Below, one piece after another: positions 1 through 56,530 of a DNA stretch of 56,530 bases. The DNA lies in contig ADNK01000432.1 of the NCBI GenBank assembly GCA_000320545.1, forward strand, positions 1 to 56,530. The letters are read 5' to 3'. The notes under the pieces were generated by a model, which saw only the letters and a program-made list of their open reading frames with translations, made no database searches and was not told the DNA's origin. Made by a program: the position numbers and the translations under genes. The stretch comes from Bigelowiella natans CCMP2755 (Eukaryota; Protista; Cercozoa). Positions within the stretch are counted from its first letter, which is position 1. Each line of letters begins with the position of its first letter.

Positions 1-299
1 CCTTTGGATTTTCTCTCCTTCTGGTCTGTGACCTCCGTTTGGGGGGGCTCATTACTTCGTCATAGAAACGATGCGATTGTTATCTATCGTGCATCATGCA
101 TTCATAGAAATAATTTACCCAAAAGACCCTTGCTCGGTTCAGCGATGGATCGTGAGAAACTCTTGAGTGTTGACCCACGTTGGAGGGGGGAAGATAGGAT
201 GAGGAGGAATGGGGATACATTGGCGTCTTTTTGCCTCCTGATACTATAAGACCAAGTTGTTATTTCCTCATAACTAATACACAATCACGTTATCCTTGT

Positions 300-346
<47 letters not shown>

Positions 347-1103
347 CTTGCGAATTAGGAACTAGATTACATCAACGACAGCCTGAAACGAGCAGAATAC
401 CACCTTCACAGTATGGAGTCATGGAGTGGAGCAATTGGAAACTACTTCAGAGTAGGCTACATTTTTATACCTACTTTCTTCTTGCCAGATACCATACCTT
501 TACAAACAGTAGAAATATAATGTTAAGATCCCGCACACACACGCAGCGTCACGTTTGCGCTCATTCGTGCAATATGTTAATAATAGGGTGCACCAAAGGC
601 AGAGAAATCAGGAACATGGTCTGCTACCAAGAAAAAGCTGCCAAAAGTGCCAGGTGCAAAGAGAGAAGATGGGTGTAGCTGATGATGGTTAATTTGGTAT
701 ATTCATGTTTATTATGCACATTTAACGTATATAGCACCCGTCGATACAGTCGTCTGTTTGTCATGCCAAATCATGAACTCAGGTTGGGGGTATTTTTTGG
801 TGTTGTTGCACTAGTGTTCGGTTGTCGAGAAGTCTCCCATGAATTTAGTTATTTCTCTGATCAAAATTACTGGTGTGAACCGCAGTTCCCGACTGCCCAT
901 CGACGGTGTGGCGCGGAAAGGAGATATCGGAGCGAAAAGTCAAGCGTGCATTGGAGGAGCTCAAGATACACAACTTCGTAGAAGGCGAGCACATCATGTA
1001 AATATTCAGAAAAGGGGAGGAGAGTAAGGAAATGTGGCTGCTCGTTTTGACTTTTATCACCTTATTTTTATCTCCTACTGCTTCGTCTTCTTCTTCTCCT
1101 TAG

Positions 1104-3012
1104 GTACTTCTGTTCGAATGCAGGACTTGTTGCATCTTCGCAAAAAGCTGCTGCAGATTGTGTCGTGATGACAAATTTGGGAGTTTTCCAAGTCGTGGGG
1201 GGAAAGAGGGTCGGCGGCACGACGGTTAGTATGTGTGCGTGTGTGTGTGTGCGTGTGTGTGTGTGTGTGTGTGTGGTTGTTTCTATGTATTTTGCGACGT
1301 GCACTGTCTGTCTCTCACAATGATGCCATATCCTGCTGACTTCCTCGCGTGAGAATATTCCGTATAATCTCATTTTTACTGCATTTGCGCAGGGAGGTCT
1401 AATGCTGCGATCTGTCCGTGAAGCTAAAATGGTCAAGGGAAGCCTGCTTTCGAATGACCGAGTATTAGTGGCCACGTGGAGCAAACGCGTGGCGGAATTA
1501 ACTTTCTGGTAGAAAGACTAATGTATAGTAGCCTGAAAAACGAAACGGTAGCAGCGACTTTCGATACTACTACGAGTGCTTTTGATCTTGCGACACGGTC
1601 GTTCATCGTCTCGCAAGAACAAGCAGCACAAATCATGCTTTCAGTGCTAGTAAGCAATGCGAGCAGTTTGTTTGGTTACATCAAAACGATTCCCGCGCAA
1701 TGGCTAGATCTAAGTAAGATGGATCGTTGTTAAATGTGTACGCAACAAGAAAACACCGATGGTGGTCTGCCATTTACACCACAACACGGGGGGAAGGAGG
1801 GAGGGGGGACAAACAGCGTCAGGGTCTCTGGCGGTACTGTTCTGTGTTCTGTTTTGCGCTCACTCGCCTGATATTTAAGTGTGTTGCTGGCGTCCAATTT
1901 CTCCCTCCCTCCCTCCCCCCATAGGAACCGCAAGAGCTCTGAGTTCATGACAGCATTGCTGAACCAAATCCCGAGCAAAAGCAGGTCCATTATTTCAATA
2001 AGTAGTGGTAAAGAAGCAGCAACGGCAGTTTGCGCACTTACACTCGCACACGCACGCACACACAAACGCATCCACGCACAATTGGACAAATTGGATAACA
2101 TACTCCAAAATGCGTTTCAGGGAATGGCAAGGTGCAGCTCGGGGTGCGACATCACAGCCGTCGCAGCGATCTCGCCGGTCCGCAAGCGCATTCGATGAGG
2201 CTTCACAGCAGGCTCGCACAGCGCGTGACGACGTGCGCTCCATGCGCCGGCAAAGAAGGAATCATAGCTCTCCCAATGGCGGCGGATTGAGGGAGGGCGA
2301 AACGTCGATAGAGCGTCTGGTAATAGCCAGGGCACGCTAGTTGTGTTTATAGCAGTAGTCGTCATCGTCGTCGTCGTCGTAGTAGTAGTAGTAGTAGTAG
2401 GAGGAGGAGGAGGAGGAGGAGGAAATAGTAAGGTGTAATGGGTGATAATATAACATAAGTAAATATGGATTTTTGCTACCTCTTCTTCTTCTTCTTCTCA
2501 CCAGGCCCGCGAGCATGACGAAGAGTTCAACGGGCAATTAGATGAGCTGAGCTCCGTGTTAGATAACGTAGCTTTCCAGGTTGTAGAATGCGTCCGCATG
2601 TGCATATGATGCATGTAGGTATACTAACCCATCGTCCAGTCGTTGGTGTTTTTAGTACTTCTTGTGCTTGATGATAACGATAACATTTCAGGCCAAGATG
2701 ATGGGAGATGAGCTGACAACGCAAAATGAACTCACTGCTCACATAAAGGTCAGTACTTGGCCAGCGGAAGGGTCGGAAGATGCGGATGCGTGCGTGTCAT
2801 TGCTTAGCGACTCACACCATTGTTACCGTAGAAAGGCCTTTCCTTCTACTGCACCAACGCTTTAAATCACGAAACAGCGTTTTTAATACTTAATTCGGTC
2901 TCTATGTCAGAAATTGCTTACGCGTTGTTATCCTTATCAGGAACGTGTTGAAGATACGCGCCAGCGCACACGCGCAAATGAACGTAGAGGGAAGGCGCTG
3001 CTGCGTGGATGA
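1104..3012 (+). CDS. PH-like domain + C-terminal Qc/SNAP-25-type SNARE motif protein (5' exons uncertain)
   Basis: Phase-consistent GT-AG exons at 1104-1224, 1393-1508, 1925-1984, 2121-2319, 2505-2579, 2692-2748 and 2941-3012. C-terminus EHDEEFNGQLDELSSVLDNVAFQAKMMGDELTTQNELTAHIKERVEDTRQRTRANERRGKALLRG* is a SNARE heptad with the G-x-E-xxx-QN zero-layer pattern and no TM anchor. The N-part (CVVMTNLGVFQV...VREAKMVKGSLLSNDRVLV...ELTFW...EFMTALLNQI) looks like a PH fold. Extra exons are possible around 612-872. Confidence 0.7.
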
Positions 3013-3326
3013 TTTGTCAGAGGCATGACGATTAATGTCCACAGATGTTTGAAATACACAAAGGAATAGCCGAGACAGACTCCGTTTAGATGTTACTCCG
3101 ATTGTTTAATGCATGCAACAATGCTAGATGGCTAGATGGGGACTGAGTATATTTTAATACTGTGCTTTATGTACTAGTCTGAAGTGTATGTTAATGAATA
3201 AATAACATTTCTATATTTTGGTGGTATATTAAGATGCCTAGATGTGTGTAGCCTATGTTAGATATGCGCTGCGCGCAACTAATTAAGAGCAAGCTAGCTA
3301 GCTACTAGATCTCTCTCTCTCTCTCT

Positions 3327-3377
<51 letters not shown>

Positions 3378-3680
3378 TGTATTATAATTTTGTTTGAGCG
3401 AGTAGTATTGCTGTCACATTTGGTCTCCATAAACTAGATAGCCGTTGCGCACGCTCGCATATATGTTGCAGTGCTACAATCGTTGGATGTAAGCAAAGTC
3501 ATGGGTGTCTCCAAAGCAGTTGATTGAGCTAGCGTGGATGATGCAAGAATAATGCAAGAATATAATTACTCTCAGATAAAATGTAATAATCATGTACGGC
3601 CACATAGAATAACACCGAGCACTACTCACTATGTATGTACACATGCGGCTGGGTTCGTTGTGAGCTACTGCAAATAAAAC

Positions 3681-4843
3681 CTAAGAATTCTTCGCCGTCC
3701 TGCCCTGCCTCCTCTCCCCCGCCCCCACTAACCTTCCTAGTTGCTCCATACCTAATGAGAGTATTCCAGCAGTGCTAAGGTAACCAGCAATTTGGCGGCG
3801 ATTCAACGTAATTGCTCCTTCATCTGCTTGAACAACTGGAACAGGTACAGGGATTTTTACGAATGGTATGGGATTTCGCCGTCGCCGCCTCCGTTCATTC
3901 TCAAGTTTTTGGGAGAACGCAGCAGCCTGCATCCCTATTTCCCTCTTCTTGTCCCTTAAATCTCTGTGAGTCTTGGCACTGTCAATGGCCGCTGCAATCC
4001 CCGCGACAGCGGCGACGGGAGCCACTGTGTGCATGGCATTTATTTCTTCTATGTCACGGGCAGTGACAAGGGGGTCGCCCTCTCTGAGCTTCATTCTAAG
4101 ACGTTGGACCTCTCTCTCCTCCAGTTTCTCCTGAACATGCTTAGTCATTCCATACGCAAAGGAGCCCAGGAGACCAACAACAGAGAGTCGCCTTCCAAAA
4201 TCGGAGGCCTGTTGTGGCTGATTCTTTCGCTGGGTTACCACTCGAGGTCTCTTTTCAGCCGTTTGCTCCAGCTCCAGCAGTAGGTTCCTTTGCTTCTCTA
4301 TTTCCCACTGCTGCCTTTTTTCAGTGATTCCTAATTCTTCCAGCCTCAGTTGACGCTTGTGCTCGCAATTCATCATATTGTGCTTTGATACCTGAGGGGG
4401 GCGCATTTCTGCTTCAGAGCGGGTTGGATGATGGAAGCAGTGTCTACTATCACAGCTCGTTTTGGTGGTTTCAACTTAGAGATTAGTACTGTAGTGCAAC
4501 ATATCACCTTTGCTAGGCTGCTCCAGTAAACTGGATCACCGTGACTGTCACTCTTTTAACCATAAAAAAGGAGGAGGAGGAGGAGGAGCAGGGGGGGGAG
4601 AAAAAGAAGAACTTTAGTACGTTGATGAAGATGCACGCTCTGATTTCAAAGAGCTAAACCGAACGAAAGGATGCCAACCTTTGTCTGCTTTCTTGCGTTT
4701 GACGTGGTGGTCACTATTCTAGCAGCCGGTATCGAGCGCAAAGGCCTCCGGGCTATACTGTCCACAGATGGTGTGGTGCGGACAGGGGGGGAAGAAGCTG
4801 CTACGAGGGCCTTGAAGAGTAACAGATACACGACGATCATCAT
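3681..4843 (-). CDS. Hypothetical protein with N-terminal signal peptide plus basic S/T-rich segment (possible bipartite plastid targeting) and coiled coils
   Basis: 241-aa ORF 3681-4406 has protein-like composition (coiled coil, short hydrophobic stretches). Upstream ORF 4646-4843 starts MMIVVYLLLFKALVAASSPPVRTTPS... The splice join between them is not resolved. Confidence 0.5.
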
Positions 4844-5529
4844 GAGATTCGGAAGTCAGTGGTGAGATAATGAGTTCGGATTATGAAGCGTCGAGTCTTG
4901 GGTGCACGTGACCAACCGACGGCACAAGTGCAGGTGTTTCGATGCTCGGAATGCTCTCTATTATCCCGTGGTGGATGCTCCATTTTGCCTATGCGACAGC
5001 GGTTGTGCTGCCAATCAAGTCATTCCTGAATCAGGTAATCACGGAAAGGGGGCCTCTTTTCCTCTCCCGAGTTCCTTCACTCCTTCGTTTCTAACCCATT
5101 TCCTGCTTCTCCGGAACAGAAGGAACTGGGCGGCGGCACGCGAACCGAACCGTGCAGCACGTGCTTTCTTTGCCGACGGGAAAATGGCCTCAATTTTCCC
5201 TCGGCGACAACACCGATATCGGCTGAAATAGTGGCAACTCGATGTACCGGTTTGTCGTAGTTTGAGTTACTGCTGCTGTGTATTCCCTAGTAGTAAGTAA
5301 ATAAAAGAAGAAAGACTGAGTTGGAGGGCCAATACCGGTAATAAACAAGAAAGTAGCCGGGAAAAACGACGTCGCTGTCCAATAAATCCAGGACGTTTGT
5401 CGTTAAGAACTCGGTATTTGCTAAGCGAATCGTACCCGTTACACAAAAGATAAATATCTATTCTTAGATCTACGCACAGTGTACGACCTACCCCAACAAA
5501 CAGCAGCGCCACCAGCAGCGGCAAGCAAC

Positions 5530-7132
5530 ATGAGCATCGAGTGGAAACAGTCCGGAGACCCAGAAAAGTGGCAGAAGACGCTGGCTGAACTCGCCCCCAA
5601 GCATGGGAAAAAGTTTGGCTACCAGAAGCACTATGAACGCTTTGTGGCGGAATTGATGAAGGATGTCGGTGATGTCCACCGAGAGCACACGATGGAGGTC
5701 TACAAATGCGAAGGACGAGACTCGTTGGATTTCCTCCGTGGAGGAAAGAAGACAATGGATGCGCTGGAGAAAGAGTTAGACTTGCACAAGGAGGGGGAGA
5801 CAAAGCACAACGAGGTGATTAACCAATTGCGCAACTCTTGGCACTTCCTTTCGGATTATGCCTCGGACTTTTACTATGACAAAGATCAACCTTGGATGAA
5901 GGAGGAAGGGTGGCAAAGTAAGACGCATGACGGAAAGCCAGTTCCTAGCCTTGACAAAGTTTTTGAGGAGCTCGACATCCGTTGGTCAAAGGGCGGGGAT
6001 CCAGAGAAGTGGAAGAAGTGGCTTAAGGAAGTTGAGCCGAACTACGGCGATCATTTCAAGTGGCTGCACAGACGCCTGGCTCGTGGATTATTGAAGGATC
6101 ACGGTGACGAGGAAAGGGAATGGGTGGTACAAGTTTACAAAGGGCAGGGAGATGATGCGCTTTGGGGCCGCCCACGGAGCATCCCATTCGACGAGAAGGT
6201 TATCAAACTTGTACCCTGCTTTGCGTAGATACACGGGCGCACACATACAAACAATTCACACAATCACACACAAACACAAACACCCACACTCACTCGTGCA
6301 CTAATGTGCATGTGGTTACTCAATTAATGAACGGGATGCTGGTACATATCAGCAAATGCGCAAGTTCGCAGCTAAGAAAGCGAAAGTGGAAGCGGAAGAA
6401 AAGATGGATCTCGTGACAGTTGCTCTATACAATGCATGGATGGCTAAACTTCGAAACCACTGGGGCTACCTCGCAAAGTATTCAGAGCTCCCTGGGCTAC
6501 AGCGAGGGAAAACTAGCTGGAAGGAAAGACCTGGGTTCCAGCACTGCACAATTGCAAATGGCGGACGTCGGGGAGGGCAGGTAGAAAGCCTGACGGAGAT
6601 ATTCAAGGAAATGGGCCTTGAGGGAAAGACGGAATACAAGAAGGATAAGTCTACTACTCCTGAAAAGGTTCTGAAATGGCTCCAAGATATTCAGGTTCAC
6701 TCGTAACCCCGCCTATAACTCTGCTCGTATTTCTAATCTTCCGACACCAGCGTCCTGATCTCATAGTTCCAACCCTGAACTATATTCTATCCTTCTATAA
6801 CTCAGCCAAACTACGGAATCTTCTTCGACGAGCAGCACCGCATGCTCGCACGGGTAATGCTAGCGGACATTACTGAAGACGAACGCTGGTATATCACAGG
6901 AGTCTTTAATGGCACCGATGAGGATGACTCGCTGATGCCTCCTGATTGCGTTAAAGTATTCGAACCAAAATTGGCAGAGGCTCTGAAGAAGAAGGCAGAG
7001 CTAGAGGCCAAGAATGACCCACATGTCGATTTGGTTCCTATTGAATCACAAATCAATCTTTGGTACACGAAGCTAAGGAATCATTGGACATACGTTACCC
7101 GATACGCAAAGAGAACTGCTACACCATATTGA
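5530..7132 (+). CDS. Uncharacterised protein with about 3 internal repeats of ~150-170 aa
   Basis: Exons 5530-6210, 6353-6694 and 6806-7132 join at phase 0. Splicing restores the repeat alignment: KWKKWLKEVEPNYGDHFKWLHRRLARGLLKD versus KVLKWLQDIQ|PNYGIFFDEQHRMLARVMLAD. The LRN(S/H)W motif occurs 3 times. The true start may lie upstream. Confidence 0.8.
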
Positions 7133-8772
7133 ATGCGTAGTGTGCGAATCGTGTCGATTTTAAATGTTAAAACGCAAAATCTGTAATGTCGATCTGTCAT
7201 GTCGATCAAATAATGTAACAACATAACCATAACATACATCTAGTAGTCTACTAGTGCTGTGTCAAAACGTGCATCGCACAACCTAGCGCAAGTAAGAAGA
7301 TTCTGTCGATGTCATGCATTCTGAAGAAAACCACGACACATGACACTCTAGCACGCCGGAAAAATTGAAAATAATTTTACATTGAGCAATTAAGACATCT
7401 AATTTATTGCCTCGAAATTACACGGGGGTTCTAGCTTTTGGCAAGCAAGAAACAAGTCACATGATTGTGCATCATTGTTATTTTTTTTAAGGCATGAGTG
7501 CAAGGCTAGAAGGCAAGAGACACGTCTATGGACGCCATGCACTTGTACATGTGCTTGATCTCTTGCTTTGATTAGCTCTAGTGCGCACCGCGATCGACAA
7601 ATGAGGCATGCAGCAGCACTATACCATGCTTCACATTTCATTTCCCATCTACAATCAGTAGCAAAAATTGCGAAAATGCGCAACATGAAAATTTGGCTGC
7701 TGACCTACTGCTGAACTGAATTGCTAGAATGACATGACGAAAATCACAGGCATGTCACATGTTTTTTGTGAAAAAAATCTTTGTTAAAAATCGTAAATGA
7801 CATGGCAAAATCCACATCAATTTCACGGCAGTCTAGCAGTCTCCACAGCGTCATTGTCATGCTAGCATGTGCCCTGAGAAGCAGACTTGCAGGCGTAGCT
7901 GCATGGCCACATGCATCGCAGGTGGCAGCCCACAGTGAAATGCAGTGCACGCATGCAGCTTCTTTCTCGCAACCTCCACCTATCTAGCTGTTATTCACAT
8001 GCTTGCTGGCATCGCATGCAATAAGCTAGCCAGTGGCGTGAGAAAACACGCATCTTGCAGATCACGCAAATTGAACCCTCGAAGTCCATCTTGTCATGCA
8101 TGCACATCAGCCAACCTACACACTGCGCTAGTGCGATCGACCATTACAACACATCAGCATTTGCCCTTCTTCTGTCGATGTGCCACAAGGCAAGCACATG
8201 TGCAAGCAAGTGTGCAGGCAGTGCATGCCATTTTCTAGTTTTCTCGTGTGAGCATGTGGAGCAACAATCTAGCAATCTAGCAATGCTAGAATGCGCGCGA
8301 ACTAGCGAATTTGCATCAGCTGACATTCTAGTATTGCTCCGTCACACTTTCTAGCTCTGTGAAGGATGGCTACAGAACATCTTTTAAACTCCAAACACAT
8401 TTAAATCGTTGCACAATCTTTCGAGTTATAGAGTCACACCATGAAATGTAATATGAACTTTACTATGTGCATGCAGGTTTACTGTGCAGAAACAATTTCA
8501 GCACTCGCTTTGTAATGATAGCGACAGACTAATTCGTAAGAAAGCTCCCGGCGAATAGATGCCGTTCTATACCATCATTAACTTTCTTCATGGCTGATTT
8601 TGTCACAAGAGAAAGAACGATGAATCATTTGGAGTGCTAGAGTGGGAACCCTATATCTAATACATAAAAAAATACACATACACCTGAGTACACAAGTATT
8701 TACACGTGCTGATTTAGGAGCGAAGATGATAAAAGGGGGGTCAGTTGTTTCCATTCCATCCTTCAGACTTGG

Positions 8773-8815
<43 letters not shown>

Positions 8816-8917
8816 GCTACTACTACTGCTACTACTACAAATGAATCGTAGGATGTTTGGTGGTCATCAACATTTTGTCATCTGTTGGATATCTAATAGC
8901 AGGGCAGCATCTATTTG

Positions 8918-10415
8918 CTATCCATTGCTTTCTCCGCTTCTGCTGTTGCCTTTTCCATGAGTCCACCTCGGGTTGAGCAGTGATGATACGATATCAATCG
9001 CGACGGTAGCAGCCTGGCTAGCAACGCCACTGACCTTGGAATTAGATGGAAGAGGAGGCGGAGCGGCGCTGGCGCTTGTCTTCGTTGTCGCAACAGCCTC
9101 AGCCGTGACCGTTTTCGTTGTGTCCATCGCCGTCTTCCTCCTCATCGTTGTAGTTGTCTGCTGCTGCTTTTCATCTTCATCTTGATGAGAATGATGGGAA
9201 GGATGGTGCCTTCTACTATGAGAATCATCATTGCTCTTACTATCATCATCATCTTCATCACCTCGCGCAGCCAGAATTGCTTCTCCTACGTCGGCGCCCT
9301 TTTTGTTGTTTATGTCGTTGTCCTCATCGTCGCCGGGATGATGATCCGAGTCCGTTCTCTCGTCATCATCATCGACTTCAGTACCATCATCATCATCATC
9401 ATCATTATCATCATCCTCATCGACTTCGGTACCATCATCATCATCATCATCATCATCATCGTGAGGCTCTTTCCGCTCCTCCTTGTCGTTACTCTTCTTC
9501 TGCCGCTGCTCTTCGTCATAAGAAGGTGTCGTGTTGTCTTCACCATCGCCGATAATATCAGTATCAGGATCTTTCTTAATTTTCCCCTTTCCCTTTCCTC
9601 CTCCTCCTCCTCCTCCTCCTCCTCCTCCTTCGTCGTCGTCATTATTGTCATTATCATTGTCGTAGTCCAAGTAGCCGGTCATGTGTGAAGGGTCCTCCGG
9701 TTGTGAACAAGACGAGTGCAACGGATCCCAACCATTCATTGGACAGAACCTGACGACGACGACGACGACGACGACGACACACAGCAAACGAAGAACACGA
9801 ATGACGACGACGACGACGACAACATTGCCATAAGCACAAAAGCAAGAAAGAAAGAAAGAAAGAAAGAACAGGGGCAGAAGCAATGACAATCTGCGTGCAG
9901 CGACTATACTCGCTGGTCAGTCGGTATCTGGTGCTATAACAATAACAACAACAACAATGGAATACTGCTACTTCTTACTACCACATGGGTGGGAGCGTCT
10001 GAGTATCCGTGCCAGGCTCGAGCTGTCGCCATTTCTTGCACATATCGCACTGAACCCATTCCTCCTTTGCATCTTCTACTCGTTCTTCACCCTCCCCCCC
10101 CCCTCCTAGTATCCCTCCCATTGTTGCAGATGGTAAGCGTGGCGCCGGCACTACCAGGGTGGGAGGGGCGGAGCGTGAGCTTTTCCCTCCGTAAGTTTGG
10201 CTTTTCTCTACCGCCTCCGTTGGTTTCTTCCGCCGCCTTTTTGGTCCGGAAAAGAATGTTTTTTTTGTCCTCCTCCTCCTCCTCTTCGAACGCTTCTTGC
10301 TTGTAGTAGCGAGGGAGGGAGAGTTGTCAGAGAAAGTGCTTTTAACGGTAAAAGTTGGCGTTGATGACGATGACGATGGAAACAACGACGATGCGACTTC
10401 ATAGCCTCTTCCTCC

Positions 10416-10448
<33 letters not shown>

Positions 10449-13400
10449 CTTCTTCTTTTTCTTCTTCTTCTCCAAGCTCTCTTGCTGCTGCTGTCCACAC
10501 CTCTTCCTGCTACCACCTCGCTCTGCATTAGCGCTTAAGGAGAATGTAATTGAGGAGGAGAGGATGGGGAGGGGAGGACGGGAGACAGCGGCTATTTTCG
10601 ATGCTCCCGTGCTCTCCTTATTATCAGCACCCACATTTCTTCTTCTTGTACTGGGAGAAGCAGCAGCAGCAGCAGCAGCAGTAGTAGCAGTAGCAGTGGC
10701 ATCGTCGGTGAGCATCTGGATGATGCGATCGAGCTTTGTCTCTTTGTACGTTTGATAAAAGGCGAAAAGGGCATCGAGGGGGGGGAACGGCTCATGCGAC
10801 TCCTCGATCTGAATGCCGTCGACCTCCACCGTATCGTAGGTGATGGCTTCTTCCCCGACATAATCATGATGGTGATGGTGCGGAGGAGAATACTGATTGA
10901 AATTCCTCCGGCTTCTCCGTCTCCCCTGGCCGCGCCCCCCGCTTCCGCGTCCCCTTCCCCTGCCTCGGGGGGTGAGGGTTTCATCCTCATTCTCCTCATC
11001 CTCAACTGCTTGATCTGCCGATAAGTGATGATGTAGGAAGTGGAGGAGTGAGATGAATGAAGCGAATGGCGGTTCGACAGCAGAAAACAGAGGACAGAGG
11101 GGGAAGGGCAAGGGGGGGGGGGGGGGGGGGGGCACAAGATAGATAGCGCACACAGATCAGACGATGATCGGATTGGTCATGATGGATGATGGGAGGAATA
11201 GGGAAAACAGCAGGAGCAGCATCTAGATCAGATTGTACACGTCGCACGCGTGCGTCATCCTCACTTTCCTCCCCAGGCAGGTGTAAAAGCAGAGAAATAA
11301 TCAACGCATTATTATCGGTTAGTGCCTCTCATCATTCCTCTCATACAATATCAACACAAGTAGCAGCAGGAGAAGGAAGAGGAGGAGTACAAACCGGATA
11401 AAAGAGGCATTAAACTCAATTGCAGCGGCTTCGCCCCCCCTCCCCCTCCTGCGGCTGAGTTCAACGTCGTGGTATTCCTGGCGAGGGCCAGGAGGAGGTC
11501 TTCGGCAGCCCGGACAAGGGAAGGGAGAGCGGGCGTCGAAGGCAGCTCGATTCGGAGAAAACAGCAACGAAGAATGTTGAAAACGCGCTGGATCCGAGGC
11601 ACGAGCCGTTGCAGCAGCGTTTGCAGTTTTTTCCTCTCAGCAAAAAGGCCTTTACACCGCCGTCGTAAGGACTCAAGGCGCGGTGCGTATTTATCGTATG
11701 CCCGCTTCTCCCTCTCCATTGCTGCAGCGTCCTCGTTCTTGTGAGCTCGGTAATGGTTAACGAGGTGGCATCGCCTGCTGAAGCGCCGTAGACACACAAG
11801 GCAACTGAACGTTGGCGTCTTCTTCTTCTTGTCGCTTGTTTTGGCCGTCTTTTTGTCATTCCCGCCCCGCACATCGCTTGGGACGGCAGCATTGCTATTC
11901 GTCGCTTCAACCCCCCCTCCTAGGCGAGCTGAAGAGCTTCCCCCCGTTGGCGATGAAGGGGAGGAGGATAGAGGAGGAGGAGGAGAGGCTGAAGCAGGCG
12001 CCAACTTTCCTTTTACAGCTTTCCTCAGGGAGCTCATCTTGCTTGTCGCCTCTTCTAGCTGGCGGCTGATTGTCGTTTGTTTCATAATCATCGTAGCACC
12101 GGAAAGCAAAGGAAAAGGTAAAAAGGGGACGAGCAGAAGATTGTGAAACAGACGATGATTAGAGATGGCAAACGACGTAAAAACCGAAAGATTGAGCGGG
12201 AAAAGAGAGGAGGAAAGAAGGGGGGTGGGGGGTGGGGGTGAAATAACTACCACAACAACAACAACAACAACAACAACTTATACTACAACAACTACTACTA
12301 CTACTACTGCTTCCCTCCTCTCCTCCTCGTTCCCCTACCATTGGAACATGTTTACCTGAGTTCTGCGATCTTCTTCTCGGGCATCGAAATCTTCATCTTT
12401 AGTTCGTGCGTGGCACTCTTCAGCTTGCTCTGCAAACCGCCGCCGCCGCCACCAGCACCACCACCACACCGCGAGCATCATCATCATGATCAGCATCCGC
12501 AGGGAGCACCGGCCGTACGGAACGGAATAGAATAAACAGAGACGCGCAGCAACATTGGGAGAAACAAAACAACGGTGTGTGTAAAGATCAGTGGATGAAG
12601 GAGATCATCAATTCGAAGTGCAAGGCCATGAGTGTGAGGCCAGATAAGTAAATAAAGACTATAGTGCATCTCTATGGAGCTAGCAAACACGCCCCACTCC
12701 CACCTTAAGGTCTTTGATCTTGTCCTTTCCCCGCTGTGTCTGCTCTTCCAGTTTGCTGATGCGCTTTCGCTCTGCCTCACGTTCCGCCTTCATTGACGTT
12801 CTCAGGCTATTGATCTCCTCTTTGTACACGCTTATCACACCCGTCAGTCGCTGCTGCTTTTCTTGGCTTTTCTTTGCTTCGTCTCGCGCCCTATCTGCTT
12901 CCTGGATCGGTTTGAATGATCGAGGAGGAGGAGGAGGAGGAGGATGAAAGGGCATCGGAGAGCACGACAGACAGACAAATAGAGGGAGAGAGAGAACGAG
13001 AGAATGGTGGTGGTGGTAGTGGTGAGAGCATACCGCTATACTACAACTACTGCTATGCTACAACTGCTGCAGATACCAACTTGCTGCTGCTGCTGTGATA
13101 AAGCGCCAGATTGAGGAGTGCTTATATCTATTGATCTATCCATCTATCTGCCAGCTCCCTCATCGTTTCCCCCGCCTCACTCACCACCGTTCCTCACCCC
13201 TCTACTCTATTTACACGCCTCACTCACCACCGTTCCTCACCCCCTCTACTCTATTTACATACCTCTTTCGTCTCCTTCTTTCTCTTCTCCGCCTCATTCA
13301 GAGAGTTCTGCAGTGCTTTCTTAGCCTCCAGAAGAGCGCCATTGGCATCCTCGAGCTCCCTCTTGTTCTCCTCTAGCAGCTCAGTGGCCTCCTTCAACGC

Positions 13401-14885
13401 CTTCAACTCCGCATGTACCTTCTTGTGCACGGCCTCACGCTTCCTCTGATTCTTCTCTGCGGCCTTGAGCTGTCTGTCCTTAAACTCGAGCTCGGTGACA
13501 AGGGTTCCAATGCGCGATCGCTCCGATTTCAGAGTCGCACGGACCTCTGCCACCTGGGTGAATGTCCATGCAACAGCAGCTTGGTGAGGAGGAGGAGGAC
13601 GAGGGGAGTGGGAGGGGATGCAAGCAGCGGAGGAAAATAATGACATCGCTACATAATCCACCATCTTCATCATTATCATCATTATCATCATCTACAGGTC
13701 GTTCACCTGGTCCTTGAACAGCTCCGTGGCCTTGCTAGCAGCCTCGGCCTTCTTCTGCAGCGCGGCGATACTCTTTTCGTGCGCTTTCTTGGCCTCTTCC
13801 GCTGTCGCGACCTGGCTCTCCAGGCCCCCCCGCGCCTCCGAGAGCTCCTTTTCGAGCTCCGTTACCTTATTCTCCGCCCAAACGCCGTGGGCAAAAAACT
13901 TTGCCTCAAAGTCCTGGCTCGAAGCTCTCGCCTCTTTCAGCTGTGCCTCCAGGTTTGTGCGAGCTTCGGCATGCCGAAATTCCATCTCTTCCATAGCCTC
14001 CGCTTGCTGTGATTTAAGCGCCTCCACCGCCTTCACGTGCACTGCGTTCAGGCTCGACACCTCCTCCTCCCTCGCCGCCGCTGCGTCCATCTTAGCAGCC
14101 TCAACGGCCTGTGCAGTATTGGCCTTCCACTCCGCTCTCTCCCGGGAGTGAACGGTGGTCAAAGCCGCCAGCGCCTCCTTCGCCTCCTTTTGGAGGCGTG
14201 AGTGGTTCTTGGCGTCCGCTGTCATCCTGGTCTGCGCATTGCGGAGCGTTTCCTCCGTGGAGCGACGCGAGTCTTCGGCCTGTTTGAGGTCCTTCCTCAC
14301 AGCAACGAGCAGCTGCGCAACGGCCTGGAGCTTCCCGCGGGTCTCACTGTGCTGCAGTTTCTCCTTCGATCTTTCCGATCGGTGCTGGGTGCGCGCCTTC
14401 TCTATCGCAGCGTCGTGCTTCATGGCGGCCAGCTCCAGACGCTTTATCGTACTGTCGCGCTCGCTCTGGCGTGTTGAAGAAGTAAGTACGTGGCGAAGGG
14501 GAGAGAAAGAGGGGGTGGGTAGAGAAGCGGAGCGATGGGATGAATGTTTCCGAGTAGGAGGACATGTGTGTGTGTGTGTGTGCGCGCGCGCGCGCTCGCG
14601 TGGTGCTACTACCAATTTCTTGTGCAGCTCTTCCATCGCCTTTCGATGTCGGTCCAGAGAGCTCCTTGCTTGATGCTGCTGCTGCTTATTCGCCCTTTCT
14701 ATCTCCTGTGAAAACAGACAGAGAGGGTGAGAATCAGTGAAATAGTGCGGTAGTGAGTGCTTTAGCTTTTCAAAATCTTTTTATATTATATTAATCACAA
14801 CTTGTTGAATAAACTCTACTATATCTTGAAGCCTTCTATCCACTCACCCTTTGTGGATACCCAGATATCTAGACATACCGCTTCT

Positions 14886-14926
<41 letters not shown>

Positions 14927-16881
14927 ATATACACACTCACACAAAATAAGTTATTGTGCGGCTGGACAGAACTCACATTATTATTCCGTTTCTTCTCTTC
15001 ATTCATTCGTCGAATAGCATCGTCACGCTCTCCCTTCAGTGCGGCAAGCTTCCTGTGCATTTGCTCCATCGCCTTCGTGTGGCGCGCCTTTTCCGCTGCT
15101 ACCTCTGTGCGGGAGGAAGAGAGCGAGGGTGAAGAAGAATACTGGTGTGTGCGATTATTGTTCGTCATTCGTCGTAGGTTGTCACGATCTGCTTTCACTT
15201 CGTCGAGTTCGGACTCAAGCTGCTGAAGCTGCTCTAAGAGGTACCTGATTGGTGAAGAACTAGTTGTTAGTTACACCGCTACCGACATTGCTCATGATCG
15301 CGATAACCATCATCATCGTCGCATTATGTTTACTAATCATTCATTTTTCCCCAGAAATGGCGACAGTAGCATTACATGTTGTTGTCCTTCATTTCTTGAA
15401 GCTTTCTGGCATGACGTGCTTGTAGCCCGGACATCTTCTTCCGCCACGTCTCGGCCTCTTTCGCCGCCTGCATTCGCCGGATTTTCTCCTTCGCAAGCGA
15501 TGACGAGGTGGGGGAGGAGGAAGATACTGGAGAGGATGCGACCACCCCCCCCCTTCCTCTGCCAGACGATTTTGGTGTGGCTGTCGTTGTGCTTTCCGTC
15601 GTTAGCACGATGACGTCGCGTATGAGTCCCTAATAAGGAGGAATAGATGGCAGTGATGAGAGCATTCATCATTACGTTATTCCTGTTGTTATTGTCACTG
15701 TCGTCGTCGTTGTTGTTTTTGTTGTTAATAGAGGAGCGTTAGAACAAAAGTGAAATGGTGTGAGATCGATGCGAGGAGAGCTACGGTAAGTATAGCACCC
15801 CAGATTGTAAAGATTGCTGCTGGTGGTGGTGGTGGTGGGACTGCCGCTGGGAATGATGATTCAGGATGGAGGGAGGGAGACGTGTTCTTGGAATCCTGTG
15901 ATTGTGGACAGATATATCATCATCAGGAACAGCCAGATAAAGCAGCGAAAGTCAAGGCTGATCGCCACGCACGGTTGATGTCTTAAGGAGGTTCGTTATT
16001 TTGGTATAATGCTGCGCCTTAATCCTCACTTTATTAAAAAAATCACAGAATACCTCTCTTGTGGTGTGGAGGAAGAAGAAGAAGCAAGATCGACTATTTC
16101 GATCTGTGGTGGCGGCGCGGATAGCTTCTGTCCGTCACCACCGTGTCGCTGCAGCACTTTCATTTCATGCGGCAAGGGGGGGCGCGTCCTTTCGAAGAAA
16201 CATATATTACACAGAGAATGCAGCTGATGGTGGATATAATTCTGGGAGGGAGGTGGGGGTGGAAGGGAGGGTAGCAATGCTGGTAATGAGGAGGAGGAGA
16301 GAACTAAAAACGACACAATGCTAATCTTACGTCCGTATAAATTCGATATCGCTATGAATTTGTCGAGGAGACGGTCTTTTGCTAAGGGGGGGGCAAAGGA
16401 ACATAGACAATAATTAAGGAGAGCGAAAAGAAGCAAAGCGTACCCATCCCTCAAAAGCAGTACTAGCCCATTACACATCATCTCTTGTCGTGATAATATT
16501 GTCTCTATTGTCTTAAAGCTCTGAAGACCTTGCAGGCATGAGGGTTCTTGAGGTGGGCAGTTTGCTCGCCCTACATACGTACACGAACGTGGAACATAAG
16601 AAGCAACTATGTACAAGAATTGATGACGCATACGCTATCTATGAGTCTCCATTAATCGGTACAGGATAGAAAGGGTTCGACTCGAAAACGACAATCAACC
16701 TCTTCGCTGGAGATAGGGGCAGGAAGGCCAGGTCGGAAAACTGCTCACACCGCTAATCGATCCTGTATCCTCCGTCTTTAATCAAAATAAAGATTGCCCG
16801 TGAGGAGGGAGGTGCCTCGTTGCCCCTTCTCGAGCCGCCTCCTCCTCGGAGGATCGTAATGAGAGAGGTTGGACATCGTCG

Positions 16882-16931
<50 letters not shown>

Positions 16932-16941
16932 GCGATTTCAT
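8918..16941 (-). CDS. Large multi-exon nuclear protein: long coiled coil + C2H2 zinc finger + CW-type zinc finger + acidic tail
   Basis: Coiled-coil exons at ~12700-15230. C2H2 motif CLVCLRRFSRRCHLVNHYRAH near 11740-11810. zf-CW motif EEWVQCDMCKKWRQL...LPPMW|FCPMNGWDPLHSSCSQPE is spliced 9982->9749. Stop at 8918. The 5' end (MKSQQQ... at 16941) is tentative. Confidence 0.7.
13173..13258. repeat. Intronic tandem duplication, 2 x 43 bp
   Basis: cgcctcactcaccaccgttcctcacccctctactctatttaca occurs twice in a row, identical. Confidence 0.95.
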
Positions 16942-17102
16942 CAATTCAAGTTGGCCAGTATTAATCTGTAGAATATCGAATTCTACTTTTTTGAAACATG
17001 TTAAAAAACATTCTGGTTATGATATTAGACTGTTTTTTTATCGGAAAACTATCTAAGAAATACTACTTTATCCTCAATTAACCTTTCTCGCTCGGGAAGA
17101 TA
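16942..17102. promoter_or_regulatory. Short AT-rich, probably bidirectional promoter between the zf-CW gene and PUS10
   Basis: About 160 bp, AT-rich and free of microsatellites, between head-to-head ATGs. Depends on the tentative 16941 start. Confidence 0.35.
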
Positions 17103-18244
17103 ATGGCTGCCGTCGGGCCTGTCCTCAGGCTCCTGGATGACCTTCTCGCAAAAAAGGAAGAGATCGCTCCTGCCGCAATATATCTGAGGCGCCAGCTTGC
17201 TTGCTGCGGTCCTGTGATAATTATTGGGGGATTGAGAGGGGGGTTGAGAAGAAGTGAGACGCATTATGCCAATATTTCTATGGTTTTTCCATCCAGCAAC
17301 ATGCACGCTACGGATGCTGAATGTCCAAGGCAGGACTCTAGCAAAGACAGGTGGGGTAACAAGGCCTATTTATTCACAGTTCGTAATTTGAACTGGCAGC
17401 AACGACGTTATCTAGAAAAATATTACAAATAGCTCATCGCAAGTCGATAACCCACCGCTGTCTGGCTCCCCCCCTTAGCTATCAAGGACCAGAAAGAGAT
17501 TGTTGATAAGCTGGTCGGCAGGTAATGACAGCATCAAAGCAGGGGGGGGGGGAGAAGGAGAGGGTGAGAGAATTTCTCTGTTGTTTTCCGATTGTTTCGC
17601 TAACTACTAATTCCATCAGCACCGAAGAGAAGGAGGAGAAGAGGGAGGAGGAGAGGAGAGGTAGCACTGCTGTGTGCCGTTTGTGCTGGGGCATCTTCTC
17701 GGATCTAGGTGAGATTAACAAGGAGGAACTCCGATTCCTGGAAATCGCTAAGCAGCAAGTGCATGCATCAGGTAAAAACTACAGACTCGGCAAGCAACCC
17801 CCCCCCCCCCACCCCTCTCATTTGGTTCTACACTGCTTCTTAGGGTATGAGTTCAAGGACTTCAAGTGTGCTTTTGCGGTGATAAGGATCACGATGCTCC
17901 TAATACTCCTGCCCTGCTGCCCTGCTGCTGAAATTGAGGATGATGCGGATGATGATGATATGATCAAAAACCATAGTTGCACAAAATACATGATATCAAC
18001 CACTTTTTCTGCCCGGTGAGATGAGTTTCCCTGTGGCAAAGAGAGAATCTCTCGAGTCTATTTTTGGCGACCAGACATTCTAATTACCCTCCTATGCTTT
18101 ATATTCCCGCTGACACAGATACCGGCGACTCTCGATCTCCGATCACGTAGCGCCTACCTTGATCTGAGCACGACGTTTCCCGATATTTTCCCGTCGATGA
18201 CGGTCCTGCGCACCAATTGCCACTACCAAGCTTTAACTTTCTCT

Positions 18245-18287
<43 letters not shown>

Positions 18288-18945
18288 CCGGCACACAATG
18301 CTATGCTAGATATATTCAACACATCGAAGGCCATCCACGTGCATATTGAAGAATGCAAACGATGTAAATGCCCACCGTATTGATAACCACTCGCAGCCCA
18401 CCAGCGGTATGGCAAAAGGGGGGGAAACCGCTGCGAGTAAAATGGAAGTTGAGCAGGAAGGCAGCAACGACAAGAAGGAGAACAACTCGAGAAAGCTGGA
18501 GGAAGACGCTGCCGCTGAAGCTAAGGCTACTGATCCGATTACTTCGTCTGTGATGACGACGGGATCGAGGAAGCGACCTCGCAATGAGCCATCTTGGTCA
18601 ATGCATTACTACAGCTACATCAAGGAAATTCTGAGCGAAATCGTCTTGGTAAGTTGACTGAAACAATGGTGATGACGACGGCGACAGCAACGACGATCAT
18701 GAAAATGCTTGCTTGTCGTGGTAGTGGCTGAGGCAACTGCAGTATTCGCATGATCTGTCAGTAATACGGGAAAGACAAAAGCGAGGAATAATGGAGGAAG
18801 AGACGGCATGCGAGTGGAGGGGAGTGGAGGGGGGGGAGGAAGGGGGCCAGGAGAAAAATAGCTCTCAGCTCTCATCCTACTCTATGCTTCTCCTAACTCT
18901 GTTGTGCTAACGTTTGTCAGCTGCGCGCACCTGGACTTTTCCAGC

Positions 18946-18977
<32 letters not shown>

Positions 18978-19303
18978 CAACAATCTTCGTCGTCGTCGTC
19001 ATCATCATCGGCAGCAGCACCATCATCCTTCTCACAGCTGGTACTACCGTATAACAAGAACAGTCGTTTCAGCATCCGCGTCGAGTTCACGAACGCTGCC
19101 AGCTTGAAGGCCGATCAGGAGGCCATGCGTGACATGCTCATAAACGTGACAAAGGACTTTATCTGCAGCAGCGGCAGCGGCAACAAAAACGCCTCGAACC
19201 GAAGCAAGAGGGTCGGCCGTCGAAGGGGGTGCGTGAATAGTGAGGAAGAAGAAGAAGAAAGATGGAGAAGAATAACAGCCATACATGCCCATGCGTCCAA
19301 TGT

Positions 19304-19366
<63 letters not shown>

Positions 19367-19806
19367 TATTTGTGGGCGCTTGAGCTGTGGAGCACTGATG
19401 TATCTTGTAGTAGTCGAAAGAGGTATTATGAATACAAATGCACCAATGACGGAAACCAGGCACGTTGTTCTGAGGTGTAGATGACCGTAACGCATAAACA
19501 AAAATCGGTAGGAAAAATCCGTTCTCAAGGCAGACGCTCGGCGCTTGCATATCTCTCGTCTCTCGCGAAGATTTCGCAAAAGCGGATTTCCTCCCCCCCC
19601 CCCCAGTGCAACCCGGTAGTAACACTGGGATTCGTGTCATCGTATCTCATGCCCCCGCCTTCATGAAGGGGCGATATCTGAAATTGACGAGAAATCTGTC
19701 GCAAACACCGTGGATACTCGAGGATGATAGCCGGAAAACGGAGTCATCAGTCCAGGAGGAGGTGCGTGCGTGCGTACGTACGTGTCTCTCATTAGAGCGT
19801 CAAAGC

Positions 19807-19838
<32 letters not shown>

Positions 19839-20366
19839 TTCGTGATCTTCAATGGTGTGTGCGGTTGACATCAATACACGGGGCCGTAGATTGTGTATTT
19901 TCATGTATGAGTCTTTCTATCTGTATTCCAGAGATTTGTCCGAATTCCTTTCTCACTGTACACAATATCATCGAATATGCATATATTTTCTTCCCTCATG
20001 CAACAAGCGACGTCCCCCCCCGTTTTTCAATCGATAGATCCTGCGGCACATGCTCCCCGTCTTTATTGCCAAATCCGCCAAGTTCCACACCGGTGGCCGC
20101 GAGGATGCAGATGTGAGAATGCTGGGGAGCGGGCGGCCATTCGTGATGGAGCTCACAGAGCCGAAACACGGGTATGTTTCTAGCGAAAAGGTGCAAGATA
20201 TGGCTGACAAAATCAATGCTCCTGGAGCCATCGTAAATGTAAGAGGCCTGGAGCTTTGCGAAGATGGGAGAAAGGATGTGCTGGAACTTACCAAGGCTGC
20301 GCAGCACAAGAAAAAAGAGTGAGTCACCTTGCATTGCCCTGTGTGCAGGCTCCTACCTGTTGGCAT

Positions 20367-20410
<44 letters not shown>

Positions 20411-20748
20411 GTGAGAGAGAGAGGGAGTGAAAGAGAGGCTAGCAGGTAAAAAGAGGAGGGTATGAGAGCGCTTTGAGTGTGCACGAGAGTGTTCAAATCA
20501 GCGATAATGGCAATAATTCTACAGGTACAGAGCTCGCATTTACCTAACACGTCGCTTGGAAACAAAATTTGTCGAAAAGACGTTGCATGCAAAAGAGCCC
20601 TTCACGGTAGGTTTTCAAAAAGAGGGGAGGAGATCAAATAGTTGACGCATGAACACCCGCGGAGCAGTACGTGCAGTTTCTCCTTTCGCAATGACGATCG
20701 ATTATAGCTACACACACACATACACACATACCCTAACTAACACAGAAA

Positions 20749-20792
<44 letters not shown>

Positions 20793-21281
20793 CCCCGAAC
20801 CTCGTAGCTGATGCAGAAGACTCCCATTCGAGTTCTACACCGCCGCACGCTTTTGACACGGCCAAAGACAATCTTCTCGCTGCGGGTGGCGCGGTGGCTC
20901 GGACCGCAGCTGTTTGATCTAGTAATGGTGTCCTCCGCGGGCACTTACATCAAGGAGTTCTGCCACGGCGATCGCGGTCGCACGCAGCCATATCTTGGGG
21001 AAATCCTAGGCTGTCAAAGCGACATCCTTCAGCTTGACGTGACGAATCTTATTGAGGAGGAGGAGGAGGATGGAGGAAGGGAAAAGGAAGGAAAACAGGA
21101 TGTTGGTGACGGCGGCAAAGAGAAGAAGGAGGGTAGCAGTGGCCCAATCATGGAACGAGAGAAGCAAGAGTCTTTGGCTTCCACTGGTCAGAACAGCGGG
21201 ATTAATCGAGAGACGAATGCAGATACTGAGGAGCCAAAGAGTAAGATGGCGAAAATTGCTACATCATCAACGACTAGCTAG
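17103..21281 (+). CDS. PUS10: tRNA pseudouridine(54/55) synthase Pus10
   Basis: Motifs GRYLKLTRNLSQTPW, KFHTGGREDADVRMLGSGRPFVMEL (catalytic Asp), QKTPIRVLHRR and AGTYIKEFCHGDRGRTQP...DILQLDV. Multi-exon; an N-terminal CRLC motif is present. Confidence 0.95.
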
Positions 21282-21892
21282 CCTAGTAAGCTATCTAGCT
21301 ATGCTGCCACATACTCAAGTTTCGATGCGTCGAGTGCAATTCCTACTTTGATTTTCAGAATGAGGTCCATGCGTCGTCTAAATAAATGCATGCTAGCATG
21401 ATGTGCAGCATGCATGTGTGCACAGGCATCATCATGATCATCATGATCATCCGATAGCTGCCTAGCTGCGCTCACTCCGTCTAGCGATGCGCTACACACC
21501 TAAACATCTAGACGTGCCCTAACAACTAGCTAAGCCTAGATGCGCAGCGCATTGTATGCAACATATCATTAATGTATTGTTCAAATATTTCGCATGCTAG
21601 CATGTGCACCAGTATATGCGAACGTTTCCTTGCACGTATGAACGTGTCAGGCTATAGCAGGCCGGAGAGCAGCACTATCATTACACATATTGCATGCACC
21701 ACATAGCGACGAATTCACGTCAAGACGTGTGCCAACAGCAGTGCGGATTTACGGTTGTCGAATTTATTCAATTCATGATAAACTGGTGATTATCACATTC
21801 TTTCATCAGCCACATATCGCTCTGGCGATGACGACAATAATGATCATGATCATAGGCTGCATCTTTCCACTACTAGATCGGTACTTCTGCAT

Positions 21893-22281
21893 TTACAAAG
21901 CAACCTCATCCCAGGTTCGCCTCCCCTTCGGCTTTGTCTCGGGGCCACGCTCTCCTCGGTGAATGTCGACGATGGTGTCCATCATCTTGCCAGTCAATGC
22001 GGTCGGCTTGGTAACGTCCAAGTCTGCGACGTCAAAACAGCAAAGAGAAGATGAGAATGAGAGGCGAAGACGCAGCAGCAGGAGAATAACGTGTTCATAC
22101 AGCGATGGTGAGAATAGTAGTGTTGACGGATAATATCACTGGTCATTCTTCTACTCCCACAAGGAAGATAAAGGAAATAGAGATAGAGGAAGAGATTGAG
22201 ATAGAGAGGGGGGGGGGGGGGGAGGGAGAGAGGGAGAGCACAGGAAAGCTCACGTGGAGGGAGTGCTACCCTCCTATCATT

Positions 22282-22316
<35 letters not shown>

Positions 22317-22872
22317 GATTACACGTCACCTTCGAGGGTGAGCACCATAGGAGGCACGACGTTGTCGTACTGGTCCTGCAGCACTTGATCCTCGGTCATG
22401 ATGGCTACTTGAGGCAGGACCATGCGGAGATTTTCAAGAGCATACCCCATCATCCTAGCAACTTTCGTTGGGACTGGTGCGGCGTTGGAGATCCGAAGGT
22501 AAAGCTGATCGTGGAGCTCCTCGATGACGTTCTTCATCTGAAGGACTTCAGGGCCTGCCAACGACCGACAGGAGATAATAGGTTTTAGAACGAGAAGGGG
22601 CAGAAAAGAACCCCCAAAAAAGGTCATCAAATTACTATTACCTCCAATGTAGTAGGTCTTTCCCTTGGTGTCTGACTTGACGATGGTGTTCGCTACGGCA
22701 TCAGCAACGTCCACCACGTACACGGGCTGCACCAGCTGGTCACCGTGGTTAATCAGCGGGGTGAATGGCGCCTGGTTTGCGAACGAGCAATACCTACGGA
22801 CATCATAGCGAAACAAAAGAAGAAGTTATCGTGGCACCCCTATGCTTCTTGATATGGTTCCATTGAGTTGTA

Positions 22873-22924
<52 letters not shown>

Positions 22925-24625
22925 GTGTGTGTGTGTGTGTGTGAATATTTGTCCAGGTATATATTCAATCCATAATGTCACTATGAGCGGCGTAGTGCGT
23001 ACTTGGTGATAAACTTGTCTTGGAGGCCGAACATTCGTGTGACTTTAAGTGTCGTAGCATCTGGAAACTCGGAATGGAGGAGCTCGTCCGCCTCCGCCTG
23101 CGATAAAAGTATAAGATAGCGAGGGGTCAGGGCCTGGACTACTTGTGGAGTTGTGGGGGAGGATAATCATTCAAATCCTTCGCGTAAAGCTGCGACGACC
23201 GGATGGATGGGCTGTTTAGACATCATTCTCAGATAATAAAATGAATCGGTACATTGGCCTGCAGCCACGGGGACTCCGAGTCCAGCGAAGCATTCACAGC
23301 GGAGATGTTCACAATACGGCTGACGCCCGCTTTCTTGCATGCCTGTTGTTGAGAGGGAGGAGTAGCAGGAAGGGGAGGGAGGACCAAGAGAGAGAGGGAG
23401 GACGGTTACAATTGGCAATTGAGAGGGTTTGGATTGAAGATGAGAATAGGCACACATAATAGGCAGACAGACAGAAAGATAGAGACGCAGAAATGTATAT
23501 AGAGAAAAGAGATGGTGGTGGTGGTGGTGGTGGCGGTGGTGGTGGGAAAGATGATGGCCTCGAGAACAAATTCTACAGGGCGATTTCCAACGCAATTCTG
23601 GAGCCCTGAAGCTCCGCATGTACTTATCTATGATCGTCTTTCTAACATCTACACAGCTGATGAAAAGCGGCAGCAGCAGCAGCAGTAGCAGATACACACC
23701 TCAACGATGGTCTTGGTAGAATCCACGTAGGTCTGCCGGTAAGAGAAGTTTCGCGTGGCGTACTCATTGCCGATACAGTTGATCACCACGTTGGACTTCG
23801 AGACTGCTGCCTCCACCGACGCTGGATCACGAATATCGAAAGGGACAGCTACGATTTGTCCAAGATCTCCCATCATCTTGAGAGGTCGGATACTCATTCC
23901 ATCCCCACGGAATGGAGTCACGACCCTCGATCCAATCTTACCTGCGATAGGTGAAGATGCGGCATTTATTAGGATTATGTGGCGATGAGTCATGATAAGC
24001 TGCCGCATATCAAAGTATAATACAGCATGCAGTAGCGTATGTCTTGATCATTGCTGTTGCTACGGTGTCGTTTGCTTCATATTACCTAGATTGTTGACCA
24101 CGTGTGGGCCCAAGAAGCCAGAGCAACCGAAGACCGTGGCTGTCACTCCACTGAAGGAAGACCGTCCTCCCACCTTGAATTCTGGCACAGATTCTATTGC
24201 GCTTTGCTGTACAGGAGTACTGCTATGGACCTGTCCAAGGAAGATTTATTTTATTTAATTAGGCAGAAAGTATGTAAAAAGTCCATGAAAAAAACAATGT
24301 TGATTAAACACACAGATTTATTTTGATGTACGAGCAAAAAGCGGGCCGATCCTTCGACTTAACTTGTGAAAAGAAGATAGAAAAATAGAATCCTAAAAAG
24401 GGGAAGAGGAGTGAGAGAAACCTGCATTCTCTGGGCCGCGGCCACGAAGTTCAATCGGGCGCCTGACAGAACCGTTCGCAAAATTATTTTCATGCGTCAG
24501 AACATAGGATAACATCTATCTATATTGCCTCCATTAAATGCGAGGTGATATTAAAGAGAATCCACACAAAAGGAATGGGTGAAGAGGGGGGGGCTACATG
24601 ATGGCCTGAGGCGTGCGGGCAACAT
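21893..24625 (-). CDS. NDUFA9: NADH dehydrogenase (ubiquinone) 1 alpha subcomplex subunit 9 (39 kDa SDR-fold subunit)
   Basis: [48 protein letters not shown]...[18 protein letters not shown] and GPEV motifs. Basic N-terminal presequence; start is 24625 or alternatively 24493. TAA at 21893. Confidence 0.95.
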
Positions 24626-25958
24626 CTTGGGTCGATTGAACCACTCAGACTCTGTGAATATCAAATCAATTTGATAATGATATAAAATACCGTATATTTT
24701 ATTATGGAGATATCACATGGATGAAGTCGTTCTATATTATATAGAAAATTTAACACTCCCCAACCACAGATTTGTTCTGGGCAGTCCATGGGAAGCGATA
24801 CTGGCTACAAGTGTGGTCAAAATGTAGTTCATTATGTATTAACGGCATTTTATATTTGTAGTCGTAATATATAATCGAAAGGCTTTCACTATTTCAGTTC
24901 TCTGATTGAGCCTGTAAATCAGCTCTATTCCGGCTAATAATTTTCACCTCCATCGCTATTTATGGCTATTTTGAGGATAAAATTATTGACGTAAGTAATT
25001 TATTTGCGGAAGATTATGTCAAACATAGAGAAATCCGCGCTTTTTCAACTCTTCAGTACGACGGGAAGATCTGACAGCTAAATAAACTAAGTTTGATGGT
25101 AATAATTCCAGTTCTACTTCAGCTGAAAGATGTACATGTGTGAAATAAAATTGTAAAAAGATATACGACTTGATTTTACCCTTACATATATCCTTTTCTT
25201 CCCAATATTGCTGAAGTGTATATTTCAAAATGTATCAATACAGCTTAAATACAAAATAGTATCAAATTTGTTTACTAATCGTTTTTACGTCATAAAAAAT
25301 TGATAATTTAGTTTAGAATTACTGGATTTAATTGGAATAGATATCTAATCTTTATACTGATCAAAATCTCCGGCTTCTTAATTTCATCCCAAATAGCTTC
25401 AGACAGCCGCATTCGGATTCTGCTACATTTTTAAAATGCTGCTTTCAGCTTTCGAAGTCGTAAGGTATCAAGACCAGACATTTTTGGAAGATTCATAATA
25501 ATTTTGCCGTATACCTCGAGCATGTCTCATTTTGTTGGGTTTTCATAGTTAAAACGAATTGAGCAACTGATGGGGTATTTTTTAAAAAGACAACAAAAAT
25601 TATGTTTTACATCGCAAAATATCCTGTAATTTTGATTATCGTGCCAAAACCTTAGCGCTATTTTGCCTAGTTTCAGGAGGAGTTTCCGCTTCTCACCAAA
25701 ACCGCTGGGGGAAGCGCGGGAAGCACGGAAGCTTACTACGAAAGCGCTTGGGTGGACACTTGCGGGCAAAGAATCTCGAGAAAGGTAATTGATTTTTCTT
25801 CCTTCTGCCTGATAGGGTAGTGCCAAATCGGTAGATTACCTGGGGTCACTTAAAACCCAGCACTAATATTTCGAATGAGCAGTGAATGACTGATGTTGCC
25901 TGTCTCCAAAATCAGGGTTGTGTAATTTGAAGCTGCTAGTCCGCGTGTAAGATTTATC

Positions 25959-28608
25959 ATGTCCGCTGGAGACCCCATATCAAGTGTCTATCGCTGGTTA
26001 CAGGGCGCAGGTACTCGTTGACAATCCTCATTCTTCCACCCAGTCAACATCGGAAGACATCAAATCCTCAAGTGATATAACCCCATCCCCCCATCAGGAC
26101 TGGAGCGGTTCTACCCAAACTTCTCGCACCGAGGGATCACAGAAGAGTCTTTTGTGAATCTTATCGTGTCTGACTACCACAGTCTAGGAGTCACTGAGCT
26201 GAATGACCGCCAAACGCTGTTCAAGCTCATCCAAGTGGTAAAAAAGGAAATGGAGAGTCCTACTCTGAAGCTGCGACAGTCTCCTGCTCCACAAAGGGAA
26301 GGTGGCTCCTTTGACAAAATCAGTGAGAGGCAGGAGAATCAGCATAGCAACAGGCAGACAAGCAAATCCACCCCCACCCTAGATGCCTTCAGTGATTCCA
26401 CACCACGTGCGACCAAGACCCGCTCCCGGAGACGTAATTCTCCAGGGGATACGAAGGAGCGCAAGCTATTCAAAAAGACCTCATCATCATCCACGGATCA
26501 CATGCGAGCACAGCCGCGCATCACTGTCTGTGTACGTAAAAGGCCCCTCAACTCAAAGGAAAGGGGTAAAGGAGAAGGCGATTGTACATCGACGAAGGGA
26601 AACCAGACGTTCATCGTCACCGAACCCAGGTAGTAGCTATTATCATGGTTTCTATCATTATCATCATCATCATCATCATCATCATCATAACCCTTCACAA
26701 CCCTTCATATATTCTCACAGCCCATCTCATGAACCCCCTCCCCCCCCCCCCCCCCCCCCGCAGGACCAAAGTCGATCTCACCAAATTCACGTGCGCACAC
26801 AAGTTCTACTTCGATACGGTTTTCGACCAGGACACGTCCAACGAGCAGATCTACAACATGACCTGCAAACCGCTCGTCGACTTTTTCTTCGAGGGAGGAA
26901 AGGCAACATGTTTTGCCTACGGACAGACAGGGAGCGGGAAGACGTACACGATGATGGGCCCGGAGGGCGGAAAGAAGGAGCAGAATGGTCTGTATGTCCT
27001 CGCAGCTCGCGACATATTCCAAGAGCTGCAACGACGAAGGGACCTGGAGATACACGTCAGTTTCTTCGAGATCTACGGAGGGAAATTCTACGACCTTCTC
27101 AACGGGCGCCGCCGCCTCGAGCTCCGCGAGGACGCGCACGGCGCCGTCCACACGATTGGCCTCAAGGAGATATCCTGCCAGAGCCGGGACCAGCTCATCG
27201 AGATGATACAGTTCGGAAACGAGCGCCGTAGCCAGGGGGCGACGGGGGTGAACATGAGCTCCTCTCGCTCCCACGCAATCCTTCAGATTGCCAGCAAGAA
27301 GCGCAGCAACGGCAAGCTGCACGGAAAGTACAGCTTCATTGACCTGGCTGGAAGTGAGCGGGCGGCGGACACGCAGGGAAACGCAGCAAAGACCAGGATA
27401 GAAGGCGCGGAGATTAACAAGAGTCTGCTGGCGCTCAAAGAGTGCATCCGAGCCCTTGATCAGAATGCCAGTCACAGGCCTTTTCGGGGGAGCAAGCTCA
27501 CCCAGGTGCTTAAGGAGTCGCTGGTAGGAAACTCCAAAACGGTCATGATCGCCACCGTGTCGCCCTGCGTGTCCTCGGTCGAGCACACACTAAACACCCT
27601 GCGCTACGCCGACCGCGTGAAGGAGATGAAGGAGGCCGGCGGTGGCCGCTCTAGCAGCAGGCATAAGGCATACATGCCGCACCACGAAGAGATCAGGAAG
27701 CTGCGATCGAAGTCGCCGACCCGATCTACCCGTACCATGTCAATGGTGGCGGGCATGCATGGAGGAGGGGGAGGAGGGGGGAGGGGGAAGCCACTGCCTC
27801 AAGCCACCGACTCGCCGTGCGAACACCACCTTGCCTCCATCATCATCATCATCATCATCATCATTATCATCATCTAGTTTAAAGTCTCCTGCTGTGAACA
27901 ACCACCGCCTCAAAAGGGCATCGTCAGCATCGTCGCCTTCCCCGCACCATCGCCATCACCACTACCGATCACAGACGCTCAAGAGTCCCACCAACATAAC
28001 AGCGATTAGGAGCACTAGCAAGGGGCGCTACACCTCCTCCTCCTCTTCCTCCTCCTCTAAGGCGTCGTTCAAATATAGCAGCAGCAGCAGCCACCACAGC
28101 AGCAGCGCCAAGGCAAGCGGGATCCCGAGATCATCGCCTTCACTCGTCAGCGGCGGCAGCGGTTTGGAAGTAGAGGACTTGGATATAGAGGCGGAGGTGC
28201 TGCGGGGAGTAGAAGGGGGGGGGGGCAGCACGCACGAAGGGGTACGTGGTGTGGAGGAAACAGGCGGCGGAGGCGGGGGGCAGCAGGAGGTGGCTTCGAA
28301 AATGGAACAGCTGTCACAGCAATCGCGAGAGCTTGCAGAGCGCAATCGACAAGCCGAGGGGGCCATTCTTGATCAACACCGCAAGCACATCCACAGCACG
28401 ATGCAGCGTGTGAAGCAGGAGATGGAGATACTGAAGAAGTTTGAGGGGAAGAGCATCTCGGTGAACGAGTACGTGGACCAGCTCAGGGACATCCTCGGTC
28501 AGAAGGAGCGCGAGGCGAACGACCTCTCTTGCATACTCAACGAATTCGAAGCGAACCTGCAAGAAGCAGGTGGGTGTTGGATATGCCGTAGTACCTGTCA
28601 CACACACA

Positions 28609-28639
<31 letters not shown>

Positions 28640-28885
28640 GCGCACGCGCACACAAATATGTAATATGTGTTGTAAACACAAATATTAATATGATAGAGAG
28701 AGAGAGAGAGAAAAGAGAGAGGGAGTCTCAAATGAAATGAGCATATATTTCCCATCTAGTTCGGTTGAGTCATTCCCCCCCCTCTCCTCTTCCCCTAATT
28801 GAAGCCAGAATGTAATATCTCCGATTGATGCATACGAACAGATTTCTTGAGTTTGAGGATGGACGAAATGAGCTTGGGCACGTGA
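25959..28885 (+). CDS. Kinesin-13 microtubule depolymerase with N-terminal SAM domain (KIF24-like architecture)
   Basis: SAM-like N-terminus VYRWLQGAG|LERFYPNFSHRGITEESF. Motor motifs KVDLTK, GQTGSGKT, SSRSHA, DLAGSER, LKECIRAL and PFRGSKLTQVL. C-terminal coiled coil; last exon 28842-28885. Apparent 1-nt frameshift at 27776-27781. Confidence 0.93.
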
Positions 28886-29280
28886 TCTCTCAGCATTCGG
28901 GTATATCTCAAGTTAAAATCTGTCTTCGTCAAAAGTAGCAGACACACAATGCCGCAACGCACCACCACGCATCGTGACGGTCAAATTGACATTGTCTAAG
29001 ACAACAACTTAGTTTACGTAAGATGTATCCATCATGATGGCCAATGTGGCGCCAGCGTGCTTGGGCCGATTGGAAGCACATTATACTTGCTTCGTATAGC
29101 GTCGTCGGCGACCGTATGTGTGCGTGCGCAGCTATGCCGCTCTAGCTACATGTAGGCCAGTAGCAGCAGAATTGTGTCTGGTCCATTGTTAGCAGCGCCA
29201 CACGCACAATGCGCCAATGACAATGAGCAATAAGGGGATGCCGACCCTACGCTACATGTGGGCATGTACATATACATGTG

Positions 29281-29672
29281 TGAGACGGATGTAATGAACA
29301 AATTAAATTTTTTCAATGGTCATCCTGATGTAGCTGTGTAATGCAGCGGCTACAGCGCTGATGTTGTGTCTGTTAGTTTCTGCCACATTGTGTTTCATGC
29401 ATTTGAAAGCATCCTCTTTCGACCGATGATGTCGCGCATTGCGCGCAACAGTTCTTGATTCTTTTTCATCCTTTGTCAGCAGCTTCGTCTCGTCATTGCG
29501 ATTCATGATGGCGCTCATTTGATTGCGCAATCTGATTTGTTGTTGATTGTGCGTTGGGCATTGCAGAAGGTGATCCATGTCCTTCAGGATGCCACATGCA
29601 TTGCATGTAGCATCTGTCTCATCACATTGTCCACGTGACAACATGAATTTTCCAAGATTGCCCACTCCACAG
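29281..29672 (-). mobile_element. 5'-truncated non-LTR retrotransposon (LINE) 3' end with CCHC zinc knuckle
   Basis: Translation CGVGNLGKFMLSRGQCDETDATCNACGILKDMDHLLQCPTH...R..L matches the CxxC...H...C knuckle at the end of LINE ORF2. It is followed by a short 3' segment (ttcattacatccgtct) that recurs elsewhere in the window. Confidence 0.7.
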
Positions 29673-29699
29673 ATGGCTATATGTGTGTATATACACGCA

Positions 29700-29770
29700 T
29701 ATTTACCGCACGGTTCACACCGCTTACTAGCTACTTCTTTTAGTAAGCGGTGCGAACCGTGCGGTAAATA
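29700..29770. repeat. Near-perfect inverted repeat / hairpin (30-bp arms, 11-nt loop)
   Basis: tatttaccgcacggttcacaccgcttacta (29700-29729) versus tagtaagcggtgcgaaccgtgcggtaaata (29741-29770); one mismatch. Confidence 0.95.
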
Positions 29771-30085
29771 CACATATGTATATATGTGTATGGCTTGAAC
29801 AATTGTAGCAATTTCTGCTACTACCGATGCACGTGTACAGATGCTACATTTGTGTAGATTTCTACTGGTCTAAATGGCCGCGTATCGTTCACGTATATGG
29901 ACGCAATTATGGAGCATTGATTGAAGCGGTATTGCTTCAGATGCCATCTAGCCGCATGCACTGTGTCAACAATCTCGCCGATTATTATAGGCATTTACTA
30001 CTAATTTATAAATTAAATCAAATCGAGCTTATTGTAATTGTGCAACACAACCCTTGCTTGCTTACTCGTTATTCATCTTCATGTC

Positions 30086-30427
30086 CTACTCATCAACTTC
30101 CTTCCCACCATTCTTGTGCTTTGCCCTGAAGCTCGCCCGTCGTACCATATGGTTGAATGTGTCCGCAATGTACATCTGCAGGAGTGGGGAGAGAACATGA
30201 CGAAAGCAACCAGGAACAACACAACATCGAATGGGGGGGGGGGGATGGGGGGAGGATGCCTTTATGAGCGGCAGAGATTTCGTGCTACTCACAAAAGCAT
30301 ATTTCGTATTTGACAAAACAGCAAAAGTCCGCTGTGGTTCCTACCCTCTTCCTCTTAGCGTCGAGTGCGATGCCGTGCGGCCCGCGAAAATGGCTCTCAA
30401 CACCAACCCCATCCGCCCTGTTGTCGG

Positions 30428-30467
<40 letters not shown>

Positions 30468-31874
30468 CATTGTTGCTCGTGAGTGGGTGAAATTGCTGAT
30501 TCAGCATCGGTGCACGATCATCAATCATCATACATCCCTCTCATCGCTGCCACCCCCTCCCTCCTGTCATATCTTTCAATTATCACCATGAGCTGTATCC
30601 TCCAAGGCCCATCAACGTCACAACATTCCCGCGAGGGGACAGTCGCCGTACCTACGGGCAATAGTAGTAGTAGTAGTAATAAAGATGTAGTAGTAGTTGT
30701 AGTGGTAAGGGGGGGTTTACGGAGGTATACAGTGAGTGAGAGAGGGGGGGGGGGGGAGAGAGAGAGAGAGAGAGAAGGAAATCAGTCAAGTTCTCTTTCT
30801 CACCACCATAATGCACATCGCCTTCCTTTCTACTGCAGCAACAAACACCTCCACCTCTCTTAAAAATCCGGGAAACACACACAACCTCACGACACGGGCG
30901 CGAAAGCATGTCGCAAAACAGCCCTCCTTTCAGTCCCCCCCCCCCCCCCCCCTATTCCTTTGCTTCCACCCCCTTTTAGCAAGGCGCACCTTGAAATTGA
31001 GAGTGTCGCTTATGTATACGTGGCCAGAGGGGCCAACCGCAACTCCCTGAGGCATCTGGAACTTTGCAGACGAGCAGCTGCCGTCCTCCATTCCGGACAG
31101 CCCACCAGCAGCGCGGCTCACCTGACAAACGCACACGTGCAGGAGGAGGAGGGAAGGGCAAAGATCGTAACGTCGGTGCTCTTGCTTGTCGGCATTAATG
31201 ATTATTATTGTGTTGCTGTCTGTCTGTTGGGCGGCCCTCCCGCCTCTGCTAGGTTTGTGCGACGTCTACCTCGCCATCTGGTGTAATCCTCCTGATCACA
31301 TGCGGCAGTTTCTCGCTGTTAGGGAGCTCATCCCAAACCGGCACATCGCACACTGATGATTAACAACGAGGATGTTGATGGTGACGATGATGACGATGAA
31401 TTGGTAATTAGTAGCAGTAGAAGGCTGGGAGGTCATGTTAATGATGTAGTAGTAGCAGTAATCACACCATAATCAATGCTACCATCCTTCACTCCACCCT
31501 CACCAGTCTACCACCAGTTAGCTACCAGCAATTAGCTACACACGGGGGGAAAGGAAGAAAAGAAAAGAAAAGGAGGGAAAAAATCGAAGAAGGGCAAGTA
31601 GCATTCGAACACGTATCTTCCTCCCAAAAACGGCATACACGTGCAGCACAAACCCACCATATATTGCGCTGCGATCTGCTGCTAGTCCGCGAGGACATAC
31701 AAATGAAGCTGAGGTGCCGTGCCCATCCATTCCCGGCTTTATTCCTTCTCCTAGCGTCATCCCTGCCATGGTGATGATCACGATGATGATGATGACGACG
31801 GTGATGACGATGGTGGTGGTGGTGGTGATAATGGTGATGATGACGATGATTAGGCGGAGGAAGAGGAGGGAGAT

Positions 31875-31926
<52 letters not shown>

Positions 31927-32075
31927 AAAGTACCACGTACTCACGCCACCCACAACTACATCATTCACGCTGTACAAAGGATCTTACTCACCGGAAAACC
32001 CCCCCGCGAGTGTCGTGACGCGCCCGCCCTTGATACGCCGAATGCAGAAGTTTCGCGAGTCCGCGACATACCTAA

Positions 32076-32119
<44 letters not shown>

Positions 32120-32298
32120 TTACATACGTGAGACAAATAGAAGCCAGTCGCTGAAGCGATAACAATGAAGAGTTTAACTTCCTCTATTCTCATCGTTCCC
32201 AAATTTAGTAGCACGTACACGATGTCATCCACAACTGCAAGGGCATAAGGGCAGTCGAAGCGAGCGGCGCGGGAAGGGCCATCTATGTGTCTTTGAAA

Positions 32299-32343
<45 letters not shown>

Positions 32344-32370
32344 CGATAGTATGAGAAGATTCGTTGATCT

Positions 32371-32416
<46 letters not shown>

Positions 32417-32949
32417 GTGTGTGTATTATGTGTGTATCTTTTTACATGTGCGATGTACCGATATAATACTACTACCACTACCACTACCACTACCACTACC
32501 ACTGCTACTCTACCCTGACTCCCCGCCTCCTTTTTTCTGTAACTTCTTTGAGCCTCCCCCCGCAAAACGTGACACCTTTAAATAAAAGGCAAAAGGAAGG
32601 TGGAGGGTGCAGTAAGTAGGGCGGAGAGAAACTTTCCGAAAAGAGCAACAATCACACATCGATCGATGTCCTCTGCTATACTGCAATTTCAAACTAAACT
32701 GGTGACAAATGCTGCTACCATTCTCTCCCCCACCCCCCCATCCCCCCGCCCTCGCGCCGCCCACTCGAGCTGCCCTTCTCCATCTACATCTTCTTCTTCT
32801 TCTTCTGCATAATCATCACACCTTCCCTGAAGGGGAAACCTTCCGGATTAGGTGGTTCAGAGTGTCTGCGACATACAGATTGCCTACCGCATCCTGACTT
32901 ATGCCGTGGGGAAACTTGAACCTGCACACACATGCACGCGCGCGCGCGT

Positions 32950-32983
<34 letters not shown>

Positions 32984-33036
32984 TACACACCACATACACA
33001 CAAGCGCATACGTGCGCACATGAACATTTTTTTTTG

Positions 33037-33073
<37 letters not shown>

Positions 33074-33296
33074 TATATACAAATATGTACAAATATGCAT
33101 ATTCTCAACTATTACTGCCACGTTCATTATTTCTAAGATGTTGGCTCAGTGATGGGAGGGTGGGAAGTAAGATGTACCCTGCGAATTTCCCCGTCCCGTC
33201 TCTGTCGGTCTCTCTTCTCGCGGCACCAGCCACGATGTTAGAGCTTCCGTCAGGATTCATTCTCCTTTTTAAGGTCAAAGTCCATCGATAATATAA

Positions 33297-33340
<44 letters not shown>

Positions 33341-34187
33341 GTGTGCGTGTGCATGAGTGTTGTAACATTCTGACCATATCACCATCACCATCATCATCAT
33401 CATCATCATCAGCACCAACAACAACATCACCACCACCATCACCCCACAGATGAGATGATGACATACCGAATGCACCCGTTCATGGTGTCGCAGACGTAAA
33501 GACCGCCGACACCATAGCACACGGATTGCGGGTACGAAAATCTGCGAGGTTTTTAAAGAGATATTAGAAAGTATATTAGAAAGTTGGAAGAGGGCAAAGG
33601 GATGAGCGGAGCCGAGGCGATGATGAGAGCTTGTGGTTGCTAGCGCCTTGCATTGGAAGATGTGTCTGTCAACTAGTTGAGGGGGGAAGAATGACCTAAT
33701 ATTCGTGCCAAAACCATCCTTGCTACCGTCCTCAGGATAGCCAGCCAAGGTCTCTACATCCCAGCGCTCCTCCGGCTACAGTATAATTGCGAGTTCGTGT
33801 GTGCAGATCATTTGTGCGTGCTGTGCTGGTACAAGCGTACGATGGATATCAAGTCGCGAATATGCACACCATGCTGAATGAACGTACAGGGAGGGATAGT
33901 AACGGTGCATGGAATACACTCGTTCCCCGTGGGAAGCGATCATTCTTCGAGGATGCCCTCTCCCCGGACTGTGTCGTCCTTGCCAATAGCAGTGCGAACG
34001 AGCTATACGATAACAAAACGAGCGCTGATCGACAGGTGTGTGTTCGACGGCAGCATCGGACGCCCTCCTTGCATCTGGGGATAATAAATAACACACATTC
34101 ACATCAGCACAGAAATACAAACACACACACAAACACACACACACACACACACATGCGCATCCACATCCACACATACTTGCATAGTGG

Positions 34188-34218
<31 letters not shown>

Positions 34219-34400
34219 GGCCGACCTCCAGGAAAATGGCAGTAGCAATGATTGCCACATACTAATCAGATGCCCGATCTTGCTTTTCCGCCCACCACGT
34301 GAATCATCGGCAGCAGAAAGAGAACCACGGCCACAGGAGATGACGACGAGTGCAACAGCACAATACGCGCCAACCACTGAATACGGTGAACGTATGACTG
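30086..34400 (-). CDS. NHL-repeat beta-propeller protein (multi-exon; 5' end uncertain)
   Basis: Repeated NHL blades: FSYPQSVCYGVGGLYVCDTMNGCIR, FKFPHGISQDAVGNLYVADTLNHLIRKV, RFDCPYALAV..YVADSRNFCIRRI, KFQMPQGVAVGPSGHVYISDTLNFKVRR and FRGPHGIALD..MYIADTFNHMVRR. Stop at 30086. Confidence 0.88.
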
Positions 34401-35222
34401 CTAGTTACTACGAAAAGAACTCGCAAGCAATTGCACTTTCCCCCATTTTCACTCCTTTTTTTCCTACTCGGGGATTCGACCGAATCGTGTGTACCAGAGA
34501 ACGCATATTTACATAGAAAGCGCGAACACCGAGCACATGTAGAAGAAAAAGGGGCGAGGTAGGGTGAATCACATGAAACATGGCATGCATGCATAAATAT
34601 CCCCTTCGTTCTCCCCCCCTTCTGCTCCAAGCAATGATAAAGTAGATCCAGACTTGCACGAACCTGCGAGGAGCTCAATCATCCGGAGCCATGGGGGTGT
34701 TCTCCTCTCGAGCTCGCAGCTTCTGGCGTGATACCTTGATGTTTGTTCGATAAAAAATAACAATATTGGGAACACAATCTGCAAAACACTTCAGGATGAA
34801 GAGATTTATCGCAGAATCAATAAACCTTGAGGTTCTTTCCCAATGTTACTTCAATGTTTTTTGGTCCATTATGTGGACTTTGATCTACGACACGAAAACA
34901 AGCCCTCGATTTCTTCTCTCTTGCAAGTTGGCCGACCACCTCCGTAACTACCTACTATTTTATCATGCGACAACACAAGTGGAGCATAAACTTTCTATGT
35001 AAATGATTTATTTTCGATTTCGTGGCCGTTTCTCCTCATTACGCGACTTGAGGATCGGATTTTCGCTAAGAATCTCCCCAGTCGGAGCCAGCCTTCAAAA
35101 CAAGCTTTGTATTTAGTTATGACAACTGATATTTGATGTCGCATGTAACTAATATAAAACATTTTTACTTACTTTTTGCAAACGGGAGTCGCGACATGAC
35201 ATTTGTGTAAAATACATTAATC

Positions 35223-37114
35223 ATGCGCTTCACAGCTGCCCTCCTCCTACCCGCCCTTGTCTCAGCTCATGGCCATGCCAAGCACGACGCTGTCCGTCGC
35301 GCGGAAATTGAGCGCCTCAATGCTCTTCCTGGAATGACCTGGACGGCAGGAATCAGTGATCGTTTCCGTGGGCAGCCCCTCAACGCCTCAAAATCCCTCT
35401 GCGGTAATAGATTTTTTACTACATCTTGCCCATTGATCTAAGGCGTGTCGTACATAGGTGTGAAGCCCGGAAATCTTGAACGTATGAAGGCTGCCATCCG
35501 CCACGGAGAGATCAAGGTGGTTGACGCTAAGATGCTTGGGGCCACAGATATTCCTACCGAGTTCGACAGTGAGACCAACTGGCCTGAGTGCGCAAAGGTG
35601 ATTTTTTAGAAGGAGGAGGAGGAGGAGGAGAAGAAGAAGAAGAAGAAGCAACGACCTCCCTTCTATTTTATCTCACAAGAGATTAACATAAGTAATTAGT
35701 TGCCCTTAACCTGGCCACATCACGTAATCACGTAAAAGATTGCATTCTGCCCCTCTGATTTCTGTTGTCTACGTGCATGTGAACAGGTCATCGGTGATAT
35801 CCGCGACCAGAGCAACTGCGGCTGCTGCTGGGCATTCGGTGCTGCTGAAGCTGCTTCTGACCGTCTCTGCATCGCCACTGGTGGTAAGGTCGCTGTTCCG
35901 CTTTCCTCCCAAGAAATGTGCTTCTGCGCCGAATCTGACGGGTGCGGAGGCGGCTTCCTCAGCCTTGCGTGGAGCTACATTGGTCGTACTGGACTCGTAA
36001 CTGGAGGTCAGTACAAAGGCCAGGGACCCTTCGGCACCGACTCTGGGTTCTGCTCATCCTTCTCCCTCCCCCACTGCCACCACCACGGTCCTCAGGGCAG
36101 CGATCCATACCCTGCTGAAGGAGCTCCTGGCTGCCCTTCGGAGAGCTCTCCAGCTTGCCCAACCCAGTGCGACAGCGGCGCCAAGAGTCCTTACAACGAC
36201 TTCCAGAAGTCCCGCTACACCTTCACTGGAGGGCAGGAGACCTACGAGAATGCTGAGGCTCTGCAGGCAGCGATCATGGCTCACGGGCCTGTAGAAACTG
36301 CCTTCACTGTGTACTCCGACTTCGAGAACTACGTGTCTGGTATCTACCAGAAGACTTCTTCCTCAGTCCTCGGCGGTCATGCTGTGCGAATTGTCGGATG
36401 GGGCGAGGAGAACGGCGTCAAGTACTGGAAGGTGGCTAACAGCTGGAACCCTTACTGGGGTGAGAAGGGCTACTTCCGTATTATCCGAGGACAGGACGAG
36501 TGCGGTATTGAGAGCCAGGCAATGGCATCTTCCGCATCGGCTAAGTGGAGCGGTCCTGGTGTCAATGACAAGCAAGATGTTGCCGTCACTGCCGCCCTCG
36601 ACCAGGAATTTCTTCAGGTATTAACAGGGCTAAGGCGAGTGGGGGGATGGTTAGTTGAATAAGGATTACGAGACTGCAGCCGTTGTGTGTTAGTTGGTAT
36701 CTTGTGGTATTATCGTCACATCGCCTGTCTGTAGATCAGCCAGCTGCACAACCCCCCCCCCTCACACGCACATGCACACGCCCCTTACTCTCAATTTTCT
36801 GTCATCAGGATTACTTGAACGCCACTACACACTACGGCGACCCAAAGCAGGGCTGCGAGTCCGATGAGAAGGCCGTGCAGATCCAGGGTATCTCCGGAGA
36901 CTTCTGCACCCCTCCCTGCTCATCCGCCTCCGCCTGCCCAACCGACGTGCCAGAGGGAGTCACTGCTAAGCCACAGTGTGCACTCGACGATGGACAAGGG
37001 GATAAGTACTGCGCTCTTATTTGCCAGCCTTCCTCGAAGAACGACGACCAGTGTGGCGCCAACGCTTCCTGCAAGGCTATCAGCGGAGTTGGAATCTGCA
37101 CCTACGATGACTAA
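35223..37114 (+). CDS. CTSB: Cathepsin B-like cysteine protease (C1A) with C-terminal Cys-rich extension
   Basis: Exons 35223-35403, 35458-35597, 35787-36617 and 36809-37114. Signal peptide, IRDQSNCGCCWAFG (catalytic Cys), occluding loop CHHHG, and GGHAVRIVGWG...YWKVANSWN. Confidence 0.95.
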
Positions 37115-37525
37115 CTAGGTGGATTCTGCTGCTTCAAGATCGGACGACTACGGGTGCATGATTGAATGCCATCTTGTTCCACAAAAGATTGCTTGTATGC
37201 TGCCTGCTGAGCAGTGGTTGCAAGGGAGAAGACGACCTTGACATTGTCGCGTCCAGCGTAGCAATAGAGAGCATCTCTCGCATTTTCGGCTGAAGCAAAT
37301 ATCGCACACGCCCACATGCTGCTTGTTCATGGCAATGTAATGTTTTCCCATACACTCGTTGTAATGGGTATGCTCATTATTACATTCGCTCATTCTCAGA
37401 ACATACTAGAATATGCTGTTTGTAACTTGTAACACATACACATGCATGCACGCGCAGTGCCATATTATTCTAATATTGCCCAATGATATCGATTGTGCAC
37501 GCATGCTATCACTAGCTCATTGCAT

Positions 37526-37562
37526 CATTGAACAAATTTTATTTGATTCATTACATCCGTCT
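37526..37562 (+). mobile_element. Short relic of the same LINE 3' end
   Basis: cattgaacaaattttatttgattcattacatccgtct matches the reverse complement of 29283-29318. Confidence 0.6.
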
Positions 37563-37911
37563 TATTACATCTAGACATATGCATACTTATATTTCTTGTA
37601 CCGTCGCCGCAAGTATCTAGTATAAGCAACTTTTCTAGCGTTATCATTTGTTGCGAAACGAATGAAGGCTTGCAGATACTTGTGGAGGAATCAAGCCAGC
37701 CAGTGTCACGATATGCATGACCAACAACATAAGAGCATCGATGATGAACGTGCTGCAATGGCCGCGCTATGCTAGCTATGGTTGATCGTCGTCGAATGAG
37801 CTGTAACCGCGTCTAAATTTGCAACCATTGCTTACAACTATTGTATAATTGACTAGCAACCAACGCCAGCTTGGGGACTCGATCGACGCTATAACGCCTT
37901 CATTTCATCTT

Positions 37912-38206
37912 TCAATTCTCCTCGAGGAAGAACAATCCATAGCGAATGCCGCCACGAAGTTGGGTGACCTTAGATGCGGGAAGGGAGGACCCAAAAATGC
38001 AAAAACCTATCACTACAAGCTAGCAAGGTACTTAGATTTTACAGCTGATTGATAGATACCCCATGGACGATTCGGTTATCATGGATGGTCGCAGTGCCAG
38101 CACGTCTCAACGGGATTTCGAAGCCCCTCTCCGTCGCAAAAACGAGACGGCCTCCACTGTACTCCTCTGATAAACGCAAAAATTGTATACATATAATGTA
38201 CATGTG

Positions 38207-38251
<45 letters not shown>

Positions 38252-38962
38252 GTTCAGCTGGAGGTTAATGAAGCAAATAGAATATAGTATACATAGAACC
38301 AGCACCATCACCACCTCCCCCCACACACGCCGTATATGCACTGACCGTTCAAAGCGACTTGCATCGTTGCTCTGGAGACGTCCGTGTGGAAATTGATGTG
38401 CTTTCCTATCGCAGCACAGCGCCGAAGGACCACACGGCTAGGTGGACGACCGAACGCGTGCAAACACGCGTTCACGCTCTTCTTACCTGTCGTCATACAC
38501 ATTGGGTATTTACGTGGAATATCAACTTCGGCCAGGGAGAAAGTAGCTAGGAAAAAAAATGGTGGACTGACGCCGACATCTGATTACGAGGCGTTCGCAC
38601 CGATTAGCGTCTCCAGACTCGAGAGCGAAATGTTCATTTTGAGGTCGTCGCGTCCATTCCGCCGCCGCTGCTCTTCTCGCTCCTTCGCCGCCATTTCATG
38701 GTCGACGTAGGCGATTAAATTCTCACACTGGGCCTCATTCAGCAGAGCAATGCCGTACTTAAAGCAGGCTTTAGGCTCTCCGTTCAATTGGCGCGCAATC
38801 GATGATGATGATGATGACGACGACGGCACGACAACGACAGGATCGACCTACACAATATTGACCAATGGTGTTAGTAGAGTTTCGAGCCTAGATTGTTGCC
38901 TCTACTACTCATAATCCGGTGCCTCTGACGGACACATGCAACCGAAGGGCTCATCCGGCGTA

Positions 38963-39008
<46 letters not shown>

Positions 39009-40260
39009 CTGGGATGTACTGTGAAGGCGGTGGAGGCGTGCATCGCCTTCAGTGTCATCATTTATGATATTTTTATCCATCCATCGGAACCTTGCTCAAA
39101 TCTTGGCGACGAGCTCTGAAACTTCCTTCTTCTTCTTCCTTCTGCCGCCGCAGGGTGTAGGCGTCATGAACTAGAAATTCCCTCCCAAGCTGCTGACATT
39201 CGTGTGTAGAAAAGGTCCCAATATCGGCAAATTCAAGCCTACTGTGAAGGATACATGGCCAGAGTAATCATCATCATCATCATCATCATCAATATCATTG
39301 CAATTTTTACCACTACCACCGTCGCCACCAAATAACAAAATTCACGAGGAAGCACACCCTTTAGGAAGATGATGGTTTTTTTTGTTTGTTTTCGATCAAT
39401 ATCTGATTCTCCTATATGCTTTTGCTCTCTTTCCTGTTGCTACGGTACCTACCTCGCCATTATCCGTTGAAAAATCATGCGAAGTACCGGAGAGAATTCA
39501 CGCCAGAACTTTTCTTCACTGTCATGCCCAGCTTCTAAGGTCATTACAATCGACGGCTCTCGCTTTCTAAATCCACCGATATCATCGGCGTCGGAAGGAT
39601 GGCTTATCGTTCGAAAGACCCGGTGCACATGGGCGACTTCAGGAAATGTAACTTTCAATTTAGTTTCGTCAGAGTAGTCGATGGTAGCGGTAGTGGCGGC
39701 GGTGTGGGAAGTCGACGACGAGGAGGAGGAAGAGGAGGAGAGGAAGGGCGGTGAGCGAACGCCAATTGCTTTAAAAATGGATTCATGCATCATCTGGAGC
39801 TGTGACAAATCCTCCTGCAGCACTTTGTGGTAGTCCTAATGTTATTTTGTGTGATGACTCATGTGCATAAGAATGCATATTTCGTGGTGTTTGATAATAT
39901 TAGTTTGTCCATACGCTGTGCTAAGAACTTGATATATATTTTCTCTCATCAGGGAGCAAAGTAGCTTTGTTTCTCTGACCTGCCAGCCAGTCCATCCGAC
40001 AACGCCAAGTCGCTCTCCCTTGGTCAGTTTTTCTCGCAGTGCCTGTGCATTGAGGCATACGGCAGCCCGAACCGGTATTCTTCTGAGCTCTTTCGAGATT
40101 AGCGAGACTTTTTCCGAAGAATGAGAGAACAGGGAAAAGAATGGGTTCCTATTCAGCCACTCTGCAAGTCCAGATGTACCAGGCCCTTTGCAGTCGCCGC
40201 AGATTAAATTCCATAACGAGATCGACTTGGAGAGCGATGACGATGACGATGACGATGATA

Positions 40261-40295
<35 letters not shown>

Positions 40296-40877
40296 AATGA
40301 AGATGCACATGTTGGCTCGGCGCATTGTGTCGTTTCAATCTGGGATATATCGGTGACAAGTATCACAGATTCAAATTCTACATCCAGAAGTCTGCTCATC
40401 ATCGTGGGCGATGATTTGGTGCTGTCAACTCGGAGAAAGTAATGGTCATATTTTGATGATTTATTGATCTCGATGGGTCCTGTGTTCCAAATCACATGAT
40501 TAATCCACTTTTTGTCCTCTGGTAGTTCCTTTGGTGGTTAGAGAAAAGAGAGTTTCTTACATTTTATGTGACAGCGTGCATTACAAGCAGGAAATTCAAT
40601 GGTACTACCTGCTTCATCTTTACATCTGAATCACGCAAAACTGGCTTCCCCCGTCTAACAAATTCCCTCGCGAGCGTTCGCTGTATGTCCCCTTGTGGTC
40701 AGAAAGATCAGCGTTACAATATGATGCAAATTCGCCTTGATATATTGCAGAAATATAACACACCATTTGGGCACACCCACAGAAGTTTTGTCGAATTGTT
40801 TCTCGTCATCTCCATGTCGTCGCGCAGCTGCAAGTCGATTTCCTGGCTTCTTTGTAGCTCACTATATATAATAATAT

Positions 40878-40918
<41 letters not shown>

Positions 40919-41316
40919 ATGTACACAAACTGGTAAAGAAAACGGCATGGTGCTTTTTGCTTATTGTTGTATGATATTATCCAAATGGGTACTAGCTACT
41001 TTGCCTTGCTACTACTGTTGCTTTCATATGTCTCTATTCATTCTAACTTCCTTGTAGAAGAGCAGATCATGGTGCCGATGCAGGGTGCCACAACGCACAG
41101 CTCCCGAGGACTGTCTATTTCACGATTGATATTTGTCTCACGACAACGTGTCAGTGTTGTCGCAGACAAAAATCGTCAATGGATTATCTATCATTTTTCA
41201 TTCAGAGAATTTTCCCCTGCGACAAAGGGAATTGAACAATTTATTTGGTGGTATTCGTTTCCATTACCGGTAGTTCGCTGGCAACGCTCGAGTAACGCTA
41301 CCATGCCCCCCGACAT
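37912..41316 (-). CDS. Fusion protein: degenerate G-alpha-like (pseudo-GTPase) domain + C-terminal 2OG-Fe(II) dioxygenase
   Basis: Phase-consistent exons 40764-40861, 40609-40691, 39980-40528, 39453-39835, 39091-39238, 38601-38847, 38346-38486, 38060-38166 and 37912-37968, plus probable 5' exons up to 41316. Dioxygenase motifs INFHTD, EYSGGRLVF, IHDNRIVHGVT and GIRYGLF are clear. The N-half resembles G-alpha (ELQRSQEIDLQLRDD...KLLW), which is the less certain call. Confidence 0.75.
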
Positions 41317-41508
41317 CCTTCCGTCTCGCGCGCTGCCTCCGAGGTTTCGCTGACCCTCTACTTGGCACTCCTCTTTTGATTATATAAAGATATGTTTATT
41401 TTTCTGTTTAATGTATATTATATTATATATATTTATATACTATACACCTCTGTGATACGTATTCGTACATGTATTTATATTTGTATTTGTATGTATGTGG
41501 CTGTTTCT

Positions 41509-41540
<32 letters not shown>

Positions 41541-41541
41541 T

Positions 41542-41604
<63 letters not shown>

Positions 41605-41751
41605 CGTGTTATCGAAGGCATGGCTTTTAAGTTAAGTGACGAGCTCGGAAGTCAAAATTCTAGGAAAAGTCTACGAACACAATCGCAAAGAAGGTCGTTC
41701 GAAAGTTTCCCCCTGCCATGATTCCGAAAATTCTAATGATGCAATAATTTA

Positions 41752-44640
41752 ATGCAGGCTAGGATGATGCAACAACAGATTCATGGCCAAGGACGAAGCA
41801 ATGAGCGGGGAAGAGCAAGCAACATGGACAGTCAGAATGAGCCTGCTGGAATGATAGGGCGAAAGCCCTCGTATGTTCGCTCCATCCTTCGTTTCCTTGC
41901 TCCGCCTAAAGAACAAGAGACAGTTAAAGTCATCAACGACAAAGAATTAAAAGTCTTACAAAGAGGCACTGAGAAGATAGTCAAGCTCGATCAAATATAT
42001 GGAGAGTCCTCCTCATCGACCAGAGATTTTTTCTCGAAGGAGTTCAAATCGAGTGCCAAACAGTGTCTTAACGGAAGCAACTACGCATTTCTCTTCACCG
42101 GTGAAACCTCCAGTGACAAACTGAGACTCATGTGTGGGGACGAAAAACAAGCTGGAATTGGAGATCTCTTCGTCGATGAGATATTTTCACTTCGAAATGA
42201 TCAGCAAAAGCCCATTGTTACAATGCAGTTCGTCTCGATTGCCGGCGATCTGATTTCAGACCTTGTTAACCCAAAGAACCAGTTTCACATATCAGTAGAT
42301 ATGACCCTGGATGGGGTGATGATACAGCACAATTCTGATGTCAATGTCAGGAACAGAGATGATTTTAGGAGGAGCATGATGGAAGGAATGCGAGTCTTAC
42401 GGGAGAGCCCTGAAAAGGCCGCTTTGAGATCCGTTTTCGTCATATTAGAAATCAGAAACAAAGATCTTTTTAGCAGGGTTATTTTCGCATGCCTGCCTGG
42501 GTTTGAAAGGCTTGGCGTCGACCCTCAGGTGCTGCGCGCACGAGAGGGGCCTATAGCGAACATGGAGCTGTTAGCCTTCGCCGCAGTCCTGAATCGAATG
42601 GCGTTTGCCGACGAAGGGTCTGCATCGTATTGCGACTTCTCCATGTCCAAGACGACTTACTTGCTCGAGGAGGCATTGGGTGGGAATTGTTGTACACTAC
42701 TGATTTCGTCCATAAATACAGGGGCCCGAATGCCGTTGAAGACTCTCGAGATTGCCTCAGCAATACGGCGCGTGGCGAACTACCCCATCCAAAACAACGT
42801 TGCCTCCAACAAGGTTTTCCAGCGGCTGCGCAGAACCATCGCGTACATGAAGCAACGAAATCAAACCGTCAACACAAGTTCACACCTGGGGTCGGACCGG
42901 GATGCGTATGACAGTAAATTGAGCGAGCTAGAGAAGAAGCTAATAGACTCCGAGATTGCCCGGGCTAGCCTGATCGAGGAAAAGAAAGCCACCCTCAAGA
43001 AGTTCCAGGAATTCCGTGACAAGTTCAAGAGCCTCACGGCAGCCAAGGTGAGCGACCAAAAGGCCCTGATTGAGAGCGAGAAGGAGAGGCTGCGAATATC
43101 AAAGCTCCTCGTAGAGCTGAAAATCAACAAGAACCAGAGCTCAGAGAAGACTCTGGAGGAAAAGCACGTGCAGGAAGCGAAGATTCTGGAGCTCGAATCG
43201 GAGATTGCAAAGCTCAAGTCACACTCGAAGCTCGGGGAAGACTCTCAGGAGAAGATTAAGGAGGAGCTCAAGAACAAGATAGACCAGTACGAGAACCTCC
43301 GCGTTGAGTTCGTCTCAGTAAAATACACGCTGATCGAGCTCCAGGAGCAATATGACAAGGTTCGGGATAAGAACAAGAAGATCTCCGCCGAGCTGCTAAC
43401 TCTACACAACACCAACAAATTCCTCCAGAAGTCTAAGGAGGAAGTGGAGAAAAGGGTGAAGGCTTCCGCGGGGATGAACATCGCGGGCAGAAAGGAGGAC
43501 AAAGAGCGAAAAGCTGCAGAGGTAACCAAAGACCACAACGACAAAGAAACCAAAGCTCTCCTGGAGAAGTATGCTGTTGCGAAGGGGGAGGTCGACCGAC
43601 TAAAAAAGAAGCTCCATGACCAATCTTTGGAATATAGACAGAAAATCGAAGAGGGCGTAGTCTCGGGGGGGGCGGGGGAGGACTCCAAGGCGAGCTCTGC
43701 TTTGTCGTTCGCAGCTCTGAACGCGAAGGTGTTCCATGAGCACGTAAGGCAGGAGAGAGGATCGATAGATGAGATCATCGAACAACAGACTAAAATCGAC
43801 GCCCTAGAATCAAACATCTCCAAGCTTATAAAGCATTATCGGATACTCTACGAGTACCTCATGATGTCCTCCTTGCCGGAAGAGGCGTGGCCTGCAGTCT
43901 TGAAGGAGAGGGAGATCGAGCAGCTTCAGAACGCCACCACCACACAGGCCAGCAATGTCGGCGTCTTGAAGACCCTTTTCAACCGGCTACGGGCCCTGCA
44001 AGAATCGATAGTTGAGAGCAACGATAGACAGGTCAAGCTTGTTGAGGAAAATGACCGCTTAAAGAGGGAGGGGCACCGCTCGGACGGCTCCGTCAGCACA
44101 ATACAAAAGCTTCAGGAACATCTGGACAAGATGTTTGCAGAGCAGGTGGCGAAGAGCTCGAAATCGGACAGGCAGAAGATCTTAGACTTGCAAGATGAAA
44201 TTGCAGTCCTAAAGAGCAAAAACCAGAGGCTCGAGCAGCGTTCCCAGGAGGGAGATCCCGACGTCAAAAGGCGCTTGCAAGAGCAGCTATCACAGAAGGA
44301 CGGGGAGATTCGCCGCATGAAAGAAGAATCCATGTCGCTCAGAGAAAAGATTCACGACTTGCAGAAAAAGGCTAAGGCGCCGAAGACTCCGAGAGAAAAG
44401 CAAGATGCAAAGGCCATCAGTAATCAACTGGCAGAGTTCTCCGCAGGGCAAATCCAGCAACTAGAGCGAGAGAATGCCGAACTGAGGACCAAGCTTCTCC
44501 AATGCGAGACAGAGCTCCAAAACTGCGAAGAGTTCATGAAAGAGCAGATTACCTCGTATCAGAATCAAATTATAAGCTTGAAGAAGGAGCTAGCCGCGCT
44601 GAAGCAAACAAATAGCTCACAGCCACGAGCAGCATGGTGA
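41752..44640 (+). CDS. Intronless 962-aa protein: degenerate kinesin motor domain + CCDC78/DUF4472-like coiled coil
   Basis: Kinesin-like segments LNGSNYAFLFTGETSSDK (P-loop degenerate), SRVIFACLPGFER (DLAGSER degenerate) and SKTTYLLEEALGGNCCTLLI. LIESEKERLRISKLLVELKINKN...EAKILELE resembles the CCDC78 DUF4472 region. Long coiled coil. Confidence 0.85.
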   Translation: MQARMMQQQIHGQGRSNERGRASNMDSQNEPAGMIGRKPSYVRSILRFLAPPKEQETVKVINDKELKVLQRGTEKIVKLDQIYGESSSSTRDFFSKEFKSSAKQCLNGSNYAFLFTGETSSDKLRLMCGDEKQAGIGDLFVDEIFSLRNDQQKPIVTMQFVSIAGDLISDLVNPKNQFHISVDMTLDGVMIQHNSDVNVRNRDDFRRSMMEGMRVLRESPEKAALRSVFVILEIRNKDLFSRVIFACLPGFERLGVDPQVLRAREGPIANMELLAFAAVLNRMAFADEGSASYCDFSMSKTTYLLEEALGGNCCTLLISSINTGARMPLKTLEIASAIRRVANYPIQNNVASNKVFQRLRRTIAYMKQRNQTVNTSSHLGSDRDAYDSKLSELEKKLIDSEIARASLIEEKKATLKKFQEFRDKFKSLTAAKVSDQKALIESEKERLRISKLLVELKINKNQSSEKTLEEKHVQEAKILELESEIAKLKSHSKLGEDSQEKIKEELKNKIDQYENLRVEFVSVKYTLIELQEQYDKVRDKNKKISAELLTLHNTNKFLQKSKEEVEKRVKASAGMNIAGRKEDKERKAAEVTKDHNDKETKALLEKYAVAKGEVDRLKKKLHDQSLEYRQKIEEGVVSGGAGEDSKASSALSFAALNAKVFHEHVRQERGSIDEIIEQQTKIDALESNISKLIKHYRILYEYLMMSSLPEEAWPAVLKEREIEQLQNATTTQASNVGVLKTLFNRLRALQESIVESNDRQVKLVEENDRLKREGHRSDGSVSTIQKLQEHLDKMFAEQVAKSSKSDRQKILDLQDEIAVLKSKNQRLEQRSQEGDPDVKRRLQEQLSQKDGEIRRMKEESMSLREKIHDLQKKAKAPKTPREKQDAKAISNQLAEFSAGQIQQLERENAELRTKLLQCETELQNCEEFMKEQITSYQNQIISLKKELAALKQTNSSQPRAAW

Positions 44641-45005
44641 TGCATACGTGCAACGCGTACCTTGCATGAGAAAGGAAAATAAAGCTGTGCCTTTAACGTG
44701 ATTAGAAGAATGGATTATGCGGGAATGCTTGCGCGTCATTTTAAGAATCTTAGGAAAGACATCCTTATATAGAGTGCGCACTGTGCGTCATTGAAAAAAT
44801 GCGAACCAACGAAAATAAATATGTATTTTGGATGTTCCTAATATGGGACTGGATAAGAAGGTATGGCACCACGCATGTTTTGTATTAATGACAGAAGGAC
44901 ATAGCCAACATCTAGCTAACAGCATGCGGCTACAATGCTGGTGGCGCTTAAAAACATAAACGTACGTAAGCGTGCGCTGGTCAGTGGATTAAGTCGCCTG
45001 CACAC

Positions 45006-45290
45006 ATGTGAGACGGATGTAATCATTGAATTAAATTTTATCAATGGTCATCCTAATGCAGCTAGCTATGCAAAGCATCGGATATATTTTTGACTAAGGA
45101 CTTTGTAATTATGTATACATGTACACGTGGCTGGCAAATAATACGTGCGTCCGACAGAGCGTACGTCACGTTTAAGAATTCTCCGATCGACTATTTCGCA
45201 AGTCGATGGAGCAAATTGAATTATTTTCCGGGCTCGCTATGCTGTATAAGACGGATGTAATGAATAAATTATTTTTTTCCTATGGTCGTA
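45006..45290 (-). mobile_element. Two further short relics of the LINE 3' end (45006-45065 and 45248-45290)
   Basis: tgtgagacggatgtaatcattgaattaaattttatcaatggtcatcctaatgcagct and agacggatgtaatgaataaattatttttttcctatggtc both match 29279-29335. Confidence 0.7.
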
Positions 45291-45537
45291 GTCCGCATGC
45301 ATGCCACGGTAGGCGCGTTAAATGTAGCCGCCTTTTGCTTGTCAAGATGCACGTACAATTATTTGCTAGATTGCGGGCATGTTTGAACCAGTTGACTACT
45401 TGTATTGGGCCTGCTGCTGCGTATGTAGTAGACGTAATGTGTGCACAGCATCAACGATGTTCTGTTGTGCCGCTCCTATCTAGGTGTTGTCCCACGCACA
45501 GCAGAGCATTATTACTACTTGATGTTTGCCATCGATA

Positions 45538-46101
45538 CTAATCATCCATCTCGTCCGGGATGATGCCAAGCTGCTGCTTCCCATGGACTTTTCCGTCTAC
45601 TTCCCCATTGTCACTAGTAGCCTCACCGAATTTGACTATACGAGACTCCGCCCTATCCTCCTCGTCGACTTGTCTTAGCATAGAGGGCGGCGCATATTTG
45701 CTTTCATAGAAGACAGATGATCCTGATTGGGAGGCGAGCTCCGCGCCGGGTTGTGCCGATAACACTCCTCCATTCTTTGATTTATAACCTTTGACCTCTT
45801 TGGAGAAGTTGGAGAGGAGGGGGATACGCCAGATGCGGCTGTCGCCGCACCACGCGATCATGGTTTTCCTGCATTCGGCAAAGAGAACACCATCTTTACA
45901 ACTGTAACATGAATCATCGAGTGTGTGCGTGTCCAAGATTCCAAGAATCCTTCTATTGCCACCCCCCCCCTACCTTATCACTGTCGCATAGAAGCTGAAA
46001 GGCCATATTAGATTCACACATAACACGTTGATGGTCACGTCTGCGCCCAGGATGGTGAAAACCACGCTCCGCAACTGCAGAAAGCTAACGTCAGTGATAA
46101 T

Positions 46102-46137
<36 letters not shown>

Positions 46138-46760
46138 TAACATACATATACACTTGAGATGTGTTGCTTGGGTGTTCGTTACATTCATCTTTGGCGGTGG
46201 GAGATAGCAATGTAGGGATAAGCGGTATGTATGTATGTATGTATGTATGTATGTTTGTAGTATTGACCAGGAACTTCTCCTTGTTATTGAAGTATATGAG
46301 AAACGAGTACCTTGTAAAACACAAAGTATGATGGACGCATATGCGCGCATTGTATACATATAACACCAAACCATTACAATCAAGTTCCATAATCAAGAGG
46401 GAGAGAGGGAGGGAAAGCCAAAGATAAACTCCTACGTAGTGGCAGTGGAAGCCATTGACAACAGGCCCCAGATAAGGTTCCTAAGAGATGTAATTATATA
46501 ACAACGATATCAGTTGTGACTTGGACGATGTTTAAACGGAAAAACGACGAAAGTCTCAAAAGGCCGACCTGGCAATAACCCAAAAGTTCTTCTGGCTTTT
46601 CTTGGAGTCACGAAACACCCTGTGAAAAGCGCATGGTCCGTGCATAAGTATCATCAATGATCACTCTAGAGGTCAGTGCACGATATTCAAAGGATGAGCA
46701 TCAATGGCTTTCGTTTTTGTGACACAGCTAATAGCGGAACAAAGGGATTGGAGTATTTAA

Positions 46761-46806
<46 letters not shown>

Positions 46807-47149
46807 ACAATGCATGACGCGGGAGAAGATAATAACATCATAACATCACAGAAGGGTAGGCAGAAAGCGTGATCCCTTCTCATCTTTCGATGACGCACGT
46901 CACTATGATAAGTCTCACATCTACCTCCAGAGAAAGTACACGAAAAGGCTCTGAAAAGGATATAAGGGGCGGGCAGGAAGATGGATTAGAAGATCTGCAT
47001 GATGATTTCTCTGTCGAATTCAAAATATGGGTTAGCTGCATGGCCTCTATCGTTAATACCACCACCACTATCACTTTCACCATCATTTTCTTCGTGTGGT
47101 AATCATTCGTACCAAGCAGGAGATGGAGCACAGGACGTCAGTCTAAGAA

Positions 47150-47182
<33 letters not shown>

Positions 47183-47644
47183 CGCGCGCACAACAAGCAG
47201 GGACCGTCAGCAAAATTATTGCTGATACGAAGCAACGAACATCAAAGTCATCCGAACTGTAGCTGCCGTATGTGTAGGTGAATGCACATGCATTTGCAGG
47301 CGACAAAGAATCGCGCTGTTTAGCACCATAGTCTATGACTCACCGCTGCTAAAAACCCGAACACAGCGACTGGAATTGTCGATCCGCAAACCTAATGAAA
47401 CCGAAGCAATACCTTCAATTTAGAGCTCCTCTGCCAATAATTTTTCACATATATCCCAGATCTGATATGTGGGCTGCTCAATTAAGACCCCTCCCCCCCC
47501 CCCCCTTTGACCCGAACCAGCGAAAAAAAAAGAATGGACAACTCCGATCCCCCTGTTCCATTTTACATTTTGGCCTTCAAATGAATTGATCCAAGCGTTT
47601 CCTGAGACAGGTAATGTTAGATATTATGGTGAAAACAATATATA

Positions 47645-47682
<38 letters not shown>

Positions 47683-49219
47683 CTCTCTCTCTCTCTCTCT
47701 GTCTTTCACGCACTACGCCACACAAGATCAACAACACTTTGGCGAGCCTACCTTTCGCTGCAGAAGCGAATGCAGAGATTACTCCAACAGGAAGGAAGAA
47801 CGCATGCAAGTACCACCTACAGTTGCCGTGGGTTAGGAGAGGATGAGAGGGAAGGAGGGGGGAGGTGGGGACATAGATGCAAGACAAGAACAGCAACTGT
47901 AAAAAACCAATGAATCTGCACCCTGATACAGAGAGCAATAGAATAAGGACTCAGAAAATGGATGTAACCAGCATGATATCCGTGTTGGTGGAAAGATACT
48001 CTCATTTTTTCCCGGATTCATGGAATATTGCGAAAGACAGAAATGTGTTCGAACAACAACTCTTGAGAAAGGGAATCGCTCCTCAAACAGTGCTACCAAA
48101 GAATTCTCCGGAAGAGCCTTGTTTGGTTGTAAGGATCGACCTAACAAATACAAGCCAAAGGATCATTTCGTTTCATTCGAAAACTAAGTTAAGAAATTAG
48201 CAGTCAAATGTTTAGAATAAAAATAAATAGTAGGTTCCAATAATATTCCCTCATGTAAAAATGCACCGTTCCAGCGTCGGCTTTTCAGGTTGAATCGAGA
48301 GCAGAAATGACGTATCATTCATATTCAATTCAAAAACACATTTACACACTCGCAAACACATATATGCGTGCATGCGTGCGTTGAGTAAACATGTAATAGA
48401 GGAGGTGGGGATGATCCGACCACTGCAGCGCGTGAGAGGAGAAGTCGGTAAATAAAAAAATTAATGATGTTGTAGAAGCAGACGGCAAGGCCTAAAATTA
48501 CACACAAGGATATCCTTTTGCAAATAATAAAAACGTCTTTATTGTGTGGATCAACATGTATTTAATATTCGAGTTATGTGGAATGTACATGTGAAGTGGG
48601 CTTACATGTTGCGGTGGCGCAGATGGTCTCATCTCTATTGATATTCGACTGATCACAGCAACCAAATACAAGGCTTTACATAGATATAGCTCATACACAT
48701 ACATGTTTGCAAACCTTTTATGTTATTATTAATTACACATACATACAAATATGTGTGTGTGTGTGTGTGTGTTTACACGCAGAATGGTTTACGTCTAACC
48801 GATGAAACGAGAAAGAATATCGGCGTTTCCAAGAGCAGTGCGGAATAGTTCAGCGCTAGCACATTCTTCCTGACAAGCCTGTAAGTCAACGAGAGATTTC
48901 AGGACACTAAGCACATATTTGTCAATTCCTGCAGCGATGTAAAAAGAGGGAACTCAATAGTTACCTGAAGTCGATTATGTTGTAATGTAAACATGATTGC
49001 CAAAAAATGCTCGGTAAAACATAGGGATACAAGTAATCGAAAAAGACTCACTAGTTACTTCTAAATTACGTTATTTTACTAGCGTTTCTATCCGTTCGGC
49101 CCTAGTGGGGGGAGGGATAGAGCTCAGTTTAGCGTCAGACAGATCAACTCCAAAAACGGACGAAAAACGCTGAAAGAAGAAGTGAGCATACATTTATAGA
49201 CACTTGTATCTAAAGAGAG

Positions 49220-49260
<41 letters not shown>

Positions 49261-49408
49261 AAGCACTGACCCTAGTGTAATGATGGGAACCGTAGAACTC
49301 GTGGCACGTGTGAGCGACCGCGAAGAAGAAAGCTACCGTCCCGCAAATCCACGCCAACGCATATCGCACATCGGGTGTTAATTCGTTGTACAGAGGATAG
49401 TCAACCAT
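45538..49408 (-). CDS. Seven-transmembrane GPCR-like protein
   Basis: About 13 short exons give seven hydrophobic helices: YALAWICGTVAFFFAVA; VLALNYSALLLETPIFFLV; CVILGLAVCFYNIINFFIYRLLL; WYLHAFFLPVGVISAFA; CFVSAIILLTTDVLCSISCLSLFVYFLW; RNLIWGLLSMASTATTYSFLIYF; VVFTILGADVTINVLCVNLIW. A ~135-aa hydrophilic tail follows. Some internal joins are unresolved. Confidence 0.75.
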
Positions 49409-49725
49409 GCCCGCAGCAACGTCCCAAAATGGGAATTTCGTCCTTAGACTAGGGCTAGGCCTTGGGGTAGAGTGATATTATATAGTAAGTAACGTTACCG
49501 GTACACTATGGCGATTCTTCCGCATAATTTCCAGTCTGTTTCCTCATCGAGACACGGTGAAATTCGTTGTCGCATTAAAAAGTGATGACCCTGCAAGGTT
49601 CGCTGTGGCGTCATGCCCCTTCACCTCGGCCGATGCGCTTGTCGCACCGTTGTAATCACCTGGATTCTACGATGCTTCGGGTCTTAGGCGTTTTAACATT
49701 TTGTATCTAGCCAACAGAGGATGGC

Positions 49726-50782
49726 ATGACAGCTCCTAAAGGGAGGGAAAGATCAGTCGAGGTAGTCTAGAAAGTGAGCGTGGTGGTTCTTCGGCTCTCA
49801 TCCCGGCCGGGATACTTCCGGTTTTCGCTGGGGTTTGGATAATAAGGGGGGACGAGGGGTTGTTGGGGAAGGAGCAGGGACCGTGGGCGCAGATGATGAT
49901 TCTATTGTTTCATGTCAAGTCTTCGAAGCTTCGGCATATGAGAACACAAAGCAATTTAATCTGATGCGTGTACCCTTCGCAACTTGATATTTATATCTCC
50001 CCTTCTCTTTATCTCGGTCTCTCTCTCTCTCTCCCTCTCTCTCTCTCTCACGGACTCTCTCTTTTTTACGTGCGTGTGTTTGATATCTGTGAGAGTGTGC
50101 ATTACAATCATATATTATTCTTTATTTGAGATCGAAGATTAAAGACTTCCAACATCTTTTATCAGAAAAATCGAGCTGGAAATATGGGGCCATTGTTGTT
50201 CCTACTTTGCACCCTTGGCCCGTCGTCTTATTCCGGTTTAGCGTCAGCTGCCCCTACGCCTTTTCCTACTCGCGCGCCAACGCCCGTTCAAGCAAACTCA
50301 TTGCCAGGTTATTGCTAAGAGTGTGTGTACATTTAAACATTGCAACCATACACTCTCACAGACACCTGTATAATTTTGTATATATGTGATGCATCCACAG
50401 GGCCTCCCTATCAATATGTCCACTACATCGACTATCGTACAAGCGCTTGTATTGAGGTCAATCATGGAAAGCCATTCTGGAAAATTGATGCGAGCATTCC
50501 CTCCTTCTGCTGAGAATAGCAATAGCACTCTCTGCTCTATTCGTAAACATGCAGTGCGGCGTTCTATGCTAGCGACGTTGATGTCGTGATCGTACGTGCA
50601 TATATGCCTGTGTGTGTGTGTGTGTAGGTGATGTCGCACGTCTACATCAAGATGAACCACTGTACGTTTGACCAAAACAAGCAAAAATGGGAAAAATGGA
50701 TCAAGTAAGAAGAAGACTAATGCTGCTGCTGCTGCTGTTTATGAATATTTTCTCATCTTTTCTCGTCTTTGTCAGCCCCCTC

Positions 50783-50863
<81 letters not shown>

Positions 50864-51340
50864 TAAAGTCTCATATATAACTTGAACCCCTCCTCGCAGC
50901 GGAACGCACCTCGAGCTCTACTCCGCTGCCGGCTGCCAGGTATGTGATGTTGATGATGATGATGATGATGATAACGATGATTACGATGGGGAAGAACTGA
51001 TTCTTATCACGGGGATAGTGGGTGATGGTGATATTCATATGATTATGACGAAGATAATAACTGTTTGGTTGGTGTTCACAGGGAAACGTGGTAGAAATCG
51101 AGTCGTTCATCCTCGATCAGTGCATCACGCAGTACAACGCAAAAGTCGTAGGTACGATGACAGCGACGTTGATGCTGCATCATCATTCCTCATTATCATT
51201 ATTATCATCACGACACAACTTAATTAATACCCAGCGCCGGTGCAACAAGCGACTATCGATGCTGATAACTACGCGCAGGTTTTGATGAATACAGAGATAG
51301 GGAGGGCGGGAGAGAGAGAGAGATCGACCATCACCACCAT

Positions 51341-51388
<48 letters not shown>

Positions 51389-51547
51389 CGTGAGTATGTC
51401 TTGCAAGCGCGAATAGTACGTATTTTGACGATAAGACTGAAATACTGATCAGATTGAGGCTTTTTGGGACAATAGCACGGGACAAACCACGTCATGCACC
51501 AACAAATGGTAGCAAAGTAGACGGAAATACGGGAACTGATACTACGA

Positions 51548-51589
<42 letters not shown>

Positions 51590-52033
51590 ATGCATCTGAA
51601 TCTCATGGTCCCTTCCCTTCCTCCATGTCCTCACCAAATAAACAACTGACGATACGTAGGGAGGTCAACGCCCACCAATATATTGGCTATGTGAAAGACG
51701 CGTGCACGAACTGGGACAATAACCGAACCTACGGGTTGCATAGTGCCACCACAACAACAACAACACTCTGTCGCTTGTAAAAGTACCAGTATGTGCATTT
51801 CCTTTCTTTGTTCCGACTGGTGAAAGTGCATTTCGATTCAGCTAATAACCTCCGTGTGTCCCCATTTCTCCCCGTGAATAGATTCTACTGTTCCAACGGA
51901 CGCTTCTTCAAGGCACACTACGGGGGGGCATCCGACTGCTCAGGTTAAGAGGAAGAAGAGGAAAGAGAGTTGATGAGCTTTTAAGAAGCTCCGATGTTGC
52001 GCTTTGCGTCGCTCATTCATTGTTATTTGAATG

Positions 52034-52067
<34 letters not shown>

Positions 52068-52302
52068 AGGGAATCCGCTCTCCATCACATCGTCCACCAC
52101 CATCGAAGAGACTTGCGTACCTTATAAGTTGTTCGGCCCCTACAAGGAGTGGTGAGAATCAATAAAATCGTAAAAACAGACTTCATTCTTTACCATCATT
52201 GTCACCGTTGTGGGAAGTCATCACCGTCATCCTCCACATCGTACAACCCGTTACCCTTTTCTCTTGTTTCCATTATGCAGCAATGATCATGCAAAACTAA
52301 AC

Positions 52303-52343
<41 letters not shown>

Positions 52344-52654
52344 CGCTTCACTCTAGCATATGGAAATGTCAGGTTTGGCTGTGACGGGGCTCAGCATGCT
52401 ATGCATCTTGTCACAAACGGAATTCCATATGTACGCGCAACATTGCACACAACACAACACAACACAAGATACATTTTGTGTGCACATGTGTGTGGTCATC
52501 GTGTGTAAACTTATTCTTTATCGCTTGACAACGCAGGGCTACTCTCCTTTCTTTAGCTCTGCAGTTCGGAAGGTGCACACATAGATTGATAGATAGAATA
52601 GTAAACAACAACGGGCCTTAATCCATGTACAAAACCATGTACACACTCAATATT

Positions 52655-52697
<43 letters not shown>

Positions 52698-54487
52698 GTG
52701 TGCGTGTGCGTGTGCGTGTGTGTGTGTGCGCGCGCGCGTAATATGTTGTAACAGAGTATTATGTCCATTAGGTGTCCTTCAACGCAACGTTCCAAGACGT
52801 GGATTACACTTCTTACTCGACTATACAGAAGGTATCGTAACGCAAACATTCCCTTCCCTCTAGATCTATGCCCGACCAGAGAATATCAGCTTTTTGGTAT
52901 CCAATATGCAAATATCTCAAATATCTCAATACATATTAGGAGACGTTTCAAAATGTCATAAAGCTCAGCATAGCGACCGCAAAGATGATGGTTCTGATAC
53001 TTATTCCTCCCACCCCCATTCCGTCGTCATTATTGACAAATTAAAAACGTGGAGAACATGTAACATGCCGACCGCGCATGTGAGCATTTTCCTCATGTAT
53101 GGACGATGAATAGGATCGAGAAGCAATATCAATCACTTCCGTTGCCGGAGGGCCTGCGGTCGTAGAAGGAGAGGTTTCATAAAAAAAAAAATTGTACACA
53201 CGCACACACAAACACAGCATTCAATGTATTCAAAAATAGCACCGTACATATCAAAGAATGCTCATTGCTTGATAAGATTTTGGCGGTATCAAGAGCACCT
53301 ATATTTTTGTTTTGTTCCTGCGGCACGGCATGAATCGTGAACAATTCATGAGCGACGGCGATTCCTTTTTTACATGCGACATTCACAGCATCTTGTGACA
53401 TCTTCTCCTAGCTCCGGATTTGTCTACAAGGCCTTTCCTCCCGCGTGAGTGTGTGCGTGTGTTGTTGGTTATATACCGCCAGGTGTTTTGCCTGAGCAAC
53501 GCCGTAGCAACAGAGCTGGCCTCGATTTTACTAAGCAATCCTGCGCGCATCTTCAACGCGACGAACGGATACGATACGTCCGTCTACGGTCCGTGGCCAC
53601 TCCGCCGCAGCCAGCAGCTTTAAATAACGCCATGTGCGGTGTGCTCTCAGTCTCCCCCCCCCCCCCACACACCTACAGACACTCAGAATGATCTCTAAAC
53701 TACTCGTCTATGCACGTCGTAGGCCAAGTCCCTGCGCTTAAACCCTCCCCTTTCGTCCCTTTCATACACACACACACACACATTCGCGCGCACATACTGT
53801 CTCTCTCACGCAGCAATAAGTGTGCACATGCGTGACTACATAAATAGAACAATTGAGAATAAAAAGTTGACAATTGATACTTCGTGGACAACAACATGTG
53901 AAATAGGACAAATACCGACGATATCCTCGGCAACGGTCACTAATCCCAACACTGCCTCAACTTCCGCACCAACGCCGTCAGGGAGAGGCTCTTCAAAGGT
54001 CCATTAAAACCCATCGAGGATTTGTCCTGCGACACCAACTTTCTTTGCCATTTCGATGAATCCTGTGTTTTTCATATCGGTACGCACATGCGGCTGACAC
54101 TGCTATGGCTGATATCTTTAGGACGAAGACAAGAAGGACGCGTCAACGATTGTCATTGTGGTGTGCGGGTTTCTTCTCCTCGTCTGCGGAGTGGTGGGTT
54201 GTTTGAAGTCCTGAGGGACAAGTTACTGCATCGTGACATCAATATCTTAAGGTCTCTAACAACGTGCTTGCTTTCTCCCTCCTTAAAAGGTGATTGGCTG
54301 TGGGGGGGCGCGCTGCGAGAAGGATTTGCATCGGAAACCAGAGGAGGGGGACAGCGACAAAGGCAGAGGCAGCAATCAGAAAGTTGGTGTTGTGAACGGC
54401 ATTAGTCACACTGGGAAAAGCAGCAATGTGTCCCTCGCTTCTCCACGGGGTACAGTTAACGACCTGAAAGCTAACGTTATGCTGTGA
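49726..54487 (+). CDS. Type I membrane/surface protein (signal peptide, PT-rich linker, Cys-containing ectodomain, single TM, short tail)
   Basis: MGPLLFLLCTLGPSSYSGLASAAPTPFPTRAPTP at 50184 (in-frame upstream ATG exon at 49726). Many short exons with spaced Cys and N-glycosylation sequons (NRT, NAT). TM TIVIVVCGFLLLVCGV|VIG near 54145-54300. Stop at 54487. Confidence 0.7.
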
Positions 54488-54650
54488 TGGATTCCAAGTA
54501 ATAACTCTGTGCGATTCACGGCGAAAATACATGTGCAGTACATGGACAATTCTATACTTATCAAGCTACCTAGATAGACATTAAGACGCGTGTATTGTGC
54601 AAACAATATAAGTGTGTATTATTATATGATGATGCTGAACCCTATACATC

Positions 54651-54747
54651 CTGCTTATTCTTTTTCACAATACATGCAGTGATCAAGTCAAGCATGTGAT
54701 ACTGCTTATTCTTATTCACAATGCATGCAGCGATCAAGTCAAGCATG
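54651..54747. repeat. Intergenic tandem duplication, ~51-bp period
   Basis: ctgcttattctt(t/a)ttcacaat(a/g)catgcag(t/c)gatcaagtcaagcatg occurs twice with 3 mismatches. Confidence 0.9.
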
Positions 54748-55469
54748 GGCGTAAATTGTAACAACTATATTTCTTTCCACTGCTGCGCTGTCAACCGCGA
54801 GCACACCTATATACGTCAGATTTGAGACGTTCCGTAGCATTGGTATTACAAATCTATTTTTAACGATAGTTCATTTACATGTGCTAGATGTGGTCTTTCT
54901 CGCGCAGTATGATAACTAGATAATCTGTGCGCACACGTCTGCATATGTACTACGCTGCTACAAACGATGTGTGCACATATAGCATCTAGATTCATAGCTA
55001 TAATACACATGCAAGCACGCATGTAGCGTAGCTGCACATACGTACAGTCGGATAGCAACTAGGCATGCAAGCATGCATAACAGTCTTACAAAAACAAGAG
55101 CTGGCTGTGTTGCATTCGCATCATGACGGTGTACATGGAAAGCAGCTCACTACATATAGCACACGCAAAATACAATACATTACCATACTTACGTGACTGC
55201 GCCCATTTTTAGCATGAATATTTAAAGCGCGAGCGCAACGTAGCTGCCTGTGTAGGCCAGCATTATCACATTAATCGTCCATGTCACTCACATAATACGA
55301 TCGACAGCTTAGTGTATGCGGCGCCATACAGCCTTATTAATCACATCGTATCGCTCATCAATCCATGCTAGCATTCTTGATGCAGTAGTGGGGGTTGGAA
55401 AACCTAATTATACGGTTTCTCTGAATTAAGTAAATCATATTATGACACGGTCTTCTCCTCAACAGCCGC

Positions 55470-55795
55470 AGTATCTAAGAGTACTCGTAGCTAGATCCAT
55501 AGTGACTTTCGTCGCAATATTCCTTTCTTCTTAAGCACCCAGGCATTCCTCGGTGATGGATGGGTGTGTGTGTGTGGGGGGGGGGGGGGGGGGTTGCTGT
55601 TGGTGGGGATGATGATGGTGCTGCTGTTACGTACTGAGAGGATCCATTACTGCCTTGTTCGGTAGAGCATGATAGCATCATTGATCAGTCGATGTGGTAG
55701 GTCGTTTCTGGCATCGTGTATCTTACGCTTTTGAAGAACCCGTCCATTCCGAAGAAAGCGTCTATCATTCTGTCGTTCTTCTTCCTGTATTTATG

Positions 55796-55832
<37 letters not shown>

Positions 55833-56370
55833 AGTGCCAGGTGTGCGTCGTTTTGTAGTGTGCTCGCGTCAGTCAGCAACCAAAGAAAAGATGAAGATAC
55901 ACGCCTCCTCTCTCAATGGCGTGGGGTGGGAAGAGGGAGGAGGAGGCGTTGCTTGCGTGGAGGAGGAGGCGGGACGACGTGTTTGCTTGCGTTTGGTAAC
56001 ATAACCGCTACTTTGCGCTCGTTGATGTTGTTGTTTGCATATGGTTGATGAAGGTCACTGACTGTCGAGATATCTTCATCGATATCTTGGCCACATCTCC
56101 AACGCCGCACTGGGCTGGTTGCGTCAACAAGAAGGCCTGAAAAGAGAAGAGGACGCAGAAGAAGAAGAAGAAGAAGAAGAGGAGAAGGAGGAGGAGGAGG
56201 AGGAAACAGAAAACTCTCAAGCTTTGGTTACTACGTCCGCTACTGCCGCTGCTAATAATAATCATCGTAAAGATCATCATCATCATCCTTTGCACAGATT
56301 TATCTTCTTTATCCTACTTGCTGGCCCCAGTGTGTGATTCCGACGCGAGGGGACGTGCTTAGCACCACCT
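55470..56370 (-). CDS. 3' part of an unidentified multi-exon gene continuing beyond the window
   Basis: Non-repetitive exon-like blocks between microsatellite introns (e.g. RKKNDRMIDAFFGMDGFFKSVRYTMPE; VLKKKGILRRKSLWI*). Reading frame not resolved. Confidence 0.35.
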
Positions 56371-56392
56371 GGAAGTAACAACCACCATTATT

Positions 56393-56429
<37 letters not shown>

Positions 56430-56530
56430 TGTGCGTGTGTGTGTGTGTGTGTGAGGACATAGAAAGAGAGATACAAAAGAAAGGGGGGGGGGGGGGCGGG
56501 AGCGAGTGAAATAAAATATATATATGGGGG

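What the first reader, a model, noticed from the sequence alone, without database searches (positions are those of the whole stretch)
37912..41316. Pseudo-G-alpha domain fused in frame to an intact 2OG-Fe(II) dioxygenase
Seen: nine consecutive exons with canonical GT-AG ends and matching phases form one ORF. The N-half follows the heterotrimeric G-alpha Ras-like domain motif by motif. N-helix ELQRSQEIDLQLRDD matches (RS.EID.QL..D). KLLWVCPNGDIQRTLAREF sits at the G1 P-loop position (canonical KLLLLGAGESGKSTIVKQM), NTGPIEI at switch I (TTGIVE) and FLRVDSTKS at G3 (FRMFDVGGQ). Then FESVILVTDISQIE (AIIFVVALSEYD), LSKSISLWNLICG (RMHESLKLFDSICN), AVCLNAQALREKL at G4 (LFLNKKDLFEEKI), GWTGWQDY (EYTGPNTY), and a terminal helix FWREFSPVLRMIFQRIM. 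Every nucleotide-binding motif is degenerate, and G1 to switch I is only ~35 aa, so the alpha-helical domain is missing. The C-half keeps the HxD...H iron triad (FHTD, IVHG) and the 2OG-binding Arg (GIRY). Inference: a catalytically dead G-alpha scaffold carrying an O2/2OG-dependent hydroxylase, which could link G-beta-gamma or receptor complexes to protein hydroxylation or oxygen sensing. I know of no described protein with this architecture.
Basis: partly seen in the sequence, partly recalled or inferred. Interest (0 to 1): 0.85.

Follow-up and report, generated by a model that had tools for sequence, protein, structure and literature searches.

The report
Orphan region fused to hydroxylase-like enzyme
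This is one real spliced gene of the alga Bigelowiella natans: its back third is a prolyl-hydroxylase-type iron/2-oxoglutarate enzyme domain, and its front two thirds have no detectable relatives and cannot be shown to be a dead G-protein alpha subunit.

Summary
The gene is real. Eleven GT-AG exons, not nine, on the minus strand (41316..37912) encode a 643-aa protein. Each exon checked translates to an exact stretch of JGI Bigelowiella natans model 85969 (P0001).

The C-terminal claim holds. Residues 412-643 give a confident AF2 model (pLDDT mostly above 90 from about residue 470). It superposes on prolyl 4-hydroxylases, PHD2 and ALKBH7 at Z 12-13.6. H576, H624 and R634 are invariant and D578 nearly so in about 20 protist homologues. 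Those homologues usually carry a ubiquitin-like domain where this protein has its N-half.

The pseudo-G-alpha claim does not hold up:
- Residues 1-411 have no homologue in 1.84 billion representative proteins, no Pfam hit, and no PF00503 hit in a six-frame search that found over 30 true G-alpha loci in the same genome.
- hhalign probability is at most 1%, and different methods pick different alignment registers.
- None of five G-box patterns tested is present.
- Pairwise alignments against true G-alphas score like shuffled sequence, and a chain test on objectively chosen blocks gives p about 0.08.
- AF2 gives no usable fold for the N-half, so structure cannot settle it.

Verdict: a lineage-specific orphan N-terminal region on a P4H-like oxygenase. 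Interest is low to moderate.

The parts
41268..41316 (-). Coding exon 1 (ATG at 41316; residues 1-16, phase 1 at the donor)
   Evidence: Translation is an exact substring of P0001, residues 1-16. The donor is GTAATG.
41048..41114 (-). Coding exon 2 (67 nt; residues 17-39).
   Evidence: The core SPRELCVVAPCIGTMICSSTR was located at 41112-41050, with an AG acceptor and a GTTAGA donor. It matches P0001.
40764..40861 (-).
40609..40691 (-). Coding exon 4 (residues 72-99)
39980..40528 (-). Coding exon 5 (residues 100-282), the core of the orphan N-half. It includes two poly-Ser runs, at residues 178-188 and 190-197.
   Evidence: phmmer against 1.84 billion representatives found one other hit, a weak unrelated repeat protein at E 8.7e-4. 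There is no Pfam or PDB hit. AF2 on this exon alone gave pLDDT 32.
39453..39835 (-). Coding exon 6 (residues 283-410), the end of the orphan N-half. It has a Ser/Thr run at residues 315-325.
   Evidence: Reading through the donor stops at once, giving ...IMAR* (ORF 39449..39823).
39091..39241 (-). Coding exon 7 (residues 410-460). The conserved oxygenase-family domain starts here, at the motif DIGTF around residues 417-421.
   Evidence: Alignment A1 shows that the family domain begins at 'DIGxFG'. The exon has no Met, and in-frame TGA codons lie just upstream in the intron (sequence read).
38601..38847 (-). Coding exon 8 (residues 461-543), the N-terminal alpha/beta part of the oxygenase domain
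38346..38486 (-). Coding exon 9 (residues 543-590), holding H576 (38388-38386) and D578 (38382-38380) of the HxD iron motif
   Evidence: H576 is invariant and D578 is at least 90% conserved in A1. Coordinates were read.
38060..38166 (-). Coding exon 10 (residues 590-625), holding the distal His, H624 (38065-38063)
   Evidence: H624 is invariant in A1 and A2. This stretch lies in the beta-helix core of the AF2 model, at pLDDT above 90.
37912..37968 (-). Coding exon 11 (residues 626-643 plus the TGA stop), holding R634 (37944-37942), the predicted 2OG-binding Arg
   Evidence: R634 is invariant in A1. It lies 10 residues after the distal His, as in PHD- and PiuC-type enzymes.

Best explanation
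This is one nuclear gene of Bigelowiella natans (JGI Bigna1 85969). It has 11 exons and encodes a 643-aa two-part protein.

The C-terminal part, residues 412-643, is a prolyl-4-hydroxylase/PHD-type Fe(II)/2-oxoglutarate oxygenase domain with an intact H576-x-D578...H624...R634 site. It belongs to a protist family that Pfam does not recognise. In that family the domain begins at a 'DIGxFG' motif. It is normally fused to a ubiquitin-like domain, and in some members to U-box, SAM, CCCH zinc-finger or GRDP-like modules.

The N-terminal part, residues 1-411, sits where the ubiquitin-like module usually is. It is a Ser-rich, lineage-specific sequence with no detectable relatives and no predictable fold.

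Inferred mechanism: the C-domain binds Fe(II) and 2OG and hydroxylates a protein side chain, most likely proline by analogy with its nearest structural neighbours. The orphan N-region gives localisation or partner and substrate selection.

Shown here: the gene structure, the domain boundary, the fold and the conserved catalytic residues. Inferred only: activity, substrate and the role of the N-half.
For: Gene:
- All introns are GT-AG and the phases match.
- Exon translations are exact substrings of P0001. P0001 is an EST-extended JGI model.
- Seventeen runs from five studies hold 0.41-0.50 of the locus's 31-mers. The share expected if all exons and no introns are present is 0.45-0.50.

Single gene:
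- The conserved domain starts at the first residues of exon 7.
- Exon 7 has no Met and has in-frame stops just upstream.

C-domain:
- AF2 pLDDT is mostly above 90 from about residue 470 to 643.
- Foldseek gives E 5e-8 and probability 1.0 to PPHD, PiuC, PHD2 and DdPhyA.
- VIA-align gives Z 13.6 at rmsd 2.4 A over 143 residues to algal P4H 3gze, and Z 13.4 to PHD2.
- H576, H624 and R634 are invariant and D578 is at least 90% conserved in 20 sequences.
- There is a paralogue with a UBL domain on contig C3295, and protist homologues at 45-49% identity.
- One family member hits PF13640 at 7.5e-4.

N-half is an orphan:
- There are no relatives in the 1.84-billion or the 5.8-billion protein libraries.
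- There is no paralogue in the own genome.
- There are no Pfam or PDB hits.
Against: - P0001 itself reaches no Pfam 2OG model even at E <= 10.
- A family profile reaches PDB oxygenases only at E 0.3-0.9. The oxygenase assignment therefore rests on predicted structure plus motif conservation, not on sequence statistics.
- Several tests of the N-half against G-alpha fall in the upper tail: HMMER P = 0.013, hhalign local score reached by 2 of 100 shuffles, and 0 of 28 natural controls reaching the block-chain score. A very eroded G-alpha origin is therefore not excluded.
Confidence: 0.75

Rival explanations
1. Residues about 40-411 are a degenerate G-alpha Ras-like domain that has lost the helical domain and every nucleotide-binding motif. 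It would act as a pseudo-GTPase scaffold carrying a hydroxylase.
For: - The genome holds more than 30 PF00503 loci. Earlier notes of this scan report G-alpha fusions and degenerate G-alphas in the same genome.
Shuffles give 66 +/- 8.7 (0 of 300 reach 108), and natural controls give 52-80.
- Weak upper-tail signals come from unbiased tests: HMMER P = 0.013, hhalign local score 21.3 against 14.7 +/- 2.3, and block chain 55.0 against a natural maximum of 54.6.
- There are short local patches: EDKKWI...S.YD resembles switch II and beta4, and DYHKVLQED...MHES resembles the start of alpha3.
Against: - The motif set was chosen after seeing the sequence.
- PF00503 finds nothing in this contig at E <= 10, yet it finds degenerate G-alphas elsewhere in the genome, for example C1231 at E 1.8e-9.
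- hmmscan of the whole protein lists no GTPase family.
- hhalign probability is 1% and 0.4%. The same G-alpha motif, S.YD..L, is 'matched' by two different places in the protein.
- Pairwise alignment gives z between -0.4 and 0.7.
- No G1, G3, G4, G5 or switch I pattern is present.
- The N-half has no paralogue link to any G-alpha locus.
Confidence: 0.09
2. The N-half is some other eroded alpha/beta nucleotide-binding-type domain, Rossmann-like or RecA-like, interrupted by low-complexity Ser runs. It would be neither G-alpha nor a purely disordered linker.
For: - The protein-language-model neighbours of residues 38-411 are all NAD(P)-binding Rossmann families, at score 0.77-0.79.
- The Atlas's own low-confidence model is nearest to helicase RecA-like domains, at TM about 0.3.
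- Short hydrophobic beta-like stretches (KLLWVC, HYFLRV, SVILVTD, AAVCLNA) alternate with predicted helices.
Against: - Atlas scores under 0.9 are leads only, and a third of shuffled proteins reach 0.8.
- There is no Pfam hit.
- AF2 pLDDT is below 50 throughout and the whole-protein model has no strands in the N-half. The exon-5 model alone has pLDDT 32.
Confidence: 0.1
3. The fusion is a gene-model artefact. Two adjacent genes, an N-half gene ending at ...IMAR* by reading into the intron at 39452 and a separate oxygenase gene, would have been merged.
For: - Reading through the exon-6 donor gives an immediate stop.
- No junction-spanning reads could be examined.
- No exactly matching transcript-derived protein is on record.
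Against: - Exon 7 opens exactly at the start of the conserved family domain. It has no Met and is preceded by in-frame TGA codons.
- The first Met downstream (in ...VDHEMAAKE..., exon 8) lies about 95 residues inside the conserved domain.
- The donor and acceptor are canonical and in phase.
- The JGI model is EST-extended.
- The word share of 0.41-0.50 fits all exons being present. The C-half alone would give about 0.15 and the N-half alone about 0.29 (my arithmetic from the exon lengths, compared).
Confidence: 0.05

Closest known systems
Prolyl 4-hydroxylase / PHD-type 2OG-Fe(II) oxygenases (Chlamydomonas P4H-1 3gze, human PHD2, Pseudomonas PPHD 4iw3/4j25, Dictyostelium PhyA 6t8m, PiuC/YbiX 9qn0)
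   Same: - The predicted double-stranded beta-helix fold matches at Z 12-13.6 and rmsd 2.3-3.0 A over 140-150 residues.
- The HxD...H iron triad is present, with an Arg 10 residues after the distal His.
   Different: - Sequence identity is only 14-16%.
- P0001 gets no Pfam 2OG hit.
- The loop between HxD and the following strand is unusually short (FHTDVSRATMQV).
- There is a family-specific N-terminal extension of about 70 residues starting at 'DIGxFG'.
- Substrate and activity are unknown.
Unannotated protist 'UBL + DIGxFG + oxygenase' family (B. natans paralogue on contig C3295; Halteria grandinella hypothetical proteins FGO68_gene2106 and gene10409; P0003-P0020)
   Same: - The C-domain is 42-49% identical to the closest members.
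- It has the same invariant residues and the same domain start.
   Different: The relatives carry ubiquitin-like, U-box, SAM, CCCH or GRDP-like (PF07173) modules. This protein instead has a unique 411-aa N-region with no UBL signal (hhalign probability 1.4%).
Heterotrimeric G-protein alpha subunit (Pfam PF00503)
   Same: Only short, individually non-significant string resemblances to conserved G-alpha motifs.
   Different: - There is no profile match, none of the five G-box patterns tested, and no helical domain.
- Alignment registers are inconsistent.
- There is no paralogue link to the genome's more than 30 true G-alpha loci.

Membership tests
G-alpha (PF00503) | Significant match to the family profile | tested here: not met
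   - The six-frame PF00503 search of the whole genome at E <= 10 gave 121 matches, none in contig C3305. A loose first-look filter applies to that search.
- hmmscan of P0001 at E <= 10 lists no GTPase family.
- A profile of 26 own-genome G-alpha sequences gives 0.3 bits. hhalign probability is 0.4-1%.
G-alpha (PF00503) | G1 P-loop GxxxxGK[ST], G3 DxxGQ, G4 [NT]KxD, G5 TCA[TV] | tested here: not met
A regex scan of residues 1-411 finds none of them. G1, G3 and G4 are found in the true G-alphas L001 and L003 of the same genome.
G-alpha (PF00503) | All-helical domain inserted between G1 and switch I | tested here: not met
   Only about 35-50 residues separate the claimed G1 (residue 64) and switch I (residue 114) positions.
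G-alpha (PF00503) | Ras-like alpha/beta fold | tested here: inconclusive
   In the whole-protein AF2 model, pLDDT is below 50 over residues 55-281 and 307-389. Exon 5 modelled alone gives pLDDT 32. No homologues exist to build an alignment.
G-alpha (PF00503) | GTP binding and G-beta-gamma binding | not testable with these tools
   This needs biochemistry.
2OG-Fe(II) oxygenase, P4H/PHD type | Double-stranded beta-helix fold | tested here: met
   The AF2 model has pLDDT mostly above 90 from about residue 470. Foldseek gives E 5e-8 and probability 1.0. VIA-align gives Z 13.6 to 3gze and 13.4 to PHD2.
2OG-Fe(II) oxygenase, P4H/PHD type | HxD/E...H iron-binding triad | tested here: met
   H576 and H624 are invariant. 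D578 is conserved in at least 90% of the 20 family sequences, and one member has E there.
2OG-Fe(II) oxygenase, P4H/PHD type | Basic residue binding the 2OG C5 carboxylate about 10 residues after the distal His | tested here: met
   R634 is invariant and lies at +10 from H624. That it occupies the equivalent position in 3D was not checked at the coordinate level.
2OG-Fe(II) oxygenase, P4H/PHD type | Match to a curated sequence profile (PF13640 or a relative) | tested here: not met
   P0001 has no hit at E <= 10 and none in the exon-by-exon search. One family member reaches PF13640 at 7.5e-4. The family profile against PDB reaches only EctD at E 0.3 and PLOD at E 0.9.
2OG-Fe(II) oxygenase, P4H/PHD type | Fe(II)- and 2OG-dependent turnover | not testable with these tools
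   This needs an enzyme assay.

The most novel reading that the evidence does not exclude
The N-half is a genuine but extremely eroded G-alpha Ras-like relic, derived from the large lineage-specific G-alpha expansion of Bigelowiella. The protein would then be a pseudo-GTPase scaffold joined to a protein hydroxylase, an architecture I did not find described. The faint upper-tail signals and the post-hoc motif chain do not exclude this.
Probability: 0.08. Interest if true: 0.75.

Novelty: new member of a known kind. Interest (0 to 1): 0.25.

Why it matters
The evidence does not carry that.

What remains is more modest. A P4H-like oxygenase family in protists goes unrecognised by Pfam. It is habitually joined to ubiquitin-like and other signalling modules, and this Bigelowiella copy has swapped that module for a species-specific orphan sequence. 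The family could be worth a proper description, covering substrate and any link to ubiquitin signalling. The individual gene is an ordinary lineage-specific domain fusion.

Tried and rejected
- **Read laying.** No letters of 40861-40930 were sent to any search tool afterwards, and exon 3 was searched from 40860.
- **Exon-by-exon searches.** Pfam, PDB phmmer and Atlas features for exon 5 gave nothing.
- **Six-frame PF13640 on the genome.** It missed this locus because the domain is split into small exons.
- **The look-up of encoding contigs for P0001.** Nothing is on record.
- **AF2.** The N-half has pLDDT below 50 in the whole protein, and exon 5 alone gives pLDDT 32. I ran no fold search on the exon model, because low-confidence models give meaningless matches.
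- **Hidden ubiquitin-like domain.** I tested for one upstream of DIGTF and rejected it at hhalign probability 1.4%.
- **Family profile against PDB.** The first attempt was swamped by ubiquitin. Without the UBL-rich rows it gave only non-significant oxygenase hits.
- **Literature.** I searched for a UBL, oxygenase or DUF1399 family description and found nothing relevant.
- **Not run.** Complex prediction was not used because no binding claim is made. The metagenome scan was not used because the protein libraries, which include metagenome-derived proteins, already gave no N-half relative.
- **Joined step.** I sent no self-joined spliced model to any search tool. Exons were concatenated only inside scripts, to check phase. 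All whole-protein analyses used the database record P0001 as returned.
Full report
**Observation.** The minus strand between 41316 and 37912 carries a multi-exon gene.

- I located the exon borders in the sequence.
- Nine exons from 40861 to 37912 read as one frame. The ATG exon (41316-41268) is out of phase with them unless a further 67-nt exon (41114-41048) is included. The gene therefore has 11 coding exons, all with GT-AG introns of 72-243 nt.
- A phmmer search with the largest exon (183 aa, by reference) against 1.84 billion representative proteins returned P0001, a 643-aa protein.
- The in-frame translations of ten of the eleven exons, and the core of the 67-nt exon, are exact substrings of P0001.
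- P0001 is Bigelowiella natans JGI model 85969, 'estExt_fgenesh1_pg.C_70142'.
- I did not send a self-joined model to any search tool. Exons were concatenated only inside scripts to check phase. All whole-protein work used P0001 as the tool returned it.

- Indirect evidence remains. Seventeen runs from five studies hold 0.41-0.50 of the sampled 31-mers of 37800-41400.
- The share expected if all 11 exons and no introns are present is 0.45-0.50. By my arithmetic from the exon lengths, either half alone would give about 0.15 or 0.29.
- This fits a fully spliced mRNA holding both halves. It does not prove that they lie on one molecule.

**One gene or two.** The conserved C-terminal domain begins at the first residues of exon 7, at 'ADIGTF'.

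- In about 20 homologues the family domain starts at the same 'DIGxFG' motif.
- Exon 7 has no Met, and in its frame the intron just upstream carries TGA codons.
- The first downstream Met lies about 95 residues inside the conserved domain.
- An independent C-half gene would therefore be truncated, and splicing to upstream coding exons is needed.

**C-half.** No Pfam model hits P0001 even at E <= 10, and the exon-by-exon searches found nothing. Other evidence identifies the domain.

- Residues 412-641 have a paralogue on contig C3295, at 42% identity, that carries a ubiquitin domain.
- Homologues at 45-49% identity exist in other protists, including Halteria grandinella.
- The partner modules vary: ubiquitin-like in 9 of 20 sequences, plus U-box, SAM, CCCH zinc finger and GRDP-like PF07173.
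- H576, H624 and R634 are invariant, and D578 is conserved in at least 90% of sequences.
- With this alignment, AF2 models the C-domain at pLDDT mostly above 90 from about residue 470.
- Foldseek places it with Pseudomonas PPHD, PiuC, PHD2, Dictyostelium PhyA and ALKBH7, at E down to 5e-8 and probability 1.0.
- VIA-align gives Z 13.6 (rmsd 2.4 A, 143 residues) to algal prolyl 4-hydroxylase 3gze and Z 13.4 to PHD2.
- Sequence-only support is weak. One family member hits PF13640 at 7.5e-4. PiuC matches at E 0.7. EctD and PLOD match at E 0.3 and 0.9.

I accept the C-half as an intact P4H/PHD-type 2OG-Fe(II) oxygenase domain of an unannotated family.

**N-half.** Residues 1-411 are an orphan, and the G-alpha reading was tested in four ways.

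*No relatives anywhere.*
- There is no relative in 1.84 billion representatives, apart from one weak hit (E 8.7e-4) to an unrelated repeat protein.
- The 5.8-billion-cluster library also holds none, and neither does the own genome.
- There are no Pfam or PDB hits.
- The region is 16% Ser, with three Ser or Ser/Thr runs.

*Family profiles.*
- PF00503 in six frames finds 121 matches at more than 30 loci of this 91-Mb genome, including degenerate copies, but none in this contig at E <= 10.
- A profile of six own G-alphas gives hhalign probability 1%, pairing residues 103-131 with switch II and beta4.
- A 26-row profile gives probability 0.4%, pairing residues 64-93 with a helical-domain block.
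- HMMER gives 0.3 bits (P = 0.013; 16 of 1000 shuffles reach it), with its only domain at residues 283-334.
- BLAST's best patch pairs residues 284-302 with the start of alpha3.

*Chance controls.*
- Smith-Waterman and low-gap-cost chain alignments to true G-alphas score like shuffles and like unrelated natural proteins, with z between -0.4 and 0.7.
After optimal re-registering they give 108 (0 of 300 shuffles; natural controls 52-80). That motif set was selected after seeing this sequence.
- The nine most conserved blocks of the genome's own G-alphas, chosen objectively, give 55.0 against 43.1 +/- 8.6 (24 of 300 shuffles reach it; natural maximum 54.6).

*Motifs and structure.*
- None of the G1, G3, G4, G5 or switch I patterns tested is present.
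- Structure is uninformative. AF2 pLDDT is below 50 in the whole-protein run and 32 for exon 5 alone.
- The Atlas features point weakly (0.79) to Rossmann-type families, not to G-alpha.
- A hidden ubiquitin-like domain was also tested and rejected.

**Interpretation.** The best reading is a lineage-specific domain fusion. A P4H-like oxygenase domain that normally follows a ubiquitin-like module here follows a unique, Ser-rich region of 411 residues with unknown fold.

- The enzyme probably hydroxylates a protein side chain. This is an inference from its fold neighbours and from the signalling-type partner domains of its relatives.
- The N-region probably supplies targeting or partner binding.
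- The pseudo-G-alpha idea keeps a small residual probability, about 8-9%. Several unbiased statistics fall in the upper tail, and this genome does hold many G-alpha genes and fusions.
- Nothing reaches significance once the post-hoc choice of family and motifs is taken into account.

**Surroundings.**
- The gene is transcribed divergently from a 962-aa coiled-coil protein with weak kinesin-type microtubule-binding and DUF4472 hits (41752-44640, + strand).
- Its 3' end faces a papain-family cysteine protease (35916-36659, + strand).
- Neither neighbour suggests a functional link.

**Novelty and score.** The gene model already exists in JGI without a function.

- The oxygenase assignment is a new member of a known kind.
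- The wider 'UBL + DIGxFG + oxygenase' family seems undescribed in Pfam and in the papers I could search. It is the more interesting by-product.
- Interest is 0.25.

Noticed in passing
L013:1168-2238 (own genome, contig C3295:33159-34229) and proteins P0003-P0020: A protist family of about 230-aa P4H-like oxygenase domains that Pfam does not recognise. The domain starts at a 'DIGxFG' motif placed right where ubiquitin's C-terminal tail would be. Members are fused variously to ubiquitin-like, U-box, SAM, CCCH zinc-finger, PWWP, V-SNARE-N and GRDP-like (PF07173) modules. It may merit description as a family.
   Followed up: partly
own genome, e.g. G000:C1231:22609-23175 (L029): Among more than 30 PF00503 loci, some have a degenerate P-loop (FLVLGNRKNT in place of GAGESGKST) yet still match PF00503 at E 1.8e-9. 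Eroded G-alphas in this genome therefore remain detectable, unlike the N-half studied here.
   Followed up: partly
window 41752-44640 (+): A single 962-aa ORF with a weak kinesin-type 'Microtub_bd' hit (E 8.7e-6, just under the Pfam cut-off), DUF4472 and a long coiled coil. It is transcribed divergently, starting about 430 bp from the gene studied.
   Followed up: partly
window 35916-37114 (+): An exon of a papain-family (C1) cysteine protease (PF00112, E 1.5e-38), followed by a Cys-rich ORF (36683-37114) with no Pfam hit. It converges on the 3' end of the gene studied.
   Followed up: partly
window 38195-38245, 38965-39000, 40862-40930, 41400-41630: Long (TA)n and (CA)n microsatellites sit in several introns and in the 5' intergenic region.
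   Followed up: no
The look-up of sequencing runs row X19: One run labelled as a different organism (organism B) holds 0.33 of the locus's 31-mers. A near-identical copy therefore exists under another species label; the cause (for example a relabelled strain, a close relative or a mixed culture) was not looked into.
   Followed up: no
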